Below, in pieces: positions 1 to 64,000 of a DNA stretch of 64,000 nt (position 1 is the stretch's first letter; each line of letters starts with the position of its first letter). The stretch is from the IMG/VR virus record IMGVR_UViG_3300025383_000010. One strand, written 5' to 3'. The translations under genes and the position numbers were made by a program. This DNA is from a virus. The notes beneath the pieces are model-generated. The model made no database searches, was not told the DNA's origin, and saw only the letters and a list, made by a program, of their open reading frames with translations.

Positions 1-1
1 A

Positions 2-649
2 AAATACAAAAAGATGGACTTTTCAAAGGCACCTCCCGTTGTAGTAGACAGTGATGGCTATCTAATAGATGGATATCATAGAGTAAACACAGCAAGGGCA
101 CTGGGCGTACCGACTGTCAAGGCCTGGGTAGGTGTTAAACAAACTAATGAAACAGTAAGCACTGGACTAGGCGGTGGTAGTGCTGGTAACAATGGTGGCT
201 CAATGGTCGGCGGCCCTACTACATATGAGCAAGAATATGGTATGGTAAAGAGTAGAGGTCAACGTAGAATCATGACCATGACTGAGGATACTACTACATT
301 AAGTGATATCTACGATAACAACTACCCAGATCATAATGAATTGATTTGGAACTATATCGGCACCAGTGACCTTGATACTCCATTCATGATTCAAACTATT
401 AATCCAAACAAACTAAATCTATGCTTGACTAGCCAGTATAGAATAGAACATATTGAAGAACTATTTGATATGATGGATGAAGATCAACGAGAAACAGTAG
501 AACATTATGAAAATGATCCTAATCTCAGTGATCAAATCATTGTAATGAACGATGGTAGAATCATTGACGGCAATCATAGAGCGTTAGCAGCAGTGTTGTC
601 TAATCGTCCAATCAAGTTTGTTGACATTGGTGAAGAAGAAGACATATAA
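2..649 (+). CDS. Tandem ParB/Srx-like domain protein, 5' end probably outside the window
   Basis: Two ParB-type motifs, PPVVV..LIDGYHR and QIIV..IIDGNHRALAA. Frame is open from position 2. Confidence 0.7.
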   Translation, partial: KYKKMDFSKAPPVVVDSDGYLIDGYHRVNTARALGVPTVKAWVGVKQTNETVSTGLGGGSAGNNGGSMVGGPTTYEQEYGMVKSRGQRRIMTMTEDTTTLSDIYDNNYPDHNELIWNYIGTSDLDTPFMIQTINPNKLNLCLTSQYRIEHIEELFDMMDEDQRETVEHYENDPNLSDQIIVMNDGRIIDGNHRALAAVLSNRPIKFVDIGEEEDI

Positions 650-650
650 G

Positions 651-676
651 CATAAATAGTCTATAGGACTATAATC
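651..676 (+). promoter_or_regulatory. Late-promoter-like TAAATA followed by a small hairpin (ATAGTC/GACTAT)
   Basis: CATAAATA resembles the T4 late promoter TATAAATA; the motif recurs before many genes in this window. Confidence 0.5.
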
Positions 677-1120
677 ATGCTACCAGAAACACTTAAAACA
701 CTTTTGGCTTCAGCCTACACGCTTTCTATCAAGGCTCAACAGTTTCATTGGAACGTTGAAGGCCCTGACTTCCCCCAGTATCACGAGTTTCTAGGCAACT
801 TCTATGAAGAAGTTTATGGAAACACTATTGATAGACTAGCGGAAACTATTCGCCAGTTAGATGAATATGCTCCTGGCAGTCTCACTCGCTTTGCTGAGTT
901 GTCACAAATCTCAGACCAGACTAAAGTTCCTCGTGCTGAATTGATGATGCAGGAACTATATCATGATAACGCTACGATTCTTGCTATGTACAAGCAAGCG
1001 TTTCATGTAGCTAATGATGCAGATGAACAGGGCATTGCGAACTTCATTGCAGAGCGCATTGATGCTCACGCCAAGCATAATTGGATGTTGAGAAGTATTC
1101 TTAAAACTCAGAGAGCATAA
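677..1120 (+). CDS. dps: Dps / DNA-binding ferritin-like protein
   Basis: FHWNVEGPDF..HEF, IDRLAE and HAKHNWML motifs; 147 aa. Confidence 0.9.
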   Translation: MLPETLKTLLASAYTLSIKAQQFHWNVEGPDFPQYHEFLGNFYEEVYGNTIDRLAETIRQLDEYAPGSLTRFAELSQISDQTKVPRAELMMQELYHDNATILAMYKQAFHVANDADEQGIANFIAERIDAHAKHNWMLRSILKTQRA

Positions 1121-4050
1121 TGAGAGCAAAACATTTTCTTGAACTATATGAGGCTCAGCAAGAGTTATTTGAAGTTGAAATGAGTCCTTCAAATCTCAAG
1201 AAGTTGGCCGCTGGTGTTCCTGGTGCCAAAGTTGGCATAGAGTTTGAAATGGTCGTCCCTGATGTTGAAATTGATGATGAAGATAGATATGACGAGCCAG
1301 AAGAAGATTATAGCCATGATCCACGTCCCGATGATATTGATGACATCGTTCGTTTCTTTGGTGGTGAAGACGAGTATGTTGGACAACAGAATAGTGATCG
1401 TGAAGTAGAACGACTAGGCGAAGAACTTACTGAAAAGTTTCATGAATGGCAAACTGAGCAGATTGACAATGATTGGAATGGTCCAGATGGTAAAGGCTTC
1501 TTTAGAGACTGGTGTCACAATAACATAAGTGATGAAGACGTTGCCGAGCATGTAGGCAAAGGAGAAGACTTATTCGGAGAAACAGTTCCCGACAAAGAAG
1601 ATTGGGAAAAGTTTATTGAAGATGAATGGGACGAACAGGGCGATAATTATAATAGAGCCTATGAAGAATATATTGAAACTAAACGAGACGAAGGTGACTT
1701 TAGCGAAAGAGACTTTTTGCACGACATTGGCATTGATGAGATGTCGGATGTTATGAGACGAGTTAACGCAAATATTTCGTGGCCATATTACACTGCGCCG
1801 GAATCTAGTTATGGTGGTGGTGAAGCCATTGAATCTATCGGTGATGATTTTAGTGAGGCAATTGGCAAAAAAGTTTATTCAAGCAGTGATTATCACGGCG
1901 CACGTAGAGCACCGGATGCATACTCATTAGAAACTGATAGTAGTATTAATCATAGATCAGGTGAAGCTGGATTAGAGTTTATCAGTCCTCCCATGCCTGT
2001 TGATGAAATGATTGAAGACTTAAAGAAAGTTAAAGAATGGGCTGATGACCGCGGAGCATATACTAATAATTCAACTGGTCTGCACATTAACGTTAGTGTT
2101 CCTAACTATAGTCGTGATGACCTTGACTATGTAAAGTTAGCTATATTACTTGGCGACAAGTATGTATTAGATAAGTTTGGACGTATTGGCAATACATATG
2201 CTAAATCAGCACTTGACATTATTAAAGAAAGAGCTAATAGTCCAGCAGATGTTGATAGACTATTAAAGCAATTAAAAGGCAATATGGAAACTATTGCTAG
2301 TAAATTAATTCACAGTGGTCGCACTAACAAGTATACTAGTATTAATACTAAAGATAGCTACGTAGAATTCCGTAGTGCAGGTGGCGATTGGCTTGACAAA
2401 AACTTTGATAAGATTGAAGATACATTATTGAGATTCGTAGTAGCACTTGATGCTGCCTGCGATCCAAAGAAGTATAAGAAAGAATACTTAAAGGGTTTGT
2501 ATAAGTTGCTCAAGCCTAAGGATCCAAAGAGCGATATGAGCTATCTTGCTCGTTATATGGCTGGGGAAATCACTCGCTCAGAATATGCTAAGCAGCTTGA
2601 AAAAACTCGCACCGAACGTTTTAAAGACCAAGGTATTAGAATCCTTCACCCAGATGATGTTGAAGAAAACGATTGGGTAGTAGAATATAACGATGGTAAG
2701 AAAGAAAATACCATTTATATTGCAAACACTGATACAGTTCCTGATGAGTCATCCGCATTTAAGGCCGCACAAAAGTTCAAGCCAAATTGGTTTAGACCAG
2801 ACACGATTGAATATATCACTGTAAAGCCATTTAAGTTTGACCCTTCATTAGATGATCTTAAACTATATCGTGCTGACTATGGTCATGGGCTTACCAGCGT
2901 TGTTGCAGAAAACGAAGAAGAAGCAAGAGATTATGTACTAGCAATGAATCCGGAATATTTTGCAGCACATCCCAATACTGAAATCACGTTGACTGACGAA
3001 CATGCTAGTAAGCGTCAAATTAATCAGATGATTGAATGGCAAACTAATAAAGTTCGTGAGGGTCTAGAATGGTCACAGCGTCCAAAGATTTGGCGTGTTA
3101 GAGTAGTTGATGGATCAAATGGTTATCAACGCTACTTCTTTATAGCTGCAACTACAAGAGATAACGCAATTAATGTAGCGAATAAACTTGAAGGTGAAGA
3201 CGTAGAAGGTATGCAAGGGTTTGATATGTATATAGATCAAAACTATCCTGATGAGGACACATATCAAGAATATGAAAAAGCGCAAGAAGATTTAATTCAA
3301 CAACGTGAACAAGAAAGACAGCGAGATAGAGAAACTACTGAGTTCAATAAAGCCGGCGAAGATGAAACTATTGACATTAGTAATCTAAAGACATATCGTT
3401 TAAGCAATTACAATGGTTATGCATATTTTGTTGCTGAAAATGGTGCTGAGGCTGTTGAAATAGCTATGAAATTAGAACCTGATAAGTTTGTTCGTCCAGA
3501 AGATATTACGGTACAAGATCAATCAGGTTTAGTATCTACCAGCCAGCCTTCGTTAATGCGTAGTATGTATAAGAGTCAGCAAGAAAAGTTAGCCCGTCTT
3601 GAGCAGTCTACTCAACCTGAGCAGTATAGCGTTTATGACACAAGCAATGGCCGCGGCGACAATATCTTTATTGCAGCAAGAACACCAGTTGAAGCGCATA
3701 CAATCGCTGCTAGACTATACCCTGATATCTTCAATGATGAAATAAGAACAGAGAGATATGGTGCCGCTACGCAAATGGATGCTAATAGATTATTGCGACA
3801 GCAAGCCGCAAGAGAGCAGGCATTAAGACAATCTAATCCACAATTTAGCGGATCATTTGGATCTCCAGAGCCTGCATTTAGTGAACCATCATCTACTAGA
3901 CAGTCTTGGAGAGTTCAAAATGTAGACTCCGGAGAAGCTCGCTATTTCCCGGCTATTGATATGCAGGATGCTATTAACACAGCAAGACGAGAATATCCTG
4001 CAATGTTCCCACGATCTGCGGGATTGTATGCTACACGAGCAAGTAACTAA
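1120..4050 (+). CDS. Putative amidoligase (COOH-NH2 ligase type 2) with C-terminal repeats
   Basis: GIEFEM, ETDSSI, GLEFISPPM, NNSTGLHINVS, KYTSIN and VEFRSAGG motifs; N-terminal MRAxxF; about six C-terminal repeats. Confidence 0.75.
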   Translation: MRAKHFLELYEAQQELFEVEMSPSNLKKLAAGVPGAKVGIEFEMVVPDVEIDDEDRYDEPEEDYSHDPRPDDIDDIVRFFGGEDEYVGQQNSDREVERLGEELTEKFHEWQTEQIDNDWNGPDGKGFFRDWCHNNISDEDVAEHVGKGEDLFGETVPDKEDWEKFIEDEWDEQGDNYNRAYEEYIETKRDEGDFSERDFLHDIGIDEMSDVMRRVNANISWPYYTAPESSYGGGEAIESIGDDFSEAIGKKVYSSSDYHGARRAPDAYSLETDSSINHRSGEAGLEFISPPMPVDEMIEDLKKVKEWADDRGAYTNNSTGLHINVSVPNYSRDDLDYVKLAILLGDKYVLDKFGRIGNTYAKSALDIIKERANSPADVDRLLKQLKGNMETIASKLIHSGRTNKYTSINTKDSYVEFRSAGGDWLDKNFDKIEDTLLRFVVALDAACDPKKYKKEYLKGLYKLLKPKDPKSDMSYLARYMAGEITRSEYAKQLEKTRTERFKDQGIRILHPDDVEENDWVVEYNDGKKENTIYIANTDTVPDESSAFKAAQKFKPNWFRPDTIEYITVKPFKFDPSLDDLKLYRADYGHGLTSVVAENEEEARDYVLAMNPEYFAAHPNTEITLTDEHASKRQINQMIEWQTNKVREGLEWSQRPKIWRVRVVDGSNGYQRYFFIAATTRDNAINVANKLEGEDVEGMQGFDMYIDQNYPDEDTYQEYEKAQEDLIQQREQERQRDRETTEFNKAGEDETIDISNLKTYRLSNYNGYAYFVAENGAEAVEIAMKLEPDKFVRPEDITVQDQSGLVSTSQPSLMRSMYKSQQEKLARLEQSTQPEQYSVYDTSNGRGDNIFIAARTPVEAHTIAARLYPDIFNDEIRTERYGAATQMDANRLLRQQAAREQALRQSNPQFSGSFGSPEPAFSEPSSTRQSWRVQNVDSGEARYFPAIDMQDAINTARREYPAMFPRSAGLYATRASN

Positions 4051-5240
4051 TGAGAGCTAATGAATTCATAACCAGTCAACAGTTGGATGAAGACTGGAAG
4101 AAAACTCTAGGCACAGTAGGCGCGGCTGGTGCATTAGCATTAGGTGCTCATTCTCTTATGAAGCCAAAAAATGACTTTCAGCCTGTTACTAGAATTGATT
4201 TGTCCGCACCAAAACCACTAGCTGCTAATGTATTGCATCAAGTTAAAGCAATCATGAATAAGCCCGCTGCAAAGATATTAAAAAATGCTGCTATTAAAGC
4301 AGGGTTGAAGGGTGCAGAGTTGCAACAGTTCATGGCACAATGCGCCCACGAAACTCAGAACTTTTCTTCATTGAAAGAGTTCGGCGGCTCATTAGACTTT
4401 AGAAAATATGATCCAAAATATGCACCAAAGAAAGCAGCAATACTAGGAAATACTAATCCCGGTGATGGTGTCAAATATCATGGGCGCGGATTTATTCAAT
4501 TAACTGGTCGTGAAAACTACAAGAAAGCAGGCACTGCATTAGGACTTCCATTAGAGAAACATCCTGAGTTAGTTGAGAAGCCTAATGTAGCAGCTAAGGT
4601 TGCATTATGGTTTTGGCAGCATCGTGTATCACCTAAGGTAAATGACTTCACTGACACAGAACAGGCTACTAAACATATCAACTCTGGTCTTCATGGATTA
4701 GCCGACAGAGATAAAAAGTTTCAAGCACTACATCAACTAGCATATGTTAGAGAAGATGAGTTAGACGAATACAAAGCTGATAACGATATAAACGGTAAGG
4801 GACTTGGCACCACTGGTTATAACAGTAACGTAGACTATCGTGGATTAAGAGTATTGATGAAGCCAAGTGACTTCTTATCACTTGCTGCACATCTTCCAAG
4901 TCCAACAAGCGTTGATTATATCGTACAGCACATGGAAAAGGGTGGAAGTTTAGGTTCTCCATTCTTGATCATTGACATTCCTGAAAAATACTTTGATGGT
5001 GACTTCACTGGCTTGAACTATGCACAAGTTGTAGGGCATGAAGGTCGCAATCGTATGCTCGCTATTCAGAAAGTAGAAGGTGATGAGCCATGTGAAGTTC
5101 ATATCTTTGGTTACGGAGAAATCAGAGCCAGACACTTTACACCGGAAATCATTGAGCAACTAGAGGTTGCAATGCGTAACCAAGATGGCAAGCTAGTGTT
5201 TGCTAAGCCTGGCCAATTATTATTTGAGCCAATGGCATAA
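4050..5240 (+). CDS. GH19 chitinase/lysozyme fused to a ParB-like C-terminal domain
   Basis: FMAQCAHET, YHGRGFIQLTGRENY and INSG (GH19); SPFL..VVGHEGRNRMLA (ParB-like). Confidence 0.8.
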   Translation: MRANEFITSQQLDEDWKKTLGTVGAAGALALGAHSLMKPKNDFQPVTRIDLSAPKPLAANVLHQVKAIMNKPAAKILKNAAIKAGLKGAELQQFMAQCAHETQNFSSLKEFGGSLDFRKYDPKYAPKKAAILGNTNPGDGVKYHGRGFIQLTGRENYKKAGTALGLPLEKHPELVEKPNVAAKVALWFWQHRVSPKVNDFTDTEQATKHINSGLHGLADRDKKFQALHQLAYVREDELDEYKADNDINGKGLGTTGYNSNVDYRGLRVLMKPSDFLSLAAHLPSPTSVDYIVQHMEKGGSLGSPFLIIDIPEKYFDGDFTGLNYAQVVGHEGRNRMLAIQKVEGDEPCEVHIFGYGEIRARHFTPEIIEQLEVAMRNQDGKLVFAKPGQLLFEPMA

Positions 5241-5326
5241 AAAAGGTTGACAACGGTACACACCAATGATATAGTGATATTTGTCAGCAGTGATAAATAC
5301 TCTATCAAAACAAAAAGGGTTATAAA

Positions 5327-5656
5327 ATGAAGATTAACGAACTGCTCATGGAATCGTTTGATGACGAAGAAGAACTTGACATCGTAGACGATCCGGATAC
5401 TGATAAGGTTCCTCACATCGTAATGCAGTTCAAGAAGGCTCTTGACAACGGTGGTCGTTCGCCTGTTATCTTCAAGGACGGTGATAAGGTGAGCATCCCT
5501 GTTGCTGTTATGGCTGACTTCCTAAACGGCTATGATTCAATGAAGCCGTTTGAGCGTGAAGAATTGCAGAAGGTTGCAACTCAGAGCCTAGAACACTTCA
5601 AGGAAGCACTTCGTACTATGAAGCGTAACACTATGCATAAGAGTATCTACCGTTAA
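5327..5656 (+). CDS. Hypothetical late protein with MKINEL N-terminus
   Basis: ORF after a TAAATA motif; codon use matches the genome. Confidence 0.6.
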   Translation: MKINELLMESFDDEEELDIVDDPDTDKVPHIVMQFKKALDNGGRSPVIFKDGDKVSIPVAVMADFLNGYDSMKPFEREELQKVATQSLEHFKEALRTMKRNTMHKSIYR

Positions 5657-5762
5657 TTTGACCTACGTCAAAACCGTGTAGTTATTTTTACTCCCATATT
5701 GCTAAATACATATGAAGCCCGTAGTTAATCTACGGGTTTCCTATAATACAATAGGAGTACGA

Positions 5763-6044
5763 ATGGGAGAGTTCTTTAATTTAGTAGCCCAGGTTGGCTT
5801 TCCAATCGCTGCTGCATGTGGCGCTGGTTACTTCGTATTCCTTACATTGAAGTTTATTCTTGCGGGTGTGTCTGGTAGCGTATCAGGCATGAAAGGGATC
5901 ATTTCTTCTCTTGACAATCGTGTTAAGACAATGAACCATGATGTCATTCGAATTGATACAGTAGTTAGTAATGCTCTTGGCCTAAAACCAGACGTAGATC
6001 GCATTGCTCGTGCTGATGGTAAGACGGATGCAAGGAGAGACTAA
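5763..6044 (+). CDS. Small membrane/coiled-coil protein, paralog A
   Basis: AGGAG RBS; VGFPIAAA TM segment; similar to 6197-6505. Confidence 0.65.
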   Translation: MGEFFNLVAQVGFPIAAACGAGYFVFLTLKFILAGVSGSVSGMKGIISSLDNRVKTMNHDVIRIDTVVSNALGLKPDVDRIARADGKTDARRD

Positions 6045-6196
6045 TGCTTATTGTAGAATGTTGGCTAGACGTTCATAATAATGGAAGCATCACGATAGAT
6101 GAAGATGCGTCCAGACATTTGAAGGTTGAGGAAGGAGACGAGTTTGTTGCGTTTATACGTGATGAACGTGTGATATTGGTAAAGAAGAAGAAATAA
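6044..6196 (+). CDS. AbrB/MazE-like small protein (50 aa, not in the ORF track)
   Basis: MLIVECWLDVHNNGSITIDEDASRHLKVEEGDEFVAFIRDERVILVKKKK; TAATG coupling; G-x-I-T-I..L..EGD pattern. Confidence 0.5.
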   Translation: MLIVECWLDVHNNGSITIDEDASRHLKVEEGDEFVAFIRDERVILVKKKK

Positions 6197-6505
6197 ATGG
6201 GCAGTGGATTAGCAGACTTAATCAACAAATATGGATTCCCCATCATTGCTGCTGGCGGCATGGGATACCTCATATATTATGTATGGGAGTGGGCAACCAA
6301 AGAAGTTAAGCCTGTTCTCAGTGAAGCTAATACCACGTTGATTGCTCTAATTGATCGCATTAGAATGCTAGACAATGACTTGATTCGTTTAAATCAAAAA
6401 GTGAACACCGTATTGCACTTGCGCGGTAAGACTATTGAGCATGAACGTGTTGAAGCAGAACATATTATCAACCAGCCAAAGAAAGCAGAAGAACATAAGA
6501 AATAA
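6197..6505 (+). CDS. Small membrane/coiled-coil protein, paralog B
   Basis: YGFPIIAAGG TM segment; LIDRIRMLDNDLIR aligns with LDNRVKTMNHDVIR of paralog A. Confidence 0.65.
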   Translation: MGSGLADLINKYGFPIIAAGGMGYLIYYVWEWATKEVKPVLSEANTTLIALIDRIRMLDNDLIRLNQKVNTVLHLRGKTIEHERVEAEHIINQPKKAEEHKK

Positions 6506-6521
6506 TACTAGGGAGAGAATA

Positions 6522-6968
6522 ATGATAAGAAAAATAATGATATTACTTTCTCTATGTGCAAGTAGTACAGCATATGCAGATCCAATAGTACAGCAATTCA
6601 AAGACCCATCCTTTAGTGGCTATGGCTGGTCTACTCATGTCCTACAAGTTGAAGCAGCAATGGAAGCACATAAAGCATCAAACGATAATGCTATTGCTAC
6701 TGCTCAAGCAAATGCTGTATCAGCCGCTGCAAATACTCCATTAGCAAAGTTCATCAATCTATTCACTAGCCAAGTATATGCACAACTTGCTACACAGTTG
6801 TCTAATAATCTATTTCAAACAGGTGGCTCGGCTACTACTGGCACATTTAACTTAGATGGTAACACTATTAGCTATGTGAAAACAGGAACTAATGTTCAAC
6901 TTACTGTAATAGACAAGACGGGTAATCAAACTGTAGTAACAGTTCCGATTGCTACGTTTGCGTTTTAA
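6522..6968 (+). CDS. csgF: Curli assembly protein CsgF-like
   Basis: Signal peptide; QQFKDPSFSG, YAQLATQL..NLF and GTFNLDG; adjacent to csgG. Confidence 0.75.
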   Translation: MIRKIMILLSLCASSTAYADPIVQQFKDPSFSGYGWSTHVLQVEAAMEAHKASNDNAIATAQANAVSAAANTPLAKFINLFTSQVYAQLATQLSNNLFQTGGSATTGTFNLDGNTISYVKTGTNVQLTVIDKTGNQTVVTVPIATFAF

Positions 6969-6978
6969 GGAGTAAGTT

Positions 6979-7806
6979 ATGAAGAAACTTATTCTATTAT
7001 TAGCTGCTACCACGATGCTTACAGGGTGTGTTGGTGCAATACATCCTAGACTAAACCAAGACAACGAATTATTACGCTCTAAGCCAAAAGTAGTTACTTT
7101 TGCTAATAAAAAAGTGTTCGATTCTATTCCTGAATTAGATGGGCCACCAATTCCTATTGCAGTATATGCATTCACAGATAAGACTGGACAAAGAAAGCCA
7201 TCATCAACTACAGCGTCATTTAGTAGCGCAGTAACACAAGGCGGTGAGGCTTATCTAATCAAGACATTGGGTGATGCGGCAGGCGGCAAATGGTTTAAAC
7301 CAGTTGAACGTGTTGGCATTGATAGTCTCATTAAAGAACGTCAATTGATTCGTCAAATGCGTGAACAAGAATTCGGTGAAAAGGCTGAACCTCTGCCGCC
7401 ATTAATGGTTGCAGGCCTTATCATTGAAGGTGGTATTATTGATTACAATAGTAACACTAAAACAGGAGGTAATGGTGTTCGTTACTTAGGAATAGGTCCG
7501 AACACTCAGTACAGTGAAGATATGGTCGTCATCAGTATGCGACTTGTATCAACACAAACCGGTGAAGTGCTAGATAGTGTTACTGTAACCAAGACAGTAC
7601 TATCAACATCTGAAGGGATCACTGCTTTTAAGTTCTTTGATTTAGGAACACAAGCATTTGAACTTGACGGGCAGCAAACAGCAAACGAACCGGGAAGTTA
7701 TGCTATACGCAGTGCCATAGAACTCGGTGTAGCAGAACTAATTAAAAGTGGTGAAAAGAAAGGACTTTGGCACTATAAAACCACTATTACTAAAGCAACA
7801 AAATAA
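6979..7806 (+). CDS. csgG: Curli secretion pore CsgG-like lipoprotein
   Basis: Lipobox LTGC; AVYAFTDKTGQRKP, SSAVTQG, VERVGIDSLIKERQLIR and EGGIIDY. Confidence 0.9.
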   Translation: MKKLILLLAATTMLTGCVGAIHPRLNQDNELLRSKPKVVTFANKKVFDSIPELDGPPIPIAVYAFTDKTGQRKPSSTTASFSSAVTQGGEAYLIKTLGDAAGGKWFKPVERVGIDSLIKERQLIRQMREQEFGEKAEPLPPLMVAGLIIEGGIIDYNSNTKTGGNGVRYLGIGPNTQYSEDMVVISMRLVSTQTGEVLDSVTVTKTVLSTSEGITAFKFFDLGTQAFELDGQQTANEPGSYAIRSAIELGVAELIKSGEKKGLWHYKTTITKATK

Positions 7807-7817
7807 GGATTATAACG

Positions 7818-8612
7818 ATGAAAATAATAATGAAAGCACTAATTCTTGGTTCGTTGTTGGTATCGGGCACTGCATTTGCTCAGCAAGCAAGCACTCCTAC
7901 TACAGCAGTTCTTCCTACTGCGCCGACTCCTCCTGCTATTGTAACTACTTCACCGAACGAAGTTGAAGCAGCAGCAGTGGCAACAACTAACAAAGTATAC
8001 ATCAATCAGTCAGGCGGTAGTGTGAATGTCAACATTCAACAGACTGGCACTGCTGATATAGTCGGCACATTAGCTGATCCTATCTATCTACGTGGTGATA
8101 GCAACGCTGTTACTGTTATTCAAACTGGTAACAGCAACACACTATTAATGGGTATTGTCGGTGATACTGGCGCAGGAACAGGCACCAATTCTACTATTAG
8201 ACAGATTGGAAACAACAACAGTGCTGATATTCGTTGCGGAACTTATCAGAATGATGCAAATTGTAATGGATTGAATCTAAATGACAAGTTTGTTGGTAAC
8301 AACAATACTCTTGCATTCCACGGCGCAGCAGCAAACATTACACAAACAATTGATACTAACGGCAACAATAATGCAATTACTGTTACTGTCACTGCTCCTA
8401 ATTCTTCACAGAACTTGTATTTCACTGGTGATAGCAACACTATCAATGTAACACAAACTGATACGGCCGGCACATACGGGCACAGTTTATGGGCCAACTT
8501 CACTGGAAGCAACAACACGGTAACAACGCAGCAGTATGGTGCGTCAGAAACTGTTGTTCACATTCAAAGTGTAGGGTCTAATGGCGTTTACAATATCAAA
8601 ACTGGTCACTAA
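7818..8612 (+). CDS. Secreted curlin-like repeat protein
   Basis: Signal peptide; repeated Q-x-G-x-x-N units; N/T/G-rich. Confidence 0.7.
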   Translation: MKIIMKALILGSLLVSGTAFAQQASTPTTAVLPTAPTPPAIVTTSPNEVEAAAVATTNKVYINQSGGSVNVNIQQTGTADIVGTLADPIYLRGDSNAVTVIQTGNSNTLLMGIVGDTGAGTGTNSTIRQIGNNNSADIRCGTYQNDANCNGLNLNDKFVGNNNTLAFHGAAANITQTIDTNGNNNAITVTVTAPNSSQNLYFTGDSNTINVTQTDTAGTYGHSLWANFTGSNNTVTTQQYGASETVVHIQSVGSNGVYNIKTGH

Positions 8613-9744
8613 GACTCTTGGAATCCTATTGCTTGCTTTAGCCTCACCCGCTTTAGCAAGCATAGGTTCCATAACAGAGGCAAAAGGCGGAGGGCAGATC
8701 AGAAGAGGGCCCAGTGCTATGCCTGCTGGTAGAGGTGCCGGCATTGAAAAGATGGATACTGTCTCTACTAATAGTCAAGGCAAGTTCAAGATAGTGTTTG
8801 TTGACGCTACTACAGTCAACATTACTGAAAATAGTAGACTTGTCATTGACGCCTTTGTGTTTGATAATAACAATAAAGCTAAAGGAAAATTAGGACTTAA
8901 GGTAGCATTAGGCACTGTGCGCTATGCATCAGGTGCTCTCGCTCACGGTAATCCAAAAGGTGTAAACATTCGCACACCAACTGCTACTATTGCTGTTCGT
9001 GGTACAGACTTTGTTATGAGTGTTGATGAAGCTGGCCGCTCAACAGTTGTTCTGGTTCCAAGTTGCTTTGACGATAAAGATATTACCAAAACAAACTTTG
9101 ATTGTCCAGCTGGCGCAATTGATGTTATAACGGCATCAGGTGTTGTGTCAATGACTAAGCCATTCCAAGCAACTGTTGTAGAGAATGCATTTGCTCCCCC
9201 AAGTCCGCCGGTCATCGTTAATCCAGCAATGAAAGCACTTAACAATACGATTCAGATTGCTCCACTAGCTACAGATGATGGGCAGAGCTTGCTTAAGGTA
9301 GCAAGAGAGGCAGTAAAAAAGTTTGTTAACCCTTCTAAAGCTGCATCAGATGATAACAAGGACCCTAACTCCGGAACAGGAGACAACGTTGAACAAGTTG
9401 CAATAGCTATTCAACCAAGACAGGCTACGCAAGCTGAGATTGAACAGGTCTATGAGGACATTAATGGTGCGTTACCTAAACAAACCATATACACAAACGT
9501 TTCACCCACGTATAGAAAGAAAATTCAAGAGGGTTGGGTCTATGCAAGAATATCTGATGATAAAAATCAGATAGTAGGAGTTTGGGTCCCTAAAGATTCA
9601 GAAGTACAAGTCGTATCATCACAGAATGGCATCGTTGACGCATATAACTTTATGGATCACAAATGGACTACATCAGGTACAGGTAGACCCCAAGGTACTA
9701 TCACTGTTATACAGAACGGTGCTCCACCGGACATGAACAAATGA
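8581..9744 (+). CDS. FecR-domain periplasmic protein
   Basis: Signal peptide; ENSRLVID, ALGTVRYASG and IRTPTATIAVRGTDF. Confidence 0.85.
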   Translation: MAFTISKLVTKTLGILLLALASPALASIGSITEAKGGGQIRRGPSAMPAGRGAGIEKMDTVSTNSQGKFKIVFVDATTVNITENSRLVIDAFVFDNNNKAKGKLGLKVALGTVRYASGALAHGNPKGVNIRTPTATIAVRGTDFVMSVDEAGRSTVVLVPSCFDDKDITKTNFDCPAGAIDVITASGVVSMTKPFQATVVENAFAPPSPPVIVNPAMKALNNTIQIAPLATDDGQSLLKVAREAVKKFVNPSKAASDDNKDPNSGTGDNVEQVAIAIQPRQATQAEIEQVYEDINGALPKQTIYTNVSPTYRKKIQEGWVYARISDDKNQIVGVWVPKDSEVQVVSSQNGIVDAYNFMDHKWTTSGTGRPQGTITVIQNGAPPDMNK

Positions 9745-10928
9745 GAAAGTTAATTGCTCTCTTTATGTTATTGTGGTCGTCAATGGCCTATGCCACTACG
9801 TTTGCTGATCTAAAGTTTGGTGCCGCACAATTCAGCGATACACAATGGAATGTCAGTGCTTGTTTATATACGAATACTTGTCAAATCTATAGCCTCAGTG
9901 GTATAGGAACAAGTTGGAATACTGGATCACCATATCATCTTTCATCAACTCAGTATATACAGTTCTCACCGAGCGGCAATCCAAGTTACCCCTGGACGAT
10001 GAAAGTCTATAATAGCAATGGAACACTTGTCGCTAATCTAGGCAATGGCAAATTAACTGTGCAGGGATTAGGTACCGATAGCTCAGGTCACCATTTCTTC
10101 TTCTTCACTAACGCTAACTATAACGGTACTGTATTCAGCACTGACTATGGTTTTCCCAACAACAATGGATTCAGCTTTACTGGTACATTGAATCCTACAA
10201 CTACACAGACTGATAGTTTTGCTAGTAGTGGTTCAACTACTCCACTAAATGCAGGTCAAACATATACTTCTGCTCCTACCTACCCTCTAGCAACTATTAC
10301 GTCAACCGAACAAACTAAGATCAACCAGACAACAACTATTGGTTACAATTCAGTCTATATCAGTCAATCAGGTGGCGATAATACAAATGTCACTGTCACT
10401 CAGACGGGAGACTTCAATGCTGTACGAGGAGTTAATGGTACTCAATCTTTCACTATCACAGGTGGATCAAATGCGTTGAATGTCACACAGGGTAGTCAGA
10501 CTATATCAGGGTATCATAACCTAGTTGAAGGTTCTATTAATGGAACAGGGAACAATTTGACGATAAATCAGCAGGGTACCGCAAATTATGAACAAGCATT
10601 GATCAGTGGTAACGCAAATGTTATTAGCAACCAGTTATCAGGTGGTAATAAAAGTTTGTTTGAGAATGTATCTAACAATAATAACACCATAAACACTTCT
10701 CAGGTAGGTACTGGCAATCACTTTCTAGAACTAAACATACCAACGAGCGGAAACAATGTATCTGTCACACAATCGGGCGCAGCACAGAAAATGTTCTCTT
10801 TAACGCTAAATAATAATAACATCGGCGTAACTGTAACTCAAGATAACGCAACTACTAGTGATAGTGCTGCTATGTCTATCACTTGCACTTCCGGCCCATG
10901 TACTGGATACACATACACGAAACACTAA
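9741..10928 (+). CDS. Secreted protein with C-terminal curlin-like repeats
   Basis: Signal peptide; NVTVTQTGDFN, NLTINQQGTAN and NVSVTQSG repeats. Confidence 0.65.
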   Translation: MRKLIALFMLLWSSMAYATTFADLKFGAAQFSDTQWNVSACLYTNTCQIYSLSGIGTSWNTGSPYHLSSTQYIQFSPSGNPSYPWTMKVYNSNGTLVANLGNGKLTVQGLGTDSSGHHFFFFTNANYNGTVFSTDYGFPNNNGFSFTGTLNPTTTQTDSFASSGSTTPLNAGQTYTSAPTYPLATITSTEQTKINQTTTIGYNSVYISQSGGDNTNVTVTQTGDFNAVRGVNGTQSFTITGGSNALNVTQGSQTISGYHNLVEGSINGTGNNLTINQQGTANYEQALISGNANVISNQLSGGNKSLFENVSNNNNTINTSQVGTGNHFLELNIPTSGNNVSVTQSGAAQKMFSLTLNNNNIGVTVTQDNATTSDSAAMSITCTSGPCTGYTYTKH

Positions 10929-10938
10929 AGGATAGTTT

Positions 10939-12993
10939 ATGAATAAGTTAAAGAAAGTTTTATTGAGTCCCTGGCTAGCATTATTTACAGTAGGATTACT
11001 TCTTGTTGTTAAGTTAAGCAATCCATATATGGTTGACGCAATGAAACTTAAGTTCTATGACTATTTGATGCTAGGTAAGCCAGTACATTCGGAACAGATT
11101 GTAGTTGCAAATATCGGGGAGAAAGCGATTGAGAAATATGGGCAGTATCCTTTTCCAAGGGAAGTTTATGCTAAGATTATTACTGATATTTATGGCAGAG
11201 GTGCTGGTCTTGTCGGCAGTACTATTCTTATGCCTGAATCTGATCGCTTTGGCACCGACCACGTACTAGTAGATACACTAAAGAAGTATCCGGTTGTACT
11301 TAGTCAGACTGTAACGTCGGATTGCTCTGCATCAAGGAAAGACCAAACGATTCGTCGGACTGGAGTTGCTGTGATTGGGGACGGGCAACCATCCGAGTTC
11401 TTACCTCAATATCCATGTGTCTTATCCAATATCTCAAGTTTTCAAGATGCTGCCGTAGGGGTAGGTATAACTTCAACTCTTCCTGAATCTGATGGTGTTG
11501 TTCGTCGTGTACCCCTGCTTGCCCAATCAAAAGGCGAATTTTATCCTGCGTTTGGGCTTGAGTTAATTCGAGTTGCGTCAGGAGATCCTTCATACCAAGC
11601 GAAGGTAAATCAGACAGGTGTTGAGGCATTACGTGTTCCTTCTTTCAATACTATTAAAACTGATGAATATGGTCGCGTTTTTACGAACCCGAATTACGTA
11701 TTCTCATCGTTTGAAGTAGGCGAGAATATTCCTCGTCTCGATGGTAAGATCGTTCTACTCGGTGTGACTGCGAATGGCGTTGTAAATCCCGTAGCAACTC
11801 CAAATGGTGCCCAAATGCCGCATCAGCTTCAGGCCAGTCTTCTTCAGACGTTGATAAATGGGGATTCAGTGTCAATTCCGAATTGGGTAAGTCTGGTTGA
11901 TCTTGCTGCATTCTTCATCCTTTCACTTGCAATCATCATTCTATCAAGAGTACGCTACTCTATAGTTTGGATACTTATATTACTAGCAGGCTATGTATAC
12001 GCACCATATTATCTATATGCACACAACAAGATTCTAGTTGACATTTCATTCAACGTTGTTGCAGCAGTGCTTATTTATATGCATATCTATACTGCAAAGT
12101 TTATTAGTGAGTTCCTTCAAAAGCAACAGATTAAGAAACAGTTTGGTACTTACTTGTCACCTGATCTTGTCGCACAATTGCAGCGTCAACCTGACCTACT
12201 ACAACTAGGCGGCACCGAACAAGAACTATCAATTATGTTCACCGACGTTCGTGGATTCACTACAATTAGTGAACACTATGGTAAAGATGTTCAAGGCTTG
12301 ACAAAGATCATGAACCGCTATATGACTGCTATGACTAAGGCAATTTTAGAAAACAAGGGTACGCTTGATAAGTATATCGGTGATGCTCAAATGGCTTTCT
12401 GGAACGCACCATTGAACAATGAGCAACATGCATTGGACTCAGTAAGAACTGCGTTCCAAATGCTTAAATCGTTAGAGGACTTCAATGCAGAAATTAAAGA
12501 AGAAGGCATACCAGCTTTTGGAATGGGTCTCGGTATTAATACTGATACCGTTGTTGTTGGCAATATGGGTAGTGATCAGCGTTTTGACTATACTTGCCTC
12601 GGTGACGGAGTTAATTTGGCGTCTCGTCTCGAAGGTCAAAGCAAACCATATGGCGTCAAAATCATCATTGGACCAAAGACCGCCGAGTATGTACGACATA
12701 CATACCAAGTCATTGAACTTGACTTACTTGCAGTCAAGGGAAAGACAGAACCTGTAAAAATCTACACTGTTCTTGAGAGTTTTTATGAAGAAGATGAGAA
12801 AGCTCATATTCGCTTCCTAGATTATTATCGTAAGGGTGAGTGGGAAACAGCAGAAACTTTTGCTCATAACTTAAAGAAATCTTGGAATGGTGAATTAGAT
12901 AAGTACTATGATGCAATGATTGAAAGAATTGAAGAATACAAGGCTAACCCACCAAGTAACTGGGACGGCGTGTATAGAGCAACTTCTAAATAA
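10939..12993 (+). CDS. CHASE2-domain class III adenylate cyclase
   Basis: GQYPFPR and DGVVRRVPL (CHASE2); TM helices; FTDVRGFT, LDKYIGDAQMAFW and GDGVNLASRLEG. Confidence 0.92.
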   Translation: MNKLKKVLLSPWLALFTVGLLLVVKLSNPYMVDAMKLKFYDYLMLGKPVHSEQIVVANIGEKAIEKYGQYPFPREVYAKIITDIYGRGAGLVGSTILMPESDRFGTDHVLVDTLKKYPVVLSQTVTSDCSASRKDQTIRRTGVAVIGDGQPSEFLPQYPCVLSNISSFQDAAVGVGITSTLPESDGVVRRVPLLAQSKGEFYPAFGLELIRVASGDPSYQAKVNQTGVEALRVPSFNTIKTDEYGRVFTNPNYVFSSFEVGENIPRLDGKIVLLGVTANGVVNPVATPNGAQMPHQLQASLLQTLINGDSVSIPNWVSLVDLAAFFILSLAIIILSRVRYSIVWILILLAGYVYAPYYLYAHNKILVDISFNVVAAVLIYMHIYTAKFISEFLQKQQIKKQFGTYLSPDLVAQLQRQPDLLQLGGTEQELSIMFTDVRGFTTISEHYGKDVQGLTKIMNRYMTAMTKAILENKGTLDKYIGDAQMAFWNAPLNNEQHALDSVRTAFQMLKSLEDFNAEIKEEGIPAFGMGLGINTDTVVVGNMGSDQRFDYTCLGDGVNLASRLEGQSKPYGVKIIIGPKTAEYVRHTYQVIELDLLAVKGKTEPVKIYTVLESFYEEDEKAHIRFLDYYRKGEWETAETFAHNLKKSWNGELDKYYDAMIERIEEYKANPPSNWDGVYRATSK

Positions 12994-13020
12994 GTAGGGT
13001 TGCTAAAAAGGAGAAGTAAA

Positions 13021-13230
13021 ATGAAGAAACTACTACTAGCAACTGCTGTTCTAATGGGAGCAACATCTGCATGTGCGTCTACCCCAGCCCCTAAGGGACA
13101 TTGGGTACAGGGTGCAAACAAGATGGCAATTTTTGTTCCAGCTAAGAATGAAGCAAACTGCAAGCTAACTGGCCCAAGTTGGACTCCTGGTCCACGTGGC
13201 GTGTTTGGCTATCATTATAATTGCAAGTAA
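13021..13230 (+). CDS. Small secreted protein
   Basis: AGGAG RBS; signal peptide MKKLLLATAVL. Confidence 0.6.
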   Translation: MKKLLLATAVLMGATSACASTPAPKGHWVQGANKMAIFVPAKNEANCKLTGPSWTPGPRGVFGYHYNCK

Positions 13231-13323
13231 TTGCCCAAATAAATTGCAGTTAATGCAATAATACTGTAAATAGTATAGAAGACTCATGCATACTGCATGT
13301 CTCTATCATATAAAGGATATACT

Positions 13324-14046
13324 ATGATTTTTAAGAAGACTATTCTCGCAGTAGTTGCTGCTCTTGGATTCGCTTCCGCTGCACACGCTACTGATCTTTC
13401 CGGCAATATCACTGTTTCGTCAGACTATCGTTATCGCGGCGTCAGCCAAACTAACGTAGGACCTGAAGTATCGGGTAACCTTGACGTTACTGATAAGAGC
13501 GGTCTATATGCAGGCACGTTCTTTAGTAACGTTTCTAGTGAATATTACACCGGTGGGGCTGGTTACGAAGAAGATTTTTACGTTGGATACAAGCATGAAG
13601 TTGCTAAGGGTCTTACTCTTGACGTAGGTTCTTACACTGACACTTACTTCCATGCTAAGAACGGTAATGTTTCGTATACTACTAGTGAAGCATATCTTGC
13701 TGCTACATATGGTCCAGTTACTGTAAAGGGTAGCCACTCTTTCACTAACTACTTTGGTATTCCAAATACCCATGGCACTCATTATGTAACTGCTGATGTT
13801 TCTCAGCCAGTTGGTCCAGTTACTTTGATCGCACACTATGGTCATACGTTCACTGCACACCACAATAACTACGACTATAATGACATTAACTTCGGCGCTA
13901 GCTATAATCTCCCTAAGGGATTCACTGTTACTGGTCTTTACTATGTCAACACCAATGAAGGTGCAGGCATGAAGGCATACAACAGTGTTAATGGTCATGG
14001 ACTTTATGGAAATAACTTTGTTGTTTCTTTGAAGAAGAACTTCTAA
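13324..14046 (+). CDS. TorF/gcw_chp-family outer-membrane beta-barrel (putative porin)
   Basis: Signal peptide; GNITVSSDYRYRGVSQT; C-terminal Phe. Confidence 0.85.
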   Translation: MIFKKTILAVVAALGFASAAHATDLSGNITVSSDYRYRGVSQTNVGPEVSGNLDVTDKSGLYAGTFFSNVSSEYYTGGAGYEEDFYVGYKHEVAKGLTLDVGSYTDTYFHAKNGNVSYTTSEAYLAATYGPVTVKGSHSFTNYFGIPNTHGTHYVTADVSQPVGPVTLIAHYGHTFTAHHNNYDYNDINFGASYNLPKGFTVTGLYYVNTNEGAGMKAYNSVNGHGLYGNNFVVSLKKNF

Positions 14047-14069
14047 GTAACACTTAATAGTCACTTTAC

Positions 14070-14106
14070 TAACGGCGGGGAGTAAAATCCTCGCCGTTAT
14101 TTTTTG
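14070..14106 (+). terminator. Rho-independent terminator
   Basis: TAACGGCGGGGA/TCCTCGCCGTTA stem followed by a T-run. Confidence 0.85.
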
Positions 14107-14119
14107 TCTAAATATATCT

Positions 14120-14668
14120 ATGAAGATAGGCCTTAGTAAATCTGTAATCACCCAAGATGGTGTGACTTATGATGCCATTGAGCAGGGATGGTACAATACC
14201 ATTCGTGGGCATAGCCTATTTGTCGTCCCCAACACAATGAATCAAGACTTCAATGCAATGGCCAATGACCTAGACTCATTGATTATCACTGCTGGAAATG
14301 ACAACGCAACAAGACGTAACGTTGAAATAGAACTAGCTAACAAGATGCTTGAACGTGGCAAACCTGTCGTGGGTATTGCGAGAGGTGCCTTTTTAGCTGC
14401 GGAAATGATCGGTGGCACAGTTGAACCGATTAATAATCACAATGGATTGGATCATCCCATCTTCTATCATAGAGAAGTACGCGAAGTTAACAGCAATCAT
14501 GGCTACTGCATCAAAAGTCTACCTGATAGTGCAAACATTCTTTGCTTAGATTACTTGGGTAATCCAGAAGCGTTTATCAATGGTAACATCGCAGGCATTG
14601 TTTGGAATCCAGAAAGGATGAAGGAACCTTGGATTCCGCCTGAAATCGCATATATGCTCCGCATTTGA
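14120..14668 (+). CDS. Class I glutamine amidotransferase / peptidase C26-like protein with catalytic residues substituted
   Basis: KPVVGIARG (canonical GICRG), VNSNH, WNPER (canonical WHPE). Confidence 0.7.
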   Translation: MKIGLSKSVITQDGVTYDAIEQGWYNTIRGHSLFVVPNTMNQDFNAMANDLDSLIITAGNDNATRRNVEIELANKMLERGKPVVGIARGAFLAAEMIGGTVEPINNHNGLDHPIFYHREVREVNSNHGYCIKSLPDSANILCLDYLGNPEAFINGNIAGIVWNPERMKEPWIPPEIAYMLRI

Positions 14669-14679
14669 TAAATATATTG

Positions 14680-15258
14680 ATGCGAGCTAAACAATTCATT
14701 ATAGAATCCCCTGTTGACGAACTGGCTGAGAAGTTACCTTCTCTAGCCAAGCACGACTATGACACCATAGATAAGTTGATGCGTAAGATTGCTGAAAAGC
14801 ACAAGATCACAGGTAAAGCATTGCATGATCTATTTGTCAAAAAGTACAAGAAAACACCTGATACTTGGGTTAAGGGCAAGCTAGATGAATCTGATAAAGA
14901 TAATCTTGACCTTGATGCAGAAGTACAAAAGTTTGCCGAGTGGGCAATGCGTAGAGTACACTTAGAGAATCCAATCAAGATTGACTTAAGCTATGACACT
15001 AAGGATGCCCAAGACAATCATCACACTGGTCGTCATATTGAGGGTGATCCTACTATCTGGGTATATGCAAAGAATCGCAATCTTGTAGATATCCTTCGCA
15101 CAGTATTTCACGAAATCGTACACTGCCGTCAAAGCGAACTAGGCATGATCAAGCCAGGTGATAGCTATCCTGGCTCACCTATAGAAGCAATGGCTGATAT
15201 GCTTGCTGGGAAATATATTAAGATTTACGGCGAAAAGCATCACTATATCTTTCAATAA
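14680..15258 (+). CDS. MRAxxF-leader protein with HExxH metallopeptidase-like domain
   Basis: TVFHEIVH..EAMAD; start follows TAAATA. Confidence 0.65.
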   Translation: MRAKQFIIESPVDELAEKLPSLAKHDYDTIDKLMRKIAEKHKITGKALHDLFVKKYKKTPDTWVKGKLDESDKDNLDLDAEVQKFAEWAMRRVHLENPIKIDLSYDTKDAQDNHHTGRHIEGDPTIWVYAKNRNLVDILRTVFHEIVHCRQSELGMIKPGDSYPGSPIEAMADMLAGKYIKIYGEKHHYIFQ

Positions 15259-15323
15259 CGGTTACCAATATAGTTGAATTCTCTGCGTAGTCTGTTATAA
15301 TAACTAGACTAGAAGGAGAAAAC

Positions 15324-15581
15324 ATGTCACGTACATTTAATCAAGAAGCTAAGGTCAAGTTGACCCAGCTCATCAACGAGGGTATCTCGGTTATTCAAGA
15401 AGTCGAAACTCTCAACGAAGGTCTTAACGATACTGTTAAGGCAATTGCAGAAGAACTTGAAGTCAAGCCCTCGATTCTTAAGAAGGCTATCAAGATTGCT
15501 TACAAGCAGCGTCTCAATGAGACGAATGAAGAAAACGAAGAACTCAACAACATCCTGGAGACCGTTGGTAAGACTAACTGA
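15324..15581 (+). CDS. Small dsDNA-binding-like protein (T4 DsbA/GapR-like coiled coil)
   Basis: AAGGAG RBS; LNDTVKAIAEELEVKPSILKKAIK pattern; directly upstream of the polymerase. Confidence 0.5.
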   Translation: MSRTFNQEAKVKLTQLINEGISVIQEVETLNEGLNDTVKAIAEELEVKPSILKKAIKIAYKQRLNETNEENEELNNILETVGKTN

Positions 15582-18289
15582 TGTCATACGTTGATGCTGT
15601 CCTAGATTCCAATGCAGATAAAATCTACGTAGTAGAGCGTACTCCCGAGGGTAAACGCGCCTATAGAGAATATAGTACGAACTATGTTTTCTATCACGAA
15701 GACCCGAAGGGTAAGTATCGCTCTATCTATGGAGATAATGTATCTCGTTTCTCTACTCGTAAGAAACAAGAGTTTGAGAAGGAGAAGAGGATCCATCGCG
15801 GCAAGAGGTTGTTTGAAAGCGATGTTAACGTAGTATTCAGATGTTTGTCTGACAACTATCTTAAGGTTGAACCTCCCAAACTGCACACTTGCTTCTTCGA
15901 TATTGAAGTGGACTTTGACCCGGAGAAGGGTTATAGTCCAACCAGTGATCCATTCAACTCAGTAACAGCAATCACTTGTTATCTGGATTGGCTTGAGCAA
16001 CTTGTTACGCTAGTCATTCCTCCGAAGCATATGACCGATGAGACTGCACAGGAATTGACTAAGGACTTTCCAAACTGTTTTCTGTTTCGCTCTGAAATTG
16101 AAATGTTTGAGACGTTCTTTGATCTAATTGAGGATGCAGACGTTGTTACTGGTTGGAACTCAGAAGGGTATGACGTTCCCTATTGCGTGAATCGCGTTAA
16201 GCGAATCATGACTAAGGACGATACTCGCAAGTTCTGTCTGCTTGGTCAGATGCCTAAGCCTCGTACTTATGAACGCTTTGGTAAGGAAGAGCAGACTTAC
16301 GACTTTGTTGGTCGTATTCATATGGACTATCTGCAACTCTACAAGAAGTACAACTACGAATCTCGCCATAGCTATTCACTAGACGCAATCGGTGAGTATG
16401 AACTAGGTGAACGTAAGACTCCATATGAAGGATCGCTTGATCAGCTTTACAACAAGGACTTCAAGAAGTTCGTAGAGTATAACCGGCAGGATACTATGCT
16501 GGTGTTCAAGATTCACAACAAGCTAAAGTTTCTTGATCTAGCAAATGCGCTAGCTCACGAAAACACCGTACTGCTGCCGACGGTGATGGGTTCGGTGGCA
16601 ATGATTGAAATGGCAATTTATAATGAAGCACATGAACGAGGATTCATCGTTCCTGACAAAAAGCGTCAGGATAGTTACGGTGAAGGACAACAAGCTGCCG
16701 GAGCTTATGTTGCTGTTCCCAAGAAGGGGATTCACGAATGGGTCGGAGCAGTTGACATCAACAGTCTCTACCCCTCAGCAATCCGGGCACTCAACATGGC
16801 CCCAGAAACAATCGTGGGACAGGTTCGACAAACCCTCACAGACCAATACATGCACGAAAAAAGCATCGCCCTCGCAAAACAAAAGCGAAAGAAAAAGAAC
16901 GGAGACGATGCTGACGCAGTTACTGGAGCGATTCTTTGGGAAGGGCTCTTCGGATCGCTAGAATATACTGCTATTATGAACCAAGAGCGCGGGACAATGC
17001 TCACTGTTGACTATGAAGATGGTCGCAGTGTAGAAATGTCTGCTGCTGAGATTTGGAAGATGATCTTTGATAGTAGTCGCCCGTGGATTCTATCTGCGAA
17101 CGGCACCATCTTCACTTATGAACAAGAAGGCATCATTCCAGGTCTATTGAGTCGCTGGTATTCAGAACGTAAGAGTATTCAGAAAGAAGCAAAGGCTGCG
17201 TATGGCACTGATATGTTTGAGTATTACGACAAGCGACAGCTAGTCCGTAAGATTTTGCTTAACTCAGCATATGGCGCACTTCTAAACGAACACTGTAGAT
17301 TCTACGATAAGCGTATTGGTCAATCAGTTACGTTGAGTGGTCGTCAAGTCGTTAAGCACATGATGAGCCAGATCAATGAAACTATCGCAGAAAAGTATCA
17401 ACACGACGGTGATGCGATTGTGTATGGCGATACTGACAGTTGCTACTTCACTGCATATCCGATCTTGAAGGATCAGATTGATTCAGGCGAACTTACATGG
17501 ACTAAGGAAACTTGCATTGACTTGTATGACCAAATTGCAGAGTTGACTAACGCTAGCTTCCCTGCTTTCATGGAACGTGCATTTCACTGCCCTCGTAAGA
17601 ACGGCGAAGTGATTAAAGCTGGGCGTGAACTTATCGGTGATCGCACCCTCTTTATCACTAAGAAGCGGTATGCAATCAACATCTTTGACTTAGAAGGCAA
17701 GCGTCAAGATATTGACGGCAAGATGGGTAAGATCAAGGCTATGGGTCTTGATCTTAAAAGAGCAGATACTCCCAAGTATGTTCAAGAATTCCTAATGGAA
17801 GTTCTTAAGATGGTACTAGGTGGTTCTACTAGAGAGGAAGTTGTAGCTAAAATTCGTGAATTCAAGAAGTGGCTGAGTGAGCAAGATAGTTGGACTAAGG
17901 GTTCTCCTAAGAGTGTCAACAATCTAACTAATCACACTATCAAGTTTGAAAAGACTGGTAAGTGTGCGGTTGGTCATGCAAGAGCAGCTATTAACTACAA
18001 CTATTTACGTAAGATGAACGGTGACCAGTATAGTCAAAAGATTGTAGACGGCATGAAGGTTATCGTTTGCTCATTGAAGGATAATCCACTGGGCTTTACT
18101 AATGTGGCATATCCAACAGATGAACTTCGTCTTCCGCAATGGTTCCTTGATCTTCCCTTTGATGATCTTGACATGGAACGCAAGCTAGTTGACGAGAAGA
18201 TTGACAACTTGCTAGGCGTTCTTGACTGGGACATTCGCAGCGATACCAATACTAATAGCACATTTGATGACTTGTTTAGTTTCGGATAA
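15581..18289 (+). CDS. Family B DNA polymerase (gp43-like)
   Basis: Exonuclease motifs FDIE, GWNSEGYD and YNRQD; polymerase motifs DINSLYPS, KILLNSAYG, YGDTDS and KKRY. Confidence 0.97.
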   Translation: MSYVDAVLDSNADKIYVVERTPEGKRAYREYSTNYVFYHEDPKGKYRSIYGDNVSRFSTRKKQEFEKEKRIHRGKRLFESDVNVVFRCLSDNYLKVEPPKLHTCFFDIEVDFDPEKGYSPTSDPFNSVTAITCYLDWLEQLVTLVIPPKHMTDETAQELTKDFPNCFLFRSEIEMFETFFDLIEDADVVTGWNSEGYDVPYCVNRVKRIMTKDDTRKFCLLGQMPKPRTYERFGKEEQTYDFVGRIHMDYLQLYKKYNYESRHSYSLDAIGEYELGERKTPYEGSLDQLYNKDFKKFVEYNRQDTMLVFKIHNKLKFLDLANALAHENTVLLPTVMGSVAMIEMAIYNEAHERGFIVPDKKRQDSYGEGQQAAGAYVAVPKKGIHEWVGAVDINSLYPSAIRALNMAPETIVGQVRQTLTDQYMHEKSIALAKQKRKKKNGDDADAVTGAILWEGLFGSLEYTAIMNQERGTMLTVDYEDGRSVEMSAAEIWKMIFDSSRPWILSANGTIFTYEQEGIIPGLLSRWYSERKSIQKEAKAAYGTDMFEYYDKRQLVRKILLNSAYGALLNEHCRFYDKRIGQSVTLSGRQVVKHMMSQINETIAEKYQHDGDAIVYGDTDSCYFTAYPILKDQIDSGELTWTKETCIDLYDQIAELTNASFPAFMERAFHCPRKNGEVIKAGRELIGDRTLFITKKRYAINIFDLEGKRQDIDGKMGKIKAMGLDLKRADTPKYVQEFLMEVLKMVLGGSTREEVVAKIREFKKWLSEQDSWTKGSPKSVNNLTNHTIKFEKTGKCAVGHARAAINYNYLRKMNGDQYSQKIVDGMKVIVCSLKDNPLGFTNVAYPTDELRLPQWFLDLPFDDLDMERKLVDEKIDNLLGVLDWDIRSDTNTNSTFDDLFSFG

Positions 18290-18364
18290 ACAACTAATTG
18301 ACTTTTGCAAAGTATTCCACTATAATACACACAATACAAACCTAAATATCATAAAGGATGAAAC

Positions 18365-18559
18365 ATGAATATTGATTTTGAAAAGTTCGACACCGAAGAA
18401 AAGATTGCGTGTCTTCGCAGTGACCTAGATGAGATTATGCGTCATTTAGATATGCGTAGCTATTACGTTAGCAAGGCTGAAATGGCGGAACGCATCGCAG
18501 AAACTGAGGCTGACCGGAAGCGTCGGGCCCGACGCGCCGAAATTATTGCAAGTTTATAA
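18365..18559 (+). CDS. Hypothetical protein
   Basis: AAGGA RBS; 64-aa ORF after promoter-like motifs. Confidence 0.55.
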   Translation: MNIDFEKFDTEEKIACLRSDLDEIMRHLDMRSYYVSKAEMAERIAETEADRKRRARRAEIIASL

Positions 18560-18569
18560 AGGAAAAACA

Positions 18570-19304
18570 ATGAAAGACTACCTATTGGACTTAATTCAGC
18601 ACACTCAGGGTTTGGGTGTTGTTGACCTCGTAAAGATTGATGGCACTGATACTGAAACTAAGGTTTCTGCTTATGCTGATGATCGCTCAGTTGTCGTTAC
18701 TGGCGTTCTTAACGCTCCGATTTCTCAATTTAAGGGCGTATTCGGTATGCCTAACTTGACTAAGCTCAAGACTATTCTTAGCTTTGATGACTTGTACGAT
18801 GATAAGGCTATCATCAACGTCACTACTAAGGACGTTGATGGAACTCAGATTCCAAGTGCTATTCACTTTGAAACTGCAACGGGCGACTTCGTTAACGACT
18901 ATCGCTTGATGGCTAAGAACATTGTTGAAGACAAGGTTAAGACTGTTTCGTTTCGTGGTACTACTTGGGACGTAGAGTTTACTCCTACTGTTGATGGTAT
19001 TCAGCGTCTTAAGAAGCAGGCTCAGGCTAACAGCGAAGAAATCACTTTCACTACTAAGACTGACAATGGTGATCTTAAGATTTACTTTGGTGATCCCTCA
19101 ACTCACTCAGGCAACTTTGTCTTCCAGCCGAGTGTAAGTGGTACGTTGAACAAGCCTTGGAACTGGCCTGTCAAGGTCTTTCTCGCAATCATGGATCTTC
19201 CGGGTGAGAAGACTGTTCGCTTCGCTGATGCAGGCGCTGCTGAAATCGTTGTTGATAGCGGTTTCGCTACTTGGACTTATTTGCTTCCCGCACAGGCTAA
19301 GTAA
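18570..19304 (+). CDS. Probable sliding clamp (gp45/PCNA-like)
   Basis: About 245 aa next to the polymerase; FGMPNL.KL..IL helix and C-terminal YLLP typical of phage clamps. Confidence 0.65.
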   Translation: MKDYLLDLIQHTQGLGVVDLVKIDGTDTETKVSAYADDRSVVVTGVLNAPISQFKGVFGMPNLTKLKTILSFDDLYDDKAIINVTTKDVDGTQIPSAIHFETATGDFVNDYRLMAKNIVEDKVKTVSFRGTTWDVEFTPTVDGIQRLKKQAQANSEEITFTTKTDNGDLKIYFGDPSTHSGNFVFQPSVSGTLNKPWNWPVKVFLAIMDLPGEKTVRFADAGAAEIVVDSGFATWTYLLPAQAK

Positions 19305-19657
19305 TGCTTAAGACTATCAACGGTTCTGGTAGATATATGATGGTCAACGGTGGAATGCCTGCGACCACATATATTAACAACAGTTCAGGACTGGGCGCTG
19401 GAAACATTAGATGGAACGCCAGCACTCAATCTATGGAAGTCTATGATGGTTATACCTGGATGCAGATTAACACTAGCCATGCTAGTGTTGGTCTAACTCC
19501 TGATGCTGAATCTGCACTTTCTTGGGCTATCAAGAAGCAATATGAAGAAGCAGAACTTGAAAGGCTGGCTAAGTCTAACCCTACCATCGCTGATCTTGTG
19601 GAACAGAAAAAGAACCTTGACCACAAAATAAAGATGGTCCAAACATTAGTAAAATAG
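19304..19657 (+). CDS. Hypothetical protein
   Basis: TAATG-coupled ORF in the replication operon. Confidence 0.65.
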   Translation: MLKTINGSGRYMMVNGGMPATTYINNSSGLGAGNIRWNASTQSMEVYDGYTWMQINTSHASVGLTPDAESALSWAIKKQYEEAELERLAKSNPTIADLVEQKKNLDHKIKMVQTLVK

Positions 19658-19666
19658 GATCCTACA

Positions 19667-21226
19667 TTGGAACAAATTAATCTCTCCGCAGCACATAACC
19701 CAGATTGGGCGTTGTTTCTGCCAGCAGTCTCGTCTTTCTTCATTGCCGGCTTAGGCAAGCAGCGTGAAGGTGAAAACTATTTTGACCCAGCGAGAATCCC
19801 TGCGGCCTTCAACGGTGATGTTGAGAAGTTAAACTTCCTTAATGAGAAGGAAGGATTGTATACGTACAAGTGGGGACTATATTCTGCGGGTCACGCGAAT
19901 CTGGATATTACTAAGGATGACAATAACGAATCTATCATCCGCAAGAGAGATAGACAGAATACTTTTCTGCTAGGAGACTCGGGCGGGTTCCAGATTCTTA
20001 AATGTCAGTGGCCCGCAGATTGGAAAGACCCCAACTGCCCCCGCGCAATGAAGAAGCGTCAACAAGTTCTTACTTGGATGGATGAGTACATGGACTATGG
20101 CATGTGTCTTGATATTCCATCACAGTCACTAACAACTTATCACATTAAGGATAAGAAGACTGGCAAATCTGCACATGGTATCAGCACGATCCAAGAAGCA
20201 ATTACTGCTACTCATATCAATAACGAATACTTCATCCAAAATCGTGATGGTCGCTGCAAGTTCTTAAACGTACTACAGGGTCGCAATCATAAGCAGTCAG
20301 ATGACTGGTATGAAGAAATGAAGAAGTATTGCGATACTAGCATCTACGGTGATCGTGCATTCAATGGCTGGGCGTTCGGTGGTCAGAATAAGATTGACAT
20401 TCACTTGATGCTAAAGCGTTTGGTTGGCATCATTCACGATGGCTTTCTTGAAGAAGGCAAGCATGATCTAATTCACTGTCTTGGTACTAGTATCATGGAA
20501 TATGCTGTTCTCTTTACCGATATTCAAAGAGCAGTTCGTAAGCATCATAATCCAAAGTTCCAAATTACATTTGACTGTGCTAGCCCGTTCTTTGCTGCTG
20601 CTAAGGGTCTTGCTTATAACAATAACACGTTTGAACATGACACTAAGTGGACTTATGCAATGGAAAAGACTGCGGAAGCTAAGAAGTATTCAACTGATAC
20701 CCGCAAGTTCAGTGATGGTGTCTTAGCTGATAATATTCACAAAGTCTTCACTGACAGTCCAGTTACCGATCTAATGGTCATGAAAGACCTTTGCTATCGT
20801 GGTAAGGGCTTTCTTGGTCAGCATGGTAAGGAAACAAAGACTAGCTGGGACACTCTTAGCTATACATTGATTCAGGCTCACAATGTCTATCAGCATATGT
20901 CTGCTGTCCAAGAAGCAAATCGTAGATATGAACAGGGAATCAAACCAAAGATGGTTATGGATCCTCTTGGTCATCTTAACTTTGCTGACATTGTTGATGA
21001 GATTTTCTCATTGAAGGATCGTGAAAAGAGTCTTGCAATGATTGATCAGTACAGCAAGTTTTGGATGCAGATGAAGGCTGGTCAAGGATTCAGTGGCAAG
21101 AAAACTATGAACGCACATACTATGTTTGACCAGTTGTTTAGCATTGATGAACCGGTCAATGATGATCCTGAAATTGATGAAATCATTGAGGATAGTGATG
21201 ATGCAATGGCAGAAGTTCTTGATTGA
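19667..21226 (+). CDS. dpdA: TGT-fold DNA 7-deazaguanine transglycosylase (DpdA-like)
   Basis: LGDSGGFQ, LDIP, NVLQG, IHCLGT and TFDCASP; clustered with folE, queD and queE. Confidence 0.75.
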   Translation: MEQINLSAAHNPDWALFLPAVSSFFIAGLGKQREGENYFDPARIPAAFNGDVEKLNFLNEKEGLYTYKWGLYSAGHANLDITKDDNNESIIRKRDRQNTFLLGDSGGFQILKCQWPADWKDPNCPRAMKKRQQVLTWMDEYMDYGMCLDIPSQSLTTYHIKDKKTGKSAHGISTIQEAITATHINNEYFIQNRDGRCKFLNVLQGRNHKQSDDWYEEMKKYCDTSIYGDRAFNGWAFGGQNKIDIHLMLKRLVGIIHDGFLEEGKHDLIHCLGTSIMEYAVLFTDIQRAVRKHHNPKFQITFDCASPFFAAAKGLAYNNNTFEHDTKWTYAMEKTAEAKKYSTDTRKFSDGVLADNIHKVFTDSPVTDLMVMKDLCYRGKGFLGQHGKETKTSWDTLSYTLIQAHNVYQHMSAVQEANRRYEQGIKPKMVMDPLGHLNFADIVDEIFSLKDREKSLAMIDQYSKFWMQMKAGQGFSGKKTMNAHTMFDQLFSIDEPVNDDPEIDEIIEDSDDAMAEVLD

Positions 21227-21273
21227 CCAAAACATTTGCGTTTATAACAACAAAGTGATAAAGTAAAAACATA

Positions 21274-21735
21274 ATGACTATTGAAACATATATCTTGCAG
21301 ACTCAGGCTGATACTCGCAATAGAATCAATAACGCTGCAAAGCGTATGATTTGGGTTACGTTTCAGCGTGAAGGCATTCACATGTATCCCGGTGCAGACA
21401 CCGACAAGAGCTTGGCAACTGGCGACGAATATGACGTTAGTTTCCTAGGATACCCGCATCGTCACATCTTTCATTTCAAGGTGGCGATTCAGGTAACACA
21501 CAATGACCGTGACATTGAGTTTATTCAGTTCAAACGATGGCTAGAGAATAGCTTTAAGGATGGAGTGATGCAGCTTGATCATAAGTCTTGTGAAATGATT
21601 TGTGATGATCTATATCAGTTTATCGCAAGTCGCTACCCCAACCGTGACATTGAAATCACTGTCAGTGAAGATGGTGAGAACGGTGCCACAATTTACTACA
21701 ACACAACTAAACCTTATCAATCACTAACCATTTAA
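21274..21735 (+). CDS. QueD/PTPS-like T-fold protein (His-bearing copy)
   Basis: EGIH..PHRHIFH, DRDIEFI, SCE and SEDGENGA. Confidence 0.7.
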   Translation: MTIETYILQTQADTRNRINNAAKRMIWVTFQREGIHMYPGADTDKSLATGDEYDVSFLGYPHRHIFHFKVAIQVTHNDRDIEFIQFKRWLENSFKDGVMQLDHKSCEMICDDLYQFIASRYPNRDIEITVSEDGENGATIYYNTTKPYQSLTI

Positions 21736-21745
21736 GGAAAATAAA

Positions 21746-21973
21746 ATGGCAAAGAATACCACTAAGTCTAACGCTCGGGTCAATCAGATTTTTGAAGACC
21801 TTGACAAGTATCGCAACTTCTGCCGTGACTACGGTTATCGTTTTGACGAAGCCGAACTTTACAATAGCAGAAGCTATGTTTATCGTCAGTTCCAGAAGTT
21901 TGTCATTGGCAAGCCAGTGAAGAATCAGTGGGAAATTGACTTGGCTCGTTTCAAGGAACAGGGCCGAGGCTAA
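21746..21973 (+). CDS. Hypothetical protein
   Basis: AAGGA RBS; 75 aa; inside the modification operon. Confidence 0.65.
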   Translation: MAKNTTKSNARVNQIFEDLDKYRNFCRDYGYRFDEAELYNSRSYVYRQFQKFVIGKPVKNQWEIDLARFKEQGRG

Positions 21974-21994
21974 TATAATACAGAACGGGGACAT

Positions 21995-23173
21995 ATGAGA
22001 AAACTATTCTACATGGGCTTAGAAGCCTATAACGCAAGGTACACTCTACAGCTTACAGAGTGGAACAAGCGCGTCTTTGATCGGCGCGGGATTGATGTCG
22101 TGTATGTCCCCGGTCTGACTCTTGATAATAGCCAAAAGATTGTAACTGGTCAGGTGCTTGATGCACATGGTCGTTCATACTTTGGCATGAGTCAAATGAT
22201 GAACCTTGTTAAGATGATGCAGCAAGGTGAGGTAACGAGCGAAGACGTAATCTACTTTGAAGATATGTTCCAGCCGGGCTTTGAATCATTGCCCTATATC
22301 ATTGACCAGCTTCCCGAAGATAAGCAGCCGAAAATCTTTGTGCGCTGCCTTGCACAGACAATTGACCCCGATGACTTTGTTCATGTGTGGGGAATGGATC
22401 GCTGGATGAGAGCATATGAACAGATGGTATGCTCTAGTGTATCAGGTGTTCTCGCAACTAACGAAGAAATGGTTGCACACATGAAGGTTGCAGGATGGGA
22501 CGTTCCTATCTACAATATTTCAGGTCTTGCATTCGGTAAGGATGAAGTGACTGAAAGAGTAGACAACTATATTACTCCATTTAGTTCACGTAGATTGCGT
22601 GTTGTATTCAGTGCCCGTTGGGATCAAGAGAAGCAACCTGACTTCTACATGGACTTGATTGATGTATGGCATGAACGCTATCCTAGCAAGGATGTTGAGT
22701 TTGTTGTTTGCAGCGGCGGTGAACTAAAGAGCAACAACGATAGCTACATGGCTCGCACTCGCAAGATGGTCGAAGATGGCAAGTTAATCATCTATGATAA
22801 TCTTGACAAGAACAAGTATTACGAGATTGTCAACAACAGTCGCGTAGTGTTCAACTGTGCATTGCAAGATTGGGTATCTAATACTGTAAGTGAAGCTGAT
22901 GCACTCGGTTGCAATGTTCTATACCCTGCGTATCGTAGCTTCCCCGAAACATTTGCAAATGACCATGAGCGTATGTATATCCCTTGGTCTATTGATGATG
23001 CTATTGCTAAGCTAGATGTATTGTTGAAGAAGCCGCATCCTAATATGGGCAACATCAGCGATTGGACTGATGGCACTATTGATCGTATCTGTGACATTCT
23101 TGAAGGCAAGGGTCAGAAGTATCTGCGCGACAGTGCTGACTACAGAAAACATACTCGTGAAGCGAAGTATTGA
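21995..23173 (+). CDS. GT-B glycosyltransferase 1
   Basis: FSARWDQEKQPD, EADALGC and YRSFPE (GT4-like C-domain). Confidence 0.8.
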   Translation: MRKLFYMGLEAYNARYTLQLTEWNKRVFDRRGIDVVYVPGLTLDNSQKIVTGQVLDAHGRSYFGMSQMMNLVKMMQQGEVTSEDVIYFEDMFQPGFESLPYIIDQLPEDKQPKIFVRCLAQTIDPDDFVHVWGMDRWMRAYEQMVCSSVSGVLATNEEMVAHMKVAGWDVPIYNISGLAFGKDEVTERVDNYITPFSSRRLRVVFSARWDQEKQPDFYMDLIDVWHERYPSKDVEFVVCSGGELKSNNDSYMARTRKMVEDGKLIIYDNLDKNKYYEIVNNSRVVFNCALQDWVSNTVSEADALGCNVLYPAYRSFPETFANDHERMYIPWSIDDAIAKLDVLLKKPHPNMGNISDWTDGTIDRICDILEGKGQKYLRDSADYRKHTREAKY

Positions 23174-23424
23174 TGCATATCAATACGATAGATGAACAGG
23201 TTCAGCATATTATGTTGAAGTATCTATATGATGTTGCTGATGATTTTACCTGTATGCGATTAATGATGGAACTGCTTCCGATTGTCGGCGAAAGAGCAGG
23301 TTTGTTGGTATTAGCAGAATCCAAGACTGACTCGCTTGAGGTATCATTTACCAACAACACAACCGGATTGCTCAATAAGTTTATCCTAGCAAACGGGCAG
23401 GTGAAGGACAAAACTAAAGAATAA
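23173..23424 (+). CDS. Hypothetical protein
   Basis: TGATG-coupled ORF. Confidence 0.5.
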   Translation: MHINTIDEQVQHIMLKYLYDVADDFTCMRLMMELLPIVGERAGLLVLAESKTDSLEVSFTNNTTGLLNKFILANGQVKDKTKE

Positions 23425-23439
23425 AAGTACATATCTAAG

Positions 23440-23510
23440 ATAAATAATGTTGTTACAGGCGGTAACAACATTGAAGCATATGCTTCCGTTGAGCATTAAC
23501 GATAGATGCT
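23440..23510 (+). promoter_or_regulatory. TAAATA plus structured leader (11-bp hairpin and palindrome) before a homing endonuclease and folE
   Basis: AATGTTGTTAC (23446-56) pairs with GTAACAACATT (23462-72); palindrome GAAGCATATGCTTC at 23473-86. Confidence 0.55.
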
Positions 23511-23522
23511 TTGGAGAGAGAT

Positions 23523-24200
23523 ATGTATAAACTATACAAAATAACCAATTCGGTTAATAACAAGCTATATATCGGTATAACTAAACTGAAGATTGAGCAA
23601 CGATGGTCTCAACATGTAAAAGATTCCGAAAATCCTGAATATCCCCTGCACCGAGCGATAAAGAAATACGGAGCGGATAGTTTTGCGGTTGAACTACTAG
23701 AAGAATCGGATGATCGGAACTATATCAGTGAGTTAGAAGAACCCACTATTCAAAAATACAACAGCAGAAAAGATGGATACAACGTTGCTAAAGGGGGTTA
23801 CGGAGGGGACCTCGGTCCAGAAGCCAATCGGAAACGAAGCACTACCTTATTAAATCGTCCCGAAGATGTTAAAAAGCACTATTCTGATATGCAGCGCAGC
23901 CGGCGGCTAGGTAAAACCAAAGACAATGATCAAGGTAGGAAGGCCCAATCCGAAAAGATAAAAGGCAACGCCTTTGCTCAAGGGCTAACACATTCGCTCG
24001 AAACCAAACAAATAATAAGCGAAGCTAATAAGGGTCCAAAGTCCCAAAAGACTAGACAAAAGATGAGCGAAAGTGCTATACTTAATAATAACGGAGCAAG
24101 ATTTGAGAGACACAACAGTTGTTGTCTCTGTTGCCGCCGAGAGTTTAATAAGGGCAACCTAGTACAACATTTAAGAAGGATGAATAAGAATGAGCTTTAA
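23523..24200 (+). CDS. Free-standing GIY-YIG homing endonuclease (Seg-like, NUMOD3)
   Basis: LYKITNSVNNKLYIGIT, RWSQH, GYN and HSLETKQIISEA. Confidence 0.85.
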   Translation: MYKLYKITNSVNNKLYIGITKLKIEQRWSQHVKDSENPEYPLHRAIKKYGADSFAVELLEESDDRNYISELEEPTIQKYNSRKDGYNVAKGGYGGDLGPEANRKRSTTLLNRPEDVKKHYSDMQRSRRLGKTKDNDQGRKAQSEKIKGNAFAQGLTHSLETKQIISEANKGPKSQKTRQKMSESAILNNNGARFERHNSCCLCCRREFNKGNLVQHLRRMNKNEL

Positions 24201-24867
24201 TAAGAGTAAGTGTGATCCGGCGTTAGGTCAACAAGTTCACGAATATCTCGTAAAGATGGGAGTTGAAACACCGACAGTTGACAATGGACTGAGCCGTACT
24301 GATAAGATTGAAATCATTGAGCGTAAGTTTAAGGATATTATGGAGACTCTCGGGCTTGACCTAACTGATGATAGCTTAGAGGAAACCCCGAAGCGGGTCG
24401 CTAAAATGTATGTAGGAGAAATCTTTTGGGGACTTGACTATGAAGCATTCCCCAAGTGTACAACTGTTGCGAACAAGATGGGCTATGATGAAATGGTCGT
24501 TGAACGCAACGTGAATGTACAAAGTAATTGTGAACATCATTTTGTAATCATTGACGGTCTTGCTACTGTTGCTTATGTTCCCAACGAAAAGGTTCTTGGT
24601 CTCTCAAAGATCAATCGTATCGTTGAGTACTTTGCAAAGCGTCCTCAGATTCAAGAGCGACTAACTGAGCAGGTATTCCACACTCTTTGCTATATCCTTG
24701 AAACTGACAATGTTGCAGTTATGATTGATGCACAGCACTATTGCGTTAAGAGTCGCGGTGTTGAAGATACTGGTTCGTCAACTGTGACTTGTAAGCTCGG
24801 TGGTGGATTCAAGACTGATCCTGCAGCAAGAGCAGAGTTTCTTAGCATCGCACGAATGGGCAAGTGA
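24190..24867 (+). CDS. folE: GTP cyclohydrolase I
   Basis: ETPKRVAKM, CEHHF, GLSKINR, RPQIQERLT and HYCVKSRG. Confidence 0.95.
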   Translation: MSFNKSKCDPALGQQVHEYLVKMGVETPTVDNGLSRTDKIEIIERKFKDIMETLGLDLTDDSLEETPKRVAKMYVGEIFWGLDYEAFPKCTTVANKMGYDEMVVERNVNVQSNCEHHFVIIDGLATVAYVPNEKVLGLSKINRIVEYFAKRPQIQERLTEQVFHTLCYILETDNVAVMIDAQHYCVKSRGVEDTGSSTVTCKLGGGFKTDPAARAEFLSIARMGK

Positions 24868-25121
24868 AATACAAGTTTATCGTGACTCCTGAGGAACTTC
24901 TTAACAAAGTAGGTCCGGTTAATTGGGTTAATTGGTTTAGAGAGCCTAGTGGCTCAGAGGAGACTAACCGATACCGATGGGCTATGGAACAAATGCAGTC
25001 GCACTTCCCGGGAAAGTATGATTTAGAAGAAGCATACGATCCCGTGTCAATGACATTCAAGTATCGCTTGAAGTTCCTCACAGAAGCAGATGAAATGTGG
25101 TTTAAACTTAAATATGAATGA
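24864..25121 (+). CDS. Small protein, WFxL(R/K)-family member
   Basis: Ends FLTEADEMWFKLKYE; GTGA-coupled to folE. Confidence 0.65.
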   Translation: MKYKFIVTPEELLNKVGPVNWVNWFREPSGSEETNRYRWAMEQMQSHFPGKYDLEEAYDPVSMTFKYRLKFLTEADEMWFKLKYE

Positions 25122-25302
25122 CGATATCATTCATACCTACAAGATTCAAATTAAGATCAATCCCAATTCGGTTAATTTGAGTCAGCAATGGTTGAATGAA
25201 AACTGTAAGGGCACGTGGTCTATCGGAAAGAACATAGATAGCTACGACCTGCACTTTGAGTACGAGGAAGACGCTCTGTTAACTTGGTGGAAATGGGGAT
25301 GA
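25114..25302 (+). CDS. Small protein, WFxLRW-family member
   Basis: WLNENCKG..FEYEEDALLTWWKWG. Confidence 0.6.
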   Translation: MNDDIIHTYKIQIKINPNSVNLSQQWLNENCKGTWSIGKNIDSYDLHFEYEEDALLTWWKWG

Positions 25303-25625
25303 CTGACAAATATCTTAAAATTATCGAAGCCATGCGTAAACAAACCGAAGAACGTATGCAGTGGCCTGTTGAAAAACTGCGAGAATGGATTCGTCAGGTA
25401 CATGGTCCTGAAATGCGGGAACTTGTAGGTGAAGAAGCAGAGCAAATGCTCATTGTTCTTAAATTAGTGGGACATTACTCTGATTCCAATAATCAAAGAA
25501 CTCATACCTATTTCTACGAACATGCCGGCAAAGAATACAGAGTAACATATGGAATAGGGGGCGAACCCTTAGTAGAGGAAGTGGTTTATGATATCTGCCC
25601 AGATAACAATCAAAGCAGTAGATGA
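25299..25625 (+). CDS. Hypothetical protein
   Basis: ATGA-coupled ORF. Confidence 0.55.
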   Translation: MTDKYLKIIEAMRKQTEERMQWPVEKLREWIRQVHGPEMRELVGEEAEQMLIVLKLVGHYSDSNNQRTHTYFYEHAGKEYRVTYGIGGEPLVEEVVYDICPDNNQSSR

Positions 25626-25794
25626 TGTTATTCCTATTATTGACTGGTGTGAAAAGAATATCGGTACTAAAGCTCCCTTTAAGGATTGCGTAGACACCGA
25701 AAGACCGTGGGTATGGGATGCCGCTTATGGTACAATGACATATTATTTTGCTAACGAAGGAGATGCAAGTTGGTTCGCATTGAGGTGGCTTTAA
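25588..25794 (+). CDS. Small protein, WFxLRW-family member
   Basis: WCEKNIG..FANEGDASWFALRWL; ends TTGAGGTGGCTTTAA. Confidence 0.7.
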   Translation: MISAQITIKAVDDVIPIIDWCEKNIGTKAPFKDCVDTERPWVWDAAYGTMTYYFANEGDASWFALRWL

Positions 25795-25852
25795 CAAACT
25801 TTTGATATAAAACACGCAGGCGGTGATAAATACTTTATACGAGGAGTCACCG

Positions 25853-26572
25853 ATGAGCAAGCGATTAACCAAAGACGAGTTTGTTAGTAGAGCAGTTGAA
25901 GTACATCAAGGCAAATATACTTATGATAATGTAGAATATAAGGCTATGCTAGAAAAGGTAAGCATCACTTGTCCTATTCATGGTGATTGGATGCAGAAGC
26001 CGGCTGATCATTTAGGAAAACACGGATGCCCGAAATGTAAAGCTGACAAGGCCGGGGGCAAGTGGGATGACATTAAAGTTCTGTTTGAACAAGTTCATGG
26101 TTCCTATTATTCATACGATGAATCTACCTTTACTAGAATATCTGTGAAGATGAAGATGTTTTGCCCTGATCACGGTGAGTTTTGGCAGAAGCCAGAGCTT
26201 CATAAAAACGGTTCCGGGTGCAAACTATGCACTGCGAGTAGTGGTCCTGGAAAGTATTGTGAATCTGTGTTTGCTAAGAAACCCGAACTCAAAGAAACTC
26301 CCGGAGTTTTATACTTTATAGAACTAAATGATACCGATGGTACTAAGTTCTATAAAGTAGGAATCACTATGAATATGCGTACTAGGTATTATGACTTTAT
26401 TACTCGCAATGGAGGCAGGATTTGTTGGACTAAAGAATCTAATCTGTATGATTGTTTCCAACAAGAACAAGCTATTCTTAAAGAATACGCAGACTTTAGT
26501 TATTATCCGGAACTAGCAATGGCAGGTAAAACAGAATGTTTATCAAAGGAGATTGAATATGATATTCAATAA
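25853..26572 (+). CDS. Putative homing endonuclease: CPxHG zinc-ribbon repeats plus GIY-YIG/T5orf172-like C-domain
   Basis: CPIHG..GCPKC and CPDHG..GCKLC repeats; LYFIEL..YKVGIT..R; GKTEC. Confidence 0.7.
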   Translation: MSKRLTKDEFVSRAVEVHQGKYTYDNVEYKAMLEKVSITCPIHGDWMQKPADHLGKHGCPKCKADKAGGKWDDIKVLFEQVHGSYYSYDESTFTRISVKMKMFCPDHGEFWQKPELHKNGSGCKLCTASSGPGKYCESVFAKKPELKETPGVLYFIELNDTDGTKFYKVGITMNMRTRYYDFITRNGGRICWTKESNLYDCFQQEQAILKEYADFSYYPELAMAGKTECLSKEIEYDIQ

Positions 26573-27017
26573 GATTAAAGAACTTAAAGAGCAAGGAAAG
26601 CGGATAGGGATAACATTTAGCGCATGGGACCTACTTCATGCCGGACACATCGCCATGCTTGCCGAAGCCAAAAATCACTGTGACTATCTGATTGCCGGGC
26701 TACAGACTGATCCAACCATTGATCGCCCAGATACAAAGAACAAGCCTGTCCAGTCAATCGTTGAACGTCAAATCCAACTTAGTGCATGTCGCTTTGTTGA
26801 CGAGATTGTGGTTTACGAAACGGAAAAAGATTTGGTAGATTTACTCTTGACATTGCCCCTAGATTGTCGTATATTGGGTGTAGAGTATGAAACTACAGAC
26901 TTTACTGGTCGCAAAGAATGTGAGCATCGTAATATTGAGTTAATCTTTAACAGCCGCGATCATAGCTTTAGTTCAAGTATTCTTCGTAAACGTGTAGCAC
27001 AAGCAGAAGGAAAGTAA
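26559..27017 (+). CDS. Cytidylyltransferase (TagD/glycerol-3-phosphate CTase-like)
   Basis: DLLHAGH (HxGH), GLQTDP and RDHSFSSS. Confidence 0.85.
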   Translation: MIFNKIKELKEQGKRIGITFSAWDLLHAGHIAMLAEAKNHCDYLIAGLQTDPTIDRPDTKNKPVQSIVERQIQLSACRFVDEIVVYETEKDLVDLLLTLPLDCRILGVEYETTDFTGRKECEHRNIELIFNSRDHSFSSSILRKRVAQAEGK

Positions 27018-27018
27018 C

Positions 27019-27234
27019 ATGGAACCTAAGGACCCTAACAAGAAGTTTAATGACCTATTCAAGAACCTGAACTTTTCGTTCACCGTTCCTGTCGGATTCT
27101 ATAACTTCAATCAGAAGCATGAAACTCCTGAGGAAATGATTGCTCGTCTGGACGAGGTTGATGCAGTTGTTGATGCTATGGATAGCTATCCAACTGCAAA
27201 GAAAATGCTTGACAAACTGTATGGAAAGTTGTAA
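27019..27234 (+). CDS. Hypothetical protein
   Basis: AAGGA RBS; 71 aa. Confidence 0.55.
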   Translation: MEPKDPNKKFNDLFKNLNFSFTVPVGFYNFNQKHETPEEMIARLDEVDAVVDAMDSYPTAKKMLDKLYGKL

Positions 27235-27439
27235 GTTAGACTTACACGGCGTTAAGCATCAAGATGTTGATGCGTTAGTGGAGAACTTTGTTCTGATGAA
27301 TCAGAACAGTTTTCCACTCACCGTCATTTGTGGCAACAGCGTAAAAATGGTTAAACTAACCGAACAAGTACTAAATAGGATTGGATGCGAATACAAGATG
27401 TATCGCTTCGGTGTAATTACAATAGGAAGATTTAAATAA
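27221..27439 (+). CDS. Minimal Smr-like domain protein
   Basis: KLDLHG..LTVICGNS. Confidence 0.6.
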   Translation: MESCKLDLHGVKHQDVDALVENFVLMNQNSFPLTVICGNSVKMVKLTEQVLNRIGCEYKMYRFGVITIGRFK

Positions 27440-27672
27440 TGGTTAACCGCGATAAAGATTGGTGGGTAAAGAGAGCCGCAAATGAGCCGGATGATGCTAA
27501 TGTCGGGGCTGGCTGCGAACCTCCTTATGAAGCAGTTCCAGCATCACGAGCAGGAATGGTTTTACTAAGCATTCGTGCTAAGTTTGCCTGGGTGTGGAGA
27601 ATAGGTTTGATTAAAAGAACAACAGCGTTTCGTTGGGAAATGGACCGCTTTTTGGGGCAGTGGAGCAAATAA
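27439..27672 (+). CDS. Hypothetical protein
   Basis: TAATG-coupled ORF. Confidence 0.45.
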   Translation: MVNRDKDWWVKRAANEPDDANVGAGCEPPYEAVPASRAGMVLLSIRAKFAWVWRIGLIKRTTAFRWEMDRFLGQWSK

Positions 27673-27785
27673 TGCTTCACTTAGCCTTACACCTGTCACC
27701 GTGAACTACACACTTTTATTTATCTTTTTGATTGACAAACTATCCTAAATAGTATATAGTAAGACTTTAATATAGGAGAATACAG

Positions 27786-28244
27786 ATGGCCCTCATGCTG
27801 TCATATGGCATGAACACTAACATTGCACAGATGGCTTCGCGCTGTCCTAATGCCATTAGTATTGGCCGTGTTGATATCCCCAACTATCGTCTCGTATTCC
27901 GAGGTGTTGCGGATATTGAAGAAAGCTATGGCGATACGTTACAGTGTGTTCTTTGGGACATCACTGAGAATTGTGAAAAGGCGCTGGATATCCTTGAGGG
28001 CTTCCCAGACTTTTATGGCAAGGAATATATTGACGTAACTTTTGGGAAAAAGACGTATACCGCAATGATCTATAAGATGATCGGTAGTGATCTTGGTTAC
28101 TCTATCCCGAGCAGTTACTATCAAGAAATGCTAGAAGACGGTTATGCTGATCATGGTCTAGATGTACAGCAAATCTATGAAGCAGAAGGTTTTTGTGAAG
28201 TAGAAGATACACTAGACTGGATTAACCGTCGCTATGCGTACTAA
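27786..28244 (+). CDS. Gamma-glutamylcyclotransferase (AIG2-like)
   Basis: YGMNTN..QMASRCP, YRLVFRG, LDILEG and PSSYY. Confidence 0.85.
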   Translation: MALMLSYGMNTNIAQMASRCPNAISIGRVDIPNYRLVFRGVADIEESYGDTLQCVLWDITENCEKALDILEGFPDFYGKEYIDVTFGKKTYTAMIYKMIGSDLGYSIPSSYYQEMLEDGYADHGLDVQQIYEAEGFCEVEDTLDWINRRYAY

Positions 28245-28304
28245 AGTGGTCTTTGATACTCACCCCACTATAAACATTCTGCGTGTCATCTAAGGAGAAA
28301 AAGA
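28245..28304 (+). ncRNA. Candidate preQ1-I-like riboswitch (H-type pseudoknot) upstream of queD
   Basis: P1 AGTGG (28245-49)/CCACT (28265-69); loop ends CACC; ATAAAC tail; loop TGATAC (28254-59) can pair with GTGTCA (28283-88) next to RBS AAGGAG (28292-97). Confidence 0.5.
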
Positions 28305-28847
28305 ATGTCTTTTATTGATGATGCAACTAAGAAATATAAGTTAGAAACACGACCGCAGATGTCGTACAAGTATACCAGCACTAAGGAGTGGCATGACGCA
28401 TTCCCGTGTGCATATCGTCAGTGGCGAGCCGATAGCCACTGTAATCAGATTCATGGTTACAGTTTCACTATCAAGGTATACTTTGGTGCCGACACGTTAG
28501 ACGCACGTAATTGGTGTGCAGACTACGGCGGCTTGAAGGACCTTAAGGGTATTCTTGAGGATCAGTTTGATCATACCCTTCTTGTAGCAGAAGACGATCC
28601 GGATATGGATGTGTTCAAATTGTTGCAAGAACGTGGTATGGCTAAGTTGACTATCATCCCTGCAACTGGGTGTGAAGCACTTGCCGACATGATCTATAAC
28701 TTCATCAACGGTGTTTACATTCCAGACCATTGGGGTGCAGGTGAAGCCGATCGTCTTTGGTGCTATCGCGTTGAAGTTCGTGAAACACAGAGCAACATGG
28801 CTTTCCGTGAAGGTCATCGTGAATGGCATGAGGATTTGCTGGGATGA
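28305..28847 (+). CDS. queD: QueD-like 6-carboxytetrahydropterin synthase (Cys-bearing copy)
   Basis: CAYRQWRADSHCNQIHGY, DYGGLK, FDHT, GCE and VEVRET..N.A. Confidence 0.8.
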   Translation: MSFIDDATKKYKLETRPQMSYKYTSTKEWHDAFPCAYRQWRADSHCNQIHGYSFTIKVYFGADTLDARNWCADYGGLKDLKGILEDQFDHTLLVAEDDPDMDVFKLLQERGMAKLTIIPATGCEALADMIYNFINGVYIPDHWGAGEADRLWCYRVEVRETQSNMAFREGHREWHEDLLG

Positions 28848-29006
28848 TTGAATGTTCTTGTGAAGAGGTTTGCTTTCGCTGGGGCAAAAATAGTGATGGA
28901 TCAGGTGGATTCTTCTGTCCACGCAACCCATATGATGATACTAAATGCAAGCAGCTTCTTTACGGAAACATGAGGCCGACCATCATGCACAAGGATACAG
29001 TAGATA

Positions 29007-29501
29007 ATGACAAATAAAGTATACTACACCGATGAACAGATTGACACATTGGTTCATAATATCATGCGTCAAATGATCAAGGATCATTGGGTGCCTGATT
29101 ATGTTGTTGGACTGACTCGTGGGGGCCTAGTCCCTGCACTTAAGATTAGTCATTATCTCGACATTCCTATGGAGACACTTAAGGTCAGTCTTCGTGACGG
29201 TGGCGAATCTGAATCTAACTGCTGGATGGCAGAAGACGCCTACAATGGTAAGAACATTCTAATCGTTGATGATATCAATGATACTGGTGCAACACTCAAC
29301 TGGATCAAGAATGATTGGGCATGTAGCGCATTCAAACATGATCCTAAGTGGGACGGTATTTGGAATGAAAGTGTTCGCTTCGCTACATTAGTTGACAATG
29401 ACGTAAGCCTAGTTGAAGTTAACTATATCGGTGAGAGTATCAATAAGGCAGAAAACCCAGTTTGGGTCGTCTTCCCCTGGGAAGAATGGTGGAAAAGGTA
29501 G
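29007..29501 (+). CDS. Purine (xanthine/guanine) phosphoribosyltransferase
   Basis: GLTRGGLVPA, ILIVDDINDTGAT and WVVFPWE. Confidence 0.85.
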   Translation: MTNKVYYTDEQIDTLVHNIMRQMIKDHWVPDYVVGLTRGGLVPALKISHYLDIPMETLKVSLRDGGESESNCWMAEDAYNGKNILIVDDINDTGATLNWIKNDWACSAFKHDPKWDGIWNESVRFATLVDNDVSLVEVNYIGESINKAENPVWVVFPWEEWWKR

Positions 29502-29507
29502 TTGACA

Positions 29508-29738
29508 ATGTTTACATTTCAGCTTATAATTATAACTGTACTATGTGCTGCCGGGTCCTTTATATTGTACAAAAACTGGATGCATGAAATCAATTCAGGC
29601 AATAAACCGCAGTGCGTAACAAAGGGCGACATGTATTGTAATCATGTAGGTTGGTGTGATGCAGAAATCGCACTGTACCCAGATGAATATGAAATAGAAA
29701 TGAAAAGATTAAAGAATGACAAAAATCAAGATCAGTGA
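29508..29738 (+). CDS. Small membrane protein
   Basis: N-terminal TM segment. Confidence 0.45.
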   Translation: MFTFQLIIITVLCAAGSFILYKNWMHEINSGNKPQCVTKGDMYCNHVGWCDAEIALYPDEYEIEMKRLKNDKNQDQ

Positions 29739-30576
29739 ACTATTTTACTCAATTCAGGGTGAAGGTCGTTATATGGGTGTACCGAGCGTGTTCTTACGCA
29801 CGTTCGGTTGTAATTTTAAATGCAGTGGGTTCGGTATGCCCAAGGGAGAACTATCAAGTGAGCGAGAACAAATCAATCCCGAAGATTACAAGGAATATGG
29901 CGAACTTCCGCTCGTCACTACGGGATGCGACTCGTATGCATCCTGGGATCCTCGCTTTAAGCATCTTTCTCCCGTTAGGGATATTGATTCCATTGTCAAT
30001 AGTATTATGGAACTCCTTCCGTTTGGGGAATGGCGAGACGAACACCTCGTCATCACAGGAGGAGAACCACTCCTAGGTTGGCAACGTGCTTTTCCTGAAC
30101 TACTGAGTCATCCTAAGATGCAGGGTCTTAAAGAGATTACTTTTGAGACCAATGGTACTCAGGAGCTATCCCCTGCTGTTGCTGATTATCTTGAGGCTTG
30201 GGCATGGCATGATGATCGTCCGCACCCCGGCTTTGAGCGAGAAATTACTTTCAGCGTCAGTGCTAAGTTGAGTTGTTCAGGTGAGTCTCGTGAAGACGCA
30301 ATCAAGCCTGAGGTTGTTGCAAGCTATCAAAATGTAGGTCACGTTTATCTCAAGTTTGTTGTTGCAACAGAAGATGATATTAATGAAGCACTTGAAACTG
30401 TCAAGATTTATCGTGATGCAGGATTTAAGGGTGATGTTTATCTGATGCCAGTTGGTGGTGTTGAAAGCGTCTATGCTCTCAACAACAAGAATGTTGCATT
30501 GGCTGCAATGAAGCATGGTCTTCGTTATTCGGACAGGCTCCAGGTGCCACTTTTCAAAAACCAATGGGCAACTTAA
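29716..30576 (+). CDS. queE: 7-carboxy-7-deazaguanine synthase (radical SAM)
   Basis: ELFYSIQGEG, GCNFKC..(insert)..GCDS, ITGGEP and FETNGT. Confidence 0.9.
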   Translation: MTKIKISELFYSIQGEGRYMGVPSVFLRTFGCNFKCSGFGMPKGELSSEREQINPEDYKEYGELPLVTTGCDSYASWDPRFKHLSPVRDIDSIVNSIMELLPFGEWRDEHLVITGGEPLLGWQRAFPELLSHPKMQGLKEITFETNGTQELSPAVADYLEAWAWHDDRPHPGFEREITFSVSAKLSCSGESREDAIKPEVVASYQNVGHVYLKFVVATEDDINEALETVKIYRDAGFKGDVYLMPVGGVESVYALNNKNVALAAMKHGLRYSDRLQVPLFKNQWAT

Positions 30577-31904
30577 TGAAACGTATCGGATTCCTAGTTA
30601 GTTCACAGACATTGATTCCACATGGTGGTATCGGTCAGTTCACAAAGAGTTTTTGTGACTTGATGAACACACATGGAATATATGTAGATATTATCACAGA
30701 TAAGAGTCCTCAGGGTGTAGCTGATGAGTTTATCAAAGAACTCAAAGCAAATATCATCTACCCTAGCAATCCAATGCGCTATACCGATCATAGTGCTATC
30801 TTTATGTATGAGGATAGTTACTGCTATGAGCGTATGGCTAACTTTCGTGACGCTACGATCAAGGCATTAACTACGAATATTTACGATGCATTTGTGTGCA
30901 ATACCTATGAAACTATTCAGGTAATCTCTACGCTTGGATTGTCAGATTATATTCAGACTATTGCATACACTCATCTAGAAAGTCAAATCTTCAAAAATAC
31001 TAAGAATCCATTTCTTGACAGTGTAAACGAAATGATGCGTTTACAATTAAAGATGGATAACATCACTATCGGCACACAAAGTACGTTCAATAAATTGCAT
31101 TTTGACAATGCGGTTCATCTTCCTATTCCCCTTCCCGAAAAAGGCTTGTTACAAGAATATGACAAGCCTCGCGAGGGAGTATTGTTTATTGGACGTTGGG
31201 AAGAAGGTAAGAATCCTGAACTCTATCTTGACTTGATTGAACAGACTAAGCTACCTGCTCGTGTAATGACAAGTGCTAATGGTGCTAAGAAGTTTGAAGA
31301 ACGATTGAAGAAGATCGGAGTTGACTACAAGATTGCTGTCAGTGTCATTGGAGAAGAGAAGGTAGACTTCATCACAAGCTGCCGTGTAGCATTCAACCCT
31401 AGCACTGTAGAAAGCTATGGCATTGCATTTCTTGAACAGATGATTCAGCTACCTACGTTTGCGCTTGAGAATCAACGCTGGACGCAGAACTTCCCCAGCA
31501 CACAGTTCTTCACTACCAGTAAAAAGCATATGGTTGAGGATATCAAGTTTGTCTATGAGAGATATCCTACGGCAAAAGACTGGTATACTGCATATGTTTC
31601 AGTGAATCATTTCAAGATTCATGAGGATGCAGCGTTTCATAAGTGGAATCATTGTTTCAATGAGTTTGAATCTAAGAAATCAAACAACAATACAGCTAAG
31701 ATTTGTAATGAAACCACTGTTAAATATAGTGACTTTATCAAAAGTTTGAAGCGCAACATTATCTGTATTGACGATGTTAGGTCTGTGTTGTCTAATAAAC
31801 ATAAGTTTAGAATCATCTACACTGACAAGGAAACTTGGCTGACTAAGGATCCTACATTTGAACCCGTAGAAGAAGTAACTGGAATGGGATTGTTTGACTT
31901 TTGA
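30576..31904 (+). CDS. GT-B glycosyltransferase 2
   Basis: HGGIG, FIGRWEEGKNP and NPSTVESYGIAFLE. Confidence 0.8.
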   Translation: MKRIGFLVSSQTLIPHGGIGQFTKSFCDLMNTHGIYVDIITDKSPQGVADEFIKELKANIIYPSNPMRYTDHSAIFMYEDSYCYERMANFRDATIKALTTNIYDAFVCNTYETIQVISTLGLSDYIQTIAYTHLESQIFKNTKNPFLDSVNEMMRLQLKMDNITIGTQSTFNKLHFDNAVHLPIPLPEKGLLQEYDKPREGVLFIGRWEEGKNPELYLDLIEQTKLPARVMTSANGAKKFEERLKKIGVDYKIAVSVIGEEKVDFITSCRVAFNPSTVESYGIAFLEQMIQLPTFALENQRWTQNFPSTQFFTTSKKHMVEDIKFVYERYPTAKDWYTAYVSVNHFKIHEDAAFHKWNHCFNEFESKKSNNNTAKICNETTVKYSDFIKSLKRNIICIDDVRSVLSNKHKFRIIYTDKETWLTKDPTFEPVEEVTGMGLFDF

Positions 31905-31948
31905 GAAAGTGCTTGACAATGACTCAAGATAATGATAGAGTGGATACT

Positions 31949-32968
31949 ATGACAAACACTATCAAACGCATCGGCTTTGCCTGTAAGTGGGCAGAAATCA
32001 ATCACAAGGGCGAAATCGTCAGTACTGAAGGACTCAATACTGGTGGTACAACCTATGCATGGGCAAAGCGTAATACTCGCAGTAAGGTCGAGGACAAGTT
32101 GATTGAGGTTGCTAAACGCAATGTTCTCAACACTCATGCCCTCGTCAAGAAGGTAGCAACACTACCTCCCGAGTTGCGTATGCTTCGTCTTACCAGCGAT
32201 ATGCTATCGTTCTATACTATGGACGAATACAAGGACTTCTGGACTCGTCAGGATGTTCAGGATAGTCTTGCTCGTTGGTTTGCTCCTATCGGCAAGACCG
32301 CTCGTGACAACAATGTTCGTATCAGCTTTCATCCCGATCAGTTCGTGGTTCTCGCTAGTGATCGTGAGGAAGTAGTCAACAAGAGCATTGAGGAATTTGA
32401 GTATCACGTTGACATGGCTCGTTGGATGGGCTATGGTAGTAACTTTCAGGATATCAAGATCAACGTTCATATCTCAGGTCGTCAAGGTCCTGATGGTATC
32501 AAGCGTGTAATGTCTCGTCTTAGTCCCGAGGCACGTAATAGTATTACTATTGAGAATGACGAAATGACATGGGGCATTGATGCAAGTCTTGAGCTTGTTG
32601 ATACTTGCCCATTGGTCTTGGACATTCATCATCACTGGGTAAAGACTGGTGAATACATTGAACCCAATGATGATCGTATCAAGCGTTTCATTGATAGCTG
32701 GCGGGGTGTTCGTCCTACTATTCATTACAGTGTTTCTCGTGAGGACATTCTTACTAATCACTGTAAGAACACTCGACCCCATATTGATACTCTACTAGAA
32801 AGCGGTCATAAGAAGCAGCATCTTCGCGCACATAGTGATTACTACTGGAATACTGCTGTCAATGACTGGGCAATGACCCACAACGATTGGGCCGATATCA
32901 TGTGCGAGAGTAAGGCTAAGAATCTTGCCAGCTTCATGCTATATGATACATATATTAAGAAAGGTTAA
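31949..32968 (+). CDS. uvsE: UV-damage endonuclease UvsE/UvdE
   Basis: RIGFAC, RLTSD, SFHPDQF, TIENDE, LDIHHH, AHSD and MCESKAK. Confidence 0.92.
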   Translation: MTNTIKRIGFACKWAEINHKGEIVSTEGLNTGGTTYAWAKRNTRSKVEDKLIEVAKRNVLNTHALVKKVATLPPELRMLRLTSDMLSFYTMDEYKDFWTRQDVQDSLARWFAPIGKTARDNNVRISFHPDQFVVLASDREEVVNKSIEEFEYHVDMARWMGYGSNFQDIKINVHISGRQGPDGIKRVMSRLSPEARNSITIENDEMTWGIDASLELVDTCPLVLDIHHHWVKTGEYIEPNDDRIKRFIDSWRGVRPTIHYSVSREDILTNHCKNTRPHIDTLLESGHKKQHLRAHSDYYWNTAVNDWAMTHNDWADIMCESKAKNLASFMLYDTYIKKG

Positions 32969-32970
32969 TT

Positions 32971-33381
32971 ATGTTTGAAAGTATTAAGAAGTGGTTCAGT
33001 CCACCCCCTCCTCCAGCGCCCGAACCAGAAGTAAAGAAGGCAGCACCCAAGAAGAAAGAGCTTACTCCTAAGGAGAAGGCAACTGCTGCTGGTGAACCCT
33101 ATATTGCTATCTTGCAGGTAGATTTGGATCCTAACGATATCAATAACGGCAGCTTTGAGCTTGATTGGAATGACAAGTTTGTTGTCAATCTTGTCAAGCA
33201 GGGCTATAAGATTCGTCCTGATGATACTGATGCACAGATTGTAGATCGTTGGTTCCAAACTGTCTGTCGCAATATTGCACTTGAAGTGTATGAGCAAGAA
33301 CAGGCTGACCCTGAAAAGCGTGATGATGTCCGCATCATTCAGCAGCGTGATCTGGGTAATGGATTTACCGAAGTAAGCTAA
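32971..33381 (+). CDS. Hypothetical protein
   Basis: RBS present; FELDWND motif. Confidence 0.65.
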   Translation: MFESIKKWFSPPPPPAPEPEVKKAAPKKKELTPKEKATAAGEPYIAILQVDLDPNDINNGSFELDWNDKFVVNLVKQGYKIRPDDTDAQIVDRWFQTVCRNIALEVYEQEQADPEKRDDVRIIQQRDLGNGFTEVS

Positions 33382-33382
33382 G

Positions 33383-33994
33383 ATGAAGAACGTACTGTCA
33401 AATGAAAACATAGACCTTGCTATCCAATATGCCTTGGGTAATGACAATGTTTTGACAGCGTTGGATCCAAACTATCGCAACTTGTTACTAGCCTACCTAG
33501 AAGATATCAATTCGTCTACGCTCAGAGAAGCAATGATTTTGCGTATGCTAAATTATGTTTCTTATCCTAACAAGCATGGAATGGATGGTTATTGCCCTGT
33601 AACAGGAAAGCAAAAAGAAGTTAAGCCTAAACTAGTTTTTGAAAATCAAAAAGTCAGTTCGAGTGGCAAATTCAATGATATGAGCACCGAACTATTGAAC
33701 AAAAAGGATGGTAGTGACATTATCTGTGCTGCCTTCTTTAAGGGTAAGTTTTTGTATGTCGTAGAATTTCCCTATGAATTAGTGAAGCCTGTACTGCAAC
33801 GTAAAGTGGATTCTGCTGTTGTAGGTCGTAGGATTCAATCTGACTTTACCTGGAAAGATTATAATAGTGACAGCTTAAAGGTTTGGTATTTCAACGAGAC
33901 GTTGGCCAAAGATACCAACAGCCTATCTAAATTGCATTTTCAAATGCTGAAGGATCGGTTCGACAGTGCAGCAAATCGGCAATTTTCTTCTTGA
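33383..33994 (+). CDS. Possible PD-(D/E)xK (restriction-like) nuclease
   Basis: KHGMDG..KEVKP spacing fits D..ExK. Confidence 0.4.
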   Translation: MKNVLSNENIDLAIQYALGNDNVLTALDPNYRNLLLAYLEDINSSTLREAMILRMLNYVSYPNKHGMDGYCPVTGKQKEVKPKLVFENQKVSSSGKFNDMSTELLNKKDGSDIICAAFFKGKFLYVVEFPYELVKPVLQRKVDSAVVGRRIQSDFTWKDYNSDSLKVWYFNETLAKDTNSLSKLHFQMLKDRFDSAANRQFSS

Positions 33995-34050
33995 CAACTG
34001 ATGCGTTATTGTGTATTATATGTATATATTAACGGTTGAAGGATACTATT

Positions 34051-35283
34051 ATGTCTAAGAATACTAACTTTCCTTATAATTTTGAATTTGTGACGCCTAC
34101 TGGAGAAAAGGCGATCCATCTTCTTAAGCGCAAAAAGGGTGAATACAAAAGCTGTACGGTCGCCGACCGGCTCGAACAGTTGTTTGATCCCAAGAACACA
34201 AAATGGCACAACACTATTGCTAAGTGGAAAGCTGACATTGAAGCCGGGCGGCGGAAGAAGCCAAACCGCAAAAAGCGCGGAAAGCTAGTTATGGTAAAGG
34301 TAAAAGATATCGTCATTGATGATGATATCCAGCGTGATATGGACCCGGATTGGGTAGCTACTATTGCCAACCCTAATGAATTTGAAGAAGAATTCATGAG
34401 TCCGATTTATTGTATGTATGACCCTAAGAAGAAAAAGTACATTAGCATTAACGCTCAGCACACTATCGTATTAGAGACCGCACTTGCATATCATAATCTT
34501 TGGGATGGTTATGAAGGCGATCCTATGGAACTTGAAGTTCCTGTTTTTTACTTCCTTGATGAATCTCGTTCGAAGGCCCGAAAGAGCTTTAACATCTACA
34601 ATGGTCGTATCAAGCCCATCGAACCCTATATCAAGCACAAGATGAATGTTCTCGCATATCGCGTTGACGGTGACCGCACGAATAAGGATGCTAAAAAGGC
34701 TGCCGATATTCAAACCATCAACGAAGCACAGGGTTTTGAACCTATTAGCCGCGATGATAAGAAGGCCAAGAAATTCAACTGGGCTATTACGTGTGTTGCA
34801 GAAATGATGCAGCATTACGACAGGCCTGATCGCTGGAAGTTTGTTCTCAATACTCATAAGCGTTACTGGCCTAACCACCAGCTTGATACCTCTGAGGTTG
34901 ACTTGTATGGATTCATCTATGATTACTTCGTTGAATTGAAGTATGATGTTTACAGTAAGGAGTTTGATGAGGGATTTCTGAATCCTTGCATGGCAATCAT
35001 TTGGAAGTTCTTCACTACTCCAAGCGGTTTCAAGGCTGATAGTGCTGGAACTCAGGCGCGATTTAATGCTGCAAAGACTGGACTTCCTATTGATAAGGTT
35101 AAACTTGACGATAACGGTACCTGCGTGTATCTCATGAAGTTGTATAAGCACTTCGGAGGTAAGCATGAATTGCCGATGTACGTTAACAATATGCGAGAGT
35201 CTCGGATTGGCGATCTTCTTGCGTTTGTTGATAAGGATAGGACTCTCCTAGTAGAAGAAATGACTAAGTATGGCAAGTCGTAA
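34051..35283 (+). CDS. ParB/DGQH-like domain protein
   Basis: DDDIQRDMD..W..I..F..P..INAQHT. Confidence 0.5.
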   Translation: MSKNTNFPYNFEFVTPTGEKAIHLLKRKKGEYKSCTVADRLEQLFDPKNTKWHNTIAKWKADIEAGRRKKPNRKKRGKLVMVKVKDIVIDDDIQRDMDPDWVATIANPNEFEEEFMSPIYCMYDPKKKKYISINAQHTIVLETALAYHNLWDGYEGDPMELEVPVFYFLDESRSKARKSFNIYNGRIKPIEPYIKHKMNVLAYRVDGDRTNKDAKKAADIQTINEAQGFEPISRDDKKAKKFNWAITCVAEMMQHYDRPDRWKFVLNTHKRYWPNHQLDTSEVDLYGFIYDYFVELKYDVYSKEFDEGFLNPCMAIIWKFFTTPSGFKADSAGTQARFNAAKTGLPIDKVKLDDNGTCVYLMKLYKHFGGKHELPMYVNNMRESRIGDLLAFVDKDRTLLVEEMTKYGKS

Positions 35284-35725
35284 GAAAAAGTTCTTTTATG
35301 TCATCTTGACTAATCATTATTTTAAAGTAGGAGAGCAGTTTAAGCAGCGTCTGGGCTACGGGGTAACCAATGACCCCGTAGGTCGGGCTAGAAAATATAG
35401 CAACACTTCCGGTGGTGAACAAGAATTTTGCATGGTTTACTACAGCCCTAACTATGAAGTGGAAGAAGTTGAAAAGATCCTTAAGAGGAAGCTGTCTGAT
35501 GACTGTCACCAAATACATGGAGAAGATGTAGAGTGGATTAGCCCTTATAGTGACATTGACACCAACTCACTGCTCGGCATGATTGACCAAATCATCAGTG
35601 ACCTTCGTATCAACGTTATGAAACTTAAGGCTGACTATCTGCCATTTAGTCCGGCTTGGCATTCAACCGTAGGCATTGATGCCATCGAAACCAACCTAGA
35701 CACTTTTTTGGAACTTAAGGCTTGA
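35270..35725 (+). CDS. GIY-YIG/T5orf172-like protein
   Basis: FFYVI..GYGVTNDPVGRARKY..VEKILK..EWI. Confidence 0.45.
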   Translation: MASRKKKFFYVILTNHYFKVGEQFKQRLGYGVTNDPVGRARKYSNTSGGEQEFCMVYYSPNYEVEEVEKILKRKLSDDCHQIHGEDVEWISPYSDIDTNSLLGMIDQIISDLRINVMKLKADYLPFSPAWHSTVGIDAIETNLDTFLELKA

Positions 35726-35778
35726 CAACTGCTAATATATCGTGTAAAGTGTATGTATATTAACAGAGAAAGTACCAC

Positions 35779-36783
35779 ATGAAATACGCACTGATTGACA
35801 CTGCTAACACTTTCTTCCGCGCTCGGCACGTTGCTAGTCGCAATGCTGATACGTGGGAGAAGATTGGCATGGCTATTCACCTTACGTTGTCATCCGTCAA
35901 TCAGACCGTGCGTATGTTCGGCATTGATCATGTAGTCTTTATGCTTGAGGGTCGCTCTTGGCGTAAGGAAGTTTATCCTCGCTATAAGGCTCATCGCAAG
36001 GTTGACGATGCTTCTATGACAGAGGCAGAAGTAGAAGAAAACAAGATGTTCTGGGAGACTTACGAAGTCTTCACTACCTATCTGCGTGAAAAGACTAACT
36101 GTTCTGTGTTGCGTCATCCCAATGCAGAAGCAGATGACCTCATTGCTCGTTTCATTGCACTGCATCCTGACGATGAACACTATATCATTTCAAGCGATAC
36201 TGACTTTGTGCAGTTGATTGCAGAGAATGTTCATCAGTATAATGGTGTTGCTGGTCAACTTATAAAGCTGGATGGTTACTACAATGATCGTGGTAAGCCT
36301 GTCAAGGACAAGAAGACTGGCGAACACAAACTTCTTGAGGACCCCCAATATCTGTTGTTCAAGAAGATCATTCGCGGTGATGCTACTGACAATATTTTCA
36401 GTGCTTATCCCGGTGTTCGTGAAAAGGGTTCTAAGAATACTGTAGGCATTCGTGAGGCGTTTGAAGACCGTGAGAAGCAGGGCTTCAAGTGGAACAACAT
36501 GATGCTACAGCGTTGGACTGATCATGACGGTGAGGAACATCGTGTTCGTGATGACTATGAACGCAACCGTACATTGATTGATCTTACTGCACAGCCCGAT
36601 CATATCAAGGAAGCAGTTGATAGTATCATTAAGCAAGATGTACGCACTACTGCTACTCCTAGCGTAGGTCTGCATTTCATGAAGTTTTGTGGTAAGTATG
36701 AACTCACTCGTATCTCTGATCAGGGTGAAGCATACGCAAAGTGGCTCAACAATCCATATAAGGGAATTCTCAATGCCGATTGA
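35779..36783 (+). CDS. rnh: RNase H / 5'-3' exonuclease (T4 rnh, FEN-like)
   Basis: LIDTAN, SWRK..Y..YKAHR, EADDLI, SSDTDF and GDATDNI. Confidence 0.9.
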   Translation: MKYALIDTANTFFRARHVASRNADTWEKIGMAIHLTLSSVNQTVRMFGIDHVVFMLEGRSWRKEVYPRYKAHRKVDDASMTEAEVEENKMFWETYEVFTTYLREKTNCSVLRHPNAEADDLIARFIALHPDDEHYIISSDTDFVQLIAENVHQYNGVAGQLIKLDGYYNDRGKPVKDKKTGEHKLLEDPQYLLFKKIIRGDATDNIFSAYPGVREKGSKNTVGIREAFEDREKQGFKWNNMMLQRWTDHDGEEHRVRDDYERNRTLIDLTAQPDHIKEAVDSIIKQDVRTTATPSVGLHFMKFCGKYELTRISDQGEAYAKWLNNPYKGILNAD

Positions 36784-37075
36784 TCCTGTTCTACTCTGTA
36801 AAGATTGCAAGTTTAGCAAGATGAACGTAGCGAATCGTATCTTTACGCTAGGTGGTTTGGTAGGTACTGAAAGTTTTATGTACAAATGTACTAAGAACGT
36901 CAAGCCGGCGCGTGACGTAATTGACCCGGTAATTGGTCCTGAACATATCAAAGCCGAAATGAACTACTGCGAAACTGAGCGTAAGCACGGTGACTGCGGA
37001 CCTACTGGAAAATACTGGTTGCCAAAGCACAAGAAAGACCTGTTTAAGGCACTGACAAAGGATTACAATGACTGA
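36773..37075 (+). CDS. Cys-rich hypothetical protein
   Basis: LCKDCKF..C..C..CGP.GKYW. Confidence 0.6.
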   Translation: MPIDPVLLCKDCKFSKMNVANRIFTLGGLVGTESFMYKCTKNVKPARDVIDPVIGPEHIKAEMNYCETERKHGDCGPTGKYWLPKHKKDLFKALTKDYND

Positions 37076-37526
37076 ATTAGTCGCAAAGCCAATCGTTAAG
37101 AACCAATTTTGGATCGTCACTGATGGTGATAAAAAGGTTGGTAACATTGAAGCTAACAATGCGGGATATGGGGTGCAGATTAACGGCACCTTCCTGCAGT
37201 TCAACAATACAGAAGAACTAAAGAAAAAGACCAAGATCAAGTTTGAACCACTCAAGACTGACAAGACACCAGTGAAATTGCCCTATTCAGAGTATCCCAC
37301 TCCCAAGCGCATCTATAACTCGGTCTTTGATGTTCAGCGTGGACTTCATCTGTTTACTACCAGCAATAAGTCCAAGTGTCTACATGCTGCTGGCTGGTTT
37401 GTACTTGATCAAAATGGTACTCCGGGCGTAGTATTCTGTCCCAAATATATCTTCATTCAGCGGTATCCCTACTCGGGACCTTATAAAACTGAATCGGAGG
37501 CAAATGCTAAGATAAATACAGTGTAA
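37068..37526 (+). CDS. Hypothetical protein
   Basis: Coupled ORF; FCPKYIFIQRY. Confidence 0.65.
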   Translation: MTELVAKPIVKNQFWIVTDGDKKVGNIEANNAGYGVQINGTFLQFNNTEELKKKTKIKFEPLKTDKTPVKLPYSEYPTPKRIYNSVFDVQRGLHLFTTSNKSKCLHAAGWFVLDQNGTPGVVFCPKYIFIQRYPYSGPYKTESEANAKINTV

Positions 37527-37738
37527 TGACTATGCATATTAACAGATTTCTGGACAAGATGGCAGTAATGGACTCCAAACAAAACAAGGATGTCGTATTA
37601 CCCATCAGTGACGCCAGAGGCTTGCGTGATGACATTACCAGACTTTTATCTGACTTGTATGAACTACAGAAGCAGAAAGATACTGATGGCACTAAGGAAG
37701 TCATTCAGGTCGAGATTAAAGGCGGTACATTTAAATGA
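37526..37738 (+). CDS. Hypothetical protein
   Basis: TAATG-coupled; TAAATA upstream. Confidence 0.6.
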   Translation: MTMHINRFLDKMAVMDSKQNKDVVLPISDARGLRDDITRLLSDLYELQKQKDTDGTKEVIQVEIKGGTFK

Positions 37739-38046
37739 GCAGAACGCAACCCAACATTCTCTTAGAGTATGTTGACAAGAAGACATATAAGTGTGATCAA
37801 ATTGTGGAAGCCGCAGGTATCTGGGCCGTGTTCTATGATGATCAGCCTATTAACCTTAAGTCATCGCATCATCTAACAAACGACATTGCACCCAAGTACA
37901 AGAAGACCAGTTTCAGTAATCCTGGTCATGCTCGTAACCTTTGCCGTAAGTTGAATGCACAGTTCAAGACTGATAAGTTTACAGTTGTGTTTATGAACAC
38001 CGGGAGAACAGTGTACCCCGATGATCTATCCCAAGACCAAAACTGA
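37735..38046 (+). CDS. Hypothetical protein
   Basis: ATGA-coupled; KYKKTSFSNPGHA. Confidence 0.65.
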   Translation: MSRTQPNILLEYVDKKTYKCDQIVEAAGIWAVFYDDQPINLKSSHHLTNDIAPKYKKTSFSNPGHARNLCRKLNAQFKTDKFTVVFMNTGRTVYPDDLSQDQN

Positions 38047-38437
38047 AATCATTCAACTGATTCTTGCCGAGACTAAGGAGGATCCTGATTTTCCTTGGAA
38101 AGATATGCCTGCCGATAAGATAATATCCGATTGGTTTATTACTGGTCGTAGCGGCTCTGGTTTACGACTCACTGATGCAGGCATGACTGCTTTTAGTAAA
38201 GCAAACATTGCTCATTACGACTTTGATTTCAATCCTCCCAAGAATGCTAACAACCAAGTTAGCTGGGCCAAGTATACTTTAAATCTTGACAAAAAGGTAA
38301 AATGCCCTTACTATGTCGGCATTAAATTAGTTGACAAAGGCAAGAAACAACCGTATATTAGAGTATATGATCACAGAATAGCAATGATGATGACCTTATA
38401 TGGGGACTTTGAAAGCTACCTAGAATCTATTAAATAA
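38021..38437 (+). CDS. Hypothetical protein
   Basis: GLRLTDAG and CPYYV; in operon. Confidence 0.6.
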   Translation: MIYPKTKTEIIQLILAETKEDPDFPWKDMPADKIISDWFITGRSGSGLRLTDAGMTAFSKANIAHYDFDFNPPKNANNQVSWAKYTLNLDKKVKCPYYVGIKLVDKGKKQPYIRVYDHRIAMMMTLYGDFESYLESIK

Positions 38438-38513
38438 CTATAGTTTTTGTTCGCAGTTGCAGCATAAATATAGTTCGTAGTCTTTTGACTACACTTACAC
38501 ACAGGAGAAAATT

Positions 38514-38765
38514 ATGAAGACTATCGCACTAAGCCTTTTAGCGGCTATCGCTATTTCAAACCCAGCTTACGCACTTTCTTGGAAAGACAAGATGTTTGCA
38601 CAGCTTGACACCGACCACAGTGGTGAACTTTCATACGGCGAATTGGTCGCCGCTGGTTGCAGAACCGATCTAAAGTATTTCAAGATTGCTGACGAAGATC
38701 ATAGTGGTGGTCTTAGTAAGTTAGAATATTTTGAGAACCGTGAAATTCTCGGTCGCTGCAAGTAA
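38514..38765 (+). CDS. Secreted EF-hand protein
   Basis: Signal peptide; DTDHSGELSYGE and DEDHSGGLSKLE. Confidence 0.75.
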   Translation: MKTIALSLLAAIAISNPAYALSWKDKMFAQLDTDHSGELSYGELVAAGCRTDLKYFKIADEDHSGGLSKLEYFENREILGRCK

Positions 38766-38776
38766 GGATAGCTGAT

Positions 38777-39049
38777 ATGATCAAGACTTTTATGGACACT
38801 ACCATTGACGCTATCCAGTCAACTAAGAAGATTGCAATTGATGCACTCGTTAAGCACGAGGTTCTTGCTAAATCTCTTAACGATTTCGTGGATACTCAAA
38901 CCGAGTATACTAGAAAAGCAGTTGATGCTAGCCTAGAAGCTGGTACCAACGTGTACAATGTCATTACAGATAAGGCATTTTACACTGAAACACTAAAGAC
39001 TATGCAGGAAACTGCAAAGTCATTTTACACACAGAGGAAAGGAAATTAA
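38777..39049 (+). CDS. Phasin-like helical protein
   Basis: Amphipathic 90-aa helical pattern (FVDTQTEYTRKAV). Confidence 0.4.
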   Translation: MIKTFMDTTIDAIQSTKKIAIDALVKHEVLAKSLNDFVDTQTEYTRKAVDASLEAGTNVYNVITDKAFYTETLKTMQETAKSFYTQRKGN

Positions 39050-39050
39050 T

Positions 39051-39176
39051 ATGAGTAAGTTTGCAGGAACCGTCTTTGACCCAGCTACTCCAGCTATCAC
39101 TAGAGTCAGTCGTGTCGGAGCGGCAGCAGTTGTTTCAACCTGCGCTATGCTATTTTACATGCTTTTAACACTATAA
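39051..39176 (+). CDS. 41-aa membrane peptide (not in the ORF track)
   Basis: AAGGA RBS; MSKFAG..CAMLFYMLLTL. Confidence 0.5.
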   Translation: MSKFAGTVFDPATPAITRVSRVGAAAVVSTCAMLFYMLLTL

Positions 39177-39241
39177 TGTGGCCCTATACAAATGATGAAT
39201 GGGAATTCGTTTCCATTACTAATAAAAACTGAGGAAGTAAT

Positions 39242-39508
39242 ATGAGTGAGAATAAGGTTCCGGGTCTTCCCGAAATTAAGTTCAATAAGAACGGATACGA
39301 GATTCGTTCTGACATTTTAGGCCTTGCTGAAAAGCTATGCCTTGAGGAATACAAGGCCAAGTTTATGGGTTGGGAACTCACCGCACATAAGCTAGAAACT
39401 GGACAACTTGTAACCACTGTAGCTGCGCCAGAGTTTCCTGGACTTGAAAAGGTCCTAGAAACCGCACAGAAGATGTATGATTTCGTAAATAACTCAACGA
39501 AAAAGTAA
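39242..39508 (+). CDS. Hypothetical protein
   Basis: GAGG RBS; KNGYEIRSDIL..MYDFV. Confidence 0.7.
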   Translation: MSENKVPGLPEIKFNKNGYEIRSDILGLAEKLCLEEYKAKFMGWELTAHKLETGQLVTTVAAPEFPGLEKVLETAQKMYDFVNNSTKK

Positions 39509-39517
39509 TCTTCAATG

Positions 39518-39550
39518 AAAGGGTGCCTGGCTAGTTCAGGCACTTTTTTT
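39518..39550 (+). terminator. Rho-independent terminator
   Basis: GGGTGCCTGG/TCAGGCACTT stem followed by a T-run. Confidence 0.8.
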
Positions 39551-39597
39551 GGCTATTGAGGCTTGACATTGCATTCGTTTTATAGTAGAGTGAAAAC

Positions 39598-39750
39598 ATG
39601 ATGAAGAAAGAAGTGATTCAGTTTCAGATGTCAAAGCCCAAGTCAAGAGCGCATCATGTGCTTTATGGGGACACTCCCTTTCGTCCTAAGAAGGTTGAAT
39701 CCAAACTTCGCTACAAGCGCAAAGACAAGCACCCTAAGAAGGATTGGTAA
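39598..39750 (+). CDS. ArfA-like basic 50-aa protein (not in the ORF track)
   Basis: ..VLYGDTPFRPKKVESKLRYKRKDKH; leaderless after TTGACA (39563)-17-TAGAGT. Confidence 0.5.
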   Translation: MMKKEVIQFQMSKPKSRAHHVLYGDTPFRPKKVESKLRYKRKDKHPKKDW

Positions 39751-39755
39751 GTAAT

Positions 39756-39947
39756 ATGGACCGCGAAGATTTTATCAACTATGTTCTTGACTTCTACAAT
39801 GCCGACAGTGGAATCTATAAGGACGTTGCTGCTACTCGTGCAGAAGTAATTGATGCTACTCGCAAGCTGGAACGCACTTACGAAGATATCTGCTACGATT
39901 CAGTTGACCGCGAACGTGTCCGCGATTTCATCCTTGAAAGCCGCTAA
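39756..39947 (+). CDS. Hypothetical protein
   Basis: DSVDRERVRD motif; codon use matches the genome. Confidence 0.55.
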   Translation: MDREDFINYVLDFYNADSGIYKDVAATRAEVIDATRKLERTYEDICYDSVDRERVRDFILESR

Positions 39948-40103
39948 TATGAACTATAAAGAAATCACATTGCCCGGCGGAACCTTTCATATGTACGATG
40001 ATCAGCCAAACGTTTGGATCCAGCAGTTGCAGCCCGGTGAAAAGAATGTGTCTGAAAAGATCATGGATGCATATAATGCAGGCGATGTTAGCAAGAAGAA
40101 CGT

Positions 40104-40430
40104 GTGATGCCCTATACTATCTATGATGCTATTAAGGATGAAATTGAGTTTCTTAAGACCCTAGAAAAGGTTGAGGAAAACGCAAATCACACTATTACTG
40201 CTGCTATTGTGGCACAGCAGCAGTCTAGTTTGCGCAGGATCCTTCGCCGTGTAGATAGCGGTTATGAATACTCTATGGGCATTGATACTAGTGATGGCAA
40301 GCCCTGCATCAAGTTTAATAAGACTGACCGAAAGACTCTTGAAGAAGAATATCCAGCACTAAAGAAAGCTGCTGAACAGTATAATCTTATTCATAATCTT
40401 GTTGCCAGTGAAGAGGATAATGACGAATGA
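40104..40430 (+). CDS. Hypothetical protein
   Basis: Coupled ORF; EEYPALKKAAEQY. Confidence 0.55.
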   Translation: MMPYTIYDAIKDEIEFLKTLEKVEENANHTITAAIVAQQQSSLRRILRRVDSGYEYSMGIDTSDGKPCIKFNKTDRKTLEEEYPALKKAAEQYNLIHNLVASEEDNDE

Positions 40431-40690
40431 ACTTTTATATTTGGATTGCAGTAGCAGTTGTCTCTTATGGCATTTATTGTTATTTGCTAGGCAGAGGTAA
40501 GATTGAGTTTCACGATGATAGTGATAGTCAGCCAATTACATTCATTATGTTCTTTGCTTGTGTCGCTTGGCCAATCACGCTGACTGCTGCTATGGTGGTT
40601 GGTCCTTTTATTCTGCTATACAAGCTGGGTAACAAGCACAAGCTCATTGATAAAGAAAAGAAGCTGATGTGGGAAAGGTTGAAGGCTTGA
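40427..40690 (+). CDS. Two-TM membrane protein
   Basis: Two hydrophobic segments; AWPI motif. Confidence 0.55.
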   Translation: MNFYIWIAVAVVSYGIYCYLLGRGKIEFHDDSDSQPITFIMFFACVAWPITLTAAMVVGPFILLYKLGNKHKLIDKEKKLMWERLKA

Positions 40691-40823
40691 TTTATGAATA
40701 ATAGATATAACGAAACCAATGAAAACTTTGGGTGTTTGGTCCTTATATTGACCTTTTCATTCTTATTGTTTGGTCATCCCATCCTAGCCTTTTTAGTGTT
40801 TTTGATGCTGTTTGGCTAAAAAC

Positions 40824-40854
40824 GGTTGACATGTTTACCCAAAACTGCTATAAC
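40824..40854 (+). promoter_or_regulatory. Sigma70-type early promoter, copy 1 of a 31-nt repeat
   Basis: TTGACA (40826)-17-TATAAC. Confidence 0.75.
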
Positions 40855-40886
40855 AAGATTATAGACAGCGAAAGATAAATATTGTC

Positions 40887-41078
40887 ATGAAGATTACCGA
40901 AGTTACTCAGCCGAGCGAACAGGCCCTCTTTGAAGCACTTGATGCTGAAAACGATACTGGGATTGCTACCTCTGATCTTGTCAAGATTGTCAAATCCGTT
41001 AACGGCCCGTTTAGTGCGCCGATGTCAGGTGATGAAATGATCGCCCGTCTTGAAGCTGCACTCGGTGAACATGTCTAA
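40887..41078 (+). CDS. Small acidic protein, possible antitoxin or head protein
   Basis: Follows TAAATA; overlaps the YafQ-like gene. Confidence 0.55.
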   Translation: MKITEVTQPSEQALFEALDAENDTGIATSDLVKIVKSVNGPFSAPMSGDEMIARLEAALGEHV

Positions 41079-41481
41079 TCCTAACCCTGCTGTTGTCTTT
41101 AGCGAAGGTCCTCTTTGGATGGAATCAGTTGTGTCTGCTAGAAAGGACACAATAAATATTCTGCAAAAAATCAAAGAGTTCATGGATTACAAATCACAGA
41201 ATCCACTGGCGTTGTTCGGTGGAAAGGATACTCCATTAGCTGGGGTATCTGGTAGTCCATATTCAAAGTATCTGCCTAAAGCTAGAAAAGCACATCTTAC
41301 TCCTGACATCAGCATCATTTATGAACTTAGCGGTAAAAACCCAACCACGATTAAGCTGTTAGGAGTATTCACTCATGCTGATCTAGGAACCGGAATGCCA
41401 GCTAATAAGAAGCGATCTGAACAGATGGCTAAGCGTCTCGCTCGTGAAGACCTTGAAAATTTTTTGAAATCCCTTCTCTAA
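41071..41481 (+). CDS. RelE/YafQ-like mRNA interferase
   Basis: KDTPLAG..KAHLTPDISIIY..LLGVFTHADL. Confidence 0.6.
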   Translation: MSNPNPAVVFSEGPLWMESVVSARKDTINILQKIKEFMDYKSQNPLALFGGKDTPLAGVSGSPYSKYLPKARKAHLTPDISIIYELSGKNPTTIKLLGVFTHADLGTGMPANKKRSEQMAKRLAREDLENFLKSLL

Positions 41482-41506
41482 TAAAATAACCTAACTGTAT
41501 CTTTTT

Positions 41507-41537
41507 GGTTGACACTGTTACCCAAAACTGCTATAAC
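41507..41537 (+). promoter_or_regulatory. Sigma70-type early promoter, copy 2 of the 31-nt repeat
   Basis: TTGACA (41509)-17-TATAAC, followed by AAGGAG RBS. Confidence 0.8.
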
Positions 41538-41562
41538 GAATGTATAGCAAGGAGATAGTCAC

Positions 41563-42231
41563 ATGGCTCGTTATACTCGCCCCGTCTACAACACTGTTGA
41601 TGTTTTTGCTGCTGCATGTGCTGCCCAGCGTATCAACGGTGAATATCTCAAGCAAGATGATGTTACTGTTTATGACGATGATCATGAATATAGCCATAAG
41701 GTGAATCGTGTTGCTAACAAGACCTTGACTCACCAGTTTCTTAAGGGTGATTTTGATATCACTGACGGTGACCGTGAAATGGCTGAAAAGGTTATGACCT
41801 ATTGTCGCGGTCTTACTTTCAAGTTGCTTACCAACAAGCGTTTGAGCGACTTTGAAGCAACCATGCTTACTATCGTTGAAAAGTCAACCACCGACAGCAA
41901 CTATGATATTGCTGTTGTTGCCTCGCTTCCTGCTTCGTATGAGCGTTCTATTGCTCGTACTGAACAGAATATTCGCCTTCGTGAGACTGAAGGTTTTGTT
42001 GGGCAGGTTGGTGATAAGGTTGGACTTTCTGTTGAAGTCGTTCGCTGTAATTTCTCCGATCAGTGGGGTACTCATTTTGTGACTACGATTACTCCTGACA
42101 ACAAGCAGGTGTTTTTTGCATTCCGCAACTCGCTTGCTGTTGGTGACACTATCACGATTGAGGGTAAGGTAAAGGCCCATCGCAATCAGCGTGAGGATAG
42201 CACCCAGCTTAACTATGTTAAGGTCCTGTAA
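41563..42231 (+). CDS. Early protein with C-terminal OB-fold-like domain
   Basis: GQVGDKV..GKVKAH..TQLNYVKV. Confidence 0.6.
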   Translation: MARYTRPVYNTVDVFAAACAAQRINGEYLKQDDVTVYDDDHEYSHKVNRVANKTLTHQFLKGDFDITDGDREMAEKVMTYCRGLTFKLLTNKRLSDFEATMLTIVEKSTTDSNYDIAVVASLPASYERSIARTEQNIRLRETEGFVGQVGDKVGLSVEVVRCNFSDQWGTHFVTTITPDNKQVFFAFRNSLAVGDTITIEGKVKAHRNQREDSTQLNYVKVL

Positions 42232-42447
42232 TTGTAATGAACGCTGACAAAGAAAATGTATTCCGCACTTTACGTGAAGAGGAGTTGTTTGTGACTTTTT
42301 GGGGGTGCCGTTTTGGATTTCACAAATGGTTGAAGTATCGTGAGCCTACAAAGGTACACGACTCCTATTACATGTGTACTGTGCAGGAGAGGCGCTGCGG
42401 TTCTTGTAACAAGGCTGATAGAATTATTTTAGAAAAGACTGTATAAA

Positions 42448-42834
42448 ATGACCGATTGGATCAAAGCTATTCAGAGCGTTGGGCGAGGTTTTCGCCCGGG
42501 TATGGAAGTCCAAATGATTTCTGCCGGTACCGGAGTGGGCAAGTCTGTAATCATGGATTTTGAATCCGATGACTTCACTGACTGGGAACATGTTATGCGA
42601 CCGCATTATGTGGAAACAGCAGTGTGGGGAGAGGTGGGAGAGGTAGCTTGGTATAAGTTCTCCAGAAAGCCAAAGCTAGCTATTATCTATAGTGCAACCA
42701 AAGTGATTCGTCATAACGAAGATGGTTCGTTTGAATATATCAAGAATCGTACTGGTACTGGTGTTAAGGTACTAGACGCAGAAGAAGAAAAAGAAATGAC
42801 TTGGATCATTCTTAAAGCAAGGAGTATGGACTAA
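42448..42834 (+). CDS. Hypothetical protein; C-terminus resembles the WFxL family
   Basis: EEKEMTWIILKA. Confidence 0.5.
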   Translation: MTDWIKAIQSVGRGFRPGMEVQMISAGTGVGKSVIMDFESDDFTDWEHVMRPHYVETAVWGEVGEVAWYKFSRKPKLAIIYSATKVIRHNEDGSFEYIKNRTGTGVKVLDAEEEKEMTWIILKARSMD

Positions 42835-43163
42835 TGCAAATCGCAATCGCAGATACAGATGGTCGTGTTCATCTTTGGGGTGATGTCACTAGCATCAACG
42901 AAGATGGTTCCATTAACTTTTACGTACTTAATGGCGCCTGGGATGGTAGGTACCACAATGGACAGGTCTTTGTAGAGTACACTAAGGCACTGTTTCCCGG
43001 TATGCTTGTATGGGTCGGTAATGCTCCCGGCGACTACAACCACGCTATACCTTGGATTCAAGATGAGATTAGCAAGCCAGACTATGTAATGACGCAGCCT
43101 GATCAGTATGTTGCTCCTATTAGGGAAGTTGAAGAAGATGAATGGGATGATATTCCCTTCTGA
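42834..43163 (+). CDS. Hypothetical protein with acidic DDIPF tail
   Basis: SSB-like C-terminal DDIPF. Confidence 0.55.
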   Translation: MQIAIADTDGRVHLWGDVTSINEDGSINFYVLNGAWDGRYHNGQVFVEYTKALFPGMLVWVGNAPGDYNHAIPWIQDEISKPDYVMTQPDQYVAPIREVEEDEWDDIPF

Positions 43164-43395
43164 CAACTGCTATCTTCCGATCCATAGGATAGAGTATGTT
43201 CGTGTTGGTATACAGCGGACATGCCACACAGAGGTTTGGAGTAACTTTGTCAACTCTCTCCCGGTAACAATTCAGTCTGGTTGGGATAACTTAGCACGAG
43301 AGCGTATCAAAGATTGGAACGGTACTCTAATCAACGATGTAGTAGTGTTCAATACCGAGCAAGACAAGATGTGGTTTATATTGAGGTGGTCGTAA
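43147..43395 (+). CDS. Small protein, solo WFxLRWS-family member
   Basis: FNTEQDKMWFILRWS; ends TTGAGGTGGTCGTAA. Confidence 0.7.
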   Translation: MIFPSDNCYLPIHRIEYVRVGIQRTCHTEVWSNFVNSLPVTIQSGWDNLARERIKDWNGTLINDVVVFNTEQDKMWFILRWS

Positions 43396-43440
43396 CCTTT
43401 CTTGTTGACATTCACCCTACAATATAGTATATAGAAGACT

Positions 43441-44799
43441 ATGAGCGCAAACTTTATCAAACAATTGAACGAGGATAATGGTCGTCTTCACAAAGAAGAT
43501 GTCCTTAGCCAGGCCCTTACTGCTGCTAATCTAGGAAGCGATATTGCTATTCGTTTTCTGTGCGGGCTTAAGGCATGTTACAACCCATATGAAACATTTG
43601 GTATCAAGCAGATTCCTGATACAGTTGGTATTGTTGATGCAGAGAATCCGTGGGACGAGTTCTTTGACTTGTTGCAGGCACTTAGTGATCGTCGCTTGAC
43701 TGGACATGATGCCCGCGATGCGGTAGCAGAAATGTCGGAACGTTTTGACAGTGATGAATGGAATCTGTTCCTTGCTCCTATCCTTCGGCGTGACATGCGC
43801 TGCGGTATTAGCACTACTACTGTCAACAAGATTGTCAAGAAAACCAACTACGAGATTCCTGTATTCTCGTGTCAGCTTGCTAGCAACTGTGAGGGTCGCC
43901 CTGAAATGAAGGGCATCAAGCGACTCGAACCCAAGCTCGACGGTGTTCGTGTTCTGTTAGTAGTTACCGTGACTGACAGTGGCACTCACACAACTTGCTA
44001 CAGTCGCAATGGCAAGGTCTTTGAGAACTTCAAGCACATTGAAGACCAGATTATTGATAATCTGCTACAGCTTATCTTTGCCCGCAATAGCGTAAGTATT
44101 CCTGGTTCTGATATTACTCGTGGCTTCGTCCTTGATGGTGAAGTTGTTGGCAATAGCTTCCAAGAACTGATGCGTCAGGCTCGTCGTAAAGAGAATGTAG
44201 CAGCAGAAGATAGCGTGTTCCACGTATTTGACATTCTTCCTATCGCTGACTTTGGTCGTGGACACTGGAATGCACAGTTGAGCAAGCGTATCAAGCTACT
44301 TGAAGCTATGAAGCCTGCTATCGACAAGATGCCTAATGTAGAACTGCTGCCGCACCTTGAAGTTAACCTCGATGAACACGAAGGTCGCAGCAAGTTTGAG
44401 CGTTATTGCAGTGACATGGTTGCTGCTGGGTTTGAAGGCGTGATGATTAAGGACCTCGATAGTCCTTATATCTGCAAGCGTAGCGCCAGCTGGATGAAGT
44501 ACAAGCCTACGATCACTGTTGATCTTGAAGTTATCGGTCTTGAAGAAGGTACCGGTCGTAACAAGAACCGTTTGGGCGCACTTGTCTGCAATGGTGTTGA
44601 TGATGGTAAGGAAATCACTGTCAATGCTGGTAGTGGGTTCAGTGATGCAGAGCGTGACAGTCTTTGGGAAGATCGCAACTTGATCGTGGGTCGCACCGTT
44701 GAGATTATGGCTGATGCTATCACGCAGAATCAGGATGGTACTTACAGTCTGCGTTTCCCGCGTTTTGTTCGCTTCCGTGATGATAAGGAGAATGTATAA
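43441..44799 (+). CDS. ATP-dependent DNA ligase
   Basis: EPKLDGVR, LDGEV, FDIL, EGVMIK, WMKYK and SLRFPRF. Confidence 0.95.
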   Translation: MSANFIKQLNEDNGRLHKEDVLSQALTAANLGSDIAIRFLCGLKACYNPYETFGIKQIPDTVGIVDAENPWDEFFDLLQALSDRRLTGHDARDAVAEMSERFDSDEWNLFLAPILRRDMRCGISTTTVNKIVKKTNYEIPVFSCQLASNCEGRPEMKGIKRLEPKLDGVRVLLVVTVTDSGTHTTCYSRNGKVFENFKHIEDQIIDNLLQLIFARNSVSIPGSDITRGFVLDGEVVGNSFQELMRQARRKENVAAEDSVFHVFDILPIADFGRGHWNAQLSKRIKLLEAMKPAIDKMPNVELLPHLEVNLDEHEGRSKFERYCSDMVAAGFEGVMIKDLDSPYICKRSASWMKYKPTITVDLEVIGLEEGTGRNKNRLGALVCNGVDDGKEITVNAGSGFSDAERDSLWEDRNLIVGRTVEIMADAITQNQDGTYSLRFPRFVRFRDDKENV

Positions 44800-44951
44800 T
44801 GGAAGTTAAGTGGTATATGATTGCAGTTGCAACTATCTTTGGACTTGGTATGGCGGCAGCTACTTATACTGAGTTTCAAAAGTCACAGTGTAAGATTGCT
44901 GCTATTCAAGCGCACATGACGCCTGATCAGATTGAGCAGGTGTGCAAGTGA
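44799..44951 (+). CDS. 50-aa membrane peptide (not in the ORF track)
   Basis: AAGGAG RBS; TM segment; two Cys. Confidence 0.5.
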   Translation: MEVKWYMIAVATIFGLGMAAATYTEFQKSQCKIAAIQAHMTPDQIEQVCK

Positions 44952-45129
44952 GTAGTCTTGGAATGATCTTTGAAGAATCGCCACAGCGTTGTGAAATGTG
45001 CGGCATTATCGCAGAAACTCGTCCATATGGTCTTAATCATGAAGAAATCTGCTTTGATTGCGCCATGAAGGATGAGGCACTTACTGAGATTCGTGCTAAG
45101 CAACTGTTGTTCGGGGAAGGAGAATAATA

Positions 45130-45303
45130 ATGGAAATTCAACCCAAAGATACAAGTCGTGGGCATTTCTATGTCAGCATGGCTAAGAGCATGTTGCGTAT
45201 CGGTGCAAGTCTTGCATTGATGATGATGACAGGGGTGTTTGAAATCGCAGGTTGCTTACTCTTTGCAGCAGAACTGTTGGGAATTCTAGAGGAGCTAGTG
45301 TAA
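45130..45303 (+). CDS. 57-aa membrane protein (not in the ORF track)
   Basis: AAGGAG RBS; KSMLRI..AELLGILEELV. Confidence 0.55.
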   Translation: MEIQPKDTSRGHFYVSMAKSMLRIGASLALMMMTGVFEIAGCLLFAAELLGILEELV

Positions 45304-45305
45304 TC

Positions 45306-45542
45306 ATGGAAGACGATTATGATGCACTAAAGGATACTGCTGAATGGGCTGAAAAGTTACTTGGAAAGTCGTATGTGTTTGAAGACGGCGATATGATTGA
45401 AGTGATTCAAGTAAAGCGCCGTGATACTGGTCCTTGGATCACTTTTCATATCACACAAGGCCCTGGAATCCCTCGCAAGGGAGTTATGATGGCCGAAGAG
45501 TTCAACGTTACGTATGGACATTTATTTGGTTTAGAAGACTAA
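45306..45542 (+). CDS. Hypothetical protein
   Basis: GAGGAG RBS; GPGIPRK. Confidence 0.6.
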   Translation: MEDDYDALKDTAEWAEKLLGKSYVFEDGDMIEVIQVKRRDTGPWITFHITQGPGIPRKGVMMAEEFNVTYGHLFGLED

Positions 45543-45549
45543 ATAATAG

Positions 45550-47019
45550 ATGTTCTTACGAAAAGTATTTAGTTTCGCTACACTAACCCTGTTGGTTGCA
45601 CTTACTCTTAGCAGTATTGCGGCTTGGTATTCCATTCAGGGGTTAATGGCTATCTTCGCCGCAGCAGTCGTTCCCATTATGATCATGGGCGGATCGCTTG
45701 AGTTTGCTAAGGTTGTAACTACAGTTTGGCTACATAGATATTGGGATCGTGCTGGATGGAAGTTAAAGCTCTATTTGGTTCCTGCTGTTATTGCCCTTGC
45801 ATTCTTGACAAGCATGGGTATCTTTGGCTTCTTGTCTAAGGCTCACAGTGATCAAACATTAGTAAGCGGTGATGTTGGCGCTAAGGTAGCAGTCTATGAT
45901 ATGAAGATACAGACTGCTAAAGAAAACATAGCCGCTAACCGTAAAGCACTTACACAAATGGATAGTCAGGTTGACCAATTATTAGGTCGTACTGCTGATG
46001 ACAAGGGTGCAAATCGTGCTGTTTCAGTTCGTAATCAACAGAAAGCAGAGCGCAATCGCCTTCAGAAAGAGATTGAAGCAGACCAGCAAGCTATTGCTAA
46101 GTTGAATGATGAAGCTGCTCCTATTCGTGCCCAAGTACGTAAGGTTGAAGCAGAAGTTGGACCTATCAAATATATTGCTGCATTGATCTATGGTGATAAT
46201 CCAGATAGCAATTTATTAGAACGTGCTGTGCGATGGGTTATCATTCTCATTGTGTTTGTATTTGATCCTCTTGCTCTTACGCTTGTATTAGCTGCACAGA
46301 GTAGCTATGAATGGCTTGAAGAAGACTTGAATAAGAAGGATGAAGAGGAAGAAACTGTGGAAGAAGTTCACGACAAGTGTGGTACACCTGAATGCTGTGG
46401 ACAATGTGATACTGCTGTTGATGCAGACTTTATCGCAAAACTAAATGCAGTTAAGCCCAAGGAGGTTAATGATGATGCCACTTTACTATCAGCAGATGAT
46501 GCTGGACATGATGAAGATGTGGGAGAAGAACTACAACAAGCACATCTTTCCGATGCAACTGAGGATGCTGGGGAACTGGAACCGAGTGAAGCAGAACCTG
46601 TCAAAGAACCTGAACCAATAGAGATAGAAACTGAAGGCGTAACAATTCATCACAATGAAGGTGGTTATGTTCTTTATGAGGGCAAGTCAATGAGCAAGGA
46701 AGCATTAAAGGGAATGCGTCCTGAGTTGTTTGCAAATCCTGACGAAGGACATCATAGTGACACTAGTTTCGGTACAGCTTTCCCTAGATATGCTACTAAG
46801 GGCGATGTTTTCGTTAGAGTAGATGTATTGCCTAATCGTGTATTCAAGTTTGACGGTGACAAGTGGATTGAAGTTAGCAAGGACCTTTCTAACTCATATA
46901 TCTATGATGAAGAATATATCCGTTATCTTGTAAGTAAGATTGAAACCGGCGAATATGATATTGATCTATTGTCTGATCTTGAAAAAGAACAGATTGAAGA
47001 ATTTCTAAATCAAAAATAA
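45550..47019 (+). CDS. Multi-TM coiled-coil membrane protein
   Basis: N-terminal TMs, long coiled coil, FDPLA TM and acidic tail; TAAATA upstream. Confidence 0.75.
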   Translation: MFLRKVFSFATLTLLVALTLSSIAAWYSIQGLMAIFAAAVVPIMIMGGSLEFAKVVTTVWLHRYWDRAGWKLKLYLVPAVIALAFLTSMGIFGFLSKAHSDQTLVSGDVGAKVAVYDMKIQTAKENIAANRKALTQMDSQVDQLLGRTADDKGANRAVSVRNQQKAERNRLQKEIEADQQAIAKLNDEAAPIRAQVRKVEAEVGPIKYIAALIYGDNPDSNLLERAVRWVIILIVFVFDPLALTLVLAAQSSYEWLEEDLNKKDEEEETVEEVHDKCGTPECCGQCDTAVDADFIAKLNAVKPKEVNDDATLLSADDAGHDEDVGEELQQAHLSDATEDAGELEPSEAEPVKEPEPIEIETEGVTIHHNEGGYVLYEGKSMSKEALKGMRPELFANPDEGHHSDTSFGTAFPRYATKGDVFVRVDVLPNRVFKFDGDKWIEVSKDLSNSYIYDEEYIRYLVSKIETGEYDIDLLSDLEKEQIEEFLNQK

Positions 47020-47049
47020 GTTCATATAAAAGCTCAGATAAGTAAAACT

Positions 47050-48249
47050 ATGACTGATAAAAAACTACAAGACTGCTCCTTTTGTGGGAAGCACAAAGAT
47101 GAAGTTGCAAAACTAATCGTAGGAGATGATGTAGCAATTTGCAGTACTTGCATTGCACTATGCAACGAACTCATGGATGATGACAAGGTTGTAGACATCA
47201 TTGAAAAGATTGATACTGGTGACTTTGATGCATATAGCATTAAAGAACATTTGGATCAGTTAGTCATTGGCCAACATAGCGCCAAAGAGATTCTTGCAGT
47301 CGCTATCTCAAATCACTATAAGAGGATTACCAACCCACCTAAGGATTTAGAAATCCAGAAAGGTAACGTGTTGTTGATTGGGCCAACTGGTTCGGGTAAG
47401 ACATTGCTTGCTAAGTCAGTTGCAAAGTATCTTAACGTTCCCTTCGTAGTTGCAGATGCTACTAACCTCACCGAAGCTGGTTATGTAGGTGAAGATGCTG
47501 AGTCAATGATTGCTATGTTGCTTGCACTTGCTGACAACGATGTTAAGAAGGCAGAACGCGGTATCGTTTTCATTGACGAAATTGACAAGATTGCTCGTAA
47601 GAGTGAAAGCACTAGCATTACCCGTGACGTTAGTGGCGAAGGCGTACAGCAAGCATTATTGAAGATGGTTGAAGGTACCAAGTGTCGTGTAAGCCCAGTT
47701 GGCAAAAGAAAACACCCACAGGGCGAGACTGTTGAAGTTGACACTAAGAACATCTTGTTCATTGCAGGTGGTGCATTTGTTGGACTTGAGCAGATTATCA
47801 AGAATCGTACTCAGGGTTCAAGCATTGGATTCGGAGCAGAAGTAAAGAGTAAGACTGAAAAGCAGGATATTACTGATGTATCTCCCGATGATCTTACTCG
47901 CTTTGGTATGATCCCCGAATTCATTGGTCGTTTCACTACTACGGTTACGTTACAAGAACTTACGCTTGATCAATTGGTAGAAGTGTTGACTGATGTTAAG
48001 AACAACTTCATTGACCAGTACAAGTATCTGTTCGCTATTGATGGTATTGAACTTACATTCACTTGTGATGCTATTAGACGTATTGCACAGAACTGCATTG
48101 ATCTAAAGACCGGCGCTCGTGGTCTACATACTGAGATTGAAAGAATCTTGATGCCACATATGTTCCATATTCGTAAGTATAAGGAACAGGATATCAAAGA
48201 ACTAGTGATTGATGTTGCTCTAATTGAGAACCCAAAAGCATTAGTTTAA
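47050..48249 (+). CDS. clpX: ClpX ATPase
   Basis: CSFC..CSTC zinc finger, [26 protein letters not shown] and IGF loop. Confidence 0.95.
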
Positions 48250-48289
48250 CCAAAATACTAGACGTTTTTACGAAAATATAGTATATAAG

Positions 48290-48355
48290 TATTGTTGTAG
48301 ATGCTTTATAGGTCTACAACAATAGTCTTGCTTAATATAAAGGAGATAAAACATG
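48290..48355 (+). promoter_or_regulatory. ROSE-like RNA thermometer upstream of the small heat-shock gene
   Basis: 12-bp 5' hairpin (48290-301/48313-24); TCTTGCT (48326-32) pairs with AGGAGA (48341-46) leaving a bulged G. Confidence 0.65.
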
Positions 48356-48823
48356 ACTAATCAACTAACCCTTCGTTCCCTAGACATTCCTGCTATTCAC
48401 AAGTTTGGTATCGGCTTTGACGGTATCTTTGATGAACTGATGCGTGTCAACGCCCAGCAGGCAAACACCAACTATCCCCCATACAATATTGTAAAGCATG
48501 ATGACGATCACTTCGCCATTGAGCTTGCCGTTGCGGGGTTCCGTGAGGGTGACATTAGTATTACAGTAGAGAAGAACATTCTTACCATTAAGGGCGAAAA
48601 GGTTCAGGACTTAGAAGACGTTGATTCTTCTGTATCTGTTCCTAAGCCTGAGTATGTACATCGTGGCATTAGTTCCCGAGACTTTGCTCGTACATTCACT
48701 CTTGCCGAACACGTTGAAGTTATCGGTGCAAATGCAGAGAACGGTATTCTCAAGATTGAATTGGAGCGTCAAGTTCCTGAGGAACAGAAGCCCAAAACGG
48801 TTGCAATCACTTACACAAAGTGA
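48353..48823 (+). CDS. Small heat-shock protein (Hsp20/IbpA-like)
   Basis: NYPPYNI, IELAVAGF, HRGIS.R.F.R.F.L and NGIL. Confidence 0.95.
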   Translation: MTNQLTLRSLDIPAIHKFGIGFDGIFDELMRVNAQQANTNYPPYNIVKHDDDHFAIELAVAGFREGDISITVEKNILTIKGEKVQDLEDVDSSVSVPKPEYVHRGISSRDFARTFTLAEHVEVIGANAENGILKIELERQVPEEQKPKTVAITYTK

Positions 48824-48866
48824 TATAAATAAAATAGTGATTGCGGGTAATAGTGCCCGCAATCAC
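48824..48866 (+). promoter_or_regulatory. T4-type late promoter TATAAATA followed by an 11-bp hairpin
   Basis: TATAAATA at 48824-31; GTGATTGCGGG/CCCGCAATCAC. Confidence 0.6.
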
Positions 48867-48885
48867 ATACTAAAGGAAGTTTATA

Positions 48886-49194
48886 ATGGCAAATGCAGAA
48901 GTCGGAACCAAGATCAGGCCAAACCTTGCTCTCAAAGAGCCGCCGTTGTTCAAGGTAATCTATATCAATGACGATCATACTTCAATGGAGTTTGTGGTCA
49001 GTTCACTGATTGAATATTTCAACTACAATCCTGACACTGCCACCCAGATTACAGTTGACGTTCACGAAAACGGAAGCGCAATCGTAGCAGTATTGCCCTA
49101 TGAGATTGCGGAACAGAAAGGTATTGAAGTTACCCTTGATGCTCGTGCCCAGGGCTACCCGCTTCAAGTTAAGGTTGAAGCTGAATCAAATTAA
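48886..49194 (+). CDS. clpS: ClpS adaptor
   Basis: FKVIYINDDHTSMEFV, VHENG, YEIAEQK and YPL. Confidence 0.92.
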   Translation: MANAEVGTKIRPNLALKEPPLFKVIYINDDHTSMEFVVSSLIEYFNYNPDTATQITVDVHENGSAIVAVLPYEIAEQKGIEVTLDARAQGYPLQVKVEAESN

Positions 49195-49884
49195 AATTGT
49201 GAGACGCTTGGGCCAGTAGGGCGCATTTACTGGCCGAGGGTTGTTCATATAGTTGATATTACCTAAATAAGTATCAACTGGCTTATCGTAGGTGCCAAAC
49301 AACCAATGCGATACTTTATGTTCGGTATCCGCATCTAATACATCGCATAATGGTGTTTGGTCCTCGATATAGCCCGGATTCTCTTTAAAATATAGATCAG
49401 CATGTGGTACTGCGTTTGATACTACAATGATCTTCTTGACATCCAAATGACGCTGTAACTTGGATATTGAAGTGCGAAGATAGTAAGTATCTTCGTGCCT
49501 TGCTACAGTTTCAAGTATATTTTCAATTGTATGATTGTTTCCTACATTGCTCCAGCCATTGATGCCCGTGATAGCCACGCCATCAATAACAGCAACATGC
49601 TGGTGCAACATACATACGTTAGGGATAGCTTGTGCTATCTCAATAAGTTGCTGTAAACGTTCAGGGATACTATCCGCAGTTTCATATTCAAGCATACCCG
49701 GAACATAGAACACACCTTGATATATCTTTGAAAGGTGAATCAATGTTTGTGCGATAGTTCTAACATTAGAACTAATGTTGCCAGTGAGTATGCAGTAGAG
49801 ACTTGTTTGCTTGTTTTCCCAATTAAAACTGTCATTGGAAGACAGGTTCAAATCACCTAGAATATCAAAACCAATTTCTTGCAT
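49186..49884 (-). CDS. Calcineurin-like metallophosphoesterase fold with degenerate metal ligands
   Basis: GDLN, LTGNI, YVPGMLEY, VVSNAVP and WLFGT; motif order is canonical. Confidence 0.6.
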   Translation of the reverse strand: MQEIGFDILGDLNLSSNDSFNWENKQTSLYCILTGNISSNVRTIAQTLIHLSKIYQGVFYVPGMLEYETADSIPERLQQLIEIAQAIPNVCMLHQHVAVIDGVAITGINGWSNVGNNHTIENILETVARHEDTYYLRTSISKLQRHLDVKKIIVVSNAVPHADLYFKENPGYIEDQTPLCDVLDADTEHKVSHWLFGTYDKPVDTYLGNINYMNNPRPVNAPYWPKRLTILI

Positions 49885-50160
49885 TTACTTTGCAATTTTG
49901 ATGTTAGGCTTCTTAGCTCTTGTCTTCTTGACTTCTGCAACTACAGCTTCTTCTACAGCCTTAGCCTTCTTAGAAACTCTCTTAGCAGCAGCCTTAACCT
50001 TAGGTGCTTCTTCTGCCACTACAGCCTTTACTTTAGTTTCAGCAACTTCAACTTTAGCTTCAACTGCTGCTACTTCTACTTCTGCTTCCTTAACAGTCTT
50101 TACGACAGCGGGAGCAAACACATTCTTGATCATATTGACCAATGTTGAAAGAAACGACAT
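49885..50160 (-). CDS. Ala/Lys/Val-rich histone-like small protein
   Basis: AAGGAG RBS on the minus strand; low-complexity basic tail. Confidence 0.6.
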   Translation of the reverse strand: MSFLSTLVNMIKNVFAPAVVKTVKEAEVEVAAVEAKVEVAETKVKAVVAEEAPKVKAAAKRVSKKAKAVEEAVVAEVKKTRAKKPNIKIAK

Positions 50161-50230
50161 AATAATTCTCCTTTATTTGGGTTTCCATTTCTATTTATGA
50201 CGTTACCCATACCTAATGAATAAATACTAT

Positions 50231-51787
50231 ATGCGTGATATTTTAGACAAACTTGAGACATTAACGGAAAGCACAGGACTTGCTGGACGTAAACCCGGCG
50301 ATGTGTTCCGTAATCCAGATGGCGACGAAATCACTTTCAACACTATTGATTTCTATCCTGCTGCCGGTGGCACTATAGAACCAGAAAAACTTGATATGAT
50401 TCTTCGCCAAGCTGAATCCGAAACAGGTGGCATTCAATGGATGAATAAGCGTTCTGCCAGAACCGGCGGGTTCGCAATAGCATCATTCTCTACTCCAGAT
50501 GGTGAAGTATATTTTGGTAGATACCTAGAATCAATCAAGCCACAATCTACCGATAACTATGTCCCTAACCAAGTTGGCGACTATCGTTTTGCTGGTAAGG
50601 CAGCAGCTAAAGCACAAGCTGGATTAACCCCGCAAGACTTGCTCACTAACAAGATTGATCTATCAGCCGAAGATATTGTATCGCAGCTTGCAGAAAGTAT
50701 GGGCGAAGACAACCCATTGTATATAGTAGCATATAAACTTGCAAGTGGTGAGCCACTTCCAATGACTTTTGATGCACCAGAAGGTGTAAGTTTCAGTGCG
50801 TTTAGAGATTATTTCTGCGAGATACTACAACCCATTGCATTACAAACAGGTCAATACACTGGTAACGCAGGGGAAGCTGCTGAAATCTTCTTGGGCGGTA
50901 GCTATCAAGGAACACTAATCTCATTTGATGATACAAAGACCGCTGGCCTTAGCGATAGTATCATGACTAATGAAGAAGGCAAATATATCAAAGTTAGCAC
51001 AAAGGGCGGTAAGGGCGCCACTGCAAGTACATCAAACCTAGTTAATAGCATTGATGAGTTGGCACAGACTCCAAATGGACAGAAGCTAATGATGAAGTAT
51101 GCTGACACCATTGAAATGATGAGAGAAATTCAAAAGCAAGGTCAAGCAGGTGCTCCTCTCTATCTAGGTGTGAAGTATGATATTATTGATGAAGAAGATG
51201 CAGACCAGATACGTGATCTAAAAAAGACTGGTCCGGTACCAATGGACAAGATTAGCTCACTGGGACTAACTGATAACTTAGAGAAACTAGCACACAGTCG
51301 TAAGACAGATAATCCAAGTAGTGTCAATCTTTATTATCACTTGATGGCTGCGGTTGCACACAAGGCAGCAGCAGAGGTCAATGAAAATACTGATTTTAGT
51401 AACGCCGCTGCTGACATTCTTAACAACGGAGCATTAGTTCAAGTTTATACTAAGGCAAAAGAATCCAGCGGTAAATGGATATTGAATGAGTTTGATACTG
51501 AATACCCCGGGAAAAGTACCAAGGGTGTATACCTGAGTGCAGGCAAAACATATTACAGCACTGGTATTAAGGGCAACTTCACATTCAAGATTGATAGAGG
51601 TCAGGGTAAGCCCAAGGATGATGAAGGAACCAATGAACCTACCGTAAGAGCAAAGCGCATACCAACTGAAAAAGAGTTTACTAAGAAGGCAGCAGATATT
51701 GCTTCGGGTAGACAAAAGAACACTGCATTTGATCGCACCGAAACTGGTGCTGGCGCAGTTGGTAGAGAAAAAAGAACAGTTCGGTAA
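50231..51787 (+). CDS. Large late protein, possible head protein with a PD-(D/E)xK-like core
   Basis: Leaderless after TAAATA; LSDS..KVSTKGG. Confidence 0.6.
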   Translation: MRDILDKLETLTESTGLAGRKPGDVFRNPDGDEITFNTIDFYPAAGGTIEPEKLDMILRQAESETGGIQWMNKRSARTGGFAIASFSTPDGEVYFGRYLESIKPQSTDNYVPNQVGDYRFAGKAAAKAQAGLTPQDLLTNKIDLSAEDIVSQLAESMGEDNPLYIVAYKLASGEPLPMTFDAPEGVSFSAFRDYFCEILQPIALQTGQYTGNAGEAAEIFLGGSYQGTLISFDDTKTAGLSDSIMTNEEGKYIKVSTKGGKGATASTSNLVNSIDELAQTPNGQKLMMKYADTIEMMREIQKQGQAGAPLYLGVKYDIIDEEDADQIRDLKKTGPVPMDKISSLGLTDNLEKLAHSRKTDNPSSVNLYYHLMAAVAHKAAAEVNENTDFSNAAADILNNGALVQVYTKAKESSGKWILNEFDTEYPGKSTKGVYLSAGKTYYSTGIKGNFTFKIDRGQGKPKDDEGTNEPTVRAKRIPTEKEFTKKAADIASGRQKNTAFDRTETGAGAVGREKRTVR

Positions 51788-51788
51788 C

Positions 51789-52571
51789 CTAAACTAATTT
51801 AGCAAGCCACCCTCCCTTATACGGTCGGTTGGTCTTAGCCGTAGTGATCAAGTTTGCGTAGGACAATCCATTTTCGGAACAAAACGATTTTAATTCACGA
51901 CTATACATTTGAAAGACGGAGCTATCGGGGCGCATTATTTCGTAGAGCTTTCTTTGGGCAAGATAGAATTTCTCTTTAGCAACCTCAGACCTGGTATTGT
52001 TTTTTCGCTGAGCCTCACTCATATTAGCCTTTGCTTGTTCTGAACGTTTTCTACCCGTCCTAGCAGCCCTGTGTTTTTCCATTCTCTCGGTATCATGTTT
52101 CCAAGTCTGACCTTTGCGTGAATTTGATATTTTAGCGCGAACCTCAGGCCTCTTTGCTGGGTTTTTATCACCTTTCATGTTTTCACTTAGTTGTAAGTAA
52201 TATGCTTCGTCTCGGTTTTTATGCCACACCTCACTCATTTTTTTCTTAGTTTCGTCCGATCGCCGGATACCTAAAGGAGTATACGCATTGGGGGCTATGT
52301 TAAACCCTTGGTTGTTGATCCATGGAAACGGTTGAAGTTGATCAAGGTAGAATTGTTCTCTTTCCTGTAATATCTCTTTGGTTGGGGAGCAGATTTCTAT
52401 TATCTCAAACTCAAAAGCATCCTTACCATATTTTTCTATCGCCTTACCTATAACTTGCTCCTGGCGAGTAGTATGCTCTACCCATCTTCCGTGAATATCA
52501 GCCGAACTACCTATGTAGATTCTACCGTCTGCCACCAATGTTATCTTATAAACTCCCGAAACTATTGACAT
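51789..52571 (-). CDS. Free-standing GIY-YIG homing endonuclease (Seg-like, NUMOD3)
   Basis: GVYKIT..IYIGSS..R, EREQFYLD, GFNI and RSDETKKKMS. Confidence 0.88.
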   Translation of the reverse strand: MSIVSGVYKITLVADGRIYIGSSADIHGRWVEHTTRQEQVIGKAIEKYGKDAFEFEIIEICSPTKEILQEREQFYLDQLQPFPWINNQGFNIAPNAYTPLGIRRSDETKKKMSEVWHKNRDEAYYLQLSENMKGDKNPAKRPEVRAKISNSRKGQTWKHDTERMEKHRAARTGRKRSEQAKANMSEAQRKNNTRSEVAKEKFYLAQRKLYEIMRPDSSVFQMYSRELKSFCSENGLSYANLITTAKTNRPYKGGWLAKLV

Positions 52572-52672
52572 TTGAAACTTCCTGTTATATACTTCAATTC
52601 TCAAGACTGTCTTGAGTGTAACAGTATTTATCTTTTACAACACAATCTTTAAGAAAGCGAGTAATTTATCTT

Positions 52673-53260
52673 ATGTTAGTCCCAATGGTAATTCAGAACA
52701 CGTCCAAGGGCGAACGGGCGATGGACATTCAATCAAGGCTGTTACAGGATCGTGTCATTTTGCTTGAGGGTGAAGTCCACGACCAGATGGCTAATCTTAT
52801 CGTAGCACAGTTGCTTTATCTTGAGAGTGAGAATCCTGATGCTGACATTTCACTCTACATCAACAGCCCGGGCGGCAGTGTTACTGCTGGTATGGCGATT
52901 TATGATACCATGCAGTTCATCAAGCCCGACATTACTACTATCGTGATGGGTCAGGCATGTTCAATGGGATCGTTTCTTGCTCAAGCAGGTGCACCCGGCA
53001 AGCGTCTTATGCTTCCTTATGCACGACACATGATTCACCAGCCCAGTGGTGGCGCTCGTGGTATGGCAAGTGATATTGAGATTTCTTACAAGGAAATCAT
53101 GCATATCAAGCGTACTCTTACCGAACTGTATGTCAAGCATAACAGCAAGGGCAAGACTTACGAGGAGTTTGAGCGTGACATGGATCGTGATACTTTCATG
53201 AGTGCCCAAGAAGCTCTTGATTATGGATTGATTGATAAGATCGTTACCAAGCGTGACTGA
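52673..53260 (+). CDS. clpP: ClpP protease
   Basis: [27 protein letters not shown] and YGLID. Confidence 0.96.
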
Positions 53261-53397
53261 TAAAAACTCTTACTGGGATAAGCCTGCCACAAAGGGGGAT
53301 TATATCCTTGGATTTACAGTCATAGTGTTAACGATGATCTTAGGATTTACATTTTTATTGTAACGTAATAAATACTACTTTAATAGGGAGGATTTTT

Positions 53398-53601
53398 ATG
53401 ATGAACTCATATCGCACTGTGTATAAGCAAGCGTCTCCCGGATCTAGTAAAGAACTAGATTATGTAGTAAACATTTACCACAATGGTAAGTTTAAGTTTG
53501 CATATCGTTACGAAGACTGGACCGAAGACGCTGTATCCAATGAGGTCAGTCTTCTAAGGTCTAGGTTCTCTGACACTAACGGTTTCATAGTCAAGTGGTA
53601 A
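53398..53601 (+). CDS. Hypothetical protein
   Basis: GGAGG RBS after TAAATA. Confidence 0.5.
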   Translation: MMNSYRTVYKQASPGSSKELDYVVNIYHNGKFKFAYRYEDWTEDAVSNEVSLLRSRFSDTNGFIVKW

Positions 53602-53607
53602 AAACTG

Positions 53608-53641
53608 GTTGACACTATACATAAAATAATGTAGTGTCAAC
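53608..53641. promoter_or_regulatory. Symmetric (palindromic) sigma70-type promoter
   Basis: GTTGACACTA/TAGTGTCAAC inverted repeat gives TTGACA-17-TAGTGT on both strands. Confidence 0.55.
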
Positions 53642-53643
53642 TT

Positions 53644-54165
53644 ATGAACACGATTGTTGAACATCTTAAAGGTCGCCACATTGACCTTAATCTTCATCGT
53701 CCCATGATAGATGAAGATGAGCGAGTGGCGACCTTTTACCTTTACAATCAGAGTGGTTGTATCATCGGGTACCAGCAGTATCGTCCTGATGCTGATAAAA
53801 TGAAGAACAATCATCCCAAAGAGGCGCGCTACTTCACGTATCGCAAGCAGCCTACCCTCGCTGTATGGGGCTTAGAATCGCTTCATTTGACCCCTCACGT
53901 TGTCTTTCTGACAGAGGGTATCTTTGACGCTGCACGATTGACAGAGCGCGGATACAGCGCCCTAGCAGCATTGACGAACAACCCTACAAAGGACTTGCGT
54001 AACTGGTTGAGTATGCTCAATCGCAAAGTTGTAGCAGTGTGTGACAACGATGCTGCTGGTCGTAGGCTTGCTAAGTTTGGCGATGTTGCTGTATTTACAG
54101 AAGACAAAGACCTTGGTGAAGCTGATGATGAGTTTGTTACTGAACTGTTGAAAAAGTATGGCTAA
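53644..54165 (+). CDS. Stand-alone Toprim (primase-like) protein
   Basis: FLTEGIFDA, VCDNDAAG and KDLGE. Confidence 0.75.
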   Translation: MNTIVEHLKGRHIDLNLHRPMIDEDERVATFYLYNQSGCIIGYQQYRPDADKMKNNHPKEARYFTYRKQPTLAVWGLESLHLTPHVVFLTEGIFDAARLTERGYSALAALTNNPTKDLRNWLSMLNRKVVAVCDNDAAGRRLAKFGDVAVFTEDKDLGEADDEFVTELLKKYG

Positions 54166-54373
54166 AACCATTAACTTTGGAAGGCCGCCCGGAGAAACTG
54201 ACATTGCTTGGTTTGTGAAGAACATTGGGCCAAGAACTCATTACACCAAGTTTAGCATTGGTGGTAAAGGCTGGAGATTCACGTATGAGCAAGATAATCC
54301 ATGGTCTATCAAACATTGGAACTTGACGGTTGACGATGACAAGATGCTAACATATTATTTGTTGGTTAGGTGA
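54158..54373 (+). CDS. Small protein, distant WFxL-family member
   Basis: WFVKNIG..VDDDKMLTYYLL. Confidence 0.5.
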   Translation: MAKTINFGRPPGETDIAWFVKNIGPRTHYTKFSIGGKGWRFTYEQDNPWSIKHWNLTVDDDKMLTYYLLVR

Positions 54374-54381
54374 TTTTTTGG

Positions 54382-54410
54382 TTGACATTGGTGACCCATT
54401 TTGATATAAG
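54382..54410 (+). promoter_or_regulatory. Sigma70-type early promoter
   Basis: TTGACA-17-TATAAG, then ATAGCAAGGAGA as after the 41509 promoter. Confidence 0.75.
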
Positions 54411-54433
54411 AAGATATAGCAAGGAGACATTGA

Positions 54434-54712
54434 ATGACTAAGTTTGAAACTCTCTCGCACTTCGTTCTGACCCAGGCTGACAACGAGGAACTCAATACCC
54501 TCATTGAATATATCAAGATGCGCCGTCAGCAGATCACCAAGTCCAATGTTCGTTCTATCACGAAGGGTGCAAAGGTCACGTTCACTGACAAGCGTGGTAA
54601 GGTTTATAACGGCACTGTAATGGATGTCAAGATCAAGAACCTGGTCGTTGAAACGCAGCATGGTCGCTATCGTGTCCCTGCTAGCATGGTCAAGGTTGCT
54701 CAGGGAGCGTAA
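54434..54712 (+). CDS. SH3-like early protein
   Basis: AAGGAG RBS; GAKVTF..GTV..YRVPASM. Confidence 0.6.
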   Translation: MTKFETLSHFVLTQADNEELNTLIEYIKMRRQQITKSNVRSITKGAKVTFTDKRGKVYNGTVMDVKIKNLVVETQHGRYRVPASMVKVAQGA

Positions 54713-54965
54713 TATGAGTAACTGGCTTTATCTTGCAGGGAGTGCCTGCTTCGCACTCGGTACTATTCTCAATATGGTGAAGTGATATGCATTACCTTCA
54801 TTTATTTTTTGTTATTTTGTGTGGTTCGCTTTGCATTGCAAACATCGGATCCATGGTATATTACTGTCGCAAGTTTCCATTTGTAATTATTCTTAATGGT
54901 ATTGCTGCTGTCGTTACTGGCATTGCCACACTGATTAACTATTCCCAGCTTTAAGGAGAAATGAA

Positions 54966-55199
54966 ATGAAAGATATTATCAAGATTGTTTACGAAAACGT
55001 TTTTACCTTTAGCACTGCTATGATTCTGATTGTAGCAGCGTTTATATTTGCTCTGGTCGTCACGATTGATGCCGAAAATAAGCGTGAAGAACAGAATCGT
55101 CTATTGACAGAAGCCTGTTACAATCAGGGAATGGTCCCTGTTGATACAGAAGCGGGTAAGCGTTGTGCTACTCCGCAGTCTCTTATTAAGGTGAAGTAA
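54966..55199 (+). CDS. Small membrane protein
   Basis: RBS and TM segment. Confidence 0.5.
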   Translation: MKDIIKIVYENVFTFSTAMILIVAAFIFALVVTIDAENKREEQNRLLTEACYNQGMVPVDTEAGKRCATPQSLIKVK

Positions 55200-55592
55200 G
55201 ATGTTGGAACGTATTCTGTTTGCACTAGCTATGGCTATTGTGTGCGGTATCGGTTTTTATATGCCTGACTATGTTAAGGGAACACTTGACCGAGCCGACA
55301 TCGCTGTACCGATGATGGCATTTGTTGCTTCATTCATCACTATGAATGTTAGAGAGAAGTAATATGACAACACATAAAGTAAGGGTTGGTAATGCATTCT
55401 TATATTAGTATAGGAAACGATAATAAGCATTACTGGTGTATTGATTTTACAGACCAAGAACTTAAGATTTGGTATAATAACAAAGAGTTTATGGAGCGGA
55501 AGACTAAAGTATATCTTCCTAGCAAAGAAGAAATTATTGCCGCCTATCCGCACTTAGCAGAAGTATTATAATGTAGATTAGGGAGAAGTAAT

Positions 55593-55865
55593 ATGGCAAC
55601 ACATAAAGTAAAGAGTTGGACGGCATTCTTTCAGGCATTCAAGACTGGTGCTAAGAAGCATGATATGCGAGACTTGAAGGATCGTGACTATAAGGTTGGA
55701 GACATTCTCATCCTGCAGGAATATGATCCGTTCAAGGGTGAATATACTGGTGAAGAACTGACTCGTCAAATCACTTACATTACCTCGCGTGATACGCCCT
55801 GTGCGTTTTCGTCAGCGGCACTTGATCGTGACTACTGCATTCTTTCTCTCGGTGAGGTAGAATAA
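55593..55865 (+). CDS. ASCH/DUF3850-like domain protein
   Basis: HKVK..F..GAKKHDMR..DRDYKVGDILILQEY. Confidence 0.8.
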   Translation: MATHKVKSWTAFFQAFKTGAKKHDMRDLKDRDYKVGDILILQEYDPFKGEYTGEELTRQITYITSRDTPCAFSSAALDRDYCILSLGEVE

Positions 55866-55952
55866 AAATCGTACCTGAGGTCATTTTTTGGTTGACTTCG
55901 GGTACCTTTTTGTGTAGAGTGAATCATAAGCTGAGAAAACGGAGTTACGAAA

Positions 55953-56228
55953 ATGATCTACACTCTCAAGATTTATCGTCTCGACAAGCGTTGCAAGACT
56001 GGCGAACGTTTCATCAAGTCCTACGAGTTTGACCGCAAGGATGATGATGCGATGAAGCGTGAAGTCAACGCTCTCCGTGGTTGCGGCTATTGGGACACTC
56101 ACTATCGCATTGAGTTCGCCCCCAAGTACAAGACTGTTCACAATCTGATGACTGGTAAGGAAATTCAGATTGCTACTGATACTCCCCGCTGCTGCGACCC
56201 GTCTTCTGAATCTTATTGGAGCATGTAA
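55953..56228 (+). CDS. Hypothetical early protein
   Basis: Promoter and RBS upstream; NLMTG..DTP.CCDPS.E.YWSM. Confidence 0.7.
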   Translation: MIYTLKIYRLDKRCKTGERFIKSYEFDRKDDDAMKREVNALRGCGYWDTHYRIEFAPKYKTVHNLMTGKEIQIATDTPRCCDPSSESYWSM

Positions 56229-56638
56229 AATGGATATTGACCGCGCAACGCATATCGTCAACAAGATGGTCAAGGAACGCTATTCCACGGTTGACAAGGT
56301 TCTCGCAGAATTTCTCAAGTACAATAAGAATGGTGAATGCCAGCATTTCTGGCCTGATGAAAACACTGCTTGCAAGGTGCTGATTGCGCGCAGGGTATCA
56401 AAGTGATCATTAAAATCAAAGGTATTACTAATCACGGTAAGAATCGCATTCGTGAACATGGCGAAGAGTGGCGCGTGATTGAACCTATGGTCACTCCTAA
56501 GCCTGCACAGCTTTTCATTGAAAGCGTTAAGACCGGGGATCGGCGGTGGCTAAATCACAACTTTGAGATTGTGCAATGATGCACTATACAATTCCCGGCG
56601 GGGCTACGCGAAACTATAGTAACACAAAGGAAAGTAAT

Positions 56639-56860
56639 ATGGAAACTATTGTTAAGATTGTCGGGGCTATTGTTCTCGGCGTAGTGGGTATCGTTACTGT
56701 CGGTCTCCTCATGAGTCTGCCGGTTATGTGGCTTTGGAACGGTGCCCTCGTTCCTGCTGTGAGTGGATTGCATGAGATTGGTTGGCTCCAGGCTTGGGGA
56801 GTCATGATTCTGTGCGGTATGCTTTTTAAGGGCAACAGCACTAGCACTTCGTCTAACTAA
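56639..56860 (+). CDS. Membrane protein
   Basis: AAGGA RBS; MWLWN..IGWLQAWG. Confidence 0.6.
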   Translation: METIVKIVGAIVLGVVGIVTVGLLMSLPVMWLWNGALVPAVSGLHEIGWLQAWGVMILCGMLFKGNSTSTSSN

Positions 56861-56872
56861 AGGAAATTAAAC

Positions 56873-57505
56873 ATGTTTAAGAAGTTTACTATTGGTCTTA
56901 TGGCTGCGCTTCTTGTTGCTCAGCCTGCATTTGCTGGCCGTTTCGGCGGTGGGGGCGGAGGCGGCTTCCATAGTTCTAGCTCTAGCTCCTCTCGTAGCTT
57001 TAGCTCTAGCTCTAGCTATCGTCCTACTTCCAGCTATACTCGTCCTGCTGCAACTACTCCCGCGCGTTTCAGCAACACTAGCTCTGGCTATAGCTACAAG
57101 CCCGCACAGACTCGGGTAGTCTCTCGTCCTGCATATACTAGCGGATATAATGGCGGGTATCGTTCTGCCCCTGTAGTACAGAATCACTATTATGGTGGTG
57201 GATACGGCGGCGGCTATGGTGGCGGCTTCACTTCTAGCCCGTTCTTCTGGCTGTGGATGTTTGATCATAATCGTCAGCAGGCTCCGGTAGTTGTTCAGAA
57301 TGGTGGTGGCTATGCTCCTCAGGCTCAGGTTATGCCTCAGGGTGACCCTGGTCAGGTGCAGTATGCTCAGGGTCCTCAGAGTCAGGGTCCTGGATTCTTT
57401 GGTATGATCTTTTATGGTCTGCTCAATCTTGTCATCCTGATCCTCGTGATCACTGCTATCGTTTGGATCGTTATCAAGATCCGCAAGATGCTTAAGGGCG
57501 AGTAA
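56873..57505 (+). CDS. Gly/Ser-rich secreted, membrane-anchored protein
   Basis: Signal peptide, GGG/SSS tracts and C-terminal TM. Confidence 0.7.
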   Translation: MFKKFTIGLMAALLVAQPAFAGRFGGGGGGGFHSSSSSSSRSFSSSSSYRPTSSYTRPAATTPARFSNTSSGYSYKPAQTRVVSRPAYTSGYNGGYRSAPVVQNHYYGGGYGGGYGGGFTSSPFFWLWMFDHNRQQAPVVVQNGGGYAPQAQVMPQGDPGQVQYAQGPQSQGPGFFGMIFYGLLNLVILILVITAIVWIVIKIRKMLKGE

Positions 57506-57832
57506 GGTGTTTAAAAATGGTGATTTAGCTAGGGTAAATATTCCAGGAAGCTCAATCAATGGGCTTCTAGCAAAAGTCATTGGAATACACACTAAACTTC
57601 CGGTAGTAAACAGTGTTTACATTGTTCTTTTAATGGATGACCATAACGAAGAATGGGATGCATTCACTGTACCGGAAGGGCACCTAATTAAAGTGGAGAA
57701 TTGATATGCTTTGCACTAATCTTGGAACTGTAGTAGAGTACAACATCATCAGTTTTGTTGCTGGCGTCGTACTCACTACGATCTTCTTCGTTCGCTTTAT
57801 GATCAAGCATCGTAAGCATAAGGAAAATAACA

Positions 57833-58111
57833 ATGCTGCCTAAGTATCCTATCAACAAGCGCCCTCTCACTAACAAGAGTGCCCTGAGAACTCCAGCTTC
57901 TACTAATCGTCGTATCACGACTAGTAACTATTCTAGCGATAGCAGCGACGATGGTTCCGATGTTCTCGGTGCTATTGTCACGGCTGAAATCATCAGCAGC
58001 GCACTTGATTCGTCTAGCTCGTATGATAGTGGTTCATCCAGTGACAGTTATAGCGGATTTGATGGCGGTGGCGGTAGCTTTGATGGTGGTGGCGCATCGG
58101 GCGATTGGTAA
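57833..58111 (+). CDS. Ser/Gly-rich protein with GGGSFDGGGASGDW tail
   Basis: AAGGA RBS; the tail resembles that of TPM-domain proteins. Confidence 0.6.
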   Translation: MLPKYPINKRPLTNKSALRTPASTNRRITTSNYSSDSSDDGSDVLGAIVTAEIISSALDSSSSYDSGSSSDSYSGFDGGGGSFDGGGASGDW

Positions 58112-58226
58112 GGAATAAAACAATGAAGCACGATCTTTTCATTATTGGCTGTTTCATGCTTGGTTGGATCGCATATGATTTAATCAAAGTCAGCATTCGG
58201 CGTTTTAAGAAGTAAGGAGAAAAACA

Positions 58227-58454
58227 ATGAAGTATGATGGTCTATTGACTGATTTTAATAACATTCGTGAAACCCAGGTCTACGCTGTGGGCAAGGTGAT
58301 TGACGAAGCAGAGAACTACATCACATATCTTGAAAAGCGTGATGATACCCTCAGTAACATTCTCAAGTATCTTGACGAGCTTGATAGTTCTGGCAAGACT
58401 GAAACCAAACAGGAAATCCTTGACGCGATTTTCAAGTTGGTTCCTCAGGAATAA
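58227..58454 (+). CDS. Hypothetical protein
   Basis: AAGGAG RBS. Confidence 0.55.
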   Translation: MKYDGLLTDFNNIRETQVYAVGKVIDEAENYITYLEKRDDTLSNILKYLDELDSSGKTETKQEILDAIFKLVPQE

Positions 58455-58466
58455 AGGTTAATCAAT

Positions 58467-59027
58467 ATGTTTGCAGTAGTCTTGTGTCTCATCCCGTTTG
58501 CATTTCTCGGATATATGTGTTATCGTGCGTTTCATGTCAAGCGCAAGACTACTGTAACTCCGCAGCCGAAGCCAGTTGATAAGGTAATATTGCATGGACA
58601 CAATCTTGCCAAGTGGAATTATCTTGGGCATACTCTTTGCAGATACGTTGATAAAGATGGTGAGATTACAGGTGAGCATCCTATATTCTTGTTCGTAGAC
58701 AAGAACAATGAAAAGCGTAGGTCTTACTTTGTTGTAAGTGAGTATGCTGACAAGAATCATCAATATATTCAGGTAACTGTAAAGCCTTGGGCAGCAGGTG
58801 AAGGTGAACTTTGGCATCTAATTTCTGGCACAGGCAACAAGCCATCTGACTATCTCAGAGAGTATATGCTTGAGAAGTTTAAATGCGAATGGGATACCGA
58901 TACCAAATGGTGGGGTACCAGTGACAAGGCTAAGTACAACTCTGCAAACGAAAAGCAGAAGCGTGAACGCAAGCCTAAGGAAGTCAAGACTGAAAGCAAT
59001 GTCGTTACCGTTGAGTTTGGAAAATAG
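58467..59027 (+). CDS. Membrane-anchored hypothetical protein
   Basis: N-terminal TM; 186 aa. Confidence 0.6.
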   Translation: MFAVVLCLIPFAFLGYMCYRAFHVKRKTTVTPQPKPVDKVILHGHNLAKWNYLGHTLCRYVDKDGEITGEHPIFLFVDKNNEKRRSYFVVSEYADKNHQYIQVTVKPWAAGEGELWHLISGTGNKPSDYLREYMLEKFKCEWDTDTKWWGTSDKAKYNSANEKQKRERKPKEVKTESNVVTVEFGK

Positions 59028-59067
59028 GGGTAACGATTAAATACTATTGTATCAAAGGAGAAAGACC

Positions 59068-59304
59068 ATGGATATGAATAGTATTTTAAGTCAGTTAAAG
59101 GGACTGATTGCAGAGGGTGATGGTAAACTAAGCAACAAGCGTGTTATCACTATCCTTTGCACTCTCATGCTCATCACTGCATTTAGTGCCAATGTCTTTA
59201 TGGCAAAGCACATTGATGACAACATCTTGAACAGCATCATGTTCATTATCATCGGTGGTATGGGCATCACTGGTATGGAAAAGTTTGCACCTAAGCAACA
59301 ATAA
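59068..59304 (+). CDS. Two-TM holin-like protein
   Basis: GKLSNKRV followed by two TMs and EKF. Confidence 0.5.
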   Translation: MDMNSILSQLKGLIAEGDGKLSNKRVITILCTLMLITAFSANVFMAKHIDDNILNSIMFIIIGGMGITGMEKFAPKQQ

Positions 59305-59307
59305 CAC

Positions 59308-59336
59308 TTGACATTACCTCGTTTTGGGCGTATAAG
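59308..59336 (+). promoter_or_regulatory. Sigma70-type promoter driving the SWIM gene and the small-gene array
   Basis: TTGACA-17-TATAAG. Confidence 0.75.
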
Positions 59337-59364
59337 AAATTATATCGCTTGAAACGAGGTTTTT

Positions 59365-59751
59365 ATGCTTAACATCGGTGACACTGTTACGATCAAAGTT
59401 CGCAACGTCATGTATGACGTTCGCCATCGTTATCCCGCAGGTATGATTCCCGAGTTCAACGAATATACCGGTACCGTCATGCGCGAAAAGTTCTTTGCCG
59501 ATGACGAGATTGGTATCACCAGCGACACCTTTGGTATCAAGTTCCGTCGCATTCGTCTTGATCGCATCGTTGAAGTCAATGCTGCCAAGGTTGAGTTTAC
59601 TCCTGTCAAACATGAGCGTGAAACTAAGGTAGTTCAGGGTAGTAAGGGTAACTCGTATATTGTCACTCGTGATGGTAGCAAGACCACTTGCACTTGCCCC
59701 GGTTATGGTTTCCGCAAGACTTGCAAGCATGTTCATGAGGCATTTGCGTGA
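59365..59751 (+). CDS. SWIM zinc-finger protein
   Basis: GSKGNSYIV..CTCPGYGFRKTCKH. Confidence 0.8.
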   Translation: MLNIGDTVTIKVRNVMYDVRHRYPAGMIPEFNEYTGTVMREKFFADDEIGITSDTFGIKFRRIRLDRIVEVNAAKVEFTPVKHERETKVVQGSKGNSYIVTRDGSKTTCTCPGYGFRKTCKHVHEAFA

Positions 59752-59987
59752 AACTTGATGTTATAAACAATGCTCATCACCGAAATATGTATGTGTCCGC
59801 TAAAGCAGCATTTGTTAACGCGAGTCCTTCTAGTTTTGATAACGCTGAAAAGTTTTGGAAAGAATTGGGTGAAGCATACGATATGAGAATTATCAAACCT
59901 ATATACAAGGGCAAGTTTCCGGTTGTTGAAGCACTAGAGTTTAACACCGAAGAAGCATATTCCTGGTTTCTGTTGAGGTTTTCATAA
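59748..59987 (+). CDS. Array gene (ends WFLLRFS)
   Basis: FNTEEAYSWFLLRFS. Confidence 0.75.
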   Translation: MKLDVINNAHHRNMYVSAKAAFVNASPSSFDNAEKFWKELGEAYDMRIIKPIYKGKFPVVEALEFNTEEAYSWFLLRFS

Positions 59988-60196
59988 TGCGTTGGGTTCG
60001 TGAACATAGCAAGCCTTATAGGCTGGAACTGAAATATAATCTCGGTGAGGAACGTTGGTCAGAAGTTCAAGATACACTAAATGAAGCTAAGAAGTGGTGT
60101 AGACAGAACAATATGTTTATCTGGGACGATGGGTTGTTCTACATTGGTTTCATTAACCATCGTGACATGGCTTGGTTCTTGTTGAGGTGGTCATGA
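59987..60196 (+). CDS. Array gene (ends WFLLRWS)
   Basis: WCRQN..FINHRDMAWFLLRWS. Confidence 0.8.
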   Translation: MRWVREHSKPYRLELKYNLGEERWSEVQDTLNEAKKWCRQNNMFIWDDGLFYIGFINHRDMAWFLLRWS

Positions 60197-60414
60197 AAAC
60201 TGCATTCACATTTAAGAAATGGTATTGGGGACCATTGCATGATGATCAGCCGCCCCATTGGTGGACCAACTTCGCAGAGGGTAAATCTATCAGTGTCAGC
60301 AAGATAACTGAACTTAGCCGTGTTGCTAAAGTTAGACAAAAATCAAATGGTAGCCTTCGTGTAGTGTTCAAGTCTCCCGGTGATCTAACGTTTTTTATTT
60401 TGAGGTGGTCATGA
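60193..60414 (+). CDS. Array gene, MKTAFTF copy 1
   Basis: FKSPGDLTFFILRWS. Confidence 0.8.
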   Translation: MKTAFTFKKWYWGPLHDDQPPHWWTNFAEGKSISVSKITELSRVAKVRQKSNGSLRVVFKSPGDLTFFILRWS

Positions 60415-60587
60415 CCGAAGTTGATATTAGCTTTGTCGGAAATTGGTCTAACAGCAAGATTACCGAGTGTAACGAATGGTTGGACAAATATCCTCACTTC
60501 GGGGAGATTGATATTGACGGGGCATCATGTATCATGTATTTTGAAGATGAAAGGGATGCTATGCTCTTTATGTTGAGGTGGTCATGA
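60411..60587 (+). CDS. Array gene
   Basis: FEDERDAMLFMLRWS. Confidence 0.8.
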   Translation: MTEVDISFVGNWSNSKITECNEWLDKYPHFGEIDIDGASCIMYFEDERDAMLFMLRWS

Positions 60588-60871
60588 GTTACTATGAAGC
60601 AAAAGATAGAGAACTGTACTCTAAACTGATTCAGTTTTATCCTAGGGTAGAACCTGGTCATGCGTTTGTATCCAATCTCTTTAACGAGTTTGGAAAGCAA
60701 GATGCTATTCCCAATTATGAGGACCCTATGTATTCATGGGCCAAACGTCTTGAACAGTGGCTGCCCGGTAAAGTCGGTTTGATTAGAAATCCAGATGATG
60801 CTGATAATTGGGACAAGTTTATCGTAGTTGATCAAGGGCTGTATGCTTTTGCATTGTTGAGGTATTCATGA
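60584..60871 (+). CDS. Array gene
   Basis: YAFALLRYS. Confidence 0.75.
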   Translation: MSYYEAKDRELYSKLIQFYPRVEPGHAFVSNLFNEFGKQDAIPNYEDPMYSWAKRLEQWLPGKVGLIRNPDDADNWDKFIVVDQGLYAFALLRYS

Positions 60872-61092
60872 AAACTGCATTCACATTCAAGCGTCGGTGG
60901 TGGGGTATAGATCACGAAGATCAACCTCCCCAATGGTGGAAAAACTTCCTTGATGCATATAGCCCGTCGGGAGAAGCTGCATATAAAGAACTTAGTAAGA
61001 TTGCTAAAGTTAGACACATGACCAACGGAAATATCCGTGTAGTGTTCAACAGTCCCGGCGATCTATCGTTCTTTATCTTGAGGTGGTCATGA
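60868..61092 (+). CDS. Array gene, MKTAFTF copy 2
   Basis: FNSPGDLSFFILRWS. Confidence 0.8.
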   Translation: MKTAFTFKRRWWGIDHEDQPPQWWKNFLDAYSPSGEAAYKELSKIAKVRHMTNGNIRVVFNSPGDLSFFILRWS

Positions 61093-61316
61093 TTACCTAT
61101 ATAGAAAGCACATATGAGTCCCGTGGAGCCAGTTTCACCTTAGCTACGCCGGTATTACACAAGGTTTGTTTTAATCATTATGATCGTTTGGAAGTAATGA
61201 ACTGGTGTGAACAAAACTGTAAGGCTAAGTTCTATCCCGGGCCTTCTTGGGCAGGGCATTTTTTTGAGTTTGAAGACGATGAAGACGCTGTTTGGTTTGC
61301 GTTGAGGTGGTCATGA
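61089..61316 (+). CDS. Array gene
   Basis: WCEQNC..FEDDEDAVWFALRWS. Confidence 0.8.
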   Translation: MITYIESTYESRGASFTLATPVLHKVCFNHYDRLEVMNWCEQNCKAKFYPGPSWAGHFFEFEDDEDAVWFALRWS

Positions 61317-61549
61317 CACATACCATCAAGCTCGCTGCTGGATTTGATGATCGCCCGGAATGGTTCAAGGAGCGGTATAGTGCTGTCATGGCTGATGCGA
61401 GAACCAACGACAAGTGGTTGGTTCCTAAGCCATGGACTTGGTATTGGAATGACAAATATGAAGGCAAGATTCGCATACGTAATAGTAGCCTGTTTGTTGA
61501 ATTTGACAGTGAGCAGGATTTTATGTGGTTCATTCTGAGGGAAGCATGA
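61313..61549 (+). CDS. Array gene
   Basis: FDSEQDFMWFILREA. Confidence 0.75.
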   Translation: MTHTIKLAAGFDDRPEWFKERYSAVMADARTNDKWLVPKPWTWYWNDKYEGKIRIRNSSLFVEFDSEQDFMWFILREA

Positions 61550-61821
61550 TAAACAACTACGATGTTAACAGTCTGTATCCTTATTTGCCTCCGGTTGACT
61601 TCCTAGCTAGAGGCGGCATCAAACCTTACATATATGTAGGAATGTGGACTCCTACAGAGTGGCGTGTCTATTCAGTAGTAACCGAGATTGCTGATTGGAT
61701 CAAGCAACAGCCTGAGGATATGTGGGTAGGAGCAGAAAACACCAAGCACCTAGTTCCATATGCTCATCCATACGCAGTCAGCCCAGAGTTAGAAGCCTGG
61801 ATTAAGTTGAAGTGGGGATGA
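61546..61821 (+). CDS. Array gene
   Basis: ELEAWIKLKWG. Confidence 0.7.
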   Translation: MINNYDVNSLYPYLPPVDFLARGGIKPYIYVGMWTPTEWRVYSVVTEIADWIKQQPEDMWVGAENTKHLVPYAHPYAVSPELEAWIKLKWG

Positions 61822-62135
61822 CTAAAACTATTAGCGGAATTGAAATGAGGGATCGTCTCTTGAAACATATTAATGACCCAAGAGTGCGGGAACTAGAGAA
61901 CAAATATTTTATTCTCTATCGCAAGAGGGTGCAACGCAAGACCGGTGGGTGTAAGAACAAGTGGATTGTTCAGATCAAGATGCGCCCTGACTTTAATTAT
62001 ATGCAGGATCGGCCAGAAGCACTAGCAATCATGGAATCGTTCGGTGGTGAAGACTTTGGTCCTCGCTCTAGGGTATTCAGAAGGTATAGTGATGCTGAAA
62101 AGGCTTGGGTCTATTTAACGTTGAGGTGGTCATGA
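61818..62135 (+). CDS. Array gene
   Basis: FRRYSDAEKAWVYLTLRWS. Confidence 0.75.
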   Translation: MTKTISGIEMRDRLLKHINDPRVRELENKYFILYRKRVQRKTGGCKNKWIVQIKMRPDFNYMQDRPEALAIMESFGGEDFGPRSRVFRRYSDAEKAWVYLTLRWS

Positions 62136-62386
62136 AAGATTATACTTTTTATAGAATGACTGTTATAATGGATAAATGGACTCGTATTCCTGTGCGTGAC
62201 AAATGGTGCCATCCTAACCATGTGTTTGGATTAAGGAATCCATTAAGCCAAGAAATGAAAGAATGGCTTGACAAAAATGTTAAAGCACATTATGCTATTC
62301 TTGAGGATGAAGATAATTTCGTGAACCATGACATAGCTTTTTCTAGTGAATATGATGCAGCTTTTTTTCTATTGAGGTGGTCTTGA
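62132..62386 (+). CDS. Array gene
   Basis: WLDKNV..FSSEYDAAFFLLRWS. Confidence 0.8.
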   Translation: MKDYTFYRMTVIMDKWTRIPVRDKWCHPNHVFGLRNPLSQEMKEWLDKNVKAHYAILEDEDNFVNHDIAFSSEYDAAFFLLRWS

Positions 62387-62595
62387 CCTACCAAGTAACT
62401 TTCCGTGAAGGTGAAGAACCTGAATGGTATGTGAAAGCATATGACAACGCTTGGGATAATAGATCAGGGTTCACTACATGGGCAAGTGTTTGGAATGAAT
62501 ATTATCCTGATACTAACTTGACTCATTCTGTTAGAGACATAACTGTTACCTTTAAATCCGAAGAAGATTTCACTGTATTTTTATTGAGGTTATAA
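62383..62595 (+). CDS. Array gene (TTG start)
   Basis: FKSEEDFTVFLLRL. Confidence 0.7.
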   Translation: MTYQVTFREGEEPEWYVKAYDNAWDNRSGFTTWASVWNEYYPDTNLTHSVRDITVTFKSEEDFTVFLLRL

Positions 62596-62861
62596 TGAGT
62601 AAGAAAACTGTTTTGAGAGAGATTACACACTTCAAGTTCATCCAGACTAAACACGCTCCGCCGGGCGATCAATGGGCTAAGCCACTCTACATCATTGACG
62701 CTTGTAAGGGCTGGACTGCTGCAAGTATTGATATGGAAGAGGTCAGAAACATTGTTGACCCTAATCGCAATATCAGTGGTAAGAATGGTACTCGTTGGAA
62801 GTTCCGCAAGTTTGAAGATGCTGACAAACTATGGATGTATCTTGTTTTGAGGTATTCGTAA
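62595..62861 (+). CDS. Array gene
   Basis: FRKFEDADKLWMYLVLRYS. Confidence 0.75.
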   Translation: MSKKTVLREITHFKFIQTKHAPPGDQWAKPLYIIDACKGWTAASIDMEEVRNIVDPNRNISGKNGTRWKFRKFEDADKLWMYLVLRYS

Positions 62862-63067
62862 TGGCACCGTTGCTTGATGATGGTCCAATCTGGTATTTTG
62901 AAGAAAAGAAACTAATATGGTCATTCTTGCCTAGAAAGTGCAAGGTCTCCGGTGAAACATTGTGGTTCAAGAAGGCTTGGAGAATTAGATTTCATGACTG
63001 GGGCGGGCACGAAGATCGCTGGTATTGTCAGCGAGAATATCTTTGGAAACTACTAAAAGAGGATTGA
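62861..63067 (+). CDS. Terminal array-coupled gene (Trp-rich)
   Basis: TAATG-coupled; ends EYLWKLLKED at the next promoter. Confidence 0.65.
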   Translation: MAPLLDDGPIWYFEEKKLIWSFLPRKCKVSGETLWFKKAWRIRFHDWGGHEDRWYCQREYLWKLLKED

Positions 63068-63092
63068 CATCACCTTCATAACCTGCTATAAG
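63064..63092 (+). promoter_or_regulatory. Sigma70-type promoter
   Basis: TTGACA-17-TATAAG, then AAGGAG. Confidence 0.75.
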
Positions 63093-63113
63093 AGTAATTG
63101 TAAGGAGACATAT

Positions 63114-63527
63114 ATGACTATGCATTTGCTCGGACCTGCATTCTCTACGCTCAACACTAACAAGCGTAAGAAGAAGATTTCCGACAGTCAGTATCATAAG
63201 TTTGCTATGGAGCTTAACAGTTACAATAAGCAGATGAAGAAGTATGGTCTCAAGCCCAAGACGCTAGACGAATACATTGCTTATCGTCAGGGTAAGTACA
63301 AGCCCACTCTTAAGGGTGCTCCTAAGGATCCTATGAAGGCTACTACCCTTCGCCGCGAGACTCCGGTAGTTCCGTCTGGTGATGGCATCGGTACTACTTA
63401 CGCTCGTAAGGAAAAGGTTTACACTGGTACGTTGATTAAGGGCATTGCAACTATGCACAAGAGCAATGCTGTTCCTATCATTAACGAAGAACAGATGCAC
63501 GAAGTTGCCCGTATGAGGAGGGGGTAA
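63114..63527 (+). CDS. Phage hypothetical protein
   Basis: YTG..IKGIATMHKSNAVPI. Confidence 0.75.
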   Translation: MTMHLLGPAFSTLNTNKRKKKISDSQYHKFAMELNSYNKQMKKYGLKPKTLDEYIAYRQGKYKPTLKGAPKDPMKATTLRRETPVVPSGDGIGTTYARKEKVYTGTLIKGIATMHKSNAVPIINEEQMHEVARMRRG

Positions 63528-63691
63528 TGACCGTTAAGGAACTCAAAGAACTGCTTGACAAGATGCCGGATGATGCTAAAGTATTCTACGAAGGCGGCGA
63601 ATACAAATATGATTACCGCAGCGTCTACAAGGTAGAATACAACGAACATACAACTTTAGCCTCTTCTGGTAATTCTGTTTTAATTAGGTGA
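63527..63691 (+). CDS. 54-aa MTVKEL-type protein (not in the ORF track)
   Basis: MTVKELKELLDKMPDDAKV; GAGGAG RBS. Confidence 0.6.
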   Translation: MTVKELKELLDKMPDDAKVFYEGGEYKYDYRSVYKVEYNEHTTLASSGNSVLIR

Positions 63692-63694
63692 TAT

Positions 63695-64000
63695 ATGACT
63701 GATATTTCTACTGAACACATGGATGCTGTCATCAGTGACGGTATTGCGTTTCTTCGCTCTATCACGACCGCATACGGTTCTGATGAGGGCATGAAATTGT
63801 GGGATACTATTGCTAGTACTCTTGACCCTAATATCAAGGGCAAGATTTTCTTTTCCATGCTTACTAATACGCATGAGGATCGTGTTACCTTGTCTGGTGC
63901 GGTTGCTGGTACTAACAAGATCAATTGCATCAAGATCATTCGTCAGTATACTGGTTTGGGGCTGGCCGAAGCCAAGAATGCGTATGAAAACGCTGGTGAT
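63695..64000 (+). CDS. Protein with ribosomal bL12 (L7/L12) C-terminal-like domain, runs off the window
   Basis: NKINCIKIIRQYTGLGLAEAK; AGGTG RBS. Confidence 0.7.
   Translation, partial: MTDISTEHMDAVISDGIAFLRSITTAYGSDEGMKLWDTIASTLDPNIKGKIFFSMLTNTHEDRVTLSGAVAGTNKINCIKIIRQYTGLGLAEAKNAYENAGD

Follow-up and report, generated by a model that had tools for sequence, protein, structure and literature searches.

Hundreds of uncultured phages carry, immediately upstream of their queD-like genes, a small pseudoknotted RNA that is conserved in structure and in sequence, is linked exclusively to genes of the QueD family and is absent from Rfam. We have very little doubt that the pseudoknot is genuine and that it is peculiar to the queD-like genes of phages. 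In the copy described here it spans positions 28245-28288 of the window, the whole stretch of 64,000 nucleotides that was analysed, and we infer, as the reading that we favour with some reserve, that it is the aptamer of a phage-specific riboswitch-like leader, which would bind a ligand with a guanine-like face and exert ON control of queD.

A conserved pseudoknot in the leaders of phage queD-like genes

The window comes from the minus strand of a 113.5-kb virus record in IMG/VR (IMGVR_UViG_3300025383_000010), whose CheckV completeness is ~31%, and all features below lie on the plus strand of the window. A GGACT-like ORF ends with its stop codon at 28242-28244, a gap of 60 nt follows (28245-28304), and the ATG of the queD-like gene stands at 28305. 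A likely promoter for a transcript comprising the GGACT-like gene, the leader, queD and a PRTase gene is located at 27732-27760 (11 of 12 consensus positions matched, 17-nt spacer), its function being predicted from the sequence.

The leader opens with the 5' strand of helix P1 (AGUGG, 28245-28249), whose partner is CCACU at 28265-28269. Between the two strands of P1 lie the loop L1 (UCUU, 28250-28253), conserved at its second and third positions (CU) and variable at the first, the variable part of the 5' strand of helix P2 (UGAUAC, 28254-28259), and a conserved UCRNC element (28260-28264). The last of these ends in C28264, an invariant base adjoining the 3' strand of P1 (P1') that resembles a specificity base. 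Downstream of P1 follow the 8-nt A-rich loop L3 (28270-28277, positions t1-t8), with an invariant A at t3, t5 and t7 and a pyrimidine at t8, then a conserved core UCYGC (28278-28282) in which U, C, G and C are invariant, and the 3' strand of P2 (GUGUCA, 28283-28288), which covaries with 28254-28259. A strong Shine-Dalgarno (SD) sequence, AAGGAG (28292-28297), recognised from the sequence, begins 3 nt past P2 and is outside the aptamer. A first-pass annotation of this DNA had proposed a gap sequence and pairings that are exactly present at 28245-28307. Its P2, formed by UGAUAC and GUGUCA, was correctly paired and incomplete: the helix continues past a mismatch of U28260 and C28282 into the pairs C28261-G28281 and A28262-U28280.

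Taken alone, the sequence does not reveal this structure, its minimum free energy (MFE) of -12.8 kcal/mol being no better than chance (shuffled sequences, -11.5 +/- 2.7 kcal/mol; z = -0.5). We regard the leader structure as real because comparison with relatives supports both helices. A search of viral contigs for relatives of QueD yielded 80 loci, and comparison of the 170 nt upstream of each gene brought out a shared motif with evident compensating changes. A structure-blind MAFFT alignment of the 33 distinct leaders found through QueD alone was then scored against a two-helix model (P1, 28245-49/28265-69; P2, 28254-59/28283-88 plus 28261-62/28280-81). In this alignment 93.3% of cells were paired, against 30-50% with slid partners, compensatory changes were present in 10 of the 13 pairs, and the observed score was reached by none of 500 shuffles. 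The helix statistics were repeated on 100 distinct sequences and on 54 further distinct sequences; across the three alignments paired cells amounted to 89-93%, compared with 30-55% in the slid controls. The first-pass annotation had named covariation in the queD leaders of related phages as the evidence to look for, and such covariation is plentiful, in both helices and in all three alignments.

P1 is paired in 99.4-100% of cases in the sets of 33, 100 and 54 distinct sequences. The figure for the 100 sequences is 99.4%, although P1 is absent from the structure of the covariance model, R1, which was built on P2 only. Three positions of P1 covary (AU/UA, GC/CG/UA and UA/CG), and its two top pairs are G-C in 100 of 100 and 51 of 51 sequences. 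P2 comprises 8-9 positions, made up of two conserved pairs, the conserved U.C mismatch and 3-6 variable pairs, with 4-6 pair types per position. In the set of 100 sequences pairing at its four inner positions amounts to 86-94%, with 5-6 standard types at each, its conserved C-G pair is kept in all 100, and its conserved purine-pyrimidine (R-Y) pair is AU in 95 and GC in 5. The compensatory changes in these two crossing helices include many G.U pairs, which are possible on the sense strand only.

Conservation extends well beyond the helices. Some 17 bases, mostly unpaired, are invariant and are grouped at the junction of P1 and P2. The sequence N-C-U directly follows the GG of P1 in 33 of 33 distinct leaders, and C28264 is the same in every aligned sequence. 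L1 begins with U in 54, C in 41 and A in 35 of 130 parsed sequences, the window copy having U28250.

The R-Y pair was examined by four pattern scans of viral contigs that differed only at the L2 purine (A28262) and the core pyrimidine (U28280). The A/U combination (purine/pyrimidine) occurred in at least 119 stretches, G/C in at least 120, A/C in one and G/U in two. The A/C stretch is a genuine second leader on a contig with two leader-queD units, and both G/U stretches were rejected by R1 as chance. Among the G/C matches listed, 77 of 79 new loci were confirmed by R1, all with QueD downstream, and an alignment of the G/C loci repeats the helix statistics. On a FastTree phylogeny of 215 distinct QueD proteins, a quick tree of genes whose leaders may recombine, the R-Y pair changes state at least 32 times, and its distribution therefore does not stem from one inherited event.

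A further signal connects L3 with P1. L3 is 8 nt long in all instances; its t8 is U in 89 and C in 41 of the 130 parsed sequences, and an invariant UC lies between t8 and the next paired base. Base pair 3 of P1 covaries with t4 and t6 (mutual information 0.78-0.84): where this pair is U-A, t4 is A and t6 is not A (40 of 41), and where it is C-G, t6 is A (89 of 89). For t6, supported branches of the QueD tree provide some 12 phylogenetically independent contrasts, of which about 11 are concordant and none is opposite (p ~0.001). Judged from the aligned sequences, this covariation is as expected if L3 lay in the groove of P1, as it does in class I preQ1 (preQ1-I) riboswitches.

The motif is tightly restricted in its distribution. 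R1 gave 49 matches in 520 kb, one per locus, on the strand of the gene and immediately 5' of queD, with none weaker, and exactly one match in the 113.5-kb genome of the window; in about 210 viral contigs it found one copy per contig, always just 5' of a QueD-family gene. A gene-blind scan with a degenerate pattern that specified just the invariant bases, leaving both P1/P2 complementarity and the adjacent gene free, returned at least 119 stretches of viral contigs. All 80 loci taken from those listed score 31-70 bits with R1 and have a QueD-family ORF downstream, with a small ORF in between in two and one ending at the contig edge. Identity of the downstream QueD to that of the window falls as low as 27%, and in every checkable copy the RNA is followed by a QueD-family ORF. 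Two patterns place the motif in at least about 240 IMG/VR contigs, among them complete jumbo phages of 330-380 kb.

The surroundings of the leader were also surveyed. The genes upstream of it vary, and it often abuts a stop codon; QueD relatives that have no leader lie mostly directly behind queE.

Among sequenced phages in GenBank (50,697 records), blastn with two leader variants found nothing real, and R1 found no copy in five cultured DpdL-encoding phages (PA5oct, Phosso, RHph_I1_18, phiST and Ahp1) or in the queD region of ACP17. A search of prokaryotes, with one genome for each of 185,579 species, gave 20 pattern matches, of which four were accepted by the model together with a QueD check and 16 were dismissed as chance; the four are MAG contigs of 5-8 kb binned to Bacteroidota and are probably phage fragments. 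No published description of a pseudoknot RNA in queD leaders was found in the literature.

Genes of the locus and candidate ligands

The gene predicted to be regulated by the leader (28305-28847) encodes a T-fold protein of the QueD/PTPS family and of the CxxxHGY type. This QueD-like protein matches Pfam PF01242 at 1.9e-17 and TIGR03367 (QueD) below the cut-off, and its only sequence match in the PDB is 7v0f, a CPH4 synthase. Its neighbours in the window include genes for FolE (24190-24867), a cytidylyltransferase-like protein (26553-27017), the GGACT-like protein (27786-28244), a purine PRTase-like protein (29007-29501), a QueE-like radical-SAM protein (29716-30576) and a glycosyltransferase (30564-31904). 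A further ORF at 21274-21735 (P0001) is DpdL-like, carrying the DpdL signature LxxxHRHxF and matching phiST CGPG_00067 and the ACP17 homologue. DpdL is a paralogue of QueD and the proposed CDG decarboxylase of phages with 7-deazaguanine in their DNA; the signature is that of Cui et al. 2023 (PMC10516641). The record, which is only ~31% complete, matches the dDG gene set of the phiST/ACP17 kind, namely FolE, QueD and QueE plus DpdL, without QueC.

QueC was not found in the 113.5-kb, ~31% complete record, and in 20 large contigs that bear the motif, including three of 333-382 kb with a completeness of at least 92%, the only matches to it were short, weak PP-loop ones. The record has no Pfam match to TGT/DpdA; the DpdA3 of PMC10516641 is likewise too remote for simple profile searches. 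Given genes for FolE, QueD-like, QueE and DpdL-like proteins and no QueC, the phage pathway seems to stop at CDG or 7-deazaguanine, and preQ0 and preQ1 would not be phage products here. This fits an earlier remark in the first-pass annotation that queC and queF are lacking and that the ligand may not be preQ1.

A ligand read by the invariant C would be expected to present a guanine-like face. Candidates include 7-deazaguanine, CDG, preQ0 or preQ1 of the host, guanine or GTP, and pterins such as the product of FolE, among which sequence alone cannot discriminate.

Expression platform and direction of control

Across the family, P2 is followed by the SD after 2-22 nt and by the start codon after 17-41 nt, and with the start codon at such a distance control would act on translation. 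Three styles of expression platform can be told apart. In the first, a hairpin uses the SD as its 3' arm, and its 5' arm shares two C's with the 3' strand of P2. In the second, which includes the closest relatives of the window copy, the end of the P2 3' strand can base-pair with the AUG region. The third is that of the window itself, where the MFE structure contains an alternative 7-bp helix (within 28274-28308) in which nucleotides 28274-28280 of L3 and the core pair with 28302-28308 over the AUG; this helix cannot coexist with the folded aptamer. Since folding of the knot would remove the masking strand in each style, all three point to ON control. The alternative helix of the window is not common to its closest relatives, in which the complementary partner differs, so that the window's platform is not itself conserved.

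Calculated energies for opening the ribosome-binding site (RBS) of the window copy are 7.7 kcal/mol with the aptamer free, 2.8 with it sequestered and 6.2 +/- 1.3 with a shuffled aptamer; over 106 sequences the corresponding medians are 7.4, 3.8 and 6.0 kcal/mol. The natural aptamer lies above the shuffle mean in 83 of these 106, with a median z of only 0.6 and with p-values that are inflated by the relatedness of the sequences. Opening of the SD only gave a weak contrast (3.7 kcal/mol versus 3.2 for shuffles), and the whole RBS was used instead. The 5' arm of the helix over the SD overlaps the P2 3' strand or the core in 60 of 106 sequences. In these calculations, the complementarity of the aptamer's 3' half to the ribosome-binding region modestly favours an ON switch, and given that the RNA is a riboswitch we would on balance expect it to be one. 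If the end product is what binds, ON control would be out of the ordinary for a biosynthetic gene. Pairing of L1 with the SD as an extension of P2, which would follow an OFF logic, was considered and ruled out, because L1 must span P2 and cannot pair with the SD simultaneously.

Many relatives have an additional promoter within the leader. Of 166 distinct relatives, 74 have a near-consensus sigma-70 promoter with an extended -10 that coincides with part of the leader in a fixed register; its -35 is formed by the last base of P1' together with L3, and its -10 lies in the loop of the SD hairpin. To judge from its position, such a promoter would start transcription downstream of the aptamer and bypass any switch. 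The window copy and its clade have no internal promoter, yet keep the knot.

The mechanism that we propose may be summarised as follows. The RNA forms an H-type pseudoknot, in which the 5-bp P1 would stack under the long P2 and the 8-nt A-rich L3 would run along P1. A small heterocycle with a guanine-like face, possibly 7-deazaguanine or CDG from the FolE-QueD-QueE-DpdL pathway, or a pterin or guanine precursor, would bind at the junction against the invariant C28264 and lock P2 and L3. When no ligand is bound, the aptamer would instead use its 3' half to pair with the ribosome-binding region, in the window copy through 28274-28280 and 28302-28308 over the AUG, and in relatives through the 3' strand of P2 acting as an anti-SD or anti-AUG sequence. 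Ligand binding would remove this pairing and so free the RBS, turning queD translation ON, and the coupled translation of the PRTase gene would probably be switched on as well.

Alternative readings and relation to known RNAs

The leader has the kind of conserved aptamer expected of a translational riboswitch, since its helices covary, its junction bases are invariant and it precedes a metabolic gene, and a small-molecule riboswitch is the probable reading. Several other explanations have to be weighed against it.

One is a protein-binding translational operator, through which a phage protein, either the QueD-like enzyme itself or a RegA-like repressor, would set queD translation in the manner of gp32. 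T4-like giant phages use RNA operators, the phage concerned here is T4-like and giant, and the strict one-to-one link with one protein family would fit autogenous control. The leader pseudoknot of T4 gene 32, an autogenous translational operator, offers a precedent, being likewise an H-type knot that governs translation from the 5' leader of a T4-like phage gene. That knot, however, serves to nucleate the binding of protein and lacks a conserved pocket at its junction, whereas the invariant bases at the helix junction of the queD leader and its preQ1-I-like geometry are typical of small-molecule pockets. No protein partner is indicated for the queD leader, nothing in the T-fold enzyme hints at RNA binding, and the RNA core is unchanged even where QueD identity has fallen to 27%. 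We therefore consider an operator unlikely.

A constitutive structural element without any sensing function, in which the knot would unmask the RBS, insulate queD from the upstream ORF or protect the mRNA, is also rather improbable. The predicted stability of the knot, the varying genes upstream and the frequent abutment on a stop codon are compatible with it, and the internal promoter of many relatives indicates that expression without the knot is tolerated. The ~17 invariant and mostly unpaired bases, together with the conserved U.C mismatch, nevertheless exceed what a stable knot needs, and the aptamer's conserved ability to pair with the RBS implies that the leader has two states.

The first-pass annotation had likened the leader to a class I preQ1 riboswitch, and an ordinary member of that class, a divergent RF00522 RNA that would use the known alpha mode to bind preQ1 or preQ0 and would repress queD as product accumulates, has to be considered. 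The resemblance is substantial. The preQ1-I aptamers (RF00522; types I-III, for example those of B. subtilis queC, T. tengcongensis, C. antarcticum and E. coli) are small H-type pseudoknots too. By the pocket criteria of PMC11625349 and PMC8752633 (Wedekind laboratory), the specificity base C17, located 5' of the P1 3' strand, is matched by the invariant C28264, and the G5-C18 floor of the pocket by the invariant G-C pair that closes the 5-bp P1 of the phage RNA. Both RNAs have an A-rich L3 that tracks P1, and in both P2 forms between the loop and a 3' tail just before the RBS. The L3 of the B. subtilis queC aptamer, like that of the phage RNA, is 8 nt long, and the regulated genes belong in both cases to 7-deazaguanine metabolism.

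Membership in the Rfam family is not supported. A scan of the whole window with the 4227 Rfam models at gathering thresholds gave no match. At E <= 10 RF00522 was not matched in the 251 nt at 28150-28400, where only chance matches to other families appeared, nor in 10 diverse relatives. Over the 113.5-kb record RF00522 found nothing at the leader and two weak matches elsewhere (11.7 and 9.8 bits, compared with a gathering score of 39 bits), which we judge to be chance. The other matches obtained in E-value mode at the site or in relatives (S15 leader, freshwater-2, miRNA and snoRNA families) are likewise attributed to chance.

The pocket differs as well, at two of its four positions. The equivalent of U6, the first L1 base, which reads N9 of the ligand in preQ1-I, is U, C or A in the phage family, and the next two L1 bases, CU, are conserved instead. 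The equivalent of A30, which in preQ1-I ends L3 and directly precedes the 3' strand of P2, is a pyrimidine with a conserved UC after it, the invariant A's being those at L3 positions 3, 5 and 7. P2 has ~4 bp in preQ1-I; that of the phages is twice as long, with 8-9 positions including the U.C mismatch and a base of the R-Y and C-G pairs. In preQ1-I, P2 includes or borders on the first SD bases or else leads into a terminator, which makes for OFF control, whereas the phage SD is never inside P2 and the platforms suggest ON. Unlike preQ1-I, the phage motif is confined to (uncultured) phages that lack QueC and QueF, in which it precedes QueD-like genes exclusively, and the fact that no QueC was found in the record or the 20 large relatives speaks against preQ0 or preQ1 made by the phage.

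An ordinary preQ1-I riboswitch is consequently very unlikely. As it has no RF00522 score, does not keep U6 and A30, and has no short SD-containing P2, we do not file the leader in the PreQ1 family, membership in RF00522 deserving little credence. The phage RNA may still work like the preQ1-I scaffold and may descend from it.

Other pseudoknotted translational aptamers, those of preQ1-II (RF01054), preQ1-III (RF02680), SAM-II and SAM-V, gave no Rfam match at the site or in the 10 relatives. The pyrimidine-rich L1 of the phage RNA could sit in the groove of the long P2 as in that group, but the phage P2 is no homopurine/homopyrimidine triplex helix, and the embedded hairpin of preQ1-II and preQ1-III (HLout pseudoknot) is absent. 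THF-II (the folE motif) and THF-I regulate in cis the pterin branch, whose first enzyme is GTP cyclohydrolase I, and recognise the face of a 2-amino-4-oxo heterocycle, which a cytosine pocket could also read; they differ in being bacterial OFF switches built on a hairpin or three-way junction, and no sequence or model match links them to the leader.

Finally, a DNA element (a promoter or protein-binding site) or a chance resemblance, to which the -35/-10 pair with extended -10 that 74 of 166 relatives have across L3 and the hairpin downstream and the insignificant fold of the single sequence might point, is exceedingly improbable, and a promoter as the full explanation is refuted because the compensatory changes in the two crossing helices include sense-strand-only G.U pairs, the window copy and its clade moreover keeping the knot without such a promoter.

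The reading of the leader as a ligand-responsive aptamer bears on how large phages may govern the modification of their DNA. To our knowledge, phage-encoded riboswitches are very rare, and we know of no class that is restricted to phages. It is conceivable, and we advance it only tentatively, that the queD leader represents the first virus-only riboswitch class, with a pseudoknot derived from preQ1-I or convergent with it, a ligand other than preQ1, and ON control of the first committed enzyme of a guanine-replacing DNA pathway. With an aptamer of less than 50 nt, synthetic RNA would suffice for studies of binding and structure, though no host or phage is in culture. If a ligand is bound, a preQ1-I-like scaffold would have been rebuilt for a new pocket, probably for a new ligand, and with the opposite regulatory sign, providing a natural sensor for 7-deazapurines or pterins. 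The leader stands at the start of a DNA-hypermodification pathway by which host restriction is overcome; giant phages would then regulate DNA modification metabolically, each phage metering its own anti-restriction modification by means of an RNA sensor.

Distribution and genomic setting of the leader

A search of the whole record with RF00522, the Rfam preQ1-I family, returned no matches besides those at window positions ~37559-37593 (plus strand; 11.7 bits, E 0.84) and ~34535-34559 (minus strand; 9.8 bits, E 2.5); against a cut-off of 39 bits, both were taken as chance. Across the genomes of 185,579 prokaryote species, real copies of the leader were found in only four contigs (L205, L209, L217, and L221), all of them MAG contigs of 5-8 kb binned to Bacteroidota (Crocinitomicaceae, Chitinophagales, and an unclassified bin).

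One viral contig, L342 (IMGVR_UViG_3300010885_044600), carries two leader-queD units 2.2 kb apart, at oriented coordinates of about 1928 and 4159, and one of its two leaders is the sole exception, with A.C, to the pair formed by the L2 purine and the core pyrimidine. In a large subgroup (L042-L048, L065-L072, and L228-L301; the class of leaders with a G..C pair, in part), the leader-queD unit lies directly 3' of genes for ClpP protease and an Rv2179c-like exoribonuclease, with Fe-S assembly and ferredoxin genes following downstream and no queE found within 3 kb. This subgroup is a separate phage lineage carrying the same RNA.

Promoters and host

A sigma-70 promoter close to the consensus is present in 74 of 166 distinct leaders (for example, L061:2005-2050 and L022:2958-3003, both loci of relatives), where it overlaps the RNA in a fixed register. 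Its -35 element (TWTACA) lies over the last base of P1', the 3' strand of helix P1, and the A-rich loop L3, and is followed, after a spacer of 17-18 nt, by an extended -10 element (TGnTATAAT) within the loop of the SD hairpin. Transcripts started at this promoter would lack the aptamer. The window's own copy of the leader is without such an embedded promoter.

The deazaguanine cluster of the window is punctuated by three sigma-70-like promoters on the plus strand (26847-26875, 27732-27760, and 29502-29530), each of which agrees with the consensus at 11-12 of 12 positions and has a 17-nt spacer; one of them, ahead of the small ORF preceding queE, is a perfect match. These promoters argue for a proteobacterial host. 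The Bacteroidota binning of the four MAG copies may be a hint of the host or may reflect mis-binning.

Enzymes of the deazaguanine cluster

The QueD-like proteins encoded behind the leader (window 28305-28847 and the corresponding ORFs of loci L003-L344) almost all carry CxxxHGY in place of the CxxxHGH of canonical QueD, and CAY or AVF at the position of its AAH; these substitutions replace two of the three zinc-binding histidines. One protein, in L164, has the canonical HGH. The enzyme may therefore be something other than an ordinary CPH4 synthase. A purine PRTase-like gene lies 3' of queD in the window (29007-29501, plus strand), as in most leader-bearing loci, and could serve in making a 7-deazaguanine nucleotide or in base salvage; an HhH-GPD glycosylase-like gene often separates it from queE.

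Directly 5' of folE, and overlapping its start, is a GIY-YIG/NUMOD3 homing-endonuclease-like ORF (23511-24200, plus strand); in relatives, the cluster is broken up by endonuclease genes of a similar kind.

A T-fold paralogue of 153 aa (21274-21735, plus strand) bears the DpdL signature LxxxHRHxF and shares 35-68% identity with hypothetical proteins of phiST (CGPG_00067), ACP17, PA5oct, Phosso, and others. This DpdL-like protein points to 7-deazaguanine modification of the phage DNA.

Follow-up and report, generated by a model that had tools for sequence, protein, structure and literature searches.

Between positions 59748 and 63067 of the window (the whole 64,000-nt stretch of viral DNA that was analysed, from IMGVR_UViG_3300025383_000010), small genes overlap end to end and share a short sequence at their joints, which is at once the tail of one protein and the start of the next gene. 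We asked what holds this sequence constant, and whether it is also a place at which genes are gained, lost or exchanged.

Array layout and setting

The DNA polymerase of this phage is of the T4 type and 47% identical to those of phages Phosso and Atu_ph07, and the contigs of its relatives carry the rIIB, gp13 and gp15 families; the best explanation is a T4-like jumbo phage, with the array in a hyperplastic early-gene region. The first-pass annotation had described a row of about 13 small genes here, and we find 13 tandem overlapping ORFs of one family (58 to 105 aa), followed by a 14th (M) whose family membership is not detectable by profile comparison. Neighbouring cassettes share 1 to 4 nt, the stop/start overlap being ATGA or TAATG, and the only non-ATG starts are one GTG (59748) and one TTG (62383). 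Cassettes C and C' are paralogs with 62% amino acid identity. The features are as follows.

24864 to 25794, + strand: second small cluster, family members at 24864-25121, 25090-25302 and 25588-25794 plus one non-member ORF
43108 to 43395, + strand: lone family member, tail FILRWS, TTGAGGTGGTCGTAA, DNA ligase gene 46 nt downstream
59308 to 59336, + strand: promoter-like site, TTGACA-N17-TATAAG (pattern match), upstream of SWIM gene and array
59365 to 59751, + strand: SWIM gene, 128 aa, C-terminal SWIM zinc finger, stop overlapping the GTG of cassette A
59748 to 59987, + strand: cassette A, 79 aa, GTG start, tail FLLRFS, junction TTGAGGTTTTCATAATG, matched by family profile
59987 to 60196, + strand: cassette B, 69 aa, tail FLLRWS, exact junction
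60193 to 60414, + strand: cassette C, 73 aa, basic, tail FILRWS, exact junction
60411 to 60587, + strand: cassette D, 58 aa, smallest member, tail FMLRWS, exact junction
60584 to 60871, + strand: cassette E, 95 aa, tail ALLRYS, junction TTGAGGTATTCATGA
60868 to 61092, + strand: cassette C', 74 aa, paralog of C, exact junction
61089 to 61316, + strand: cassette F, 75 aa, tail FALRWS, exact junction, AF2-modelled
61313 to 61549, + strand: cassette G, 78 aa, tail FILREA, junction CTGAGGGAAGCATGA
61546 to 61821, + strand: cassette H, 91 aa, tail IKLKWG, junction TTGAAGTGGGGATGA
61818 to 62135, + strand: cassette I, 105 aa, basic, tail TLRWS, exact junction, subtype shared with L
62132 to 62386, + strand: cassette J, 84 aa, tail FLLRWS, junction TTGAGGTGGTCTTGA leading to a TTG start
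62383 to 62595, + strand: cassette K, 70 aa, TTG start, tail FLLRL, junction TTGAGGTTATAATG
62595 to 62861, + strand: cassette L, 88 aa, tail LVLRYS, junction TTGAGGTATTCGTAATG, modelled
62861 to 63067, + strand: terminal ORF M, 68 aa, ends KLLKED, without SD-type tail
63064 to 63092, + strand: promoter-like site, TTGACA-N17-TATAAG (pattern match), overlapping the stop of M

The putative sigma70-type promoters proposed earlier at 59308 and 63064 both match TTGACA-N17-TATAAG, a pattern found at four sites in the window against 0.12 expected. Around the array they are the only such sites, and weaker consensus matches inside it do not exceed the shuffled expectation. The SWIM gene product matches Pfam PF04434 marginally (19.8 bits against a cut-off of 19.6), with the CxCxnCxH residues visible; its ortholog in L008 is 64% identical and unchanged in position. 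The family is not confined to the main array, having members also at 24864-25794 and at 43108-43395, and the ligase-adjacent locus, with one member here, holds a full array in L010 to L013. Arrays were found at three different loci.

A probable embedded Shine-Dalgarno site

The junction TTGAGGTGGTCATGA occurs exactly six times (60182, 60400, 60573, 61078, 61302 and 62121), with near variants at 59973, 60857, 61535, 61807, 62372, 62584 and 62847, all where the first-pass annotation had placed them. At up to three mismatches there are 14 occurrences in the window against 2.2 +/- 1.4 in shuffled sequences, none of 100 shuffles reaching 14. The near-invariance of TTG-AGG amid synonymous variation upstream was borne out: the tail Leu is TTG in 12 of 13 cassettes (genome usage 18%) and all 12 tail Arg codons are AGG (5% in the genome), whereas the Leu one codon upstream is CTG, TTG, CTA or TTA and the conserved Phe is TTT or TTC. 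This nucleotide freeze is confined to the final ~15 nt, and over 48 nt identity drops to 60-73%. The predicted SD duplex energy at cassette junctions has a median of -10.3 kcal/mol versus -5.3 for 144 other phage genes, just 1.4% of which attain -10; these values assume a generic bacterial anti-SD, which may differ from the 16S 3' end of the host.

The same junction is present in more than 120 IMG/VR contigs. We scanned 120 IMG/VR loci with 672 ORFs ending in the motif, leaving the search pattern itself out of the counts. At ends that overlap or touch the next gene, TTG is used in 62% and AGG in 68% of cases, versus 26% and 29% where no start lies inside 30 nt, a small class (27 ends, 14 with Arg) that mixes phages of differing codon usage; Lys for Arg is commoner there (Fisher p = 0.0004, 0.003 and 0.012 for TTG, AGG and Lys for Arg). 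The protein tail is kept at ends without a downstream gene, and also, with other codons, in the Phosso arrays (..MLFKL[RA][WF][SG]). Judged from these sequences, the tail is under protein-level constraint and its nucleotides appear to be under a separate one, the TTG-AGG excess and its relaxation at uncoupled ends fitting selection for an embedded Shine-Dalgarno site. The cassette joints combine a stop-start overlap with an SD site inside the upstream gene, as in coupled operons, and both the SD energies and the codon relaxation lend support to the earlier proposal that the end of one cassette may drive translation of the next.

A family of small proteins with a tail predicted to be structured

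Searches of Pfam, PHROGs, PADLOC and PDB sequences gave no match to the cassette proteins. The LRW-tail family as defined here was captured in a profile built from 140 members, which at E<=1e-3 matches 4,837 clusters (50% identity); the domain is nearly always C-terminal, and phage Phosso of Sinorhizobium alone carries 29 members. This is a very large, unannotated family of small proteins without a Pfam or PHROG entry. At E<=0.01 the profile matches 10 of the 13 cassettes; E, I and L carry the tail motif and individually fall below this threshold. Profile comparison gives cassette K an hhalign probability of 92% and the I/L subtype 74% (E 2.7e-5). In 12 of 13 cassettes the C-terminus comprises a strand, an acidic turn and a helix ending h-x-L-[RK]-[WYF]-x, the exception being G, which ends LREA with E at the aromatic position. 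When cassettes are compared between phages, dN/dS is 0.06-0.48, so these are real genes under purifying selection.

Structure prediction yielded confident AF2 models for two divergent members, cassettes F (pLDDT 83) and L (pLDDT 81), which share a predicted element order of β-β-β-α-β-β-α. The upstream W-containing helix suggested earlier was confirmed: at least 90% of the 140 aligned members conserve W39, which lies within helix 33-43 of the cassette F model. From models and alignments we infer that members combine a variable N-terminal part with a conserved core, built from a helix, a beta-hairpin and a terminal helix that carries D-x-x-x-F-x-L-R-W-S. The conserved tail is the last helix of the fold (block pLDDT 84-89 in both models), and so the docking helix once imagined at the C-terminus is, in the predicted structures, the ordered end of the domain rather than a free peptide. 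Residues 19-75 of the F model resemble the ferredoxin-like RRM and ACT folds and MzrA (Z 5.1-5.6, rmsd 2.1-2.3 Å over 52-57 residues), but chance resemblance of topology gives scores of this size, the cassettes show no sequence relationship to RRM or ACT folds, and the L model gives another weak list. No function should therefore be taken from such matches.

Gain, loss and exchange at the junction

In comparisons with relatives, all of them metagenome assemblies, whole cassettes appear to be gained, lost and swapped at the junction, a conclusion supported by four cases. Relative to L012, the window carries cassette C as an exact 218-nt insertion between B and D, with a copy of the 15-mer on each side. 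L154 is 98.3% identical to the window from 61072 on, that is from the junction before F, and carries six different cassettes upstream of it. L010 and L011 have flanks 99.7-99.9% identical, with one cassette replaced by two beside a 100-N scaffold gap in L011, and two deletions of several cassettes, each with junctions at its ends, separate L071 from L075 (98.4% identical). All eight breakpoints fall within about 20-35 nt of a junction, and in three of the four comparisons the relatives are 98-99.9% identical. Gene order without breakpoints at the motif is thus not what these four independent comparisons show; they support, at the level of sequence, the earlier view of the 15-mer as a breakpoint for gain, loss and shuffling. 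Cassette order is unchanged in seven of eight near-identical relatives, so that shuffling would be occasional and turnover slow on that scale.

Comparison with L012 points to movement between loci. Cassettes B, D, E and L have counterparts in L012 that adjoin the ligase gene rather than a SWIM gene: B (L012 5129-5338) at 96% amino acid identity and dS 0.43, D (5335-5511) at 98% and 0.11, E (5508-5795) at 87% and 0.20, and L at dS 0.28. Cassette L, at 86-88% identity in L008 and L012, is the most conserved across relatives. DNA ligase dS between window and L012 is 1.17. As cassettes common to different loci have a dS 3-10x below the core gene, transfer is required rather than descent in place. 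Other counterparts are more diverged, cassette A being 52% identical to its ortholog in L008 and cassette H 42% identical to L008 6216-6515; a homolog of ORF M (44% identical) also closes the array in L012.

Alternative explanations

We consider it probable that the locus is a tandem array of one large small-protein family with embedded SD-stop-start coupling and recombination at the shared junction. An ordinary expansion of tandem paralogs, in which the junction is merely inherited and kept for its SD function, with no special part in rearrangement, and the relatives differ only as purifying selection permits, has precedents in jumbo phages, such as the ~35 zinc-ribbon copies in phage G (PMC7824862). 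The identical order in seven of eight close relatives is in keeping with it, as are the Phosso arrays of the same family, which lack a conserved 15-mer, and the age of the duplications implied by C and C' being just 62% identical. We nevertheless think it unlikely, since it accounts neither for the clustering of every breakpoint at junctions nor for the low dS of cassettes shared between different loci of different phages. The phage G reports describe many paralogs of one small domain in one jumbo genome, with no conserved junction and no cassette-level exchange.

Considerably less probable is that L-R-W-S is kept mainly as a docking or degradation tag for a ClpX-like ATPase or the SWIM protein, its nucleotide identity being a by-product. 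The phage does encode a ClpX-like protein (47050-48249), a SWIM gene precedes the array in two phages, and the persistence of the tail without a downstream gene would suit a tag. Yet the tail closes a well-ordered helix in both models, protein-level selection leaves the TTG/AGG choice and its relaxation at uncoupled ends unexplained, and no SWIM gene lies within the 4-7 kb retrieved to either side of the L010 to L013 array. The apparently promoterless units, single putative promoter, repeated boundary and variable content also invite comparison with a true integron-like system, with a dedicated site-specific recombinase acting on the junction as attachment site; this we regard as highly improbable. 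No tyrosine recombinase (PF00589) was matched in the 113.5-kb record (~31% of the genome), a search whose control matched 14 of 14 genomes. The junctions have no local hairpin, foldable attC-like element or Rfam match, the only inverted pair in 59300-63200 being one whose arms are separated by 834 nt, with one arm beginning in the 62121 junction. The overlapping genes leave no intergenic site, and family arrays occupy several unrelated loci.

Relation to known systems

Translational coupling through ATGA or TAATG overlaps with an SD site in the upstream gene is common in phage and operon genes. The array likewise has overlapping stop and start codons and an SD located 5-10 nt ahead, in the coding sequence of the previous gene, but here the SD-stop-start block is repeated 13 times, and it is also a conserved structural protein motif found in more than 120 viral contigs. 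With integrons the array shares same-orientation, apparently promoterless units behind a common promoter-like site and a content that varies between relatives; it differs in lacking attC and attI sites and, in the 113.5-kb record, IntI, in its overlapping cassettes of one protein family and in an exchange that most likely proceeds by homologous recombination.

The closest known system is the modular shuffling mediated by PeSLs in T4-type phages, whose cassettes are integrase-free, integron-like shuffling units (Arbiol, Comeau & Krisch 2010, PMC2839356; Comeau et al. 2014, PMC4122927). Both systems lie in hyperplastic regions of T4-like genomes, and in both, small genes without an assigned function are bordered by a short, conserved repeat with a regulatory role, at which indels and replacements between near-identical phages end. 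Neither shows an integrase (for the array, in the 113.5-kb record), exchange being ascribed to phage recombination on short homology, which is documented for PeSL linkers (PMC2839356), and the PeSL authors themselves drew the comparison to integrons. The PeSL, however, measures ~100 bp, lies between genes and acts on transcription (a sigma-70-type promoter with a terminator); the ORFans beside it are unrelated, and each unit is insulated from the next. The linker here is 15-35 nt, inside coding sequence and translational (SD, stop, start), and joins homologous proteins, each unit being predicted to be coupled to its neighbour. The composite early promoter and stem-loop terminator of PeSLs are absent between the ORFs, whose 1-4 nt overlaps leave no intergenic space. 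Mini-circles have been shown for PeSLs. Of the first-pass interpretation, coupling and shuffling of variable units at a repeated joint find support in the sequence data; "integron-like" survives only as an analogy, without an attC-like repeat, docking by a free tail is not what the models predict, and the concept, thought to be undescribed, has a precedent in PeSL cassettes (PMC2839356).

Proposed mechanism and role

Within this lineage TTG AGG TGG TCA appears fixed at the nucleotide level, and with the overlapping ATGA it would form an extended SD site, stop and next start in one block, such that a ribosome ending one cassette would begin the next. As ribosomes would then pass from cassette to cassette, translation of the whole row is probably coupled, on a transcript from one early-type promoter. 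Each unit is bounded at both ends by the same 15-35 nt, and such common ends can allow general homologous recombination of the phage to delete, insert, duplicate or swap whole units, between arrays and between co-infecting phages, leaving reading frames and neighbour coupling intact. Selection against other breakpoints adds to the pattern; indeed, the breakpoints at junctions could reflect survival of frame-preserving recombinants alone, rather than a recombination hot spot.

A further-reaching reading, which we hold to be doubtful, would make the junction a genuine mobile-cassette system of jumbo phages, with units excised and inserted at appreciable frequency, perhaps as mini-circles by analogy with PeSLs, and circulating among co-infecting phages as a library of early effectors whose variable N-termini act as baits or mimics, some of them capsid-sensor decoys. 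The N-terminal stretch that is most conserved in the major capsid protein, which includes the T4 Gol region sensed by the Lit defence, is found as a copy in one subfamily, whose members would be such decoys. By our guess the most likely role of the cassette proteins, for which an anti-defence function is speculation, is that of diversified early effectors on one scaffold.

Array layout and source phage

The window belongs to a 113.5-kb IMG/VR viral record that is about 31% complete, and its source is a T4-like jumbo phage whose DNA polymerase has 47% identity to the enzymes of Sinorhizobium phage Phosso and Agrobacterium phage Atu_ph07. Directly behind a gene for a SWIM zinc-finger protein lies a row of small ORFs, and the SWIM gene and array are flanked as a unit on both sides by a promoter-like TTGACA-N17-TATAAG.

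59748-63067 (+): 14 consecutive small ORFs, neighbours overlapping by ATGA or TAATG; cassettes in the order A, B, C, D, E, C', F, G, H, I, J, K, L, then ORF M
621, 54382, 59308 and 63064 (+): TTGACA-N16-18-TATAAG, four seen vs 0.12 expected

The promoter-like sites, in which the last -10 position is G instead of T, probably represent the early-promoter type of this phage. All but one of the 14 ORFs close with a strand, an acidic turn and a helix followed by F/W-x-L-R-W-S or a near variant. The first-pass annotation had proposed an array of about 13 units joined by a repeat, and this description holds: 13 cassettes overlap, and six of the junctions carry the 15-mer TTGAGGTGGTCATGA unchanged, the other seven a variant of it. 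Allowing up to three mismatches, the 15-mer has 14 matches in the window vs 2.2 expected. Membership stops short of the 14th ORF, M, which ends KLLKED and has no detectable place in the family. An assembly artefact was ruled out since the same array recurs on at least eight contigs from independent assemblies.

Other genes of the window were also identified:

47050-48249: AAA+ protein similar to ClpX, its N-terminus bearing a ClpX zinc finger (PHROG matches; Pfam families on the ortholog in the relative L012)
63527-63691: 54-aa gene flanked by the L12-like gene and a gene of 137 aa
63695-64000, open at the window end (6564-6959 in the relative L149): L7/L12 ribosomal protein homolog, two genes 3' of the array

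For the L12-like gene, close relatives encode a 131-aa product that carries the Pfam family Ribosomal_L12. The 54-aa gene is absent from the 98%-identical relative L154, an indel that does not involve a cassette junction.

A large family of small proteins

The cassettes are genuine genes and belong to a single large family. Between phages, the cassettes compared have dN/dS values of 0.06-0.48. A profile of 140 members retrieved 4,837 cluster representatives (50% identity, E<=1e-3) among 1.84 billion, nearly all of them 55-160 aa long and matched as far as the C-terminus. An exact IMG/VR scan for TTYNNNTTGAGGTGGTCATGA gave at least 178 sites on at least 120 contigs, and almost all of these sites end one ORF with the family tail and open another such ORF; the IMG/VR loci listed (at least 120 contigs) hold 672 motif-ending ORFs. 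The record of the window itself has 14 profile matches, of which the array accounts for 10 and other parts of the record for four. Of the cultured phages, Phosso gave 29 matches and Atu_ph07 five, and no member was found in XaC1, T4, S-PM2, HTVC008M, CcrSC or RaK2. Family proteins range in net charge from pI 4 to 10 and are rich in Trp (median 5.5%).

Scans of 10, then 140 members against Pfam, PHROGs and PADLOC returned no match for the family, nor did the 140-member profile against PDB sequences. GenBank phage DNA searched with the array (megablast, blastn) likewise gave no match, and tblastn with cassettes D and F gave nothing meaningful. A survey of jumbo phages does not mention the family (PMC7824862), and literature searches covering the motif strings and jumbo-phage arrays of coupled cassettes found no relevant description. 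The LRW-tail family is apparently without an existing name.

A fold shared by all members had been anticipated. AlphaFold2 models cover two, F (pLDDT 83) and the divergent L (81), and these agree in element order: three strands, then a helix, a hairpin and finally a second helix, which is formed by the tail; a nearly invariant Trp lies in the first helix. Foldseek found no match in the PDB at E<=0.001, and VIA-align scores did not exceed Z 5.7 with F or Z 5.3 with L, the two lists being different. The fold searches indicate weak ferredoxin-, RRM- or ACT-like likeness only, from which we draw no function; BFVD and ESM Atlas searches matched solely uncharacterised viral proteins.

One subfamily carries an additional N-terminal stretch of ~40 aa, which matches the beginning of the Pfam Gp23 major-capsid profile:

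P0036, P0043, P0054 and P0133: family proteins with the extension
L095, 2822-3205 (-) and L087, 2436-2792 (-): IMG/VR loci with the extension

Residues 20-76 of P0054 align with residues about 75-131 of T4 gp23. We take this aligned, most conserved part of gp23 to include the Gol peptide, the EF-Tu-binding trigger of the Lit defence. The Gol stretch is 29 residues long and lies within the most conserved region of gp23 (PMC3014915). Members of the subfamily could be capsid mimics or decoys.

The junction as a probable translation signal

The reported preference for TTG-AGG at the tail Leu-Arg, with synonymous variation in the codons just upstream, is borne out by the counts: TTG encodes the tail Leu of 12 of the 13 cassettes and AGG all 12 of the tail Arg residues, against genome usages of 18% and 5%. 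So is the predicted complementarity to the anti-Shine-Dalgarno (SD) sequence, as GAGGTGGTC pairs by base-pairing rules over nine positions, one of them G-U, with a generic 16S 3' end that may not be that of the host. Predicted duplex energy has a median of -10.3 kcal/mol at array starts vs -5.3 for 144 other genes, merely 1.4% of which attain -10 kcal/mol.

Codon choice also follows coupling across the IMG/VR loci listed. With ends matching the search pattern excluded, TTG and AGG occur at 62% and 68% of tails that have an overlapping or abutting next start vs 26% and 29% of those with no start within 30 nt, where Lys more often replaces Arg (Fisher p = 0.0004, 0.003 and 0.012 for TTG, AGG and Lys, respectively). 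Phosso has family arrays that overlap by ATGA and carry the tail ..MLFKL[RA][WF][SG], with the GAGGTGG codons absent; the protein motif is therefore independent of the SD. In the window lineage the SD appears to be an extra, nucleotide-level constraint on that motif, and we infer from the sequence that consecutive cassettes are functionally coupled.

Cassette gain, loss and exchange

Gene order was compared in relatives, as the first-pass annotation had proposed, and changes with breakpoints at junctions were found in four comparisons, all of them sequence comparisons of metagenome assemblies. In L012, a 344-kb relative, the array adjoins the DNA ligase gene and has the order B-D-E vs B-C-D-E in the window; C corresponds to an exact 218-nt indel with a 15-mer copy on either side, and homology upstream of B starts at the junction. 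L154 has 98.3% identity to the window from 61072, the junction before F, past the array end, and upstream of this point has six cassettes unlike those of the window. The flanks of L010 and L011 are 99.7-99.9% identical around two cassettes that stand in place of one 81-aa cassette, with boundaries at junctions; a scaffold gap in L011 adjoins this swap. In another lineage, L071 and L075 (98.4% identical) differ by two multi-cassette deletions, each bounded by junctions, with 22-35 nt in common at the deletion joints.

Comparison of the window with L012 gives a dS of 1.17 for DNA ligase and lower values for cassettes B (0.43), D (0.11), E (0.20) and L (0.28). These four cassettes occupy different loci in the two phages, the ligase locus of the window having a single family member. 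Low cassette dS and different loci together point to cassette transfer after divergence of the core genomes. The cassette order of the window is kept in seven of eight near-identical relatives, and change is therefore occasional.

Two further observations concern array composition. In two relatives the array ends, behind a TAATG junction, with a conserved non-family gene of 135-136 aa that is missing from the array of the window:

L008, 7322-7732 and L012, 6993-7400: array-closing gene, 83% identical

On a 23-kb ENA contig, a four-gene array (69, 72, 87 and 69 aa) that has orthologs of cassettes C and L among its genes lies amid T4-like structural genes for gp15 and gp13, a third genomic context for such arrays.

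We propose that a paralog family occupies a hyperplastic early region, in which an SD embedded in the tail codons would couple translation of neighbouring cassettes. General homologous recombination on the 15-35 nt in common may turn cassettes over, helped by selection for frame-preserving products. The junction could instead be purely inherited, without a role in exchange; retained order in most near-identical relatives sits easily with this reading, but with breakpoints at junctions in four comparisons we consider it rather improbable. The tail might also be read as a tag or degron. It forms an ordered helix in both models, which is why a degron was rejected as its main reading, and codon choice requires a nucleotide-level cause; a tag or degron role is thus unlikely. 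As for the suggested integrase-free, integron-like library, no integrase was found in the 113.5-kb, about 31% complete record, which agrees with its first part, and no inverted repeat, known RNA or attC-like element was found at the junctions, so the likeness to integrons does not extend to such an element.

Comparison with known systems

The nearest published parallel is the promoter-early stem-loop (PeSL) cassette, in which a ~100-bp promoter-terminator repeat flanks ORFans of T4-type phages and mediates indels and replacements without an integrase, a behaviour likened by its authors to integrons (PMC2839356, PMC4122927). Exchange logic and genomic setting are common to both. Unlike PeSL, however, the arrays described here have a linker that is coding and translational, and their units are homologous proteins and would be coupled to their neighbours rather than insulated. 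The earlier view that no description of such a system was known applies to the family and the junction, neither of which we found in the papers searched, but not to the exchange logic, already published for PeSL.

Implications

Jumbo-phage genes are mostly small and of unknown function. Thousands of them now fall into one family with a recognisable scaffold, whose arrays show a way to add, lose and trade small genes without disturbing their neighbours. The junction is a case of dual coding, the same nucleotides specifying a protein structural motif and a predicted translation signal, and the natural contrast between coupled and uncoupled ends across phages makes the role of the SD testable. 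The junction is also a ready search key for such arrays in metagenomes and could be used to build synthetic operons in which small genes are stacked seamlessly and without polarity. Should the proteins turn out to act in host takeover or counter-defence, the arrays would amount to a catalogue of such factors.
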